From assembly GCA_946965045.2 (NCBI GenBank), contig OX337230.1, forward strand, positions 1,178,001-1,242,000: a stretch of 64,000 nucleotides of DNA, written 5' to 3'. Position 1 is the stretch's first letter. The number at the start of each line of letters is the position of its first letter. Made by a program: the position numbers and the translations under genes. Below are positions 1 through 64,000 of this stretch, piece after piece. The notes beneath the pieces were generated by a model. The model was given only the letters and a program-made list of their open reading frames with translations. It searched no databases and was not told the DNA's origin. Origin of the DNA: Epithemia pelagica. Lineage: Eukaryota; Protista; Bacillariophyta.

Positions 1-716
1 CTCTCAAGCCATTCACACTCCGTGTTATTCCACTCGTCACAATATCCTATTTTTAGTCTGTTGATGGAGGCTTCATCTGTAAAAATGTCCATTAACTAAA
101 TTAAGAAATGTCCTCCTATATTCTAGACATGAGATATAACTACTCCTACCATCCCATCGCCAATAGTTGAAGGGCTAGAACAAGGGCAATTTCCGCTGTC
201 AAAGTTGCTCATGACGGAGATCATGAACCGCTGCGTGGTTCGCAAAGGCATCAACACCACCAGTGATGCACAATCCTCATTCTTCATCATCGACATCGAC
301 TGAGAGAGTCTTGGGGTAAGAACCGCGACCGCGACCGTTCAACCGACAGTTTGGGGGATCAGCGGATGGATCAACGGACGGAATATCTCATGGATTTAGA
401 ACTTTTAGACATGAACGAATCTCAATGCAACCGTTGGAAGTACTTCGATGCCATGTTAGACATCCGTTCAACGCTTCCTTTGGCGGAATCATGTCCTCCT
501 CATTTGGAGACGAACGCCGTAAGTATATCAATCTGCTTGGCACAACCCAAAGCACGACTGCGATTTGTCCAAAGAAGCACTGTGTATAGATACTGTTGAT
601 CCGTCGTTGGAAGAATCCGGGAACAAATAATCACATCAACACCTCCAAGCGAAGCTCAAATACTGGAACAAATCTCATCAACATTACCAAAATCATCAGG
701 ACCGAACTGACTGACG

Positions 717-1881
717 ATGAGAACCTTGGTCGGATTCCCACAATGCTTGTTATGTTTGCTTCTTCTGTCCCCGATGGTCCTTGTTCGGGCCCGCACATCC
801 TTTGCTTACGTGGGCATGCAATGCAAAAGGAATCGTTGGTCCATGAAAGGAGAAACGGTCATTTGCAATCACCAAGATTCCTTGACCTGTTCAGCAGGCG
901 ACGAAGTTACTATGGTCGGTGATTTGAAAATTCATACGAGTTTGCCCCAAGAATACCAAACAATTATCAAAGAATGCAAATATCACTTTGGTCCCTTCTC
1001 CTTTGCCTGTCCATACGATCAAAAGTTTGATGATTTGGATCTCTGTGAACGCGGAAATCTCAAGCCCCAAACGTACGTTATTGCAGATGTCGTTCTCTGT
1101 TCCAGTTTAGACAAACCATCATCAACCGAGTGCTGACACCATGAACTTGTTTTCTTTCTTGATTGGAATACTCGTTGCTCATGGATCGATTGGCTCATCA
1201 TCATGCAGTGATGATATATATTGTGGCAAAGCAGGAAGCTATTCCTTGTTCATTCAAGAGGAGCTGCCTGGATTTCGATTGGTGCTAGGTTTTGGTATGT
1301 TTGTCATGACTGTGTCCTTTTGAACTGCTTCTTGGTTCTTTCCATTCTGACAATACACTCCTTCAATGGATCATTCGCCTTTGTTCTAATGACATTTTCT
1401 CCGTCTTGAAGGCTACGCCATGTACTTGGAAGGATCGATTATTGATACGACCGATCCGAACAATCCCTTTGAGTATGAGCATTGTACGATGGAATTTCAT
1501 GCTGTACGACCCTCCTTTCTCTCGTCGTCAACGTACTCGAAATTGTTTGGTTCCGCAAATTCCGCCTACAGCTATGATGGAGTGGCGGCTGCGGTTGGTG
1601 TGTCGGCGCTCATCTTGATTTATTATCGTACATGCCGACGTGGTCAACAACGAACCGCCGCTGTGGAAGAAGAGGCCGTTCCAACCTTTCCCGAGGATGG
1701 ATCGTCCTACAAGATGAATCATCCTCTTCCAATTCATCCTCAAAATGCTCACAATACCAACAACAATCACAACCCATTGTCGCCGTCGTGTTCGTTTGTC
1801 GAAATGACCGACCGGCAGTCTCACAGTGTACACACGGCAATGGCAGGCACCTCCTTCATGGGTTCCTCGTCGGTGGTGTAG
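717..1881 (+). CDS. Cys-rich type I membrane protein (signal peptide, luminal Cys-rich domain, one TM, cytosolic tail); 3 exons, ~303 aa
   Basis: Exons 717-1072, 1209-1294 and 1412-1881 join in frame through GT-AG introns (gtacgt...tgcag; gtatgt...ttgaag). N-terminal hydrophobic signal (CLLCLLLLSPMVLVRA) and TM VAAAVGVSALILIYY followed by RTCRR. Confidence 0.7.
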
Positions 1882-2372
1882 TAGCGGCACATTCGACAAA
1901 GCCACGACATTTGATTCTTGAGCGGCGATCCATTGTTTGTCCTTGTCCTCCTGCCTTTAAAAGAGAGAAGACCCGACTCTTGCCCAACGCTGAACGTAGT
2001 GCACATGATATTGGGGAAATGGTCGGGGGGTCACGACCCGATGGATAAATGTACGAGTCTGAGGGTCCTGTACAGTAATGTGTCTTCTAGTAGAAGTGTA
2101 GCTCTAAGGTCATTAGTATGAAGGATCCCAGGCGATCTTGTTGAACAGGTCGCTGCTGTTTTGAGTTACTGGTCGAGTATGCTGTACTTCTAAGATGCAA
2201 AATGCCAAGCCTTTCGCTGGGACTATACTGCCACTCCCTCGCCGACATGCCTAGAAAGAGCGTTAAGGCTAAGGGAAATATCCAGTCGCAGAAATCCGTA
2301 GTCGCGCTCGTAGAGTCCCGAGTGCTAGCAAGGGTATCTTGTTTCTTCTGTATCTTTTCGCGTTCTCGGATC

Positions 2373-3723
2373 ATGACTCCCCTCCTATGGACGCAAACAG
2401 GCAGTAGACTGTTGCAAAGGATGCAAGGAAAAATGTCCATATCTTCGGTAGCCGTCCTGACACCGTTTGATCCGTCGATGATTGAGCGGACGGAGGATGA
2501 AAAAGCGACCGTCAGCGATATGGACCAAGCCAAGGATGCCCTGGACCAATTCAACCACCCTCGCCAGCGTCGAGCGCTGATTTTGTCCGAGCTTCATGCC
2601 AGAAGCCAAGAGAACTCCAGTCTGGATGCAACCTTCGAGGTCCCCACAGAAATAATGTCTGTAAAGCAGTGGATGGAACTGTATTCGCCCACTCATAGCC
2701 AAGGCCTCTTGACATTTTTGGCGTCCGCGTGGTCGAAATGGGATAGCTTTCAACAAGGACGTTCAGGTCCTCGCAAAAATCACCTCTTTTCCGGAGGAGC
2801 ACCCGTGTTTCGAGACATGGACAACCAACGACCATCGCAAAGTGTCATGGGACAAATGGGGTATTATTGTACAGACTCCCATACACCAGGTGAGAATACA
2901 GAAATACACATCATATTCACAACGGTCTGAAACAAGTTCCTGGTGCATTCTCCGATGGTGAGGTTTTTACTGATACTGTTGTCTTATTGTTGTGTTGATC
3001 ATTCACTCTGTAGTATTTGAGGATTTACTGAGCGAGCTTCAGATGGATGGAACTTTGATTCAAAGAGCAGCCAAAATGGTGTCGGATGGTACAAGTCAAA
3101 CGGTGTATACCATGGTGACGCATCCAGGTCACCATGCAGCAAAAGATAGTTTCGGTGGGTACTGCTATGTCAATCATGTTGCCGCCTTGGCCAAGCTCAT
3201 TCAACGAGAAAAGGGGGAGGAAACCAAAGTGGCAATTGTTGACGTCGATTACCATGCAGGGAATGGTACTGCGTCCATCTTGTACAACGACCCCTCTGTT
3301 TTGGTGGTTAGTATTCATTGTGACCCAAACTACGACTATCCCTTCCACAGTGGTTATGCCGATGAAACGGGGAGTGGCGAAGGGCAAGGTGCGACACTGC
3401 ATGTGCCTCTCCCACCCGGAACCCAATGGAACGGATACCAAGAGGCACTCACAAAAGCTATGGAGGCCGTGAATGCTTTTGGTGCCGAGGTTTTGTTAGT
3501 ATCGTTGGGACTGGACACACATGATCAAGATCCAGTCTCTGTGAAACGCGCAGGGTTTTGTTTACAAGGAAACGACTATCTTTCCCTGGGCACCATGCTT
3601 GCCAAATTGGCCCCTTCCAATGTGCCTGTCGTCTTTCTTCAAGAGGGTGGCTACCGGATGGATACTGTGGCTCATGCCGCTGCGGACGTGCTCATGGCGT
3701 TTAGTCAACACAGGACAGGTTAA
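2373..3723 (+). CDS. Histone deacetylase-family Zn hydrolase, acetylpolyamine amidohydrolase-like; 2 exons
   Basis: Motifs HPGHHA..GGYCYVN, VAIVDVDYHAGNG, VSIHCDP..YPF, LGLDTH and FLQEGGY. Exon 1 carries HS..LLTFLASAWSKW and MGYYCTDSHTP. Intron 2890-3013 (gtgaga...tgtag) joins HTP to VFEDLL in frame. Start codon uncertain (2373, 2421 or 2433). Confidence 0.9.
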
Positions 3724-3867
3724 AAGAGGCATCTTAAAAGAAGTTGCTACTCCTAGTTATATAAAGATACCAGTTTTGTTCCAAAGATGATACCATTCAA
3801 CACAGCTGGGCACGGAACATGGTAGGGCCATAGCCATGGCACATCCACGTTGCTCTGCACTGGAGGT

Positions 3868-6800
3868 TCACGAGGTTCTCTTGGACAGCGTGGTAACATA
3901 GGCATGTTCACATAGTTGTGCCATGGTCGGTCGAAACGCTTGGTCGTACGCCAAACAGTTTCGAATAAAGGTTTTGCATTCTTCCGACACTGCCGGTCGA
4001 TCTGGAAATGGTGCCTGATGAGCGTTCAACATGGTCCGATTGCTCAAAATAGAATCTTGAGATTGCCCGTCCCCAAACGGGCGCTTCCCAAAGAGCATTT
4101 GATAGAAAATCACTCCAATCGACCAGACATCCACTTTGTTTGAGATGCGGACTGTTTCGTCCATGACAAAACATTCCGGAGGCAGGTACCAGTAGGTCCC
4201 AGCGCCTTGCGATGTCAACTCCATACTCTCTGCTGGGTCGTGAGCATCGACAATCTTGCTAAGTCCAAAATCCGTAATCTTTGCGTCACCAAATTCGTCA
4301 AACAAAATGTTTCCCGGTTTCAAATCATAGTGAATGATGCCTTGACGACCGCCGTCCTCGGATGGTTGACTGAGATATTGCATCCCCGACAATATCTGCA
4401 ACAAAATGGACTTGGCGTCACGCTCTGGTAATCTTCGCTTCTCTTTTAGCATTGTATCAAGATCGGTTCCCTCACAAAATTCCAAGACTGTGGCAAACGA
4501 ATTGTTGTCAATCTCAAACACATCAAAGAGTGACACAATGCGAGGGTGTCGGACATTGCGGTGAATCTCATATTCTCTCGAAACATGCTTGGTGTAGTTT
4601 TCCTTTTTGGATTCCGACCATCGAGGATCCAGTTGATGAATCTTGACAGCCACCTCTCGCAATTCCACCAAATCAAAGGCCCGCCATACTTCGGAAAAGC
4701 CGCCCTTGCCAAGCAAGCACTTGAGCACATATCTGGCATGCATTTTCAGACCCGTTCGAAACCGAGAAGCGTCTTCACTTGCCACTCTTTTCAACGCTCG
4801 AATATGAGCTCCTTTTTCGTCATTCAGTTTTTGCTCTTGGGCCAGTAACTCACGTTCTTCTTTTCGTAGATTTTCCAAATGAAAACGGGCCGACTCGAGA
4901 GCTTGCATTGCATCCATTTTGGTTCGCACAGGCATGTCACCGGAGAAGGATGGTGTGTTGTTGTTGATGCTACTTTGACTAGTGTCGGAGGGCGATTTAG
5001 GATCCTTTTCGGTAGTAGGTTCCAAAGGAGATTCGGGTGGTGACAACCATTCCTGCGCCTGCTTTTGTGCCGCCCGATACCGGGATTCCAATCGTTTTCG
5101 CTTCTCCCTCCAAGCACTCTTTCGCTGCACCAAGCTGCAAATGGCATGCCCTTCTTCCCAATTTTCGACCGGGGCGGATCGAATCCCCCCTCGACTGTAT
5201 ACCAAACGTCCCAATCGAGCTCCATCCGCCGCCAATCGTTCTCGTACGACTCGTGCCGTCCGCGTGGCATCGGCGAGGACAAATTCCTCCAAGACAGTTC
5301 GGCTCCGAGATTCCCATTCCGCCTGTCGTTCCTTGAGCTCTTTTAATTCCTTATCCCGTTGATCGAGGGCGGCTTGGAGTGCCGTGTGAAGAATGGTCCG
5401 ATTGTTGGCGACTGCCTTCAATTGTTCCTCCTTGTCGCGACAGGTTTGTTCGAGTTCTTGAATTCGTTTTTCCAGAGCAGGATTGGCATTGGCTGTGGAA
5501 GTGGATTCCACCGAACTGGATTTCCGAGGGAGTCGTGCTTTGGGCGAATTGGACACACTTGCTTCTTGTGCTTGTGGTTGTTGCATCTCTTCACCGTCGC
5601 CCTGAGGTTCCGACTTGGGAGAAAGTGTGCACACCACCTTGTCCTGGTTGGAGACTTTGCGTCGTTTTGGATGAGTGGTGGAGGGAAAGAAATCGTACAA
5701 GGTTGGATGAGCTCGTGCTGGTGGTTGCGTGGTCGAGTGGAGCCGAGCCTTTTTGGAATCCGCCCCGTCTCGACTCGCACTGGCCGATCGTGGTGTCAGA
5801 GACTTTTTGGGAGACGGTCGTCGGGGTGTAGCGGCTATGGAAACACGAGGTTTGGTCGTCTCGGGTGGTAGTGGATCGTGGCTGGAGGGGGGCTCCATTC
5901 CCTCCTCCTTGATCACGACCGCCGCCGAGGATGAGTGTGTTGTTGTTGCTGTGGTTGTTGTTATCGTCGTAGTGTTGTTTGGTTGGGGTCCCTTTTTGGG
6001 TGTTTGTTTGGCTGTGCTCTTGGAGGCTTTGAGTTGGTTGGTTCGACTCGTGGCCAAGGCGCGCTGTACTGCAGGACGCAAGGCATTGTTCCGATTCGTA
6101 GTGGTCCCAGTGTGTGGCACATTTTCCTTGACGGATGGCTCTTCGACCTTGACTGGAACGGACTTGCGCTTCTTCTGTATATAGGAGCAACGACCCAAGA
6201 GGTGGTGAGGAAAAAAAAACAAGCCATACATGCGCCGAAAGACTCTTGGTCTGTGAACGTACCGTTGGTTCGACCACGGGTGGTGTGCGGAGGGAGGGTG
6301 TTTGGTCACCCTCCGCGGCAATTGTCGCCACGCCTCCATTGGTAGATTGTGGTTCGGTGGTGGAGGACAGTGCCTGTTGCTGCTGCTGCAGCATTGGCTG
6401 GTCCTCCTGCTGCTGCTCCTCGGTTTGGACTGGTGGTTGTTGTGGTGGTGGTTCTCGCCCGGTGGACCGATTGTGCAACAAGCGAGTCGAGGATTCGGAC
6501 GAAACTTCGGAGCACGAGGACGAGGCAACGACCAACCCGTGCGGATCGGTCGTCGTTGTTGCGGCGGCCGCGGCCACTTTTTGCAAGTGTCGATCCGTGG
6601 CGAGTCGGACTTGATCCAGAGTGGAGGTGGTCAGGAGTCCACGTTTGGACCGTGTGCGGAGCAGAAGCGCCCCCTGGTGGGTGGAACCGCCGTGTGTGGC
6701 GGGCAGGTCCATGGTGGGAGAATCAAAGCCAAAGCTGTGAAAGGGTTTGAGGTGTCGTTGTTGCTGCTGTTGCTGTCGTTGCTGCTGTTGCGAATGATTG

Positions 6801-7087
6801 TGGGGCGATTGCGAAAAGGAGGAGGGTTGAAACGAGGTGCTTTCCGACGTGGCCGTCAACGGACTGTGACCCACCGGAAAGACGCGCGATTCCAACAATT
6901 CGAGTTTTCGTTCGGCGGCCGATTGATGAAAATAGGCACCCGTGCCTCGATTCGTCCCCACCGATCCGTGACTTTCAATGCTGTGCAAGGTCGTGGTGAC
7001 ATGTTGCTGAGGAACTCTGCTACTGCTACTGCTGTTGGAGCCACCACTGTGGTGGCTGTTGGCGCTTTTGTTGCTTCGAGACATGTG
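3868..7087 (-). CDS. TLK: Tousled-like Ser/Thr kinase; 2 exons, ~1040 aa
   Basis: Coiled coil with DGARLGRLVY..ENWEEG, then kinase motifs LLGKGGFSEV, VAVKIHQL, HYDLKPGNILF, KITDFGLSK, LTSQGAGTYWYLPPECF and FGDGQSQ, all typical of TLK. Phase-0 intron probably 6262-6175 (gtacgt...atacag); an alternative donor lies at 6229. Confidence 0.93.
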
Positions 7088-7873
7088 AATCCTTGGAGAG
7101 TTCCAAATGACACGTTTGCAATCACGAGGGGAGTCCAAGTTTACAAGAACTTTTGGACAGACAACTCGCCCGAAAAGGGTTGCTCCCCACACGATACTTT
7201 ACTGCAGACGACGAAGAAGAGTTTGAAAACGTCTGGGTCAACACATTCACGGTCCAACCACTCGTCTTTTTATGGAACCACAGGTGCAGACAGATTGGGT
7301 GACTGGCAACGAAGTGAGTTCCTCACCACAAACCACAAACCGCAAACCGCACAGATGAGCAGTTTGTCAGTGCCAATGGAGAGGGGGTTACGCGAATGCG
7401 TTGAATGGCGGATAAATAATGACACAACTGGCTTCGTCGTTCGCTCTTTGTGGTGCTAGAACTTTGTTGGAGGATGGGACAGACACACTCACTCACCGCA
7501 AAACTGTTCTAAGATGACAACAAATGAGCCGAGAGAGGGAGGTGCCTCCTTGGAGGTTGCCCTGTTGCACGTTGATAGTGGGGGCTACCACTCTCTCTTC
7601 CAACTATGGACCCTTGCGTCGCGGGAACATCGGCTGGCGTTTCGCGGTCATTCGTCCGGCGCTTCGCGCTGCGCCCTCGTTGTCCGACGCGCCGACACAT
7701 AAGTGACGGACTCTTGGGGGCAATCGTCAAAACCATTCCAGCACGCGCGCATCGGAGGGGTCGACCCACTGACTCCTCAAGACTGTATTGGCAGGATGTC
7801 TGTCCGTGACTCATCATCATGTGGATGTGGATGGCATACACACACGCGTCTGTCCATTTTCGGTTGGTTCACC

Positions 7874-8518
7874 ATGGTGTACTATTTTACGAGCCGGTGC
7901 GGGGAATTTACGATTTATATGGGAAAGGACAAGTATGAGAATGAAGATTTGATCAAATATGGATGGCCCGAAGACGTTTGGTTTCATGTGGATGATTTGA
8001 GTTCGGCACACGTCTACTTACGGATGAAATCTGGCATGACCCTGACGGATATTCCGGACGACTTGTTGTTGGACTGTACCTCCCTGGTCAAGGCCAATAG
8101 TATCCAAGGATGCAAAAAGTCCTCCGTCTACGTGATTTATACGCGATGGAAGAATCTCAAAAAGACCAATGACATGGTGGAGGGACAAGTCAGTTATCAC
8201 CGCCCCGACAATGTCAAGCGCATTTCCGTCGAAAAGAACAATCCGATTGTCCGTGCCTTGGAAAAAACCAAACAAGAATTGTATCCCGATTTGGCCGCCG
8301 AACAGGCCCAGAGACAACGAGAAATTCAATTGCAACAAAAGGCGGAATACAAACGATTGGCCAAGGAGAAGGAACTTGCCAAACGTAAAGCAATGGAGGA
8401 AAAGGAAGCTCGATCTTACGATCGGATCATGCATGAGGAAAACATGACGAGTACGAAAGACATGGAAGCTACGGCCGATGCCACTGCGGCAGAAGAATAC
8501 GAAGACGATTTCTTTTGA
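7874..8518 (+). CDS. CCDC25: Coiled-coil domain-containing protein 25 (NFACT-R/DUF814), 214 aa
   Basis: [61 protein letters not shown], closely matching CCDC25. Confidence 0.95.
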
Positions 8519-8820
8519 ACATGAAACAACACGGACGTACAATGTGTTGTGGATCGATTCGTCGGCTTGTCGTTGGGACACTCGCGTTGCCCATTGGCGA
8601 CGACACGGATGGGAGTCTCAAATGACTCTTTGATTTAGGACTGCAGGAAAATGCGCAACTAGTGTCCTTCATTGAGTGGGTTACGTGCAAGGTCATTGAG
8701 TTGACTTCTGTTGCACCAGCCTTGCTACGAATGAAACCGAGGATCAGAGTCTTGCGACAACTAAGATCAAACGCGTAACCTCTCTAGAATGTTATACAGT
8801 TACCTCCTAAACTACACGTG

Positions 8821-10794
8821 TCATTGCGGTGACGCACTATCCGACAGAGTATAATGTTGCATGTAGTCATCAATAGCCGCAACGCCGTGGTCCAAATTTC
8901 TCCAGGCCGTGGGATTTTCTCGATTAAAGGAAGCTCCCAACAGCGGTGCGTACTTGTGCATGGCTCGAAGGTGTTCGCGTGGCACATAGTAAAAGGTATT
9001 TTTCAAGGCTCCCGTTTCATACCCCGCGAGTCGTTCCTTTTGCGAATGATATCCTCGCATGCGATTGATAAAGCCGGTAAAGGTCGAATGCCAACACCCA
9101 AAAAAGAGGCGTCCCCGTGACGCCACCAATTGATCAATCATGCCATAATAATTCGTATTGACATTGGTCAACAAGTGCTTGAAATCATCCAAAAAGTACA
9201 GATGCGGATAGTGTTTTCGTAAGGGTGCAAAAAAGTCCTTGTTCCGTTCATCCGTGGCAATAAATACAACACCGGCCTGGACAGCTTTTTGATTCCCTTG
9301 TGGGGGTTCATCGACACCAGCCAACACTTCCTTGACATTGTCGTAGATTTCGTTTGCTTCCAGACGCGTCTGTTTGAATTGAAAATCGCCTCGTCGAATA
9401 TGAAAGGTATCAAATTCATGAGATTTTTGCGTCAAGTTGTACGACAATTGTCGCAGGGCTTGTACCACTCGACCGGCCGCACATTGAATTTCATCAATGT
9501 ACCGGACGTGATCCCGCATAAACCGTTTCATCCACAAATCTTCTCTCCAATCCTCCAAAAACAAAAAGGAATAGAAATGCGTCAAAAAGCGGACCCGCAT
9601 CTTGTGATAACACATAAAATGCAAGACCGGAGCTTCTTGCATTTCCTTGTCATACAAACATAACTTGGCTCGTCGATTGATATTGTCCTTTAATCGATCA
9701 TACGTCGATGCATTGACTGGAACCGGATCTTTCACGTACGTTCGTGTTTCAAAGTCACCTTTCTCATGCATGGTTTCCAATAGTTCTACGAGTTTTTGGC
9801 CATCTTTTGGATCGGCACTGGCTGGAAAGGCAGCCATGCAGCTGGATGGTTGCCATAATGGCGTCAACGTGACATTGCGTAACCATTCTTTGAGTGGTTT
9901 AATATCTTCTCCGTTCCACTCGGTGCGATTGTTAAAGGGTGGAAACTCAACCTCTCCTGTATACTTGTTCCTCAGGTGACCTGTCAACGCTTCTCGTTCC
10001 AAAAACTCTTTGGTAGTGATAATGTGTAATCCCTTTTGTTCCGCCGCAAGTTCGTGCATGGGGAAGAAATCTTGAAAGGAGAAATTGATCTTTTGTTTCG
10101 AGGCATCTTTTTTCAGCAAATACATGCTCTGTTCCGGAGGCAGGACCAAAACGCGTCCAGTCGCTACAGCCAATCCCAGAATGGTTTCCATGGCCATTCG
10201 AATATTGTTCCAACCACCACCGTCAGGTTCAAATGTCATGTATTTGGTTCGACCTCCATTCTGTTGTTCCCGTTGATTGATTTGATGAAAGGGTGATTGG
10301 TATTGCGTGTCGCTGGGGATATCTTGCCAATAAACCATTTCTTGTGCCGCATCACGATCCATGGGACCCCCGTGCGCCTTACAATTCAACTCCATATGAG
10401 ATTGAGTCAAAGATGATGCAGAAGAGGAGGAGGAAGACTGGAGTGCATTGTTGTTGACTTGTTTCTTTCTCCGTTCCTGAGAAAAGGCTTTTGCATGTTT
10501 CAAAAAGTCTTTTTTGTGCAGTACGAGCTGCTGAGACGCCGATTTTGGATGCTTTCGGTGATCCGTGTTCGACGACAATCCATGGCTGTTGTTGCTGGAG
10601 TTGGTGTGGCTGGAAAAGCTATGATAGTAATTGAACACAGCGCTCAGAGCAATGGATGCACCCAACAGGGCTAACAAATAGGACGTGGTCGTCCATTTCT
10701 TTCCAGCGAATACAGGAGCTCGTTTTCCACTCGACTTAACGGATGATGGAGTGGCGGTTGATCCATCATTTGATACAGTTTTCCCTTTCATCAT
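8821..10794 (-). CDS. GDP-fucose O-fucosyltransferase family (O-FucT, GT-B), type II membrane, ~657 aa
   Basis: N-terminal TM (YLLALLGASIALSAVFNYY), then FEPDGGGWNNIRMAME, GRVLVLPP, HIRRGDF, FIATDE and DQLVAS..FFG..STFTGFINRMRGY. ATG at 10794 chosen; the ORF stays open upstream to 11160. Confidence 0.88.
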   Translation of the reverse strand: MMKGKTVSNDGSTATPSSVKSSGKRAPVFAGKKWTTTSYLLALLGASIALSAVFNYYHSFSSHTNSSNNSHGLSSNTDHRKHPKSASQQLVLHKKDFLKHAKAFSQERRKKQVNNNALQSSSSSSASSLTQSHMELNCKAHGGPMDRDAAQEMVYWQDIPSDTQYQSPFHQINQREQQNGGRTKYMTFEPDGGGWNNIRMAMETILGLAVATGRVLVLPPEQSMYLLKKDASKQKINFSFQDFFPMHELAAEQKGLHIITTKEFLEREALTGHLRNKYTGEVEFPPFNNRTEWNGEDIKPLKEWLRNVTLTPLWQPSSCMAAFPASADPKDGQKLVELLETMHEKGDFETRTYVKDPVPVNASTYDRLKDNINRRAKLCLYDKEMQEAPVLHFMCYHKMRVRFLTHFYSFLFLEDWREDLWMKRFMRDHVRYIDEIQCAAGRVVQALRQLSYNLTQKSHEFDTFHIRRGDFQFKQTRLEANEIYDNVKEVLAGVDEPPQGNQKAVQAGVVFIATDERNKDFFAPLRKHYPHLYFLDDFKHLLTNVNTNYYGMIDQLVASRGRLFFGCWHSTFTGFINRMRGYHSQKERLAGYETGALKNTFYYVPREHLRAMHKYAPLLGASFNRENPTAWRNLDHGVAAIDDYMQHYTLSDSASPQ

Positions 10795-10947
10795 GGCGTC
10801 ATGGACGAGGAGACAGAAATGACCAACTTTTTTACTCGGGATGCCTCCATGCTCTTCACGAGACCAAACCGCGACAGATAGAAGCGACTGAAAGACCCTC
10901 GATTTTTTTGCATACGCGCTTTGTTCTGCATCGTCACCAATTTCACC
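10795..10947. promoter_or_regulatory. Probable compact bidirectional promoter between O-FucT (-) and MPDU1 (+)
   Basis: Only ~150 nt separate the two inferred divergent start codons. Confidence 0.5.
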
Positions 10948-11745
10948 ATGAGGCTTTCGGAGGTTCCAATGTTCAATGTTTTGGCTAGATGGGTATGGGA
11001 AGACGATCCAGATCCGACAGTTTCTCCAGAAGTTTGCTTGGAGGCCATACCGTTCATGCCAGAAGGATGCTGGGGTCGATTGATTGCCAAAGGGCTGGGG
11101 ATTGGTATCATTTTGGGAGCTTGTATCAGTAAAGTGCCCATGATTGTAAATTTGTGGCAAAGCAAATCAACAGCTGGTTTATCCAAACAAGGCCTTTATG
11201 CAGAAGTGGTTCTGGTTGCCAACACCGCCGCGTATGGCATGTTGGAAGGCCATCCCTTTACATCCTACGGAGAAGTGGTCGCCCTTCTCATCCAATCGAT
11301 TCTCATTGTCGCGTTACTTTGGCAATACAGTAACAATGACCCTGTCCCCATTTCTCATGTGGAGCGATCTGTTGTTGGACTGATAAGTGTGGTATATGTG
11401 CTGGTTTTGTCTCTGGTGTGGCCATCCGAATGGAACTTTGTCTTGCTGGCATCGTCCTGGCCTGTCATGTTGTACTCACGCATCTCGCAAATGTGGGAGA
11501 GTTATTGTGCGAAGCATACCGGTGCGCAATCTGGTATTACCATTGGACTGAATACAATTGGAACGGCCATTCGATTGTTTACCACTTGGAAAGAAGTGGG
11601 TCTGGAGCTGGCCTTGTTGATGAATTTTGGATTGGCCTTTTTCACCAACGTGGCCATGCTCAGTCAATACTTTTTCTATCGCAGCAATACTGACAAGTTT
11701 CTTCAAGATCTCAAAGAAGAACAATCCAAAAAGAAACAAGAATAA
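10948..11745 (+). CDS. MPDU1: Mannose-P-dolichol utilization defect 1 (Lec35) PQ-loop protein
   Basis: LIAKGLGIGIILGACISKVPMIVNL..KSTAGLS, GHPFTSYGE, SRISQ...KHTGAQS and RLFTTWKEV; about 7 hydrophobic segments. Start at 10948 or 10969. Confidence 0.87.
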   Translation: MRLSEVPMFNVLARWVWEDDPDPTVSPEVCLEAIPFMPEGCWGRLIAKGLGIGIILGACISKVPMIVNLWQSKSTAGLSKQGLYAEVVLVANTAAYGMLEGHPFTSYGEVVALLIQSILIVALLWQYSNNDPVPISHVERSVVGLISVVYVLVLSLVWPSEWNFVLLASSWPVMLYSRISQMWESYCAKHTGAQSGITIGLNTIGTAIRLFTTWKEVGLELALLMNFGLAFFTNVAMLSQYFFYRSNTDKFLQDLKEEQSKKKQE

Positions 11746-12221
11746 ATAAACCAGAATGCTCAACATAACTGCAATAGACGAACTACCAACTTTCGCTTCG
11801 CCATATTTTGCATGAAGTCTTGTCTCGACCATCGTAGTGGGCTGGTGGGATTTGACTCACAATGGACTGCGCAGCAAAAAACATTTTCAATTCGGTCAAG
11901 TGTCATATTGGCCTCTTGTCACACTTGCAGGTCCAAGCAAACTTGCACCATGAAAACACCCACGTGTCTCGGATAAGGTTGTGGACTTCCAAGATATGAT
12001 TGAAACGACACGCGTCGATCGTCTTCAACAGGAACGTGAAGAAGTGCTCTGTCATCCATCATGTGTCGCAAATCAACTTTTGATATTGCTGGAACAAACG
12101 GGAGTGAAGAGTGAACACGAGCACAGTTCAAAAGTTTGCGTTGTCCACTTTAGGTGCTGATTTCTACAGTACACCAGCACAATCCGACAGTGCCCCACAA
12201 AGTGAACTTCGATGCGAGATG

Positions 12222-14180
12222 TTAATCATATCGCTTCACCTTTTTGGATTGTTTGGAGGTGAAGTTGTCATAGTTGAGTTCCAGGTAGTAAGTTTCCTTT
12301 ACTGGTTTTCCGGATGGGTCGGTCGTGCGTTCTTCGTGAAGCTTCATTTTGTACACTCGTTCCCCGGGTGTGGGATTTGCACGCTTTTCAAAGAATAACT
12401 GTACTCGATTTCGATCTTGATCGGTCAAACGGTTGGATTTGGTGCTCAACAACTTTTGCCAGTTTAACTGCCGTGGGCCTGCCGATGCCGCCGCCCCTGC
12501 AGCTTCTCCACCAAGGTTGGAAGGAGCTGCCATTACGGAATTGGCGGCAGCCACCTTTGATTGGTACTTGGACAGTGCTGCAGCGGCCAAATCATTAGCC
12601 GTATTTTGGTCGTCTATTGGTGGATTTGGATTTGGAGATGGTGATTGTTTTGGAGGACTCTGTGTTGGGACGTTTTGCTGCTGCTCAGATTGATACTTGG
12701 ACAAGGCCGCGGCCGCCAACGCACTCGCTGAAGCGCTATTGCTTTCTCTGATATGAGGGACCTCGACTTCTTTTGGTTCAGGCTGTTGTTCTGCGGCTGG
12801 TTTAGAAGATTCAGGTGACTTTGTTGGCGTATCAGATCCTGTTCTAGGTTCGGCTTTGGAAGTAGAATTCTTTTCAATCTTTGCCGCTTTCGCTGTCACC
12901 TTGCTGCTCAGAAGGGATTTGCGTTTCATTCCCGCCGACAATTTTTGCTGGGGCTGGTCTTGTTGTTGAGCTAGACTAGAAGCTTCGGTATCGTCAATCA
13001 TTTTCATTTTGGAACGACCACCGGCTCCGGCCGCCGAAGCCTTGAGAGCTCGTCCACCAAATCGAGAGGCTGCATTTGATTTTCCCAGCAAGCTACCCCG
13101 TGCATTGGTCCCACCTGGTCTTCCGCTGCCAGCCGCTGTATTCGTTTGTAGCTGCCGTCCTTTCCCAACTAATCGTTGAGCAGCACCCGTCTTTCGAACA
13201 TGCAAACCAGTACGTTTGACATTGGATCCTCCGGCCATGGTTGCAGCAGGTTTTTTGGTCATAAACATGGATGTTTTGGGTCTGTCTACTGCCGGTTTCT
13301 TTTTGGCTGTCGTCCCTGTTGTGTCATCAGGCTTGCGTTTGCGGTTCATCCCTGGCATGTATGCCATTGGAGTCGCTGCTGATCCCGACGAACGATCCGA
13401 AGAACCCGAAACAGTCCTTTGAGAAGGCCCCTTTTGTTGAGCATGTTCCGATTCCTCCTTGGCTCGGTCCATTTCTAATTTGGCATCCAGTGCGAGTATC
13501 GACGCATCTTCATTTACGGTGAAGTGTGGATTGGGGCCCATGGCATCAGGAATTGTTTCCTTCAAAAGATCCGGATTCAGCAAAGAATATCGATACGGAG
13601 CCATTAATGGATCAAAATCAGTCGTTATCAGCGAAAGAACGTCAGAAGAAGATTCTTCCTCACTTTGTTTCGATGCGTTGTCTGCCACTTGTTCCACTTT
13701 CATGATAATGTCATCACAGGTCTTGTCCAAGAGCTTTTTGGCTTCCTCGCCATAACTTTGGCTCCCGTTCTCGTCATCTTCTTTGAACATGATTCCCTGA
13801 ATCAGACCAGCCACTACTCGGACCCACTCTTCATAACGATGGGCGAGCCTCTCCTCTTCCGTTAAACCATCCAAATCTTGATCGCCACTCCCTTGAGCTT
13901 GGCGCAAGATTTTAAAAATAACACTGTCCAGCTCTGGTTCTGGCTCCAGTCCGAGCATTCCAATCAAGATCCTCATTTGACTTATCTTGTCTGATTTAGA
14001 CAGAACCTGAGAAATGTTTCTCAAGTATTCGCTCTCTGTTACATCGCCACGCAAAGCTGGAGTGGTCACCGTCTTGGTCAAATCCAACGACGAGAAGGGG
14101 CCTCGTAGCTTGGACTCGACTGCCGTGAGAAACAAGTCCAAGTCTACATCTTTTCCCGATCCATTCCTACTGTAGGCCAT
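12222..14180 (-). CDS. NELFA: Negative elongation factor A-like protein, 652 aa, intronless
   Basis: By-eye match to metazoan NELF-A at both ends. N-terminal: LRNISQVL..ISQMRILIGMLGL, EEWVRVVAGLI, PYRYSLLNPDLL, PHFTV. Middle: KMKMIDDTE. C-terminal: SNRLTDQDRNRVQLFF..RANPTPGERVYKMKLHEE..ETYYLELNYDNFTSKQSKK. A low-complexity linker lies between. Confidence 0.7.
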   Translation of the reverse strand: MAYSRNGSGKDVDLDLFLTAVESKLRGPFSSLDLTKTVTTPALRGDVTESEYLRNISQVLSKSDKISQMRILIGMLGLEPEPELDSVIFKILRQAQGSGDQDLDGLTEEERLAHRYEEWVRVVAGLIQGIMFKEDDENGSQSYGEEAKKLLDKTCDDIIMKVEQVADNASKQSEEESSSDVLSLITTDFDPLMAPYRYSLLNPDLLKETIPDAMGPNPHFTVNEDASILALDAKLEMDRAKEESEHAQQKGPSQRTVSGSSDRSSGSAATPMAYMPGMNRKRKPDDTTGTTAKKKPAVDRPKTSMFMTKKPAATMAGGSNVKRTGLHVRKTGAAQRLVGKGRQLQTNTAAGSGRPGGTNARGSLLGKSNAASRFGGRALKASAAGAGGRSKMKMIDDTEASSLAQQQDQPQQKLSAGMKRKSLLSSKVTAKAAKIEKNSTSKAEPRTGSDTPTKSPESSKPAAEQQPEPKEVEVPHIRESNSASASALAAAALSKYQSEQQQNVPTQSPPKQSPSPNPNPPIDDQNTANDLAAAALSKYQSKVAAANSVMAAPSNLGGEAAGAAASAGPRQLNWQKLLSTKSNRLTDQDRNRVQLFFEKRANPTPGERVYKMKLHEERTTDPSGKPVKETYYLELNYDNFTSKQSKKVKRYD

Positions 14181-14454
14181 GGTTCAATTACCGAACACAC
14201 GATGAAGAAACAAGCAAATGAACCATAGACACAGCTCGATTCATCGCAAGCGCTATATTTTGCCGATTGTGTAACATGTGATCGTCGGTGGGAGGTCGGA
14301 GAACGACGTTCAGCCCCCAAATACAAATGGGGTGCATGACCCCCTTTTCGGGCTTCTTTTGCTACCTGTTACCTGTTGGTCTTCTCTTCTACTCCTACTC
14401 CTGAAAGACGTCGAAAAGGAAAACGTAACCCTATCCAGTTATAACCATTAACTC

Positions 14455-15417
14455 CTATTCATCATCGTCTTCTTCTTCATCGGTCTGATGAAAGAAATAC
14501 GAAAGGGTCACACTTCGAACATAGCTAACCTGGGGATCCTTGAGAATTTCAGGGTCGATAAAAAAGAACACTGGCATGTCCACGGTTTCACCCGGCAAAA
14601 GCCGTTGCTCTTCGAAGCAAAAACATTGAATCTTTTGAAAGTACAGCCCAACTTTAGCAGGATGCACATTGTAGGTTGCAACTCCAGTAATGGCTTTGTC
14701 ACTTTTATTCGTCACTCGGAAAAACGACAAGGCCGTCTCACCTGGAACCACCTTCACATCCAACTGTACCGGTGTAAAGGTCCACGGCATAATGTCATCT
14801 ACGGTTGTGTCAAACCGAACGGTGATCAAATCGGCATTCTCGACGGGTCTCAACGAAGCCAATTTGGCGGCTGCCTCTTCGTCCGTCCAGGTGTGTACAC
14901 GTGCCGAGGACTTGGATGGACTTCCTGTGATGGATCCAGCAGTTTCCAAGGCTGCATTGAGAAGACGTTCGAGTGGATCCATTTCTTCCAAATCTTTCTG
15001 ACCGATTCTAACTCGTTGTGTGGTCCCTCCAAACCCAGTTGTTTGACAAAAGACCTTGTACAATGGGACGGCTCCATAGGTTGCTCCCAGGGCACCCACG
15101 ACAACGGCGCCCATGTACCAGGCTGTGTTCACATTCCGTTGGTATTGGGTACTGCCACTGTCACCAGAGGTTCGTTTACTTCGTTTCCTTCCAAACAAAC
15201 GAAACCAAATCGTATCCTCTCGTTGTCGCCTGTAATAATCGTACGCCGCTCGTTGTGCTTGCGACATTTTGTTCTCGGACAATGACGATTGATCCACCTT
15301 GGCGGTGCTTGCCAGGAACCTTCTAGATCCACGCGACGATATACGTATCACATTGTCCGCTCTCCATATACATCCTGCCATCATGTTGCTTGAAAGTGCT
15401 CTTCGCGTTGGAAACAT
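14455..15417 (-). CDS. COX11: Cytochrome c oxidase copper chaperone COX11/CtaG, 320 aa
   Basis: Mitochondrial-type presequence, TM, YGAVPLYKVFCQTTGFGGT and YFQKIQCFCFEEQRL..DMPVFFFIDP..TLSYFF. Confidence 0.96.
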   Translation of the reverse strand: MFPTRRALSSNMMAGCIWRADNVIRISSRGSRRFLASTAKVDQSSLSENKMSQAQRAAYDYYRRQREDTIWFRLFGRKRSKRTSGDSGSTQYQRNVNTAWYMGAVVVGALGATYGAVPLYKVFCQTTGFGGTTQRVRIGQKDLEEMDPLERLLNAALETAGSITGSPSKSSARVHTWTDEEAAAKLASLRPVENADLITVRFDTTVDDIMPWTFTPVQLDVKVVPGETALSFFRVTNKSDKAITGVATYNVHPAKVGLYFQKIQCFCFEEQRLLPGETVDMPVFFFIDPEILKDPQVSYVRSVTLSYFFHQTDEEEDDDE

Positions 15418-15707
15418 CGTCGATGCGTTGTTTGTCGGATGCCGAATGTGTTTGTGTTTGTGGGGTGCTGGTGGGGGGAGAAAAATCTTTCTGTGTACAC
15501 TCTATATGTATTCTCCAGCGCTACAATTGTAGTCGCTGTTAGTTAGTTTTTGATGAGAAAATCAACGATACGTAACGATTTGATACTCCCGATCTCTGAA
15601 GGTAATTCTACCGATGGAGCTTAAATCCTCCACATTCGTGATCTTTCTTGTGCGTCCATCTCATTTTTCGAGTAGTCTCTTCAGATCCATGCACTCATGG
15701 GGACGCG

Positions 15708-16412
15708 ATGCGCCCGACTCTTGAACGCCTCCTTTTCCTTGTTTCTATGCTACGAGTAGTCTCCTCGTCACGGACCGCGTTTCTCTGCAATCATCACCGT
15801 TTCTCAGCGGCGACCAGAAGTGGAATCGTTGCATCCGGAATTGCCCCACAACGCAGCAACCACCAGCGAGCCAGAGTATCCACAATGTCGGCCGGTCCCA
15901 TCCAACAGCAAGAGGGTGACATGTTGTTTGGAAAGTTTGTCATTCCAAATGCCAGCATCTTTTATCGCTCTTCGAAATCATTTGCCTTTGTCAATCTTCG
16001 TCCCATTGTGCGGGGGCATGTACTGGTGGTACCAGATGCTGTGATCCAACATTTGGATGACATGTCGGAAGAGCAATACATTGATCTCTGGAAGACTGTT
16101 CGTATTGTCCAAAGAATACTGCGAGAAACGTATCCAGAATCCGCAGCCTTTAATGTGGCAGTGCAAGATGGTTCCGCGGCAGGTCAATCGGTTCCTCACG
16201 TCCATGTACACATATTACCTCGTTCGGCGGGAGATTTCAAACGGAATGATGATGTTTATGATAAGCTGCAAGCATGGGCACCCAGAGAAGAGTTGCAGAC
16301 CAAGGTGGAACTGGAAGTCTTGCCAGATGAGGCGCGAAACGACCGGACTCGGCAACAAATGGCCGACGAAGCCGCTCTCTATCGAAGCTCTGTGGAAAAG
16401 TCAAAATTGTGA
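15708..16412 (+). CDS. FHIT: HIT-family bis(5'-adenosyl)-triphosphatase (FHIT-like) with N-terminal extension
   Basis: FGKFVIP, FAFVNLRPIVRGHVLVVP, AFNVAVQDG..AGQSVPHVHVHILPR..GDF..NDDVYD and RTRQQMADEAALYR. Confidence 0.9.
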   Translation: MRPTLERLLFLVSMLRVVSSSRTAFLCNHHRFSAATRSGIVASGIAPQRSNHQRARVSTMSAGPIQQQEGDMLFGKFVIPNASIFYRSSKSFAFVNLRPIVRGHVLVVPDAVIQHLDDMSEEQYIDLWKTVRIVQRILRETYPESAAFNVAVQDGSAAGQSVPHVHVHILPRSAGDFKRNDDVYDKLQAWAPREELQTKVELEVLPDEARNDRTRQQMADEAALYRSSVEKSKL

Positions 16413-16669
16413 TTTCATGTAAAGAGCATTATTGGTTATCCCATCGAACACTATTCTCCGTACTTTTTCTCATTTGTCATACATCAAAAGTGATGAGATT
16501 GCTAGACGGATATCAAACTCCGGGTCGTTTAAAAGTATGATCGCGTTTTTATCGCGATCGATGGTTGACGTCATTTTTTCGAATGTCACCATTTTTTGTC
16601 TTGTCAACATGTTCATGTCTTGAGAGAGAGCGCATAAAAGCAAACCCAATATTACTCGTTCGATATTAC

Positions 16670-18013
16670 ATGATGATGATACTGCAATTACTGTTTCTGG
16701 TGGTGGGATCTGTGGCTGCCTTTCATATTCCATTTAGCCCGACTCCAAGGACCACACAGTCGACCAACAGGAGATTTCCCACTTCACCATCCCAAGGACG
16801 AATCCAGGAGTCATCTCCCCGGCGGAGCCGTTCGTGGATTCAAGCAGAAGCCACATCCTCATCTTCGGTCACGGACATTTCGTCCTTGGAAGCCAGTGTG
16901 GACAGTTTGAAACGCACCTTGGAACGAGAATATGCCTCCTTCTTTTCTCCCATGGAACGAGACTATTATGCCGATGCTGTCACCTTTGATGATCCCATGA
17001 CGAGTTTGGAAGGGATTGATGCCTACCAACGCAATGTGGACATGCTGTCGGGCAAAAATATCATGGGCAAGATTTTGTTTCGCGATGCCGGCATTGTCTT
17101 GCACAAGGTGACGGGGGGCACGGTCACCAACGACAACAACAACAAGATTACCATTGACAATCTCATTACTCGATGGACCTTACGATTTACCTTTCAAGCC
17201 CTGCCGTGGCAACCCACGGCCCGATTTTCTGGAATTTCGGTCTACGAGGTTGCACCCGGTGGACCCAAGGGTGTCCAAGTTACGAAACAAACGGATTATT
17301 GGGATTCGATCAACTTGGTACCCAACCAAAATGTGGACGGCAAACTCGCCGAAAAAGATCAATATCAATCTGTGCCCACATCACAAGCTCTGTCGGATTT
17401 TGTCAATCAATTGAAACCATCATCCAATTTTGCCGCCCCTTCGGCCGGGAACGAATTGCCCTATCAATTGCTGCGACGCGGATTGGATTACGAAGTGCGA
17501 CGGTATCCAAGCTTTGTCGCCGTCCAAACCCCCTACGAACGTCGTGACCTTGGATTTTCCACTCTAGGAGCCTTTTGCACAGGTGGGCTGAATCCCTTGG
17601 CACCGGCTGTCATGACAATCCTGTCCGACAGCGACAAACCTGCAAATCCACAAAAATCCATGTTGTGGCCGCTGGCCTATGCGCCACCCGGGTCTCCATC
17701 TCCTCCCGCCACGGTCGTCGAGGCCGCTCAGGCCAAACAAGCGACCAACGCCGAGTTTCAAGACTGTGACATTGTGGTGCTTCCCGAACGAGTCGTTGCG
17801 GTTGGACGGTTTGCCGATGCCAGTGTCGAACCTGTCGTCCGAGCCGCCCATCGAGCCTTACGAGTGGCCTGTCAACGAGATGGTTTGACGGTCGAGGAGG
17901 AGGATGAATCTTGCCTGTCCTTTGCCCAATACGATGCTATTTTTAGTATGGGGGAACGACGAGGAGAAGTCTGGATAGAATTAAAAGAGGGTCAACATCC
18001 ATGGACCACCTAG
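16670..18013 (+). CDS. Plastid-targeted DUF2358 (SnoaL-like) + SOUL heme-binding domain protein
   Basis: Signal peptide ending VAA|FH, then an S/T/R-rich transit peptide. YADAVTFDDPM...TRWTLRF..LPWQP..FSG..DYWDS (DUF2358) and ELPYQLLRRGLDYEVRRYP...ERVVAVGRF...FAQYD..RRGEVWIEL (SOUL). Confidence 0.83.
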   Translation: MMMILQLLFLVVGSVAAFHIPFSPTPRTTQSTNRRFPTSPSQGRIQESSPRRSRSWIQAEATSSSSVTDISSLEASVDSLKRTLEREYASFFSPMERDYYADAVTFDDPMTSLEGIDAYQRNVDMLSGKNIMGKILFRDAGIVLHKVTGGTVTNDNNNKITIDNLITRWTLRFTFQALPWQPTARFSGISVYEVAPGGPKGVQVTKQTDYWDSINLVPNQNVDGKLAEKDQYQSVPTSQALSDFVNQLKPSSNFAAPSAGNELPYQLLRRGLDYEVRRYPSFVAVQTPYERRDLGFSTLGAFCTGGLNPLAPAVMTILSDSDKPANPQKSMLWPLAYAPPGSPSPPATVVEAAQAKQATNAEFQDCDIVVLPERVVAVGRFADASVEPVVRAAHRALRVACQRDGLTVEEEDESCLSFAQYDAIFSMGERRGEVWIELKEGQHPWTT

Positions 18014-18329
18014 CGAGTAATGAGAAGGTGTTTTTCGAATAGAGAAAGTTGCATCAATAGTTTTGGATTTGACTAGAATGTATTGGAGACTGCTTCCCAG
18101 AGCCACCAATTGGCAAGCTAGTAGCTCCTTAACAAAAGTAAGTGGGAATCTGGGAGCTCTTTCTTATTTATCCACATCCATCCCAATATCGTATGGTATT
18201 ACACACATGAGTTATCACTGTCTTCGTAGTCAGACAAACTTGCGATTCATGATATTTCTTCTTGAAAAAATGGTCTCAAAATGCCCAACCGATGGAGAGA
18301 AAAAGAATCTCCGAGGTTTTTTACTGCTG

Positions 18330-19904
18330 CTACTTGGGTGGGTGGTCCGTGTCGTTGTGGTGGTGGTGCGTGGAGGAAGGAGGAGGATGATGCACGACAA
18401 ACTCTTCCGTCATTTGACTTCCGACACTGTCTCCCATGTTAATTCCCAACAAGACACCCCATCCACCGGGAATCAAGACCGATCCCACTGCACCACCAAT
18501 ACTCGCAAAGGACAGACTGACCAATCGAGACAAGGCCAAAATGGTGGACTTTTTCAAAAAGCTCAACACCAACGAACCGGTATGTAGTTCATCCTTGTTG
18601 GACAAGGATTCGTCTGTTGTTGTCAATGCCGGCTGTGGTGGGGACGGCGATTCGGATTCCGTTGGTGGTTGTGTGGATGCCGGACGAGGACGACGACGAT
18701 AATGATTGCGCACATAAAGATAGTACCCAAAGGTGAGAATGATTTGATGCAGTGTATAATCGGACAAGTAGGCAATGAGATTGGCATCCCAACATTCGCG
18801 TGCCACGGCGGATGGAGTGGCGGTGGGTTCTCCCGCTTGCGTGCGACGTCGGGTCGCCGCAAAGGGATCCAAAGTCAACGTGTCCAATTGAATCATGGAC
18901 AAGGTTCGACTGGCGACAAACTCGTAAAATCGCATAATGGCGGTTACCGCGTGGTATTTCAAATACGCCGTCATGAGCCGTTCCGGAAAGACTTTCCAGC
19001 GTTTGTCCCATTCTTTCTGTAACGTAACGAAGACCACAACATCAAAAGAGGAGCGAAAACAAGACGCAGGATAGCAAGACACAATGAACAAGCATGAGAG
19101 AAAGACGGTCCATGAATTTTTGAAGCGCCGTGAAAAAGTCAATCGATACACCACAGTCGTTTGCGCTCCATGATCCATAAAACAACATGAGAAATCGTCA
19201 CAAGCTCAAAAAGCGTCAGATTTCAGCAATGGTATTTACATGTCAGTATCATCATTGCAACTGTGGTTTTCTTCAAGTGATGATTGTTGATTGGTGTGGA
19301 TGGGGGTTTTCTCCACCGTGTGTGCGCGTGTGTTGTGGGTGGGTGGACCTACCTCATTCCATTCTTCTGTTTGTTGTTCCGCTTCGTGAGAAGACAAGTT
19401 TCCTTTTTGCACATCTTCATCGAGGGCCATGTCATGTTTCAATTGATCGCTCATGTAATTGGAATAAATCAAGCCCCCTTGTTGCACCGTGACCCGAATG
19501 GCATTTTTGATCAAGGCGGACACATGAAAATGATCCAAGGCCCCTCGTCGATCTTGACACAAGGTACGGATTCCCAATAAGGAACGATGTTCGTGTCGCA
19601 TTTGCAAATATTTGGGAGAACCCAAGGAGGAGGAAGAATTGTTGTTGTTGTTGTTGTTGGTACTGGAAAAGGAGGAGGCCGATGTGGCCCAAACGTGCAA
19701 GGGCATCGAATCGGCGGTGGAGGACGATAATGAATTGGATGTGGACCACAGCGAGGACGATGCCGACGGGGAGAAGAAGGTGGTGGTACTCGCAGAGGGA
19801 GTCCCCCAACTGTCGTGATTGCTTCCATACCATCGCGGAGACAACCCGGAAGACGACGACGGCGAAGAGGGAATGCGAGTAAACGCAAGGACTCGATCCA
19901 ACAT
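18330..19904 (-). CDS. Hypothetical protein, probably 2 exons, ~410 aa, with a C-terminal Gly-rich hydrophobic segment
   Basis: Exon 19904-19353 ends at a gtaggt donor; exon 19016-18330 follows ttacag. Phase 0 gives EEWNE|KEWDKRW. C-terminus has ASIGGAVGSVLIPGGWGVLLG. The long intron could hide an additional exon. Confidence 0.6.
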
Positions 19905-20431
19905 GGTGGCGTTCGTTCCAGGTTCTAGTAGATTGCCAAAGGGTCTTTTCTCCCAATCGATTTCTTGGTTGTCTCCTTCTTTGCTTGAGCGTTTCGTTTC
20001 TTCCTTTTGATTTTGATCGATCGCTGTCGTCGCCTTGTTCTTCTGGAATCTTTTTTTTGCGTGTGGGTAGATGTCCAGGACTCGAAAGGGGAGTCGTGAA
20101 TCGAAACGGCGACCGAAGGACGGACGGAGTGAGCGCCAGGCGTGCTTCTCGCCGACCCGCGAGCGGCACGATCCTTTGCCCCTCTCACCACGTGCACCCC
20201 CAAATTGAGCGAGAGGATCAACAATGCGCAATGCGCACATCCATGTTCGTCCAAGAGATTCGTTAAGATACGGAGGCTGATTGACAATCACGACGAGCCT
20301 TTTGATTCCACCAGCAATCGATCCTCCTCTCTTGGTCCGAAAGCAAACAGAGGGAGAGTCTGACAGTGTCTACCCCAAGAGCAAGAAGGAAGAAGATCAT
20401 TCCATAAACTTGTGTAGTAGCCAAGACAATC

Positions 20432-23400
20432 ATGGAGCCTCCCGAAACACGTGGTACCATGGCCTTGCCTCTCTCGGATAGCAGCACCGGCGGTGGTGTT
20501 CATGTATCAGTGCATGTACCGACTGTCATGTCCTCGTTTTCATCCTTGGTTCAGCAACCTCAAACGCAACAAATTGCCAATTTTGATGCCAAAGCCAATG
20601 ACGATGTCCCCAATGGACGGACGGTGGCCGTCAATCCACAATTTGTGGTGTACACGGTCAAGAATGGCTTGATTCGTGTCTTGCATCGGCATTCGTCCTT
20701 ACGAACCTTGTTGCGGGCCCATTGGGAACAACGAGTTACCGATATTGTCTTTTTCAATGCCACTGCGGCGGGGGGCAGTCCGCTGTTGGCCTCGGTGGGT
20801 GGACCACCACCACCGACCCCAGCCGAACCGACTCCCAAAACTACCACATCCTCGTTGGTCTTGTGGAAATTGGTCCAACAGCCGACGGAAGTGACGGCCG
20901 ATATTTTGCTCAAACTCTCTTCGACGCGGACTTGCATGACGCAAATTGTATGGCATCCTCTCAATGCCAATCTCTTTTGTCTCTTGCATACGCACCCCAC
21001 GACACACCAACGCATGGTCACGGTCATGGAAACCAATGCCTTGCCCACACAAGCACCCACGGAACAATGTCCCTATCCCACTTGGGACTGGGATCCAACT
21101 ACTTCAACACAGTTATTTGGTACCATTGAGGCATTCTCGGCACAACACGAAATTACACATGTGGCCTGGAGTCCGGATGGTCGCTTTGTCTTGAGCAGTG
21201 ACTCGGCTGGACAAGTGGTCTTGTGGAATACCGTCCCCAAACCTTCCCAAGTGTGCATTGTGCAACCAGCGTCTCCAGAGAATCCAGTGGCGGTGACCAA
21301 GTGTTTTTTCTTGCCGCACAATGACAGTGTTCCCTCGGCCACTACAACACCAACAACACCGACGACGCTTCCCTTGACACCCTGTTTGGGAACGGCCACA
21401 CACGACAATTCGGTGCTCACGGTATGGTCCCCCGTCCGGGCCAGTGAAACGGGCTCCACCATTGCCCCTCGTCCTTTGCAAGTCGTGTCGTTGGAACACG
21501 AGTCGTCGTCGTCCTCCTCGTATGTCTTGGATGTGGTGTGTGGCTTTCCCACTCCCCATGGAGCGCCCGTTTCGAGTTTTGTCGTCCAAGCCGATCGACG
21601 TCACGGCATGATTTGGGCCTGGCATTTGCAAGCGCAATGGAGTAGTCATGGTACTGGTACGACAACGACACCACAACAAGCCTTGTGGTTGGCGGGAATC
21701 AATTATGTCGTACCCTTTACGACCCGCTATGCCATTTTTTCCTGCACCGTGTTTGCCACACCCACACACGATGTCGCCGACGAGGAGGAGGACGACGACG
21801 ACAAAGAACCACAACAACGTTCATCGAAACAGGATCCCTTGTTTGATACCAAACTCTATGCCTATCAAAGCAAATTGGTGCAATGTTTGACCTTGACCAG
21901 CACCATGTGTCGACCTCCAACCACGGTGGACTCTGTGACGGTGGCATCCGTCGCACCCGGAGTCAAGGTGCAACCCCTGTCGTCGTCTCCCACTCCACTG
22001 GCAGCTGCCGCATCGGTACCCGCCGTGACGGATATTGAATACGAAGAAGAAGATTATGATTATGATGGAGCGCAGGACGAGGACGACGACGACGACGAAG
22101 CGGAGGAGGAGGATGACAACGAGAAACCCAACACGGCAGACCCCGTGCCAGCTACCACTACTACTACCAGCAACAATCCCTTTGCCAATTGGTTGGGTGC
22201 CATTGCGGCCAAAACATCGGATCCAACCACGACAACGACGACGGCCACCACTACCACCAACAGTCCTCCCTTGCCTCCACCACCCAGTACGGCCACGCCT
22301 ACTCCACCACCACCAGGCACAACCGCAATGCCAGGAGGAGGAACCTATGCCGTTCCTGTCGTCACGGCACCTCCTGCCAGTGATTTGCCGGCACCCGATG
22401 GAGAACCCTTGGCCTTTTTGTCTCCGAGTGATTTTGGATCTCCAGTCCAACCATCCAAACCAGAATCGGAAACCAACAACACCAAGAAAAAGACTAGCAC
22501 GGCGGTCACTGAATCCAACACCAAAAAAGCGTCCAATAACAACAAGTCGGGGAAAAAGAGCAACAAGCGGCAACCACAACAACAACAGGGGACCAGTGGT
22601 GGTACAGAGACACCCGTTGCGATTTTGAAACGTGACGCGACACCCAAACAATCCCCTCCTCGGACTCCGGCGACGACACAGACGACCAACAGCAACCATA
22701 ATGCGACGTGGTCCGATGCCATGGCTCGCGAAATTCGTCAAGTAGTCAAGGACGAATTGAAAACAACTCTTTTGCCGGCCATTAAAAGTACCATCAAGGA
22801 AACGATTCAAACCTCCATGGTCCGGCCCTTGCAAGCCTCTTTGGATCAATTGACCAAACAGGGCGTGACAGTGGACCAGGAGGTCCTATCCTCCAGTCTC
22901 GCGGAGTCGGTAGACCCACCCGTACGAGCAGCCATGGCCGATTGTATCAAGACGGTGGTCTTGCCCACATTGGAATCCGTCACCGGACAAGTACTGGAAC
23001 AAGTATCGCATAGTTTGGAAGCCAATGGCGGCAGTACCAGCAGCAATAGCAGTACGGCCAAGGATTTATCGGCCATGTCGGTACAATTGTCGACCATGAC
23101 CGAATTGGTGGCCGAATTGACACGTGAAGTTAAAACCCTGAGAGATGTTCAAGCACGTCAAGCCGCCACAGCCTCCTTGCAAGGACAACCACAACAGGTC
23201 TCACCCAATGCACAAGCACCTCATGGCAGCGGCGGTGGACCAGCGGCACCTCCCGTTCCTACGGTAGAAGACACCAAGACGGAAATTCGTCGCCTGTTGG
23301 CGGAACAAAATTTTGAAGCGGCCTTTACCAAGGCCGTGTCGGCCTCGACGGCCGAACTGGCAGTCTTTTGTTGTGCTCATGCCAATGTCAATCAAGTCTT

Positions 23401-23704
23401 GGGTATGCCTCAATTAAAATTGAGTCAACCCATTATCTTGTGTTTGATGCAACAATTGGGAACTGTTGTGGCCAACGCCTCCTCCACAACATCCTCGTCT
23501 CCCCGTCTCGAGGTGGAATTGGAGTGGTTGCAAGAATTGGCTCTCTCCTTGGATCCAGAAAATTCACAAATCAAACTGCATGTACCTCGTGTCTTGCATC
23601 AATTGGTCGCCAGTATTACCAATCGCATGAAATTGGCCGATCCCGCCTTGCATCGACCCCTCCAACGATTGCTTTCCATTGTACGGGGAATTCCGCTTTC
23701 GTAA
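20432..23704 (+). CDS. EDC4: Enhancer of mRNA decapping 4 (Ge-1/VARICOSE), 1090 aa
   Basis: WD40 start VAVNPQFVVYTVKNGLIRVLHR..RTLLRAH, acidic/Pro-rich middle, helical region, and C-terminal FEAAFTKAVSAS..LSQPIILCLMQQL..LEWLQELALSLDP. Confidence 0.88.
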   Translation: MEPPETRGTMALPLSDSSTGGGVHVSVHVPTVMSSFSSLVQQPQTQQIANFDAKANDDVPNGRTVAVNPQFVVYTVKNGLIRVLHRHSSLRTLLRAHWEQRVTDIVFFNATAAGGSPLLASVGGPPPPTPAEPTPKTTTSSLVLWKLVQQPTEVTADILLKLSSTRTCMTQIVWHPLNANLFCLLHTHPTTHQRMVTVMETNALPTQAPTEQCPYPTWDWDPTTSTQLFGTIEAFSAQHEITHVAWSPDGRFVLSSDSAGQVVLWNTVPKPSQVCIVQPASPENPVAVTKCFFLPHNDSVPSATTTPTTPTTLPLTPCLGTATHDNSVLTVWSPVRASETGSTIAPRPLQVVSLEHESSSSSSYVLDVVCGFPTPHGAPVSSFVVQADRRHGMIWAWHLQAQWSSHGTGTTTTPQQALWLAGINYVVPFTTRYAIFSCTVFATPTHDVADEEEDDDDKEPQQRSSKQDPLFDTKLYAYQSKLVQCLTLTSTMCRPPTTVDSVTVASVAPGVKVQPLSSSPTPLAAAASVPAVTDIEYEEEDYDYDGAQDEDDDDDEAEEEDDNEKPNTADPVPATTTTTSNNPFANWLGAIAAKTSDPTTTTTTATTTTNSPPLPPPPSTATPTPPPPGTTAMPGGGTYAVPVVTAPPASDLPAPDGEPLAFLSPSDFGSPVQPSKPESETNNTKKKTSTAVTESNTKKASNNNKSGKKSNKRQPQQQQGTSGGTETPVAILKRDATPKQSPPRTPATTQTTNSNHNATWSDAMAREIRQVVKDELKTTLLPAIKSTIKETIQTSMVRPLQASLDQLTKQGVTVDQEVLSSSLAESVDPPVRAAMADCIKTVVLPTLESVTGQVLEQVSHSLEANGGSTSSNSSTAKDLSAMSVQLSTMTELVAELTREVKTLRDVQARQAATASLQGQPQQVSPNAQAPHGSGGGPAAPPVPTVEDTKTEIRRLLAEQNFEAAFTKAVSASTAELAVFCCAHANVNQVLGMPQLKLSQPIILCLMQQLGTVVANASSTTSSSPRLEVELEWLQELALSLDPENSQIKLHVPRVLHQLVASITNRMKLADPALHRPLQRLLSIVRGIPLS

Positions 23705-24623
23705 TAATGTCTTTATAGTTCAATCTTCCTTAGTTGGTTATTCATATAAAAGATCTCGTGCATATCTTGATAGGTAAGGTCACTGCGGAAGACCTCCTTG
23801 TGGCATACTGCAGCTCCCACTTTGTGTTTGGTGAGACAAGGATATGGGCGTCTGTGTATGTATGGCCCAGGTGCTTTACTCGTCCTGTCCTAGCCAAGGG
23901 AAATACGCTCCCCATTCGTTCATAGGAGATAGAGTAGGTGGACCAAGGTTGGCAGTCAATTTTGTCCCATTCAATAGATAGGTGGAACATGAAGAGTGGT
24001 CTTCCGTGTTCAATTGGTTACTAGGTAGGAGTAGGGCGATATTGCGATGAATGCTTTGTTGATTGGAAAATGGAAGACAGGATAGACACCATAGACAAAA
24101 AGTTGGATGACAACAGCGACCGTTTTGAGAGCAGCTGACACCACATGCGTTAAATGAGACGTGTTCCGTGTCTTTTTGCTCGACCAAAAAACCTCCCACG
24201 CTCGTCCGCCCACGCTTTCACGTGCCTTGAGAGACCGCGACCCGGATGTTTTCAGCATTGACACCACTTTCTGACGGCGTCTAGCTAGATCACACGAGAA
24301 CTGTCTCTATTGTATAATACATTGTGTCCTGAAACAACCAAAGAAGGGACCTTGAGTGATGGAAGTGGTCGACAAGAGAATACAGGCGCCAGGAACAATC
24401 CATTGCTGATTTCGGGAGCCTGGAAACCATCGCTGCGAGCGACCCTCTCGGAGCCTGACGTTCCATTTCCACATTACTCGATTGGGCTGGAGTCGAGGCT
24501 TGGAACTGAGGGAGGTGTCAGCAGGATTCAAGTGGTGTCTTGGATTTTCAGCTAAGATTCAAGACTGTTGTGAATTCCATTAAGAGGGTCAATTCCTTTG
24601 CCACATATCCAAACCAAAAAAAT

Positions 24624-27600
24624 ATGTCCTGCATAGCTTGCGGTGTCATGTCACGAGATTCGAATGTCATGAGGCAAAAACGAGCAAATCGATTTCGTGC
24701 GTGTCCCTCGACGACACCTTCTTCCAGCCAGGAGGAAACATCAGTGTCCTATGGCGGTGTGATTTCATCGGATAACAGCTCTTCTTCTCATGACTGTAGC
24801 GAACGAGCTCTCTCCTGGAGCTCATTGTCGCAATGTGATGAAACCAGTCGTGGGGATGCAATGATTATTTCTTATCTTGACCCTTCAGAGAACAGACCGA
24901 GATTCAAAAGTCAGGCAAGGGTAGAGGACGATTATCGAGTGGGTCTTGGACGGAGAATAGCACGGTTTGCCTTGTATGGAGGTCTAGTCGGTTTCATGCT
25001 AGCACTTTTTGCTATCTCGCTATGTGACTCATCCAAATCAAACCACCAGATGAGTGGCATGTTTCCATGCACACTGCGATATGCATATCTCCCAGATTTT
25101 TCTATTCCAGGGCTTGATACATGTCGAAGTCTTCTAGATACATTGCTGGGAAATTATGAACCATCTCCAAGATCTAGATCTCATAGACGGAGAAAATTGG
25201 CTGAGGAGCATGTTAAAAATCAGGGGCCGTCTTTGGTTATTGCAGGGAAAATGTCGGTAGAGGACGGCCCTTGCAATATTGCTCAGTATGACTTGAAGAA
25301 GGACGAATGGAGTCTTTCAGAAAGGATACAACTGTCTCTCTACAACTCTTATTCCGGTGGTGAAGTGTACAGCTTACTGGCGAATCATACCACCTATGAG
25401 CCATCCAATAGCATGGATGCGTTCTTTGACATTCGAAAAGCCAGGCCAAAATCAAATGGAGCAAAACAAACTGGGTCTGGCGAACTTTTAGTCGTCGGGG
25501 CATTCGACACTACCTATCGCAACTCACAGGTCACATATTGCTCAGTAGGAATGTGGGATGGTTTGCAATTGTCAAAGGTTGGAGAAGGATTGTGCAATTC
25601 TGCTTTGTCCAAAGGCATGAAAATCACAACGGCTGCGCTTGCCGGTCCACAAGACGTCTACGTCGCTGGATCCTTTCAGACCCAAGTGTGGAGTGGTGAT
25701 CGACATGAATTTGTCAAAATATTCAATATCGCTCATTTCAATGCCGCCGAACAGGTTTGGCTTCCTTTCAATGTAGGGCAAATAACATGCAGTTGGTGCA
25801 CAGTCACGGTCCTTGCGCTGGCGTGGGATTCTTCTCGGCGACAACTTCACGTGGCAGGAAAATTCAACGCAATTGATGGACGAAACGTGCCCGCCGGTCT
25901 TGCGATCTACGACTATGATTCCGGTCATTTAGTCGCCCATCCGGGTGGTGGACTTTCAATGCTGAATATATCGCAAGATGGGGTAGGAACAGCACTTCAA
26001 CTGGACGAAGAAACCGGTGTGCTTTATGTCATGGGCTCGTTTGAACGATTGACCCAGACATATGAGGTTTGCCTTGGGTTGGCAGCGTATGAGATTGAAC
26101 TGAATCGATGGACTTGTTTGGCCGATGCCGCACATACAGTTCTTCCCTCTGGAGGGGGCAACATGCTGTTGACACCTTATGGTCTGATGGTAGCAGGCAA
26201 AACAACCAGCACAACAACATGGCCTGACGAAGACTACCCTTACACAATTGCGGTCCTGAACGCAACATTGAAAACGAGAAAGAAAGGAAAATGGGCCAAT
26301 GGAACATCGGATAACCAGATTTACCACGACTTTAACTGGTCATGGCTACCAGGATTTAATGGTCATGATGAACCGCTGCATTCACTGGCGAACGGATTTG
26401 GCGAATACACTGGATACGTGTTTATTGCTGGTGACAATCTAGTGGCACAATGGTCTTATCAACTGAAACCGGATGACGACGATGCACGGTTCTTGTCGAG
26501 TTCCAGTAACCCACCTAAGCTTGTTGCAACGACCGATATTCTGTCAGAAAATCATGTGCGTGGAGCCATCATGGCTATATCACAAATGATGCCAGAAAGT
26601 GACGATCTCTCGGCCTCAGGTGGAATTGGTTCCGTGAATATCACAATCATTGTTTACTGCATCTCTGTGGGATGTGTTATTGGTGTGATTGGAGCCATTC
26701 TCTGTAACCGAAATGCTTCCCAAAAGCTCTTGCCATTTGGACAAGACAAAGACTTCAAGGGATTCACCTTGGACACTTTGACGTACAGTGCTGTTGAAAA
26801 CTCAAGTATTATGGATTCGTACCGACGGGCAATGGAAACTCGCTACGTACAGCATCCCCACCTTTTGACAATCATCGACCCTCAAGAAATCTTCTTACAA
26901 CGAATAATTGGAGAAGGAACTTTTGGAAGGGTGTGGAGTGCCAAGTGGAGAAGCTCAAGTGTGGCTGTGAAAGAGTTTGTTTTCGCTCAAGCAGCAGTGG
27001 CTGGCAAGTCAACCATGCAACAGGAGATTGTAGAAGAAATCATTGGTGAAGCTGGAATGATGGCGATTCTGCGGCATCCCAATGTACTTCAATTGTTTGG
27101 ATGCTCCTTGACGGCTCAAGCTATTTGGATTGTCAGCGAACTCTGTTCATTGGGCAGCTTGAGGCAACTTCTAGACGACAATGACAAAACTCTCTCGTTA
27201 TCGACACGACTAAGTCTCGCTTTGCAGGTGGCTGAGGGAATGACATATCTGCATACCCAGGATCCACCGATTATCCATCGCGATCTCAAGAGCCACAACA
27301 TCTTTGTTCATGAAACGTTCACGGACGCCGAAGATATCAGTGTGACGTCGGACAAAATGAAAAAGGGAAAAGACACGAAAGATCACTACGAGAAGATTTC
27401 CGCTCATTCGACAATGGTTGCCAAAATTGGAGATTGGGGCTCTGCTCGGGCAACGCTCTCGGGGTCAAGGACGATGACGCATGGTGTTGGAACCGCATGT
27501 TGGTTGGCGCCAGAAGTGATTAAGCATGCAAGATCTTCCAAATACAGTGATGTATACGGATATGGAATTGTTCTTTGGGAACTCGCTACTCGCGAAGAGG

Positions 27601-27827
27601 TGTACCAAGGATTGGAAACAACACAAATCATTGCCAAAGTTGCAAACGAAAATCTCCGTCCACCAGTTCCTGAAGACTGTCCATGGAAAGATATCATGGT
27701 GCAATGCTGGGCGGAAAAACCGAACGATCGACTGGAGTTCTCCGAGATTGGAAAGCAGCTTAGCGAATTGTCGAAAGCCTCCACTTCACAAGGCGACTTG
27801 TCTCGAGTACTCAATGCAGACGGATGA
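24624..27827 (+). CDS. Two-TM receptor-like kinase (TKL group) with an extracellular beta-propeller, ~1067 aa
   Basis: TM1 FALYGGLVGFMLALFAISL, repeated LxVxGxF blades, TM2 ITIIVYCISVGCVIGVIGAIL. Kinase motifs IGEGTFGRV, VAVKEF, HRDLKSHN, KIGDWG, GTACWLAPE and DVYGYGIVLWE. Confidence 0.9.
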   Translation: MSCIACGVMSRDSNVMRQKRANRFRACPSTTPSSSQEETSVSYGGVISSDNSSSSHDCSERALSWSSLSQCDETSRGDAMIISYLDPSENRPRFKSQARVEDDYRVGLGRRIARFALYGGLVGFMLALFAISLCDSSKSNHQMSGMFPCTLRYAYLPDFSIPGLDTCRSLLDTLLGNYEPSPRSRSHRRRKLAEEHVKNQGPSLVIAGKMSVEDGPCNIAQYDLKKDEWSLSERIQLSLYNSYSGGEVYSLLANHTTYEPSNSMDAFFDIRKARPKSNGAKQTGSGELLVVGAFDTTYRNSQVTYCSVGMWDGLQLSKVGEGLCNSALSKGMKITTAALAGPQDVYVAGSFQTQVWSGDRHEFVKIFNIAHFNAAEQVWLPFNVGQITCSWCTVTVLALAWDSSRRQLHVAGKFNAIDGRNVPAGLAIYDYDSGHLVAHPGGGLSMLNISQDGVGTALQLDEETGVLYVMGSFERLTQTYEVCLGLAAYEIELNRWTCLADAAHTVLPSGGGNMLLTPYGLMVAGKTTSTTTWPDEDYPYTIAVLNATLKTRKKGKWANGTSDNQIYHDFNWSWLPGFNGHDEPLHSLANGFGEYTGYVFIAGDNLVAQWSYQLKPDDDDARFLSSSSNPPKLVATTDILSENHVRGAIMAISQMMPESDDLSASGGIGSVNITIIVYCISVGCVIGVIGAILCNRNASQKLLPFGQDKDFKGFTLDTLTYSAVENSSIMDSYRRAMETRYVQHPHLLTIIDPQEIFLQRIIGEGTFGRVWSAKWRSSSVAVKEFVFAQAAVAGKSTMQQEIVEEIIGEAGMMAILRHPNVLQLFGCSLTAQAIWIVSELCSLGSLRQLLDDNDKTLSLSTRLSLALQVAEGMTYLHTQDPPIIHRDLKSHNIFVHETFTDAEDISVTSDKMKKGKDTKDHYEKISAHSTMVAKIGDWGSARATLSGSRTMTHGVGTACWLAPEVIKHARSSKYSDVYGYGIVLWELATREEVYQGLETTQIIAKVANENLRPPVPEDCPWKDIMVQCWAEKPNDRLEFSEIGKQLSELSKASTSQGDLSRVLNADG

Positions 27828-28521
27828 AGAAAATCAAGGGTTGATGGGCTTGTTCAGCAGCACAATTTACCACTTGTTCAACAGCTTGTTTTGGCCTCTC
27901 ACCGACAGCCTAAAGAGAGTCGATCGGATGGAAGGTTATGCCAAGGATATCTGCATTATTGATCCAATCGTGGTACATTCTCCTCTATTTCGTTTAAGAG
28001 TATATCGATTCGCAGCAACGTGTAAGTCGCGTCCATGTGGGCGCGCAGGTTAAGCTGTTTGACGACATTTGTTCACCAGTGATTTGATCGTGCAGAAACG
28101 AATAATTCAACGATGGTCGTGTTATTCCTTTTCTTGAATGTTGTCGTAGGAGTAACTGTTAGCATTTACTGTTGTCTAATAACCCAACTTGAGTGCATCC
28201 CCCCTTTGGACGGAAAAGAGCTGTCTGGTTTTATACAGTATGGTGTATGATAACGAAGAAAGGCACTCTAAAAGACACGGACCACTGTGAGGCGCCAGTT
28301 GTTGCTTCATTGTTTCTCCGATTCATCTCATCAAGAAGACAGCCGTTAATTCTCGAAATACTGATCCATATTGATTCAAGTTGTCGCGTGGTCGAGACGT
28401 TTGTAAATATAGACCTTGTTTGTTACCAAGGATAAACCCACTGATCCTTGGTTGTTCAATATAGTTGGAGCAGTCCGTCGGTTCGGATTATGGAAGCCAA
28501 AGATGGCCCTATTCATTCTTG

Positions 28522-31455
28522 TTACGCAAGGAGGGTCGAACTTATAATACTCGCAAAGTGTTCGACGACACGAATCATGTCCTCTTGCTCGGTACTTCTT
28601 TGTTCGCTCGAGCCCTTTTCGTCCCCAGATGGTTTGAGTCGTTTGAAGGGAGGTTCCAATACACTTTCCGTCGCGTCAGACGGAAGAAACTCCACAAGAG
28701 AACAGGAGGTTCTTCTGGGAACACTGGAGGGTGTGTCTAAATGGACCGAGATGGTCATTGGATACAAGGTCAATGCCTCATTGTCAAAGGCAAATGACAA
28801 GGCAAACAAGGTTTGCTGCAAGTTGGACCGTTTCGAACTAACTCCATCCGAAGAAGACTTTGTCGTTTCAATCACTTGTTGATCCAGCAAGATCGAAAGT
28901 GGAGGTGTTGGAAACAAGGTGAGTCCCGAAGCCGATTCTAGAGCTTCTCCTGCCACGTCGGGAACGGCGTTCATTCCCAGTGATGTTCCAATCGCCATGG
29001 GCGCCAACCCAAACAACGCCACCAAGCCACAGCATTTGGTCATGGAAATGGTGACATCTCGACAAGCCTGCGCAATGGATCGGTCCCGAATCGACGCCGA
29101 TTGACTGTCCTTATCATCCCACTGTCCTCCAACGCCTACTCGTTGGCCCAAAACATTCATGGATCGAACCAATCCATCAAAGGCCTCCTTGACCAAAAAT
29201 CCAGTTGATTTGGCACCCATGGCTCTTCGTCGGTTCAGGGGCGTATTTGCAATCCTCAAGGCCAAACTTTCCGAGGCTTGGACATCATTGCAAGCCAGGT
29301 ATCGGAGAAGTTTCATGGTCCGCGGAAAGGTTGGAACAAAGGATCCTGTCCGGGCATCGCACGCCAAACGAAATAATACCGGTGCGCCCGAAGCAGTCGG
29401 TTCATGGTGACTGGTTTCACTCCTGGCTCCTCCATAATAGTACGATACTCGGGGAGCAATGGAAATGTCACCCCGTTCGGCCGTGAGGGTAATCCACGGG
29501 GGCAAGAACCGTTCAGCCGCTGTCCCTCCTGCAGTTTGTAACAAGGCTCGAACGACCGCATCGCATTTGCGTTCGGTACAAAGACGAGTGGCGGCCAACA
29601 GGGCGTCACTGGCGGACAAGGCAAATGGATTGGAAGCGGCATCGAGCAATTGTCGTATGGTTTCTTCCACATGAGGGGCCGTTCCTTTCTCATGATCACT
29701 TCGCCGAATGGTCGATCCACCACTCAAGGCAACTCGTATTCCACGGCTCTTTTCTGCTCGAATCGACAAAACGAGCTGGCTTTGCGAGTCATTGAAACGA
29801 CTCAAATTAGGAATTGGTGCCTTGTTGTTGTTGTTGGTTTGTGAGGAATCTTCCCGTTCCTCACCTGGTTGTTCTTGTTCTGGTGGTTGCAAATCTCCCA
29901 TGGCCGGTGGTCCATAGGCATCGTCGACTCTCCAAAAGGAAATGGACATGGCACCCAGCAACACCGTCGATTCGTCCAGTGTCGTGGCGTCGGCAAATTG
30001 TACCGGTGTGACATTGATTTGACTTCCTTCTCCCGCCGACCATGCCCCTCGACGCAAGGCCAAGGCTTGAGCCGACAACAGTTCCAATTGCCAGGACAAG
30101 GAAAATTCTTGTGCCACATCAAACAAGGCCTGCAAGGGTCGGGCAATGGCGTCGTCGTGTGGTTGTGGCTCGTCGTCGTCCTGGTCTGCTGCGGTTGCTG
30201 TTTCGTCGTTGGGAGAGCTGTTTCGTTGTGCGGCGGCGGCCACCTGGCGTGCCCGAGCTTCTTCTCGAGTCATGGCCAAGGCCGCCAATCGATGAAGATC
30301 ATATCGTTGTCGATTGGAAGCCTCCAATTGATGATTGAATTCCCCCGTTTTGGCTTGGACACGAACATCCAAGGACAACAAGGTCCATTCATCCTTGTTA
30401 TTGTTGTTGTTGTTATTGTCTTGGTGGTGGTGGTTTGTGCTTGTGGTAGAGGATGATGACGAGGATACCAGTGTGAGGAGTGCTTGAATCGGATACTGGT
30501 TCTGGTGGTGGTTGGAGGCGAGTCCTTGTGGTTGTTGCTGTTGTGGTTGTTTGGGTTGAGAGGGATCGGCTTGTGGTGGTCGACGAGGTGTCCCGTGTCG
30601 CAATTCCAAGACCCCTCCTCGCAGTGACAAGGAAAAGCGGGGTGTCCTCTTGTTCCGTCGTCGTTTCCGATCCGCCACTTCGCCCGTCAAGAGTTTTTCT
30701 CGGACCGCCATTTGCCAGTGTTCCTTGACTTGTTGTTTGGAGTAGGCCGATTCCGGACAGGTTTCATACCGATCGGCCGCCAATCGCAAATCCGACGGCA
30801 AATCGTACCATTGACCAGCCAAATGAACGTCCAAGGCTCCATAGACATCGTGCGGTGCCGCCCGGGCCGGAAAGAGTTGGGCATGAAAAAAGTACATGGC
30901 ATCCTGAGCTTCATCGGCTTGGACCCAGGCGGTTCGAGCATGTTGCAAGGCGGTACTGGACACTTGGACTTGTTGGCCAAAGTCGGACGAGGCGGTCGCG
31001 GCCGTCAAGCCGGCCACCTGTTGCAGGGCACGGCCATGTTGCGTCAATCGCCAGGCCAGTTCATGACGACGTTGGGCAAAGGATAAATTGGACATGCGTT
31101 CGCGACGAGTCGCTTGGGCCATGCTGTCATTCTCATGATGGGTGCCACCACCACCACCACTACTACTGGCACCGGCACCGCCACCACCCCCGGCACCACT
31201 CGTTCCGTCCGTTGTAGTGTCACCACCACCACCCGCGGCTTCGGATTGTGCCGCAATGGTCACATCCATTTCTCCATGCGCCATATTGTACAAATCTTGA
31301 TACAAGGAATCGGTCGTGGCCAACAAGACTTGCGACAAGGGAATGGTCAACAAGGATCCATCGACTGGATTCAAGGACAACTCCAAGGGACGAGGTTCCA
31401 CGCCGCCCGTCGGTACGGGTGGTCGCTGTGGTGTTGATCCATGAGTCGAAGACAT
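28522..31455 (-). CDS. MED14: Mediator subunit 14-like, ~977 aa
   Basis: N-terminal IPLSQVLLATTDSLYQDLYNM..RRHEL..DAMYFFHAQLFPARAAPHDVYGALDVHLAG matches the Med14/Rgr1 N-domain pattern (ARxPxxDlxxAlDVLxxG). Confidence 0.78.
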   Translation of the reverse strand: MSSTHGSTPQRPPVPTGGVEPRPLELSLNPVDGSLLTIPLSQVLLATTDSLYQDLYNMAHGEMDVTIAAQSEAAGGGGDTTTDGTSGAGGGGGAGASSSGGGGGTHHENDSMAQATRRERMSNLSFAQRRHELAWRLTQHGRALQQVAGLTAATASSDFGQQVQVSSTALQHARTAWVQADEAQDAMYFFHAQLFPARAAPHDVYGALDVHLAGQWYDLPSDLRLAADRYETCPESAYSKQQVKEHWQMAVREKLLTGEVADRKRRRNKRTPRFSLSLRGGVLELRHGTPRRPPQADPSQPKQPQQQQPQGLASNHHQNQYPIQALLTLVSSSSSSTTSTNHHHQDNNNNNNNKDEWTLLSLDVRVQAKTGEFNHQLEASNRQRYDLHRLAALAMTREEARARQVAAAAQRNSSPNDETATAADQDDDEPQPHDDAIARPLQALFDVAQEFSLSWQLELLSAQALALRRGAWSAGEGSQINVTPVQFADATTLDESTVLLGAMSISFWRVDDAYGPPAMGDLQPPEQEQPGEEREDSSQTNNNNKAPIPNLSRFNDSQSQLVLSIRAEKSRGIRVALSGGSTIRRSDHEKGTAPHVEETIRQLLDAASNPFALSASDALLAATRLCTERKCDAVVRALLQTAGGTAAERFLPPWITLTAERGDISIAPRVSYYYGGARSETSHHEPTASGAPVLFRLACDARTGSFVPTFPRTMKLLRYLACNDVQASESLALRIANTPLNRRRAMGAKSTGFLVKEAFDGLVRSMNVLGQRVGVGGQWDDKDSQSASIRDRSIAQACRDVTISMTKCCGLVALFGLAPMAIGTSLGMNAVPDVAGEALESASGLTLFPTPPLSILLDQQVIETTKSSSDGVSSKRSNLQQTLFALSFAFDNEALTLYPMTISVHLDTPSSVPRRTSCSLVEFLPSDATESVLEPPFKRLKPSGDEKGSSEQRSTEQEDMIRVVEHFASIISSTLLA

Positions 31456-31962
31456 GTCGCGTTCCACCTAGACAAGAGCACTGTCCAAGCTTTATCACAA
31501 TACATAAACTGAAGCTTATGAAACCTCAGACAAGACGCCGTTCGGCACCCTCAACCCTCACCATCTTTTTGCGGCGACGAGAAAAGACGAACCAAAGGTG
31601 GATTTCAAGATGGAGCCTTGATAGGACGCCAAAGTCCACAGCGATTGAAACGCGACTCAGAAAACCCTTTATTTCTCCCACGGGATTTCCGACGAGAGAG
31701 GGCTGTAATCGTGAAGTGGTCTACCCAACCGAGTTGATGTGGGGCATCAGCATATGCCCGCACCCACCCAGTTTGTCATTCAAAATCTTCTTTAAGTCGA
31801 CAAAGAGAAAAGAGATACTTTGGAGATTGACAAAGTGAAGAAGGATTACCTTTATATCTGATTGAAACAAGGAAGACAACTGTTGTTGATTCCATTCTTT
31901 CTTCTTTGTGGACATTGTTTGGTTTCTGACTCTGTATATATAGACGAACGAAAACAACGACC

Positions 31963-33003
31963 ATGGATGAGATGGACCTCAAGATTGTGGCGGCCTGCAA
32001 TGAGTTGATTGGGACCAAATCCAAAACGTTGAACCAACGAGTCGATCACACCAATGAACGAGCTCGATTACGACGAGAATTGGACCAACAGAAACGTCAA
32101 TTGGACAAACGATTGGCCTCCCTTCGCTTAACAAAGGACTTGTCCGTCTATCGAGAAGCCTGTACCACCGTCTTTGAGGAGGCGGGGATTCGAATTCCCG
32201 GCTTGGCGGCGGCCCGACAAGCCCAACTCTGTTTGCATGTTCATATTCTGACCGTCTTGGACAATCAACACGAATTACTCAAAAAACAGGGCCACCGAGA
32301 ACGGGCGGCCCTCGAAGTCCAAGCCAATCGCGTCCGTGATTCCATTGCCACCTGCGAAATTCACTATCTCAATCAAATGGTTCAGTTGGAACAGCAACTC
32401 CAAGAACTGCAAGAATGGATCCAAACGACCGAATCGACCAAAACAATGGCATCCAAACGCAACAAACTCAATAGTTCAGCCCATGAAAAACAAGAACAAG
32501 AACACGAGGACCAAACTGCCTCGGACCAAGACACCTCCAAACCCGGACAAGAACCATTGCATTCCAGTTCACACGATAGACCATTGAACACTGCCGATTG
32601 CTCCGAGTCGGACGAGCGTACCGCCCCGTCGACACCACCTCCTCCTTCATTGTCATCGGATGGTCCACGCCCCACGACCGAACGACGAGGCAGTGTGGGA
32701 ATGAAAGGAAGTTGTATCATGCCCGCACGTCCCCAATACCTCATGATGGGACCCTCCAAGCAATCCGTAGCAGCCTCGACCACGACAGCCTCCTCTACCA
32801 TCCCTTCTTTGGCGGCAACGCCTACCGTTCAACTCATGCATCACCCGGACGACGACGACGACGACGAGGAGGAGAACGACCACACCCAAATCCATGACCA
32901 AAAAGACATTTCGTCATCACTCTCGTCGTCCTTACCCTCGTACGAAACCACAACCACCACGAGCCACAACGAGAATGGTCCACCGGCCATTGTCGCCACT
33001 TAA
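31963..33003 (+). CDS. Hypothetical coiled-coil protein with a disordered S/T/D-rich tail, 346 aa
   Basis: Long ORF with good start context (accATGg), heptad-rich N-terminal half, and codon/low-complexity style like neighbouring genes. Confidence 0.65.
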   Translation: MDEMDLKIVAACNELIGTKSKTLNQRVDHTNERARLRRELDQQKRQLDKRLASLRLTKDLSVYREACTTVFEEAGIRIPGLAAARQAQLCLHVHILTVLDNQHELLKKQGHRERAALEVQANRVRDSIATCEIHYLNQMVQLEQQLQELQEWIQTTESTKTMASKRNKLNSSAHEKQEQEHEDQTASDQDTSKPGQEPLHSSSHDRPLNTADCSESDERTAPSTPPPPSLSSDGPRPTTERRGSVGMKGSCIMPARPQYLMMGPSKQSVAASTTTASSTIPSLAATPTVQLMHHPDDDDDDEEENDHTQIHDQKDISSSLSSSLPSYETTTTTSHNENGPPAIVAT

Positions 33004-33225
33004 TGAACCACAATGCACGCAAACAAACAAATAGTCCTACGTTCCTTGTAAAATAGTCCAAGCACGTCTGGAGTAATCTTCTCCAGAATGCCTTTTGATC
33101 TATCCTCTCTTCAACACGAATCAGATTTGCGCTGTCATCCTTCCTTGAAAGGGAAGATACGAAACACTCCCAAACCTAAAAGAATGCGAGTCCATCAAGA
33201 AAGAAACAGAAAGTGTAGCAAGTGT

Positions 33226-33875
33226 CTATTGATAATCGGATGGCAATGTGAACATGGACGTTTCTTCCAATGGTTGTTTGTCCATATAGAGTAATCCAGT
33301 CAATGGCATGTGATCCCATTGCAACTGCAATCGCACATCTTTGCCCCGCAATTCCTTGCCCTGATCGACCAAGGCATATTTGATAAAGACGGATTCTTCT
33401 TGCAAGTGTTTGGGATCGCCGGCTTCGACAATTTTATCCCACAAGACAATTTGGTTCGTTCGTCCCTCTGCATCGTACAAGGCCACCACGTAGACAAACA
33501 ATTGTTTGATATTCCAATGAAAGGCCGGTTCCAAGTCCACATCCAAATCAAAACTCAACAGGGCACGATCCACACCCCCATGGCTTTTCAACGATCGCAA
33601 ATTGTTCAATTCCAATTTGTGAATCACTATATATCAGAGAGAGGACGTCGTCCACACCAACACAGACCAGCAACATTTGACAAGGACACTAAAGTGAGTA
33701 CCAATCACGTCTGTTTCCAACACTGTGAACGTCAATTATTATTGTTCCAACACACACCTGGCTTGTAGTACGTGGTGTGCCCTAGCTTGGACAAGGCAGC
33801 CAATCCACTCAAGACCAACAAGACGGTCAGTCCAAAAAACACGACAGCATTCAATCGGACCCAAACAGTGTGCAT
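33226..33875 (-). CDS. SPCS3: Signal peptidase complex subunit 3 (SPC22/23); 2 exons, ~172 aa
   Basis: Exon 33875-33758 (MHTVWVRLNAVVFFGLTVL..) splices to 33626-33226 (..FDLDVDLEPAFHWNIKQLFVYV..IVLWDKIV..KYALVDQG..LQWDHMPLTG). Confidence 0.95.
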
Positions 33876-34328
33876 GATGAACAACCTTTTCTCTTTCGAT
33901 ATAACACGATACTTTTTTTATCGAAGGATAGTGATTCTATTCATCAGACGAGAGAAGAGGACAAAAGCGTCCGCCGTTCCTACGCGTGGCATGAAAGCGA
34001 GCGGAGAGGAGGACATGCAGACAGACGAAATCAGTCTTCCTATGTTGTCTAAGTCTATGTACTGGGAAAAATGAGGAGTAGGATTACCTAACCGCTTCTC
34101 AAGAGCTATCCCAGGAAACCCGTTACTCTACGATCGTTCAACGCTTCATCTTTTTTCATTTCGAGTGTTATGTTGTTGCCATGGCCCTCATCATCTGCCA
34201 CGACGGCCGTATTGAATGGGACGTCCCGTTGCAGTGCGAAAACGATTCCCTCTAGCTTTTCGTTAGAATTTTCGTTAGAAAACCATAAACCAGTCTTGTC
34301 TTTGGGTTCCATACTTCTTTAGTTACGA

Positions 34329-34344
34329 GTACTCCTAGGAGTAC
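34329..34344. promoter_or_regulatory. Perfect 16-bp palindrome GTACTCCTAGGAGTAC made of two copies of a recurrent intergenic motif
   Basis: Read directly; lies in the divergent intergenic region between SPCS3 and the gene at 34732. Regulatory function is inferred. Confidence 0.45.
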
Positions 34345-34731
34345 CTTATGGGATATGAGTACGTCTAGGTAGTAGAGACATCAAGAGTCAAGAGGGAATC
34401 AAGAAGTTGAGTGTTTTGTGGCAAGAGAATTGTCCGAGGAGAGTCGACAGGCGGAAAAGCAATCGTGATTTCTCTGGTTGATGTCCTCCTATTCTCCATC
34501 AATATATGATCGAGAAAGATATGTCTGATATCTGTCTTATGGATGCCGTAGAAGATTCATTACTCTTTTACTAAAATTGAATGGTGTGGAAGCGACATTC
34601 GACCATCTGCTATGAAGAATTTTATTACCGGTTGATGTGGATCGGGGTGATGTGATGGCTCTGCTCTCTGCTTCTCCCAACGCCCGCAGAAAAACCGAAT
34701 CAAAAATCATCTAAAAAGCAGAACCACCACC

Positions 34732-36211
34732 ATGAAATTTCAATGGACCGCCGCCGTCCTTGTCTGCCTTGTCTCGGAGAACCAGGCCTTGATCCCATGG
34801 CGCTCTCCAACTTCCCTTCTTCATTCACGTCACATGACATGGCATCGCAATCTTCCCTCTTCCAGTCCTCCGCTGTCCATGTCGGCGTTGATTCAAGATT
34901 CCAATCTCAAGAGCAGCGTCAATAACGACGATGAGACAGAATCCATGCAAAAATCCATTGAATCCATGCGAGAAGAAGCTCGAAAACGACTGGAGGCCCT
35001 CTCGAAAGAGATGTCGGACTACCAAGTCGAAATTCAAAGTCATGCACCTTCTTCGACCACGCTGACATCGACGTCGACATCACCACGACCGGAATCTTCG
35101 ACGCAATCGGATCCTAGTCCAGAAACGCAGCCACTTGGTGCGGCGTCACAACCGATTCCGTTTGATGACTTGGGCAAAAATGGCAAAGAAAAGACAATCG
35201 ACGCTCCATCCAAAATTCAGACTGTGGATCTTGCTCAGCAGGTCCAAGTTCCACATGCAGATGCCCATTGTTTGGAGGATACAAGAGTAAGTTTGGTCGT
35301 CTCCTTCTCTACATGTGGATTATGCATGATGCTTTGTTGTATGGTGCGTTGCCGTTAATGGTATTCTTACGAGTATTTTGATGGAAAACACACAGTGGAA
35401 GATTGTCTTTGATTTGGGTCGTGAACCGGGGACCTGGATGCCCAAAACATGGGGAGCTTCGGGGGACAGATTGAGATTTTCGGTCATTGTCGATCTAACG
35501 GAGACACAATTTTATGGTCGAGAAGAGTTCTTTGATGGTTTGGCTGGTGCGAGGGAACTCAAGGTGGTGGAAGCCACCTTGGGACCAAGTTATTGGGGCA
35601 GTCAAAATCATGGACAAGAACAACTCAAAGTGGCCCCCAAGGGAGGATACAAGGTTGTGCGAGGCGCGGGGCCCATGGGAACCGATACCTTGCGCTTCTT
35701 TATTGAAATCGAACAAGACATTGTCCAATCGAAAAAATCGGACGTTGTCTGTCCCGCTGGCCGCATCTACGGTAACTGTGGATACTTTCCCATCTGGGAT
35801 ACCTTATCCAAAGACCACCACATGAACATGAAAGAAGCCTTGCAAAAAGAATACAAAAAGGTTTCCAGACGTTATAAAGATTTGGTACAAGAGTCGGAAG
35901 AAGATACGCGTCTGTTTAGCATGGACCACTTGTCTCGGGCCAAGGATATGATGCAAACACGAAATCTCATGAAACGGCTGGAACAACGGATTCAAGAGGC
36001 ACGTCAAAGGGAACCGGACCGAGCACAGTTGCGATTGTCCCGTCGAGGTGATGTTGGTTTGAGTAAGGAGGGTGGTGTTTGTCTCAAGGTTCAAAAGGGA
36101 CTGGCTTTGGAGTATCACATTTTGGGACGTATGGAACTCGCGTCCGTCCAAAAGGAATTACCGGACAATCATGAAGAATTTGAAGATTTGGTTCACAAGT
36201 TACAACCTTGA
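34732..36211 (+). CDS. Hypothetical protein with signal/transit-like presequence; 2 exons, ~456 aa
   Basis: Exons 34732-35286 and 35396-36211 (gtaagt...acacag, phase 0) join EDTR|WKIVFDLGREPGTWMPKTWGASG. N-terminal hydrophobic signal followed by an S-rich stretch. Confidence 0.75.
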
Positions 36212-36603
36212 GGAGATTCGCAAGTTGCAACCATGAGGAGAGTGCAACTCCATTGAATACATGAGACGACAAGGCTTTCTTATCATCAAAACAATACCTC
36301 AGTTCTTCTCGATAAGAGTCTGTGGTACCACGCACGAAATATGACAACATACACGAGAGTTTGCCTTGAGAACAACGAACATCCATCTGTAGAACTACGA
36401 CATCCTTGACAATAGTGACTACCGCCAAGAAGAAATTGCCTCCTACGCGTAGTTCAACAAAAGCTCGGAGAAAAAATAAAATAGAGACCATATCTTATGT
36501 TTTAACGTCATAGATACTGGCACAGACCGAGTGCGAGCAGTCGTCCCGAAGATCGGAAGACAAGCAGTCTTGAAAGGTTCTATGGCAGGGTTGTGTTTGA
36601 CTT

Positions 36604-39600
36604 TCACAAATCGCCAGTCCTTAATAAAAGGACGCCATAGGTACTAGATGCATTTTCCAGCCGAATGAGGTCCTTGACTTCCCTGTGGAACTTAGGTGTG
36701 ATTAAGAAAAGTTTGCTCTTACTTGGTAATCTGAACATGGCGATGCGTTGTTTCCCTTCAAAATCTTTGTAGAACTTTTTGTATTCTTTTGCGTCCGCGT
36801 CGGAGCAGGGAACCAAACGTAAGACGTAGATGTCCCAGTTGTTGCTGTTTCGCTTTCCCGACAAGAATGCAATAAACTCGGTAATTTTGGTTCTACCAGG
36901 ATCATCTAACCTTTGAGGCAACATGCGCTCTGCATTTGGCTTAAGAAGTGATTTTGGTACAAACGACGCCGAGAACAAAATACTCGCTGCTTCCAATGTG
37001 AACTGATCGGAGCCCGAGGCATTTAGTATGTGAGGAAGGCCATTGGAATCTCGCGGCTGAGATCTCAAGGTATCAGCGAGGGAAGGTGGTGGCGGAGGAC
37101 GACCAGATGACCTCGTGACAGGCTTCAACAGCTCTTTTTCCACCGGACCGGCTCGATGAGTTGGGTCGTTTATGGAATCACCGTCTTTCTCCCCATTCGT
37201 TAGATTGCCAAAGCTTTGTTTTTCCAATGCGGAGGGTTTTGTTTCACCTTTTGTTCCATTCGTCGCGGCTAACTTGCCGTCCCCCTCCTCACGCTCTTGC
37301 TTCTTCTCTTTTTTCGCCAGGCTTCGAGTCAGAATTGTTTTCTCTTTCGCACGAGCTTCAATGGCAGCTCTGTCGCGTCTGATCTGAGGGCTCGCCAATT
37401 GGTCCGATGACATTCGGACAAGTTTGTCAAAGTCCATGTCTCCACAAACGACCTGCAAACACAGCGTTCGATTACATAGATCACTAAAAGCGCGTTTTAG
37501 ACAACGGACCTTCTCACGGTATCTCGGAGAAGGCTTATCCTCGCTCTTCGCCTGGAGAAACCTAAATAAGGATTCTTCAATATCCCACGCTCTTAGTTTG
37601 CACAATCCCATAGAATCACCAGAATCGTCGAGATCGGACGCAATCATGGTAATTCCTTGTTCCAGACCACGACTGATTAGGTTCCGAGCAGCCACACGGA
37701 ATAGATTGTCGTTGTTGTTCTTCTCAGCAAAAGTGCAATCGGGCTCTGGGACAACGCCAACTACCGAAGCCCTGTCTACTAAACAGTCGAGAAGGAGGCC
37801 TCGATCCTGTGCAATCGACGAGTCCACGTTCAATACTTGTTCCGCGTACATACGTTCGATCTCTGGCGTCGATTTCGACTCTAGAAAATCTGCCAACTCA
37901 CCCTTAATTGCTTCACCTATGTCAACCCATTCTTTCCCAGGAACAACAACAAGCTCTGAAGCTTCCCAAAGGAGCTCCGATATTTCCTCTGCAAGGGTGT
38001 GACAAAGCACAACATCTTTCGCCTCGCTTGATTCGGGCGAGATAGACTGTCTGAAGCCATGGCACTTTTCAGAGAATCCCTTAAGCTCCTGTTCCCAGGC
38101 TTCCGTCCTACCAACGTCTTCCTTCAAAGCTTCAAAGAGTACAGGGGACCATCTAATGGCTGTAGTTCCAATTGAATGGTGTGCCGAGCCTTTCTTCGAC
38201 TTGACAGTTAACCGGCCATCCTTGCTCGTGGACACTAAGATACCGTACTTACTAAGGGTCTTTCGAAGATCGTCTGGGACATCCAGTAGCATTGCGTCAG
38301 CCATGTTGAGAAGATTCAGAACTGCACTTTTCTCTACTGACAGCTGGTTGTGACCAATCTTGTCACGGTCAATGAAAGAACTTAGTTCCTCAATCCACGT
38401 AACTGCCTTGCAGATCCAGTCAAACGTGGCCTTTCCTGGGGTATCTGCGAGAACGTCGTCTGCAACAGAAGAAATGTTATCTATTGATGATTTCAACTCA
38501 ACAAACAAGGGGCTTCCAGTGAGACGGAGTAGAATAAACCGTCCATCTTCATCAATCAGTGAGTTGCTTGATGGAAGCTGAATGCGGTCAGGATATCTTC
38601 CCGAAAAGTCCTTCCCAATGAAGTCTTGGAGCAGCACCTCAAACTTCTTTGTTTTCTCAAGCATGCTCCGAACCGCCTCTTCGCGCGGCATGGCGATCTA
38701 TTGATATTCCATGGGTAAGATTGAGAATTGAGAAAGGCTGTTTCATGAAGGGCCAACTTTCTTACCTTTTTCAGTATAGGTGATGTACACATCTGTGCTA
38801 CCCTCGCAATATCAATTTGCTGTTGTCCATCATCAATTTCGGCGTTGTCTCCGGTTGCAGTCGTCCTTCTCTTCCCACCTCGAAGGGAAAGGAGGGTCTC
38901 GTTTGAGACCTCATCCTGCCATTTCTTGGCCGCTTCAAATAACTCCTTCAGTCTCAAGAGGACAAGGGTGAAATCTCCCATACCAGTGACAAATTCCGGT
39001 TTACTCTCATTGAGTTTGACAAGTACGTCAAACGGCATGCGTTCAACATCAACAGGAGGAAACAGCGATTTAGAAGATGCGCCTGGGGCTTCCTCATTGT
39101 CATCTTCACGAAGAACATTGACATATTGGATTGCTCGGGTCTATGCAGACAAAAGGTTTAGCACAGGTCGCGTAAACAAACAATTTAGAGGACAACTTAC
39201 CAGCCAGCCAAACAATTTCATCTCTTTATCAAGTTTTCCCTCAATAGAACGAGATAAACTGAGAAGCTTCCTTGGCATCGAATCGCGTCGGATCAATAGG
39301 GAAAAGTCTTTCAGAGAAGCAAAGTGGGACCGAACTGCATCAAAATCCCGCAAGCAGTCTCGTAGAACAGCCTTTGATGCAGCAATAGCCTCGGTAATGG
39401 TTCTGGTTGTTTTATCAGCTTCTTCCAGGAGACTGTTAAATTCCGACATCCCTGTGCTTTGAATGCTAAAAACGTCCTGTGAATGGCTGGGAGTGGCTTC
39501 ATCTGTTGGCATTGCTCCTTTCAGCGCAGAGGCGCTCTCGAAAGAACAATCAGATTTCGGGTCTTCACCACGCATTGTCTCGTCGGCAAACTTTTCGGCT

Positions 39601-42600
39601 TCAACCCGCCATGACAACAGCAGCAACGAGAATAGAGGAAGCCCTTCCCTTCGATCCCGGGTTTCTTTTATCATCTCATCGAGCACATTTTCGGTGATGT
39701 GATGTGACTGAAGCTTAATGCGTTGAAAAGAGCGCACTGCTTTTCGTGAGTCTAGCTTCTCCCTGAGCAGCTCTCGAAGTTCCTCTCGTTTAACTTTGTA
39801 CTGGACGTCTGCTGAAGTTCTTGATTCTCCGTAGAGTTCAACAATCTCAAGTCCTTCTAGAAGTACGTTATACGCCGCTGACATATCTCTGAATTTTGTC
39901 TGCACAAGCTCCTTCACACTTCCATGCCACCGGAGAAAATCAACAACAGTGTCAAGGACTTGGCGAGTTGGTTGCACAATAATTCCCTTTGGTCGTCCTT
40001 CAGGCTGATTTGCCGCTTCGACTGACACAAGGATTTCGGCGAAGGTTGTATCCTCTCGGAACAGAAGATCAGTTATACTTTCGGACCATTGTTCACATTC
40101 GTCGTAGGCTACGCTCAAGCTTTTGAAATCTGTTTCAACGCATATCTCGAGTTTCGGGTATTCTTGTAGCAAGTCTTCTATACGCTTCAAGTCAACCATA
40201 CCAGTATTTTTTACAGGGCCATCAGCGTCGGCACTCCATGCTGCAGGATTATCATGATATCGAAGAGTCGTAAAAATGGAATCACATCGTTCTTTCCAAG
40301 CAGACGATTTCGTGTATAGATGCGTCGTCTTGTTCACGAGCGTTTCACAGAAAGAGGTCAGATCTCGTTCGGCAAATTTTTGTAGTTCTGTGTCGGCTTC
40401 TACACAAGACCTTAAGGAAGATACCAATTGTCTCCGACGAGGAGACTGCGCAGAGAGCAGTTGGTCAAGCCCCACTTTGATTTCCGAAACATCATTAAAC
40501 TTTGGCAAAGTTTGGCCAAGTACTCGATCAGCTTGTTCAAACCACGTTCCAATGTCCAATCTAGTCAAAATCATCTCTTCCACAATTGATATTATTGGGA
40601 TCTTCTGAAGTTCTGCAAGCATTGAATCTAAAGAAGGTCTCATGCTTTGACCGTTCCCCTCCATTTTTTCCAATGTATCCTTGTGCTGCTCAAACAATGT
40701 AGCATTCTTGCTGAGCAGAGTCCCCAGCGCTTGGATACGTTGATCAACAGAATACATGAATTTCTCTTTGTCCTCGACCTTTAATGTTTCTGGTGTGTCC
40801 CTGGTTGGTAAACAGGGCAAACTAGATCGTTGTGAAAGAAGACCCTCTATGAATAACGTCCGTTCGCGCACAGTCTCGGCATGTTTCAGGTCAAGGAGAT
40901 ATCGTCGATACTCAGCAGCGTCTTCCAGCATACTCAGATTCAGAGAAGAATCATTTTCACCCAACGGATCTACGTTACAAACCGAAGAGTCTTTCCGTGC
41001 AGCTGTCTCTATTAGTTGATGAATCGCGCACAAAACCTCATCGTTGTCGGGGCATTCATGTGAGCCCTCCTCGCTCGGTATTCGTTCAATGTTGTACCAA
41101 CAACTTTTCTCGAATGCGGCGATCCCCTCAAGCTTTTTACGGAGAGCCGTGGCTACAGAAGAAAAGTCGCATGACGAAAGAACATGATCCGTCCTCGAAC
41201 GTTCCAAAAGAGCTTCAATATCTCCAAACCTTACAGAAGGTTGATAATTCTCTGGATCAAAACTATCGTCATCTTCAACGTCATCCAAGCTGGTGTCTGA
41301 CACATGATTCCCATCCATATCTTGAATCCTCAAGGCATCAGTTTCCCCCAAATAGAACTGACTTCTTTGTTCCCAATTGATGATTGGAAGTATCACGTGG
41401 ATGGAGATGGCACGAAGCATCCGGCCAATGGAAAGGGAGAACCATCGCTGATCGACATCTGCCAGGCGCTCCACCATTTGTTTCACAAAAGAAATCGATT
41501 GAAAATCATCTAGTTCTGCCGTCATGCACTTCTCCCCCGTTGTTTCATCCACCGTGAAAAACTCAAATGTTCCATTTCTGGTTCGTTTTCGTTTGGTCCG
41601 ACGCGACTTTAACGGCGTTGACACAGAGACTCCTGTATTTGTTGTACTGCTGCTGCTGGTTCCTTTTCGTTTCCGTTTCAAGGCAGTTACGGTACAGTCC
41701 AGCGAGAGAAGTTCGGAAAGTACCTCTCTGCCGTCCTCGGCAAACAACTTGAAGATTGTAGTTTTCGTAAGGCGTGGGTTTCCCTTGTCGCCCTGTGAAT
41801 TGAGTATTCTAAACAACAGCACATAACAGCGATAGAACCATGAACAGCAGCGCGCAGCAGATTGTAAATTGTCGACAAGGAAGCTGATGTATACATCGGA
41901 TGGTGGTTGATCATCGTCCGGATAGAGTGAAGAAGAATGGGAACGGCCATGTATATCTTCATGGTCAGAGCATGTCAGCCATGACCGTAGATAAATCTGT
42001 TGCCGAATCAGAAGTATCATCTCACGGATCCTCACAAGCTCGTTCCAGTCAGGAACGGCAGCTCCTTTTGCTATCAGATTGCCCCACGCTTTCGAGGAGA
42101 GCTTATGTACAGGTTCTAGTTCCTCTTTCAGCGATTGCTCTATTTTGAGCAAATCTTGTTCATCATGCAATCGTCTCGTATCACAAGGAAGTTGTTGATG
42201 CAACGGCAGCTTCATGGAAAGTTTTTCAGGACCGTTCATGAGGGCTAGAGATCGTTTGATCCACGTCCGCGCACACGGTCGAAGAATTGTTGGTTCGACA
42301 CACATTTCATAAATCTCTTCGTCACCGACAAACAACACCCGGAAAACTGGACGACTTTTGATTTCGTTTCCATTCTTGTCTGCTTCAAAAGTCACAAAAC
42401 TTTGAATAGAACCAGCATACCAATCATCTTCATCATCATCTTCTTCTTCTTCCATATCATGTTCCGCGTGAGCGTTTGGCTCATTGTCGTGTAAATCCGA
42501 GGCATGTCTTTCTTCCCCGCCATTGACACCCGTTCCATCTGGTTGTACTTTTCTCCGTTTGGGTGGACTTTCCAGTGGAGTGTCATGGTTTGTGTCACCC

Positions 42601-42758
42601 TTCTCATCATGGCTGTCGGACGGGGTGTCGTTGGGAGTTTCGGTTTCGGTGGAATCGCTCGCCCAATAGATTTCCCAGTTTCGTCCAACCACATGCTGGA
42701 TCCATTGTTCCGTCACTTCATTCTTGTCGTCGCTCATCGCCAAGGTGGTGGTGGTCAT
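36604..42758 (-). CDS. ~2008-aa chromatin/elongation factor: Tudor-like N-terminus, long helical region, TFIIS central domain and SPOC domain (PHF3/DIDO/Bye1-like)
   Basis: Exons 42758-39201, 39140-38766 and 38697-36604 join in phase 0. TFIIS-M: RYREKVRCLKRAF..NRTL..DKLVRMSSDQLAS. SPOC: LPQRLDDPGR..FIAFL..YKKFYKDF..QRIAM..LFLITP. N-terminal VGRNWEIYW..WYAGSI..FRVLFVGD. Confidence 0.85.
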
Positions 42759-43073
42759 TTTCCTTTAGGAAGGATTGTTCATGGCACTGGAGGCACTCCG
42801 ATGAGGATATTCTCTAGAGAGGGGAATAATAGATGGTTCAGGTCCAATAATATCAATGGTTGCTATGGAACGATGGAAAGATTGAAACGCATAGAACAGA
42901 GATCATCAAAAAATCGCCCGCCACTCTATACTACCTCCCAGCGGGGGTGAGTCATGAGGTTTAGTGATTCGATTCTGGTGTGATAAGACTATGCACCTCG
43001 AATTCACGACACATGTGCGATCCGACTATTCACCCCTGCTTGGGAGTACACGCTATACTTGCCTGCGTCTGAG

Positions 43074-43143
43074 GGACCTTTTTAAGAGCGACTTAAACGC
43101 GGAAGAAGTGCAGCACCACGATATGATCGACCAGATAAAACCC
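43074..43143 (+). repeat. Direct repeat copy 1 (partner at 44531-44580)
   Basis: ggacctttttaagagcgacttaaacgcgga is 29/30 identical to copy 2; after a short non-matching gap both share atcgaccagataa. Confidence 0.9.
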
Positions 43144-43184
43144 TTGATCATCTTTTGTCGTCTGTAACAGCAGCAACACACTCC

Positions 43185-44252
43185 ATGCTCTCTTCGAGGG
43201 CAGGTGTCTCCGAGTTGCGACGACAAAGACAACTGAACAGTACGAGCACCTATCAAGAGGAAAATATGGTTGTGTTTGCAACATTGGAGGCAATAGTAGG
43301 GGATGTCGAGACTTTAATTGGTGCAGGTCAAGTCTACGCAAGTGTCGCTCCCAACGGAGCATCCAAGTTCTCTTTGTTCACGGACATGCGGAAGAAGGCA
43401 GAAGCTTTGGCGATTATGCGCGTGTCAGAGAAAGATGTGGAACCCAAGGATCCGAAAAACCTTGTTCATACTATGGTTGCTAGTCCTTTGATCTTTTGCT
43501 TGCAGAGGATGCTGGTCGGGGAAGCGGCATGGCCCTACGTTTTCTATGCTCCGCCGTCGTCGGGCAAGACTTCAGCTGCGCGCGGTTTCATGCATGTCTC
43601 TATCCCAAGCTTGTATAAAGACGGGAAGAAGAGACCCAACGCACTAATGTTGTCGGGTTCCATGAAGCCCGGAACGAATACCTACTTCGATCACATTGGC
43701 AGTGCATTCGACGCCGGGAACACGCCTTGGTTCTCTTCCCTCGTTGCTGCACTGACCCGAACGGAAGAGGAGATGCGGGATGGTAAAGAACCTTCCATAC
43801 TCATTCTTGACGATTTCGACTCGGAAGGGGAAGACAATGTCAACATCACGAACATGAAACAATTCTGTCATGATCTTGCGAGGCTCATAGATTGTAACCA
43901 ACAATTCGAATTTTTCGTTGTGATCCTTACACAAAACAAATCCGTTGCGAATAAGTTGTGTAGAATCAACAACTGGAAAAAGATATCACCAATGCCCGGC
44001 AGCTACACTGCTCCTGAAAATCCATTAGCATCTGAGCTTCCCGATCCTGCTTGGACTGAGATACCCTGGGAGGACGAGCAATTGAAGAACATGGTGCAAA
44101 AGCGTTTCACAGCGGATGAGTTGGCTAACGTTGACTGGGAGACGATATGCATCAACGGCGCTATTCCGGGGTCTGTCCTCAAGGAAATCAATGGGATGGT
44201 CCGTCGCAAAATTCAAAATGTTGAGAGCGCGGATATTGATTTCTTTGGTTAG
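43185..44252 (+). CDS. Intronless P-loop NTPase (AAA/STAND-like), ~330-355 aa
   Basis: Walker A VFYAPPSSGKTS, Walker B ILILDDFD and a downstream FVVILT strand. Start at 43185 or 43266. Confidence 0.75.
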   Translation: MLSSRAGVSELRRQRQLNSTSTYQEENMVVFATLEAIVGDVETLIGAGQVYASVAPNGASKFSLFTDMRKKAEALAIMRVSEKDVEPKDPKNLVHTMVASPLIFCLQRMLVGEAAWPYVFYAPPSSGKTSAARGFMHVSIPSLYKDGKKRPNALMLSGSMKPGTNTYFDHIGSAFDAGNTPWFSSLVAALTRTEEEMRDGKEPSILILDDFDSEGEDNVNITNMKQFCHDLARLIDCNQQFEFFVVILTQNKSVANKLCRINNWKKISPMPGSYTAPENPLASELPDPAWTEIPWEDEQLKNMVQKRFTADELANVDWETICINGAIPGSVLKEINGMVRRKIQNVESADIDFFG

Positions 44253-44340
44253 AAGGAGTTTAAAAAGGAAGAGAGGCAATTTTACAGCTAGCCTCCCCCT
44301 TGTTTCTTCCTTGTTACTTTCGCCTACCATTGCTGTCCCA

Positions 44341-44355
44341 TTAGGGTTAGGGTTA
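44341..44355 (+). repeat. Interstitial telomere-like tract (TTAGGG)2.5
   Basis: ttagggttagggtta, read directly. Confidence 0.6.
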
Positions 44356-44530
44356 CCTCAACGATACGATACATAGGAAAGATTGCTTTCTTTCCCAAAA
44401 TAGACTCCTTATTATCTTTTATTTCGAGCAATACTGTTCGAGTCTTTCTCCGGTGGTTGCAACCCCTTTTTAGAATAAATTGTTATCTCTGCATTTGGTA
44501 GTAAGAAAAGAGCAAAGCATCTGATTTGAA

Positions 44531-44580
44531 GGACCTTTTTAAGAGCGACTCAAACGCGGACGTCATCGACCAGATAACCC
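44531..44580 (+). repeat. Direct repeat copy 2 (partner at 43074-43143)
   Basis: ggacctttttaagagcgactcaaacgcggacgtcatcgaccagataaccc. Confidence 0.9.
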
Positions 44581-44686
44581 GGAGTCTCGTATCCATCAAA
44601 TCACAGAATCTTTCTCGCTCTCGCATCCATTCATCTTGTTCTATCTCTTGTCATGGGACACAGAATCTCCCCCATGTTCATCGACC

Positions 44687-44975
44687 ATGGTACGCATCAA
44701 ACGAAAACCGTCTTCCTCATCGTCCACAACAAGCCTTGTTTCGATGAAACGAGGTAGTCGTATCGTACTATTGTTGGTGGTGGTGACGGCAGGGAGCGTG
44801 CTGTTGTGGTTGTTGTGGGGGGGACTCTCCCACCAGCAGCCGGCCGACACTGGGTTGCTGGAATCCTCTGTAAGCAAAACGAAACAGGCACAAACCAAGA
44901 CAAAAGTACGGCCCATTCCACGCTTGGAGGAAGAAGGCATCTTTCACGACACCTTCAAGAGTTGTGTCTCATCTG

Positions 44976-45006
<31 letters not shown>

Positions 45007-45898
45007 CAAGAACAAAAAGAACAAGTGTGGCGAATATACCAATTCGACCGTCCAACGCATTGGAGTCTTGGCTCCACCGGGTGCCGTGGCACAGCGATTG
45101 GTCCACTTGATTCAAGACATGGCCGCAATTCATGCCAAGCGAGCCTTGCGTACGGATTACGTCTTGGAGGTGATTGGATCCAGTCATGTACCACCCTATG
45201 GCTACGGCAAAACCCATGGCTATACCAAACTCGTACGACTGCAATGGCATTCCTTGATTGCCGAAGTGGCCTCCACCTTGTTGTATCTCCGGGACGACGG
45301 CGACAAGACTATTCCCACCACCAGCAAGACGACCAGCACACGAGAGGAATGGAACCAAGTCTTGAGACAAGTTGTTCGATTTCATTGTCGATTGTCCCAT
45401 GTGGCAGCCCATACCGCACTCTTGACCATTGATACTCACAAATTGCAAACCCATCCAGACGATGTGGTACAAGAATTGTTACGATTCTTATTACCACACG
45501 AAGATGGAATGGACAGTTTGGTGCAACCCTTGCTGCGGCATTCATCCTCGTCCTCCGAGAATCATGAGGACCTTGTCAGTTTCGCCGAGCTGTTTCAGAC
45601 TCTAGCCCAACAAACGAGTCATCTGTTGGAACCAGAAACAAAAGACGACAAGCCTTCTCTGGACCAAGAATTGAATCAAGTATTGCATCAAGAATTGGTC
45701 CAAACCAACAACTTGGCCGCTTGGCCCTGTCCTAGTTTTTGGACGGCTGCTTCCAATCCGGAAGCCAAACTCACTCCTCGTACCACGGCGTTGGCTCAAG
45801 CCTTGTCTCCCAATTGTTCCGATCCATGGGCGACGTGTTTTGTTCCCCGAGACAAGTGTGAAGCCAAAGGAGATGCTCTGTGCAAAACCCCAAAGTGA
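44687..45898 (+). CDS. Hypothetical type II membrane (Golgi-like) protein, ~403 aa
   Basis: Basic N-tail, TM IVLLLVVVTAGSVLLWLLW, stem, then a globular domain (IGVLAPPG..SHVPPYGYGKTHG..RFHCRLSHVAAHT) and a Cys-rich C-terminus. Confidence 0.75.
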
Positions 45899-47372
45899 AT
45901 ATCCTCTTCTCCACGCGTACCGAAATCGATTCGGATTTAGTGGTGCACACTCGGTTCTCACGATCGCAACCAAACAGTGTTGGATCTGTTCGCGTCCATG
46001 GTACGTGTATTGTCCTAATTTATTTGTTTTTGTGATTCGGGTCCCTGTGAATGGAATAATTATTAGCTCTATCGGAATCACACCGTGTCGAGACAACAAT
46101 TATGCATGTATTATATGAGGGCAAACTGGATCATGGACTCTTATGGTGATTTTCTGGGACTCTATATATTTTCCCAATGAAGAAACCAACATGCTGCGTT
46201 CTTTCCGAATATCATACAATTTGATGAAAGATGCTGTTGTTTTTGGTTTGTATTCGCTGAGGGAGAAAAAAAGCCAAGAAAAACCCAAGCAACGACGGAG
46301 GTTCACTGTTTGGTGCTAACCAGTTTGAATGAGTAATTTGCTCACACTGCTTTGCTCTCCTGTTTCATCCAGAATTCCCCGTTCCGCGAGTTTACCAAGT
46401 GATCAGTCGTGGCACTCTGGCCCCAACACAAGAGAGGTGAGTGAAGAAACAAATTTTCGAACCAAGGCGAATGAGGAGACGATTGATACCAGGAAATCTA
46501 TCATGATTGAAGCTTTATATTTTTCCAATTGATCCTACCGACGCTCTGTGTGAATTGAAAAACAACAACCACGGCCACCAATCTGCCATGGAGGAATGGT
46601 CTATTCATGACCAAACAAACAACTTGTGGTTTCCCTTGTGGAAGCTCCTCTGCCAATGGACTGTGCCAACAACAATCTAGCCGAGCTACATAGGAATCAT
46701 CCCACAAAGAACTTTGACTGTTGGGAGGAGTCGAACGCTCGTGACACTTGTATGCGCTATTGTGGACCAAAAACCTGGACCTTCTTTCTCACCGTTTTCT
46801 TGTCTCTTTTGTGTTGTAGCACGTTGTCGGTTTGGGAGGAAGAGACCCTGGTCAAGAGCAGGTCATTAAAAGGACACGCGCGTACACCGTTGGAGCATGA
46901 TACGAATATTCATGTAGACCCAAAACAGAAAGGGGTAGCTCGTGGTGTATGCTCATGTTGGATGTTGGGAGAATCGGATCACATTCACGGTTGTATCTAA
47001 GCCACTTCTCCTCCTTTTGCATCCGATTCGTGCATTGTCTGATATCCGTTTCGAACGAAAGATTAGCTGCAGCCCATAGGAGGTGCGGAAGTCGAATAGC
47101 TCAGGGTAAAATTATGTTCATACATCTCAAAGCAACAACTAAAGAGTGGTTTGGTTTCTCCACCATCTACAACATTTTGTGATTTCCACTGAGAACAAAA
47201 GATGAAGTTCAACCCAAAGCACTTGTAGAAGTCGTAAAGCTCGTTGTAAAAATTGTGTCCCTAAATCTCAAAGCAACTACTTAGAGTGGCTTAATTTCTC
47301 AGCACTTCACAAATCTATCTGGAGTGTGAGTTGAGAAACCTCTCCACACGTAACTATGAACGTGGAATGGTT

Positions 47373-50222
47373 CTATGAGGAATTGCCTCCAGTAACCTTT
47401 TCCCCGGGGTGCTTGGTTGGTGCTGCTGTTGTGGTAGAGTCATTCGATTCCATTATGGCATGTTCAATTCGTTGGAGGAGAATGCGTTGCACCAATTCTT
47501 TTCGGTCCGAGTACTCAGGATTCCCAGAAGAAGAGGAGGATCCTTCCGTACCATCCCTCGCCGAAACACGCTCCAATCCATCCGACCAAACCATCCGAGT
47601 TGGGGGTCCTTGCTGCGGCTGTGTACCATTCCTCGCCGAAACATGCTCCAATCTATCCGACCAAACCATCCGAGTTGGGGGTCCTTGCTGCGGCTGTGTT
47701 TCATCCCTCGCCCAAACACGCTCCACATCCCTCGCCCAAACCAGTTCCAGAGGCACAGGATCCATGGCGGAGTCCTCTTCCATATAATTATCATTACAAT
47801 CCCCACACACAAAGTGCATATCATTTGGAAACCGGCTTACAACCTCCCCTCCTGTGGCAAAGACTTCGTTTCGATTGGACGTTGAAGGGGGGCTTCCCGG
47901 AGGTCCTCCACCTGAGTAGCCATCAGTCGAGGTATCCTCTCTCGGGTTGGCGCTACTTTCGTTGGATCCTTCGATTTTCATGAGGGCGCTCAATCCTTCC
48001 ACCGCTTCAATCATATCCAGGCTTGCAAAGACTCGTGCTCGGTCCATTTCGATCTTCTCTGTCCTCGGCCTTCCATTTTCGTGAGGATTGGATGTTGTTG
48101 GTGCATGACCGCCATCTGTCCCAAGACTTGCTGAATCTGTCGTTTCCTCGGTATCCGTGTCCATGGCAACCACGTCTGTAGTATTCTCCACAATCGCGCA
48201 ATATTTTGGTTTCTTTGAGTTTTGGCTGCTCCTCCCTCGAAACCAATCCCTCCCCGCCATGGATTTTAAAATCATAAAAGTGGTGGAATAATCTCTTACA
48301 CGGGCAGCCTTTTCGACTGGGAGAATGGAAACAGAATCCGACAAGGTTGGACATGCTCCCTTTTCCAACAAGAGTTGTGCTGTCCCAAAATGTCCATTTC
48401 GACACGCAAGGTGTATGGGGGTACATCCTTGTCGTTCCTTCCGTTCAATCATGTCGTGCTCGGGTATACGAGTGCCACGCACGGCACAACACAAGTCCAG
48501 GACGAGGCGTAGACCGTCGCAGTGACCCCCAGCGGCGGCATAATGGACCGCGTTCCAACCAAGTCTACAGGTCCGTTCCAGACAGGCACCTTCGCCAATG
48601 AGAAACTGAATCATACCACTGTACCCTTGTTGACATGCATAGTGCAGTAACGTAGAATCATCTTTGCCGTTGCAGGAATCAATCAATGCGCCTCTTCGAA
48701 GCAACAGAAACACAATTAAATGAAAGTTTCTCTCAAGCGCAGCAAAGGCCGGAGAGCATAGCTTGCCATCGTGATATCCCGGTATGTTGGGACAAGCACC
48801 ATGGTCTAGCAGCATGGACGCCTTGGCTTCTGCACCAAATAGGCAGGCATGATAGAGGGCCGTACACTTTTCATTGTCTTGCTCATTGATGAAATTTTGT
48901 GCCATGACATCCCCAAGGGCGTGGTAAATCTGCGTCAAAATCAACTCCAAGGTGCCTCTCCAATCTGGTTGGTAGCTCCGGACACAAAAATGAATGACGG
49001 TCCAGCGAAATCGATTCCTCGCACGAAGATCTGCACCCGCGTCAATGAAATGCTCAATTCGTTCTTGATCACCATCAAAACAAGCTTTATGAAGAACCGT
49101 GGTTCTGATTAACAGGAAGAGAAAAAGACGGCAATGGTATAAGAGTTCAGGAATGTGTTGAAAAGAAGACAATGGTTCAGACCAAACCCCAGTGTACTCT
49201 TACCTTTCATATCCATTGTGAGCATTCACATTGGCGCCTCCAAGCAGCAACAAATCTACAACGGCCATGTGAGACAGTTGGTAGGCCAAATACAAGGGAG
49301 TGAAACCACACTCATCCGTAGCATTCACGTCTGCTCCATAGTCAATCAACATGTGGATAATCTCGGTATTTCGGTAATCCCTACAGGCACAATGGAGCGG
49401 CGTTCCCAGAGAATTGCTTTGAATGTGAACTTGTGCTCCTTGGTTCTTGACTAAATGAGCTACGAGCTTTTGGTTGGCGGGGCCATGAAGGTCCGTGTTT
49501 GTATTGTGATTGAAGGGTTGCTGAAAGACGGGAGAAGTGCAGGCCCAATGTAAGGCCGTACTACCGTGTCTATCCAAGGTGCTAATGGAAGCTCCAAGTT
49601 CCATTAGACAAAGAGCGTTGTCATACAAGCCATGCATACAGGCAATGTGCAGAGCTGTGAATCCATCACTCGTCATGGTTTTGACATCCACTCCCCCCTT
49701 TTGCACCAAGAGCCGAAGAATTTCCTTGTCCAGACCATCCTGTTTGGCGGCCACATGGATCGCAGCACTTCCAATGTCGTTTTGGACCGACAGATCGACC
49801 TTGTGTTGGATAAGATATCGGATGATATCGATTTGATTCGCTTCTGTGGCCACCATGAGCGCCGAATAGCCATCCTTCCGCACTTTGTTGCCATTCGCAC
49901 CTTCACTCAACAAAAGCTTCACGACCGCCAGAGACCCCGTCCGACACGCCAGCCCCAGTGCCGTCAAGGTTTGTTTTCCAAATTCACGGCTCGCCGGGAC
50001 TTCATACATATGGTCCACTTCCGCACCCCGGTCAATCAAATATTGCGCAATGGAAACGTGATTTTCGGCGCACGCGACCCACAAAGGGCTCTTATTGTCC
50101 TCGTCGCTGGACGACGATTCCACCGTATAGCTTCCGCTGTTTAAGAGAAACCGCACTTTGCCCAAATGACCTTCTCTACAGGCGGAGTGCAACGTCCTCT
50201 TTCGTCCCGACTTTCGTTTCAT
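47373..50222 (-). CDS. Ankyrin-repeat protein; 2 exons, ~916 aa
   Basis: Many TALHxAC/GADVN units. Intron 49203-49105 (gtaaga...aatcag) joins GYER to TTVLHKAC in frame, merging the 345-aa and 599-aa ORFs. Confidence 0.9.
47548..47741. repeat. Coding tandem repeat: 75-nt unit x~2.4 plus a 24-nt sub-duplication
   Basis: 47548-47622 and 47623-47697 differ at 3 positions. They encode TQPQQGPPTRMVWSDRLEHVSARNG-like 25-aa units in the ankyrin protein tail. Confidence 0.92.
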
Positions 50223-51575
50223 CTTTTCATGGAGCAACCTGGAAAAGACAACGACAATTTGGATAGAAACAGGAAACAGGACACAGTCGCGTGCACTCTC
50301 AGTCCATGATATGGATGATGGATTCGTTCCCTCATTCGTTCCCCTAAAAGGTGCGACTCAAAAGAGACTCTTTTTCTGAAACCAGGTAGCTACCATACTC
50401 TTTACTTGTAGGAGTAGAAGTAAGTCCTCTAGTAGGAGCACTCTACTACCTAGAGGTAGAGAGGTGGAAGGTGGAAGCCCAAGAACGATGAAAGCCTCCG
50501 CCTACCTCAAACCTCAACGACAACCTTGTTATTTCTTCCACAGTCCAAGTTTTGGAGATTACTATATCCGTATACAATAGGCAATCCCTCGAGGTTGGAG
50601 ATGGTGGAATAGGAAGCAGAAATGGCCTCTCGTCAATGCTCCTTTGCACTGCCTTGTATTGCCTATATACACCATATGTCCTCTCGTGATTCTACAAAGA
50701 AAACTCCTTCTCCATCGACCGGCTCGTCTTTGAACGTTGCTCGCACGGTCAGTGACCTGTGCCAGTAGACGAACATGTATCCTTCGCTAATCGCAACGAA
50801 TGATATCATTTGCTTGGTGCACCATACGAAACAGGACTACACTCACCCATCTGCAATTCCCACGACACACATCTATTCATTGCAGACCATAGCGATGAAT
50901 GGCGCATCTCTCTATCTCCAGCGAAACATGAGACACATGAGTGAATTGGGAAAGTTCTGTGAGCCGCCACGCGCTCCTCTTCGTGTGGTGGGAGTCGCAA
51001 AAGATCCCAAACGATTGTCGAGAACACTCGAGCGGTTCCCACGCAAGACTGAGGCTTCTTTGCACGACACCCTCGGAGGCAGACTCTCGCATGCCACTTG
51101 CTTGCCGTGGGCCTCCTCTAAATGAAACTTCTCATGGGCTCTCTCATTCCAGTAACGGTAGGCAAGGCTTAAACCAGAAATTCCTCGACGAGCGTACCCG
51201 TCACACAGGACGGTGCTCTTTGTATAAGCCTTAACGCATATACCCATTAAAAAGATTGAAACTACGCTTGTCACGTAAAATAGGTACGTGGGATGCCAAT
51301 CGATGAGGTGTGATCATGGGGGATGCTCGACTCCCAGAGTGAATTAACGGGAAAAGCAGGTCTCGCCTCTTTTTTTGGAATTTCTTCTGGGATCGCGCTC
51401 TCAAATACACAACTCAGAGAATAGTCTTGGCCTTTCTCGTTTTTTAGAGTGAGACGATTGATCTCTGGTTTTGTTATCTTGGTTACGCACTTTTTCAATA
51501 TTTATCCAAGATTGACAAACCATTGACGGTGTCATATACAAGAGAAGCTCATTCCACAAAGCAGAGTTTCGAATC

Positions 51576-54500
51576 ATGCGCTTAACCCGACGGAGTGGCG
51601 CCATGGCACCACAAGAGGTGCATTCGGATGACGAGAATGATCGAACGGAAGGGGATGTGCAAAGGGTTTCGCAAACTCGAACCATGACAATACCAGTCAT
51701 GTGTTCGCGGCGAATTTCGGTCGATACGGACGTTTCAATACATCGCTCGTATGACTTTGCCAACATTCAAGCGGACAAGGGGGGAGAAATGAAGGAACAG
51801 GCACAGTTTGTGGGAAACGAGTCACATCAGGCGGATACCATCACATGCAGTAGCGAAGACGATGACGAAAATTTTCAAGATGAATCGTGTGCACCGTCCC
51901 GAAACAATTTCACTGTTTGGGGACAACGAACTCATGACAACAATATGCATACCTACTATCATTTTTCGGATCGAATAGGATCCTCACAGAGCCAACCTCT
52001 CGTCACCATGGGTGGAATAGAAGAGCCGTTCAAGGGACAAAAAAAGAGACAGGCTGGCCATTGCGGATGCCTCACTAGGAAGGGTCTCGTAGGTTTGGTT
52101 GGTTTCATTGCTCTCGCTCTTGTAGGAGCAGTGCTGGGAGCCCTGCACTGGTCCAATAGTGAGAATCTGCCGTCTCCTTTGCAACACGATGATTCTTCAC
52201 CACGTGAAGCTCCAAATGTAAGTCATCTCAAAAAGTTTCTTTGTTTGTGTTTTCTTAGACTCACATAATCTCTTTTTGTCATAGTCCACCAAGACTACTC
52301 CACCAACGCTAGACCATATAGGTGTTGCGGTATGGCAGCAGTACACAGGTACTAGGGGCTCTGGGTTCGGATCAGCTGTCGTGATTCAAGAGAATTGGGT
52401 TGCAATTGGATCGCCTCAAGGAGATTCCGTCAGCACGTATTTTCAAAGACCCGGTGGTTATTGGGAACGAGTCGAAGACGTGGTGCCATATAATGGCGAA
52501 CCGTCGTTGTTCGGCAGCACAATTGACTTTTGCTACAATATGTCCAGGCACACCACTCCATACATGATTGTGGGCGCACCAGAAGCTGCGGGTGGAGGAA
52601 ATGCTCATGTGTATGAATATCTTCAATATGCAAATGGCTGGAAGCTGATGGACGCCCCGTTGTTTGCTCCCGGCGAAGCTGCCGAGAGAGACGATGCCAA
52701 GTTTGGTTCCTCTGTAGTTATTATAGAAAACCGAAAAGTTGTGATTGGAGCACCGCAATATGGTACGGATAACCGTGGGAGCGTCTTCACTTTTCAGTAC
52801 AAGCTCCTTGGTTCAGACGGAGCACAAGAGACGTACGGATGGGTTCCCGTTGCCTCGGCCACTGTATCCGGAAGTTCTGCAAATGCCCAATTTGGTGCTG
52901 ATTTGGACATTACTGCGGATGGAAATACTCTGGTTGTGGGGGAGCCAAATCAGAACAAGTTTACAATATTCGATTGGGTGGAGACTGACAAGGTATGGAA
53001 AGAGTCTTTTACTTTCACATCAGCGCGAGAACACATTGATTTTGGTAGTTCGGTGGTCTTCTTGTCATCCTCTTTTGTGGCTGTTGGAGCGCCCTCTGCA
53101 AACTCTAACGCCGGGCTAGTTAGTTTGTTTGAAAAGGACACCAGAACGGATACTTGGTCCTTCCGCCAGAGTTTTCAAGGAGAAGCATCGGATCGCCTGG
53201 GTGCCAAAGGTAGAGTGAGCGGTTCTCATGGACCATGGGGAACCCAGTTGGCCGTTGCCACACAAAAGGGCTACATTCAACGCCATGATCTGGTGGTACT
53301 TGGTACAATGTCCTATGTCATTGTAAAGCGATACACCGTCAACATTACGTCTGCAACTTCAATTGATGTGGAAGCTGATGAAGATGGCTTTGTGGTTGTG
53401 GCCGGTTACGGTCAATCGGATCTTGTTTTCATGTATGGGCCGCCATATGAAACCGACGACTCAGAGACACCGGAAAGAACGAAAGATCCTAATTCCAAAC
53501 AGATTGTGGGTGAAATGGTCGGTTCCAACACGTTGTCTGACGGTAGAAGGGCCTATGGATCGGCTGTTGGGGTGACAGGAGATATCCTGGTGGTAGGACA
53601 GCCACTGCAAAATAAGGGCACTGGTTCCGCTGAAATCTTGCACCGGTCATCGAAATGGACTCCGATAGACTCTATTGTGAAGCCTGGAACACAAGAATTT
53701 GGTTCCGCAATTTCCTTGAGACTCAGGAATGGTAAATTCAATCTTCTTGTTGGATCGAAATCCTCCGCTCACGGTTCCACGAGCCTGGCCAACTACGGCT
53801 CTGCTCACTATTACGAATTCAATGAAGACAAGAGCTGGAGTCAGGTCGGACAGTCTCTTTATCCAGGATTTCACGTGGACGAGGCGGGTGGTGAATTTGG
53901 TGCAGCAGTGGCCATGTCTTCGGGTGGACCCGTTCGTAGAATCGCGATTGGTGCACCAAGCAGCAGTACAGGCTCGTTCAACTATTACAATGGACGTATC
54001 TTCACCTTTCAATACAACGGTACATCCTGGGAATCCATGGCATCTCCATCTGTTGGTAGTCCTAAGAGCTTTCTGGGATCTGCAGTTGACATGATGGCGG
54101 ATGGTTCTCGATTGCTTGTCGGGGCACCGGGAGCGGACAAGGCTTTTTACTCAACTTGGAATGAAGCATCGTCGTCCTGGGATGAAGTTTTTGCAGCAAA
54201 GGGGAAAACAGGTGAAGCGTTCGGGTCGTCCGTCGCTGTTGCATCTGACGATGGAACCTTGATTGCAGTCGGTGGGCCTGCCTACGATGGTGGACGTGGA
54301 GTGATTCGCATGTACGCCCAACAAAGTGAAGGTAACTCCTTTCTTCAAGTGGGTGATGATATTATCGGAAATATCGGAGAAGGTGTTGGGCTGACACTTT
54401 GTGGAGGCAAAGGCCGTATCGCAGTTGGGACCGAGTTTGGATTCTTTCGGGTCTATTCCGTGGATGCGGGAAAGTGGCAAGAAATAGCCCATGGAGGCGT

Positions 54501-54600
54501 TGAGGGATCTCCTGTCGTATCTATTGCCATGTCAGAAGATGGCGGAACAATTGCTACTGGACTTGCCAACGAGCAAGTGTGGGTCTACAATATCTCATGA
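51576..54600 (+). CDS. Type II membrane protein with two FG-GAP (integrin-alpha-like) beta-propellers; 2 exons, ~985 aa
   Basis: Exons 51576-52217 and 52285-54600 (gtaagt...tcatag, phase 0). TM LVGLVGFIALALVGAVLGAL follows a basic patch. Repeated FGxxV...xxVGAP blades. Confidence 0.88.
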
Positions 54601-55503
54601 ACTGGTTCGCACCATGAACAGCGCAATAGTACGTGATAAATTGATCGTCAGACTGGGGTCATCCATGTCCATGGAATGGAGCATTACGGAACCTTGTGGG
54701 GAGAAAAGCATCGTGGTTAAGTGCATCCTTGCAGAATATCTTCAAGAGCACATTCTCGGTCGTCCATGTACTCCTTTTTTAAAATCAAATCGAGGCATCC
54801 TGTGAGACAAGAAATCCTCCGAAAGCGGAAAGACTGATTTTGTTTTCTTGATTGAATTGAGACATCTGTACATGGTTTGCCTTACTGAAACGGAAAAGCA
54901 ACGTTCGGTCTTGTGTTGGCTATCGACAGACGAACTAGGAACGACAACCGAGAGCAATGGATCGACAAGCGCAAAAACTTGGAAAACAACAAAAGTATCA
55001 GATGCTAAGAATATCTGAATTGTTAAATGTAATTATATGTATTGCACAAAGCTGATAGCAAGTACCATGTTGTTGTCGTTTTGGTTGACGAATTTGTAGC
55101 TGTTTCACAAACAGGCACAATACTGTGAAGTCACACATATCCTTTCTCGCCCTTGTCGCGTTACATTTCCGTCCAGTTGCAGTGTCATTGCCACTGGTCG
55201 CTACGCCACGTCCTCGCTGAGTGCAACGGCCAGCATGGAAATTTCCCAATGGACAACACAGGAACAGCACATTACATGCTAACAAGGGATAGAATTATAC
55301 AGGTATTATGCACGAAGCTGCTAGGAGTATGAATTGTAATGTTTTTGTTGTCGTCGTCGTGAATATGCGTCATGAAAACAACAACGACAACGACAAGGGT
55401 GGCAAGGGATGTTTCTCGCGAGTCGAGCCTCGTACTGTTGTGAGGCCCACCGTGTTTGCCGCAGCGTTGTTATTGCTGTCGTTATTGTCGTTGTTGTTGG
55501 TTG

Positions 55504-57870
55504 TTATAAAAAGGCGTAGACTTCCGTGACATCTCCTACCATGGTCACGGCGACCGTGGTCCCATCCTCGGAGAGTGCCACGGCCACGATTGGGAGTGGA
55601 ACGGAAATGGAACTGACGGGAATCCAATCCGTGTCGTCTGGTCGATAGTCATAGATACGAACCGTGTTGGTCGACGTGGTTCCAAAACACAAGCGTCCTT
55701 GACGACCGGCCAAGGTAGTTCCAATCCGTTCTCCCTCTTGCAATCCTTGAATGGGATTTCCCAAGGGGACATAGGTATTGCCAAATTGTCCGTAGGCACG
55801 AATCGATCCTTGTTGATTGGTTCCAAACGACGGACTGCCGACGGCAATCCATTCGGCCGAATCCGACAAAATGGCGACCGAGGCCCCCAATTCTTCATTG
55901 TCCGTCCCGGCCAAGGCAAAGACAGTTTCCCATTCCATCCCCGTTTCGTTCCATTGATAATAGGCAAAGGCGCCATTGGTCCCTTCAAAGACGGGGGCAC
56001 CCGTCAAGAGGTAGGTACCATCGTGGGACAAATCCAAGGCTTGTCCAATCCGAGCCACCGGACTGCCTTCGAGGGCATTACTGGGTTCCACCCAATCCGT
56101 CCCGTCAAAGTCAAAGGTAAAGATGCGACCCGACGCAAAGAGTCGGGGCACACCTCCAATGGTAAGATTGACCAAACTAAAGGGAGCACCAACCACGACA
56201 CGACGAATCGTTGTGGCCATGGACACTTCAAACCCAAATTGGCCATCGATCTGCAGTTCGGTGGATGGAGGACGCATGGGAGAGCCCAAACGGACCCAGG
56301 CTTGTGCTTCTCCGTCAAAGGTATAATACTCGGCCGATCCAAAGGCAATGTTTTGTTGTTCCGTTTCTGGGGCTCCTACCATGAGGCTGAGACCATCCAC
56401 TGCACGAACCAAATCGACGGACGATCCAAACGACAAGGCCCCTTCTTGTCCGGCCGAAACATCGACTGTGGTCCCGTCTTGCAATTGACTCGTTCGCACC
56501 AACCCTCCTTGGTCCACGCCTGGCACACCAATGGCCACAAGGTCGTCCATCAAGGCCACACTGCCGCCCGTTGGATCGGTACTGTCGGGAAAGGTAAATT
56601 CGGCAATGCGAGACACGAGCGACGGCGCCGCCGAAACGGTGGGAGGGGCCGTGGGAGCGGGTGTACTCACGGGCGCCCGGGTCGGCTCGTGGGTCGGTAA
56701 CCGAGTGGGAACCACGGTAGGGTCGCGCGTCGGAGATGTGGTAGGATTGCGGGTGGGAGTACCTGTGGGTGATACGGAGGGAGGATTGGTTGGATTCACG
56801 GTTGTTGGAATGTTGGTTGGATTCACTGTGGGATCCTCCGTGGGAGTGCTGGTTGGATGCACGGTGGTGGGAGTGGTGGTGGGCAACTCCGTCGGAGACA
56901 CTGTGGGTGCTGCAGTGGGTGACACGGAGGGTGAAGCCGTCGGAGCTGGTGTCGGGCGTGGTGTCGGTCCCGAAACGGGTGGATTAGAGGGAGCAACTGT
57001 GGGCCGAGTGGTGGGAACAGTGGTCGTTGGAATGGCCGTTGGCACCACGGTAGTCGGCTCCACAGTGGTAGGAGACCCACTGGGTGATTGGGTTGGAAGT
57101 TCGGTGGGTGTCTCAGTGGCGGCGGGAGCGGCAGTCGGCGATGGAGTGGGTGGTTCCAGACTGGGCGGGGCCGTGGTGGGATCGACGGGTTCCAGGGAGG
57201 GTGACGTGGTAGGTGGTGCCGTTGTCGGAACCAAGGTGGGTGTCGGGGTAGTGGGTGGTACCGTTGTGGGGGCCACGGTTGGCACTCGGGTGGGTGTGGT
57301 GGGAGTTGTGGGTGCATCGGTCGGTCCTCTCGTTGGTTGTGGAGATTGAGCCAGTGTGGGTGGGAAGAGGGTGGCCAGTTCGCCATTGACTGTGGCACAC
57401 ACGTAAAAGACGGTATCCCAATACTGCTCCACACTCAAAAATTCCTCGCTAATGACAATGTCCGCGCGGGCACCCACGCAACAATGATTGTCGCCCGTCA
57501 AGTACACGCATTGCGTACAGGCTTCGGAATAAAAAATCGTGATAAAATTGAGCTGGTCCATGGGACGGTCGATTCGATTCCCGGATTGAATCGTCACAAA
57601 GTCTCCAAACTCATCACGGTTCAAGCGCAGGTCGCCATTGGCATCGCCCAATTCCATATTCGTTATACACGTCGAGAGAGCATCATCGTCTTGTTGTTCC
57701 AGAGACCGTAGCTGCGATTGTCGTTTGGCTCGATAGAACAAAGAGGAGGAGGAGGAAGAAGAAGAAGTGGCAGCACCACGTAGCAGGGTTCGAGCAAAGG
57801 GTGTATCTTCACTGCTACAAGCACGTACAAGTGTCAACAGTAATAACACGACAACATGTGGTTGAATCAT
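55504..57870 (-). CDS. Secreted protein: signal peptide, EF-hand-like/Cys-rich domain, PT-rich mucin-like stalk and one FG-GAP propeller, ~788 aa
   Basis: MIQPHVVVLLLLTLVRACS signal; DANGDLRLNRDEF loop; ~240 aa of PTxxPT repeats; FGSSVDL..LMVGAP and FGFEVSM..VVVGAP blades; no C-terminal TM. Confidence 0.88.
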   Translation of the reverse strand: MIQPHVVVLLLLTLVRACSSEDTPFARTLLRGAATSSSSSSSSLFYRAKRQSQLRSLEQQDDDALSTCITNMELGDANGDLRLNRDEFGDFVTIQSGNRIDRPMDQLNFITIFYSEACTQCVYLTGDNHCCVGARADIVISEEFLSVEQYWDTVFYVCATVNGELATLFPPTLAQSPQPTRGPTDAPTTPTTPTRVPTVAPTTVPPTTPTPTLVPTTAPPTTSPSLEPVDPTTAPPSLEPPTPSPTAAPAATETPTELPTQSPSGSPTTVEPTTVVPTAIPTTTVPTTRPTVAPSNPPVSGPTPRPTPAPTASPSVSPTAAPTVSPTELPTTTPTTVHPTSTPTEDPTVNPTNIPTTVNPTNPPSVSPTGTPTRNPTTSPTRDPTVVPTRLPTHEPTRAPVSTPAPTAPPTVSAAPSLVSRIAEFTFPDSTDPTGGSVALMDDLVAIGVPGVDQGGLVRTSQLQDGTTVDVSAGQEGALSFGSSVDLVRAVDGLSLMVGAPETEQQNIAFGSAEYYTFDGEAQAWVRLGSPMRPPSTELQIDGQFGFEVSMATTIRRVVVGAPFSLVNLTIGGVPRLFASGRIFTFDFDGTDWVEPSNALEGSPVARIGQALDLSHDGTYLLTGAPVFEGTNGAFAYYQWNETGMEWETVFALAGTDNEELGASVAILSDSAEWIAVGSPSFGTNQQGSIRAYGQFGNTYVPLGNPIQGLQEGERIGTTLAGRQGRLCFGTTSTNTVRIYDYRPDDTDWIPVSSISVPLPIVAVALSEDGTTVAVTMVGDVTEVYAFL

Positions 57871-59704
57871 TTCCAATTTGGTTTCCAAACGACGACGGCG
57901 ACGACGGCGACTCGGTGGCCATCTTCTTCTTCTTCTTCTTGGTTGGACCGTACCGTCAAGCATTATTTGGACTCAATCACAACAAGGTATATCGAGTTCC
58001 GACAGCGGGATGGAGAGCTCTGTCCTCTTTCAACGGATCAGCAAGGGAGTTGCTTGCCGCAAAACTCGAACCACTTTTCCTTGAGGTGCGCCACAACAAC
58101 AACGTCCCTTGTTGTTGGCATGACTTGTAGTACTACGAAAGAGATGATTTCAATCTTCCATTGGAACCACCAAGTATGTGTGGGATATCCTAGCCGCGGC
58201 GCACCTTTTGCCGCCAGGACCACGGGAACGCCCACCGTGCTCTATGTATCCATGTGACATGTACTTCCAAGCGGTAGATAGTATTCGTGAACGAAGAGAT
58301 CCCGTGGTTTTGCCCCACCGGGCGATCCTTCCTCCCTCATGTCCTGGGACTGTGGGATTGCCACAATGGTGAACGACGAGAATCACGCTCCTTACCTAAA
58401 CAACGGGCTGGTGTGGCCATAGAAGAGAGTGGTCTGATGTGGAGGAAGCACTAGGAAGAGATGGATGGATGGAATGACTGTTGATTCATGTCGGGTCCAG
58501 TTGGTGCGTTTTGGTGTCCATCCCTCGGTGGAGGTGGCACTTTCACAGTAGACTTTTCTTCTTCCGGATTCCCTACTACGATGAAGGAGGCATGTTGGAA
58601 GAAATAATACTCCTCTCGAGAGAAAACTCACCTTGGACTTAGTGTCCCTGTCCCCTTCCGTTCATCAACACCCTATGGACTTCTTGGACTGTCCCGAGTT
58701 TGGACACCGTGAACTTCGCGCTGTGGGGGACATAAATCAGTCCCACATAGACAACGCTGGAGTGTATACATCACCGCTTCTGCGGGAAATTCCTACGATC
58801 CGTTGCGGGTGGTCGCAGTTCTTGGAGTATGGCCGAATTCGTCCAAGGGTTATTGCCCGTCACTAGCAACTACAGAAAAATTGCGCCCAACAGACATTTG
58901 AGACAGTTCAACGGTCCAAACAGCGAGCTCCACCAAACACCCAAGCCGCACACACATACGATTGCTACCTAGTCAAACTCTATGCTGAGTGACGAAGTAG
59001 AGGCTAGCTGCACATTAAAGAGATAAACTAAGATCTAATGGAAAATGGTGCTTTTATCAGCCACCAACAGTCAGTGAAATCGCTTCTAACCTTATCTCAA
59101 GCCGTACTAAGTCAGATGGAAGAAGTAGCTTTAGTAGAAAGGAGCTGTCAATCAATGCGCAGCTCATCTATAGTCCGCAGTCACCCCTGGATCTACTCTG
59201 TTTAGCCGTAGCATAATGGGAGTATCGCCATTTGCATCGATATATAGCATCGCTATCCATCTTTCCTTGGGTCACATAGACCACCATCCACGATTGAATA
59301 GTTATGTCTGTGTCTGTGGGGCACAATATTTGAAAGAATTAGGCGAGTGTCCAGATTTTGAGGTAAATCCCGGATTGCTTTCTAGGCCCTGGTCATGCAG
59401 TTGGGTTTGGGATTGGGAGGTTCTAAGTTGACAATGGATTGTTTTCTCAGAATAATTTTAGACCCCAAAACATACTCCTATCACCTATCACCTCCTACCT
59501 AGTATGAGAATTGCAAACTCATGGAACCACAGCTGACTATGTATGGCCACGATCAGGGGGAATAGGGAATAGGACCTGCCTAATAACCACTTTGGCTACG
59601 ACGTTCCAAAGTATATTTAGAATTATACAACGGCACACAATATAACCTCTACGCGACATACCGTCAAGTTGACGTTTGATGGAGTTTGTGGTATTATTCT
59701 TCTT

Positions 59705-62700
59705 TTATGCCAGATCATAGACCACAACTTCTTCGTTGCTCAATCCCACAGCGACCGAGTTGCCATCTGCGGCCATACTAATGGACACGACCGGTTGGCC
59801 AAGATTGGGGCCACTGGAGATTTCTACCCAATTCTGGCCAACCAACTCGTACGCCCGGAACGATCCATTGGCAGTACCAAAGCACACACGACCCTTGGCT
59901 CCCGACAAGGTCGTTCCAATGGCTTCCCCATCGGCTCCCACAATGTCTTCATTTCCCAACTGCTGGTAGAATCCGGGATTGGATTCGTAGAAAATTCTGA
60001 CCCTACCCTTGTCCTGACCAAATGTCGGTGCTCCAAAGGCTATAATGGTGCCTGCGGGGTCCAAAATGGACACGGTGGTTCCCAAACGTTCACCTGGACT
60101 GCCTCGCATTGAAACGAGAGAGTCCCATGCAGTACCGTTCCAGTTGTAAAAATAGATTCCCCCGGAGTTGCTGATGTGACCTGGTGCCCCAACCAAGAGC
60201 TTGTCCCCGGTAGTCGACATGGAGACGGAGGTACCCACTAGATTGTTGGGCTCGCTGCCAACAATGGGACCACCAAATGGAACCCAATTCATACCATCGT
60301 AATCATAAATGTAAACCTTTCCGGAATTGGTTCCGGATACGCCATTACCTCCACTGTTGGGTGCTCCAATAGCAAACCGTAACTTATCCGAGGCTATCGA
60401 CACGGAGGTCCCATACATGTCACCGTTGACATTATCGAAAAACTGTGGACGAAGGCCCAACGGATCTCCGACCGCGTTCCAGTTATTCGTTGCCAAGTCT
60501 CGTTGGTAGATGTGCGCCGATCCCAAAATGTTGAGTTGCCCATCATAGCTTTCCGTCGCTCCAACAACAATGGTAGGCACGTTGCCGATCATTGCTCCAT
60601 CGACCGCAAAGCCATACTTGATGGTATCTTGGGCAAAGCCCGAGTCATCCAGTACCCACTCGGTATTGCCTCGTTCGTAAATGGCAACATCTCCATATTC
60701 CGAGGCTCCACCCAAGGGTTCTCCAATGGCCAAAAAGTCTCCTATCAAAGCCACATCGTGACCAAACTCCGTGTTACCAAGATTGGAGTTGGTACTCGAA
60801 AAGGGCCCCCCGGCAAGTTGCCATTCCTTTGGTGGACCCGTGACGGGCGACATGCTCGGTTGACCGCCGTTTTGGGGTTGTCCTGCATAGAGTACTGCTT
60901 CTTGACCAGTTCCGTGTCCGGCCAAGACCATGTAATCATCGCCGGTACTGTAGGCTGCTATGGCACTGACCGACGACGGTCGGGAAACGGAATAGCGTCG
61001 GACCCACTGGGTACCACCAATCAAATCCCATCGTTCGACAATTCCTGATTCCATTCCAATGACCAATTCAGGTCCATTGGGTCCTTCGTGACCACTGACG
61101 GTATTAATGGCGCCAATCTTGTCACCTCGAACGGCACCTTTCAACACGGGCACGGCCCTCCAAATGGTTCGGTCTTGGTTGTCAATTTCAAAGACTTGAA
61201 TAGCCCCACGGTTGCTTTCGAACGAGGGTGCCCCGACCGCCACATAGCGGGGGGACAAGAAGGTGACCGAGCTTCCAAAATCCGTGTATTGCGTCGACAT
61301 GCTATGTTGAAACACTTTTAGCCACGCATTGCCATCAAAATTGAAAATGGCAAAACTGGAGATACCCGGTTCTCCCACGGCCATGTAATTTCCATTGTCC
61401 GTAATGGCCACATCTTCTCCAAACCTTGAATTGGCCGTTTGGCCAATAATGGCTTCGTTGGGGACCATGTTTCGGGCTACGACCGAGCCACCAGGTTGCA
61501 CATCGTATTGATAGGTGTAAACGCGTCCTGCAGCCGTGCCTTGAAAGTCATGTTGCGGAGCTCCAATGACAGCGGTCAAGCTTTTACTGAGTGCCACGGC
61601 GTTGCCAAAGTTTTCCGCTGTCATCGACAAGGTGGGTTCTCCCTGGAGGATGGAGCCCTGCATTTCCCACGCATTACTGGCAGAGGAACTATCGTACTTG
61701 TACAAAAAGGCATGGCCTTCTCCATTGCTGCCAGCGTCGGGAGCTCCCACCAACAAAAAGGCATCGTTGCTGGTAGAGGATGGCTTGACAATGTCAATGG
61801 CAGCACCAAAGGCACTGTTGGGCGTGCCAGAAATGTCGTCCACAAATTGCCATTGCGAACCGTCGTTGAACATGGCACTGACCAGACCACTCGAGGTCGG
61901 ACCGGCCGTCGTAGAACCACCGCTATTCAAGGAGGGAGAACCCACAGCCATCCAATTGTCATCCATGGCCACGGTCGTTCCATAACTTGTTGATCCGGTC
62001 AATTCTTGTACAATGGACAAGGGAAGTTCACCAGGTGTTGGCATCATGGTGGTCTACAAAAAGGACAACGTGAAAGACGACAAACAAAACAGTTGACCAC
62101 ACATGGGTGAGACGACACAGTTTTGCAAACCTCTCCGCTTTTTCTCGGACAAAGACAACACTGAATCCATGGCTCAAGACAACGTACCGAAACGGGACTC
62201 GGCGTGGGTGCCGGAGTGGGAGCCACGGGTGCATTGGTGGGAGGGTCGGTCAAGTCCACTTCTTTGGTAGTGGAGTCGTCATCATCATCATCATTCATGC
62301 TTGTGACCAAAAAGGTGATACCAATCGCCAAACCAATGGCAAACAAAAAAAGACAGGCACAAATCAAGAGCATGAGCAAAAGCATTTTCTTGGCGCGTTT
62401 GTGACGTCGTTGACTTTGCACACTGGATCGGGTCGCGACACTGTGCGAATCTCGAACCAACCGTTTCCGATTGTTTTGTTCTTCATCGTCTTGATAATAT
62501 TGGGCTTCCACTTGATTGTGCCATTCTGCCACACGAGAAAAATGTTCTGGTTTGCTGCTATTGTCATCGTCCACCACCGGTGAGGTGGCGGGAGGTTCGT
62601 CGGAAAAGTATTCGGACGGTTCGACCATGCTAGGATTGCGTTGCGCCGAGGACTGACTCGATCGCATCTGGTTGGTAGGTGGTGGTGGAGCCTGACGGCC

Positions 62701-62979
62701 ATTGGAAGGAGGTCCTCGTCGAGAATTTGTTTGACGTGGTGGCGGAGGACGACGAGCCGAGGGTTCCTTGGCGGCCTTGTATTGATTCCCCGAAGATGAC
62801 AGTGGTTCAAACTCGTCTTTTTTCATGGTACTCATGTCGGGGCCCATAAAGCCAATGGTACTCACACCATCCTTACTGGCCATTTCTTCTACGTAGATGC
62901 TTCGCGGACCAAAGGTAAACTCGGAATCCACATCGGGTCCATAGGCACTATTGCCCGTGTTGTTCTGATCAGACATCAT
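59705..62979 (-). CDS. Type II membrane protein with two FG-GAP beta-propellers (paralogue of 51576-54600); 2 exons, ~1046 aa
   Basis: Exons 62979-62188 and 62053-59705 (gtacgt...ttgtag, phase 0). RRHKRAKK precedes TM MLLLMLLICACLFLFAIGLAIGITFLV, followed by FG..GAP blades. Confidence 0.9.
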
Positions 62980-63648
62980 CTTGGCTTGAGTGTTCTTGCC
63001 CCTTTTGCTTTATGGCTTGCTCTCTCGACCTTGTCGGTTTGGCTGCTGCTGCCAAAGAAACTCCAATCAATATAACAGCAGGTGCGAGTCTAGTCCTTGT
63101 GTTTGGCCAACAAACAAGACAACCGTGGTGTATTCAAAGGATCGTCACACAACACGACGATTTCTCACAAAAGTGCTCTTGGTTCGGAAATGGGACACGG
63201 TGGAACCCAAAAACAGTGAGCGAGTTTGTGTTGGGTTTGCTGGAACCACTTTCTTGGGTGTGGGCCTGCCAGCTTCCGAAATCTGTTGGGTGTCGTCTAC
63301 TCAATGATGTGCAGTGGCATCCCCAATAAAATGTCTCATCCATGGGGGCTTAAGTAAAAGCAAGATGAGCGCACTTTTCTCACTCGGAACCTTTTTGTGT
63401 CATCGTCTTGACCTTCTCACGGGATCGCGCACCCAGTGAGCACCCCCTATTTCTTTTTGTCATGTCAAGAGAGAGCCCCCCTTCACCCTTCACGTCTCGA
63501 TAGGGTCTATTGAAAAGTTGTCTAGGAGTAACAAAGACAAGAGAAAAGGAAAGCACAAGGTCTAGTGTTTCCAAAAGCATATCGTTAACGTGGATTCGTT
63601 CAACTAGTTATCCAAGCCATCCGAATGATTGACTGCTCTTCTTGGTGC

Positions 63649-64000
63649 TCATGATTTTTGTCCCAGCTTTTTCTTTTTGAGTACATTGGAATCCATAATC
63701 ATGCCCATGAGTGGATTGACGGCGGGTCGTGGTTTTTCCGGTTCCTTTTGCATACTGTCCATAATATCTTTGGTTTTGGGGATATGGACTTGTTCGAGAT
63801 TGGACCGAATGTCAATTTCATTGGCCTCCACAATGGAACCAATGTTTTGCAAATGGTATTCCTCCAAAAAGAAGCGTTCAATTTTCATCACCTTACTCAC
63901 TGTTTTGGTCAAGTAGGCACTGATATCAACCTTTGTTGGATCGGTGTAATCGCTGCAATCCGGATTGACCGTGACCCATACCGTCGATTTGACGTGATAT
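63649..64000 (-). CDS. CAPZB: F-actin capping protein beta subunit, 3' portion (runs off the window)
   Basis: YHVKSTVWV..ISAYLTKT..HLQNIGSIVEANEIDIRSNLEQVHIPKTKDIMDSM parallels the CapZ-beta consensus [35 protein letters not shown]. Confidence 0.8.
   Translation of the reverse strand, partial: YHVKSTVWVTVNPDCSDYTDPTKVDISAYLTKTVSKVMKIERFFLEEYHLQNIGSIVEANEIDIRSNLEQVHIPKTKDIMDSMQKEPEKPRPAVNPLMGMIMDSNVLKKKKLGQKS

Follow-up and report, generated by a model that had tools for sequence, protein, structure and literature searches.

The surface receptors that diatoms use for building, sticking, gliding and mating are almost unknown. [quoted passage not shown] Orthologues with the same layout are described from Pseudo-nitzschia multistriata and Skeletonema marinoi, and in each of the three species the gene is induced during sexual reproduction (PMC8027222). 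The silica-associated proteome of Thalassiosira pseudonana includes three FG-GAP proteins, TpSSP14, TpSSP24 and TpSSP34 (bioRxiv 10.1101/2021.09.18.460806). The diatom parasite Pirsonia has integrin-like FG-GAP/EGF surface proteins with signal peptides or transmembrane segments, encoded by genes with introns (PMC13524835). As for gliding, the model needs a molecular continuum spanning the plasma membrane (PMC11420354), and a preprint on the adhesive-trail proteins of C. australis (Craspedostauros) mentions mucin-like and Cys-rich modules and no propeller or integrin-like domain. One literature search on FG-GAP proteins in model diatoms found nothing.

Here we analysed a stretch of 64,000 nucleotides from Epithemia pelagica (the window), in which a preliminary description had recognised a cluster of three paralogous genes as a candidate cell-surface adhesion system. 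The three genes, called A, B and C below, are new members of a family that is already known and functionally uncharacterised, and we consider it rather likely that their products, which belong to a large diatom family and are not integrins, act in binding at the cell surface.

Gene models and paralogy

An open reading frame check found the three sets of frames where they had been placed originally, together with the motifs quoted for them. Gene A spans 51576-54600 on the forward strand, with 214 and 771 codons in exons 1 and 2, and gene C spans 59705-62979 on the reverse strand, with 264 and 782 codons in its two exons. The features of the three genes, with domains as predicted, are the following.

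51576..52217, + strand: gene A exon 1, open reading frame with an N-terminal tail of ~170 aa, signal-anchor transmembrane segment and start of a Pro-rich stalk
about 52086-52142, + strand: gene A transmembrane segment (signal-anchor), in exon 1
52218..52284, + strand: gene A intron, 67 nt, GT..AG, phase 0, confirmed by reads
52285..54600, + strand: gene A exon 2, short stalk and two tandem seven-bladed FG-GAP_2 propellers
about 52324-53487 and 53488-54597, + strand: gene A propellers, within exon 2
54598-54600, + strand: gene A stop codon
55504..57963, - strand: gene B, single exon, open reading frame of 819 codons
55507-56640, - strand: gene B seven-bladed propeller, one only
about 56614-57363, - strand: gene B Pro/Thr/Ser stalk
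57355-57732, - strand: gene B Cys-rich domain with an EF-hand-like loop
about 57814-57870, - strand: gene B predicted signal peptide, a short hydrophobic stretch
59705..62053, - strand: gene C exon 2, end of the stalk and two seven-bladed propellers
about 60878-62026 and 59708-60832, - strand: gene C propellers, within exon 2
62054..62187, - strand: gene C putative intron, 134 nt, GT..AG, phase 0
62188..62979, - strand: gene C exon 1, N-terminal tail, transmembrane segment, acidic and then Pro-rich stalk
62323-62379, - strand: gene C transmembrane segment, in exon 1
about 62857-62946, - strand: gene C conserved N-terminal motif, in the putative cytosolic tail

Both A and C had been credited with a phase-0 intron in the stalk. 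Read confirmation applies to the intron of gene A (see below); that of gene C we infer from its GT..AG ends and preserved frame, because the unspliced frame runs into a stop codon at 62044-62046 and a relative, P0002, is uninterrupted, carrying tail, transmembrane helix and both propellers in a single open reading frame of 1095 aa on a 3.4-kb contig.

Homology searches and fold predictions were run exon by exon, with the exons kept separate. The proteins of genes A and C were collinear over 775 residues with 33% identity (E 6e-111). The C-terminal 370 residues of B, comprising its propeller, aligned with the C-terminal propellers of A (34% identity, E 1e-46) and C (32% identity, E 2e-38), and matched the N-terminal propellers of both proteins more weakly, which suggests that a single propeller unit was duplicated within the protein long ago to give the double head. 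Judged by their sequences, A, B and C are thus true paralogues, far beyond chance, as had been claimed, with identities of 32-34% and E-values ranging from the order of 1e-38 to 6e-111.

The Pfam family FG-GAP_2 (PF14312) was matched by gene A with 48.2 bits (E 1.2e-12) and by gene C with 78.7 bits (E 3.7e-22), both above the gathering cut-off of 23. Gene B gave no Pfam hit at E<0.1 and was assigned to the FG-GAP_2 clusters by its Atlas features (0.95) and by its fold. The signature that the preliminary description had singled out in the terminal propellers does occur in all three proteins, but it is not unique to that position, being a degenerate FG-GAP_2 repeat pair that recurs at the end of the N-terminal propellers.

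Gene neighbourhood and family breadth

The three genes are adjacent, as described; their grouping as a three-gene cluster, however, proved to be an arbitrary cut of a larger conserved one, in which A, B and C are followed by the gene for capping protein beta and then by two more family genes, D and E. A second species (L001) has A, B, C, capping protein beta and D in collinear order, and identity there amounts to 79% for capping protein beta, about 53% for C, about 50% for A and 39% overall for B. Epithemia clementina keeps C-capping protein beta-D-E, with C 60% identical (locus L014), and, according to locus-tag numbering, its orthologue of A (P0115, 57% identity) is on the same contig at a distance of a few genes. 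Further orthologues of C are P0002 (56%) and P0003 (53%). Another locus, L002, was not syntenic with the window.

At least 11 paralogues were counted in the Epithemia pelagica genome (60.5 Mb). Two of them lie 16-22 kb past the end of the window, and a second B-type gene is found 2 Mb away; gene B and the gene in L005 are both of the signal-peptide type and share the same Cys-rich N-terminal domain. Most paralogues carry a membrane helix upstream of the propeller (L003, L004, L006, L008 and L009) and are therefore predicted to be type II proteins, so that the layout of N-terminal domain, single transmembrane segment and C-terminal propeller is found in A, C, these five paralogues and about 20 proteins elsewhere. 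The trio is therefore not self-contained, belonging both to a bigger cluster and to a family of at least 11 members.

An exhaustive profile search returned 9160 representatives at E<=1e-30, mostly generic repeat proteins. Among the best 150 of these, about 60 end in the same full-length terminal propeller, and about 20 are full-length with one transmembrane helix before the propeller and tails of 165 to ~1700 residues. The public data hold dozens of family clusters below 50% identity, and both there and in the Epithemia pelagica genome most members have a tail, a transmembrane segment, in some cases a stalk, and a propeller as the C-terminal end. The members that could be named come from Epithemia clementina and two Entomoneis, all raphid pennates. 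P0016 and P0017, which had resembled full-length relatives, were discarded as bacterial repeat proteins.

A maximum-likelihood tree places A, B and C, none of which is the nearest relative of another, in three separate, well-supported orthogroups, each with sequences of other species, indicating that the cluster is old and not a recent tandem array. The trio had been proposed to form one system, in which secreted B would be the adhesive or the ligand and A and C its anchored receptors. Anchored and secreted forms do adjoin, and their order is kept in the second species; however, the conserved block also includes D, E and the unrelated gene for capping protein beta, the three genes belong to separate old orthogroups, and a second B-type gene is located 2 Mb away, so that we regard such a dedicated pairing as highly improbable.

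Structure of the propellers

Structure prediction, suggested earlier as a check, was carried out with AlphaFold2 on shallow family alignments of 18 and 22 sequences, and seven-bladed, integrin-alpha-like propellers were modelled. The head of C (pLDDT 85.6) was predicted to consist of two all-beta domains of 28 strands each, equal to seven blades, and the head of B (pLDDT 91.5, pTM 0.92) of seven four-stranded blades, blade 7 being completed by the N-terminal strand. When the entire double propeller of 780 residues was used as the query of a fold search, only generic tandem WD40 propellers came up, and a single-domain model was needed.

When the B head was compared with the PDB by Foldseek, the top 49 matches were all integrin alpha. 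In a representative-wide search its ten best chains were again integrin alpha heads, with Z of 32-36.8 and rmsd of 2.7-3.2 A over 331-345 residues, about 5 Z higher than generic WD40 propellers, which reached Z 31 at most. At the sequence level, the family profile matched integrin alpha-4 in the PDB with E 3.7e-15, the E-values for alpha-4, alpha-M and alpha-X together ranging from 4e-15 to 1e-13. The earlier reading of the heads as integrin-alpha-like FG-GAP propellers is therefore upheld by this profile match and by the top PDB folds, all of which are integrin alpha. Closer still among predicted folds were FG-GAP_2 propellers (TM 0.85-0.88, rmsd 2.2-2.5 A), which are fused to giant-virus capsid proteins, flagellin, type IX secretion cargo or tails, sortase-domain and Ig-like partners. 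From these fusion partners, we take the proteins concerned to be surface-displayed.

Several integrin hallmarks were looked for in A, B and C. A pattern search for Asp-rich, nine-residue calcium-binding hairpin loops found none in any exon of the three genes; the GFFKR motif is absent from all three; and the leg domain PF08441 had no match in them, the proteins ending with the last blade. Genome-wide searches for PF08441 and for integrin beta (PF00362) likewise gave no match, the control of each search being silent as well. The sequence and Pfam checks thus agree with the preliminary description that the topology is inverted relative to integrin alpha and that thigh and calf domains and GFFKR are missing. 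Since calcium loops, leg domains, GFFKR and type I topology are all lacking, A, B and C are not integrins, their modelled heads being most like integrin alpha. An RGD triplet in gene C was dismissed as a chance product of the recurrent xGDxxG frame; it is absent in P0002.

Gly, Trp, Pro and Val make up nearly all of the invariant propeller positions, the others being one Arg and one Thr, and no catalytic-looking constellation is among them. Conservation is even over the strands and both faces and flat among loop classes, so that loop-class conservation revealed no conserved or hypervariable binding face. The nature of the invariant residues therefore leads us to expect a scaffold rather than an enzyme. 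Some beta-propellers are enzymes, and A, B and C might by analogy act on the extracellular matrix, for example as polysaccharide lyases or hydrolases of the propeller type; virginiamycin B lyase and CylK do appear among the generic matches, at lower Z. All top matches, however, are integrin alpha heads, a conserved polar catalytic set is lacking, and we know of no enzyme in the FG-GAP_2 family, which makes an enzymatic role extremely improbable.

Membrane topology, stalks and tails

Gene A encodes a single hydrophobic segment at residues 171-189 of exon 1, with flank charges of +5 before and -1 after; for the sole segment of gene C, at residues 201-219, the corresponding charges are +6 and -5. 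Positive charges before and negative charges after the segment place the N-terminal tails of both proteins inside the cell and the propellers outside. Hydrophobic segments and flank charges thus predict A and C to be type II single-pass proteins with two tandem propellers each, in agreement with the long N-terminal tails and double propellers originally assigned to two of the members. The type II orientation of A and C would fit a luminal site, such as the silica deposition vesicle, equally well.

Gene B lacks a transmembrane segment, its N-terminus being hydrophobic over a short stretch, and the orthologue of B in the second species (L001) has a clear, textbook signal peptide, on which grounds B is predicted to be secreted. 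Between residues 201 and 450 protein B contains 58-68% Pro/Thr/Ser, corresponding to a mucin-like stalk of ~250 residues that is probably heavily O-glycosylated. The description of the third member as secreted with a mucin stalk is consistent with these sequence features. An EF-hand reading of the N-terminal domain of B was kept as a lead and not adopted (Atlas score 0.82, no Pfam match).

Compared with Pfam, ten cytosolic tails and the N-terminal domain of B gave nothing above noise. The long tails of distant relatives had no Pfam domain except one DUF4056 match and, in one relative, a match to CCDC53 of the WASH complex. Tail conservation among orthologues is 26-38%, and the tails of paralogues are not conserved. 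The N-terminal motif of C keeps 11 invariant positions across Epithemia pelagica, P0002, the L001 species, Epithemia clementina and the paralogue L004, and by this pattern it is likely a docking site.

Two functional readings concern the wall and motility. With propellers turned towards the wall or the interior of the silica deposition vesicle, the proteins could be cell-wall (frustule) proteins that build or hold the silica and organic wall instead of adhering to outside surfaces. Such a role would accord with the three FG-GAP proteins of the T. pseudonana silica-associated proteome and with the type II topology, which suits a luminal head, and extracellular proteins of diatoms often have modules rich in Pro/Thr/Ser or in Cys; on the other hand, the named relatives are all raphid pennates, and we judge a frustule role unlikely. 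In the other reading, the type II double-propeller proteins might be the missing membrane-spanning link of the raphid-diatom adhesion-motility complex, with heads gripping mucilage strands, B as a matrix-side partner and tails pulled along the actin of the raphe, a specific proposal to which we give a very low probability. Bearing on it are the raphid pennate origin of the named relatives and the CCDC53-like, actin-regulator motif in one tail.

Transcription of the locus

Read contigs were placed on positions 51500-57490, that is, on genes A and B. The library type of run X3 is unrecorded and the run behaves as RNA, while run X1 is DNA. Contigs of X3 span 51613-55061 and continue from 55277 onward, and the 215-nt gap between them, which separates the convergent 3' ends of A and B, is covered by X1. 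One X3 contig joins 52217 directly to 52285 with long flanks on either side, skipping exactly 52218-52284 with its GT..AG ends, and the corresponding X1 contig keeps this segment unspliced. As the intron is skipped in X3 and retained in X1, and as X3 covers both genes, gene A is spliced as predicted and genes A and B are transcribed; the 67-nt phase-0 intron proposed for A is thereby confirmed. Two short contigs from gene A were also present in the environmental metatranscriptome X6.

Direct observation of transcription concerns A and B. As to gene C, X3 contains 76% of the sampled words of 53000-62990, which exceeds what A and B alone supply, and gene C is therefore probably transcribed as well.

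These data also touch on the possibility that the proteins are mating or gamete-recognition receptors, type II propellers switched on in sex to mediate cell pairing. The precedent is Sro637_g179400 with its two orthologues, sex-induced in three species and sharing the layout of a transmembrane segment followed by a C-terminal beta-propeller. Genes A and B, however, are transcribed in the sole RNA-like run, where nothing hints at sexual induction, and only some of the at least 11 paralogues could serve in mating, so that we hold this role to be decidedly unlikely for the locus.

Proposed function and comparison with known systems

Taken together, we favour a non-catalytic family of surface binding proteins as the most likely explanation, the process being adhesion or motility, wall formation or mating. 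In the model that we propose, A and C would have a cytosolic N-terminus, with a tail of ~170-200 residues devoid of recognised domains, followed by one membrane helix and a short Pro/Thr/Ser stalk that would hold two rigid FG-GAP_2 propellers off the membrane. Protein B would be secreted, combining a signal peptide, a small Cys-rich domain, an O-glycosylated stalk and one propeller, and would reside in the surface coat or matrix. The propellers most probably bind, without catalysis, a partner outside the cell, which may be a protein or a glycan-rich component of the wall or matrix, and the anchored members would couple this contact to cytosolic partners specific to each paralogue. The surface location, binding in place of catalysis and the coupling through the tails are all parts of the proposed model. 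The published leads favour sexual reproduction and the silica wall as much as adhesion.

The analysis provides exact gene models, predicted folds, a conserved motif in a putative cytosolic tail and a conserved neighbourhood in named raphid diatoms, and yields concrete candidates for adhesion, wall formation and sexual recognition. It also defines a large conserved family of proteins predicted to be anchored tail-first and to carry integrin-type heads, suggesting that a head of this type can be carried the other way round in the membrane, with none of the other parts of an integrin.

With the integrin alpha head, A, B and C share the seven four-stranded blades and sequence homology, and A and C would also share an extracellular head on a single-pass membrane protein. 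They differ from it in the opposite, type II topology predicted here and in having two tandem propellers, or one on a mucin-like stalk. The bacterial and giant-virus FG-GAP_2 proteins belong to the same Pfam family as A and C (PF14312), with 22-26% identity across the whole propeller. In those proteins the propeller is always fused to other modules, whereas here it would be borne on a eukaryotic type II anchor or a mucin-like stalk and is encoded by spliced nuclear genes.

Among the stramenopile systems, Pirsonia presents a similar expansion of FG-GAP repeat surface proteins; it uses FG-GAP_3 together with EGF, however, and A, B and C contain no EGF domain. The proteins TpSSP14, TpSSP24 and TpSSP34, which we liken by domain name, are diatom FG-GAP proteins found outside the cytoplasm, but in a centric diatom. 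Finally, compared by its described layout, the Sro637_g179400 system matches A, C and most members of the family.

Genes next to A, B and C

Two other genes neighbour the FG-GAP propeller genes A, B and C.

Window 49200-50237, minus strand: ankyrin-repeat ORF of 345 residues, directly upstream of gene A
Window 63637-64000: 3' part of the F-actin capping protein beta gene

The capping protein beta sequence shares 79% identity with the copy at L001, the locus of a second species showing the A-B-C-capping protein beta-D order, and in Epithemia clementina the gene C orthologue likewise adjoins a capping protein beta gene. Capping protein beta is a stable anchor within the propeller-gene cluster. 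An ankyrin gene also neighbours the metagenomic family relative L002, which is otherwise not syntenic with the window.

The assembly was compared with contigs from X3, a run behaving as RNA, and from the DNA run X1. Gene A (52428-54564) showed more than 30 single-base differences, whereas only a handful were found in gene B (55500-57490), and allelic divergence seems uneven along the cluster.

Gene B and its N-terminal domain

Window 57871-57963: segment from the first ATG, adding 31 residues ahead of the signal peptide if translation starts there
Window 57355-57732 (residues 78-203 of gene B): Cys-rich domain, about 125 residues long, that contains a single EF-hand-like loop
Window 55466-55499: short low-complexity run of the GTT/AAC type in the area of the 3' UTR
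G000:C3:3240442-3240822, C7:3419655-3420008 and C8:1548035-1548355: further copies of the Cys-rich domain in the source genome (G000)

The 31-residue extension would hold two arginine runs, of six and seven residues, and since the orthologue lacks it, translation of gene B may actually begin at the second ATG. The Cys-rich domain is 61% conserved between gene B and its orthologue and returned no match in Pfam; the EF-hand identity of its loop is only a lead. The genome contains four copies, two preceding a propeller and two within other ORFs. At the 3' end, the low-complexity run attracted unrelated contigs from the metatranscriptomes X5 and X6, which could be mistaken for evidence of expression.

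Variant members of the family

G000:C3:3239947-3242151: L005, a second B-type gene
L004 2482-4959 (G000:C3:1739-1741 kb): L004 paralogue

L005 carries the gene B N-domain, yet its propeller was placed by the tree with the gene C clade, which suggests domain shuffling inside the family. In the L004 paralogue and in the family relative P0151 the last blade lacks its end, replaced by a hydrophobic segment and a short charged tail. The upstream exon of L004 additionally supplies an N-terminal membrane helix, and the protein could be a form of the family held in the membrane at each end. Finally, in P0170, a distant family member whose sequence derives from public reads, residues 55-134 of the cytosolic tail matched CCDC53, a WASH complex subunit, with an E value of 6e-10 and a score better than the Pfam cut-off.
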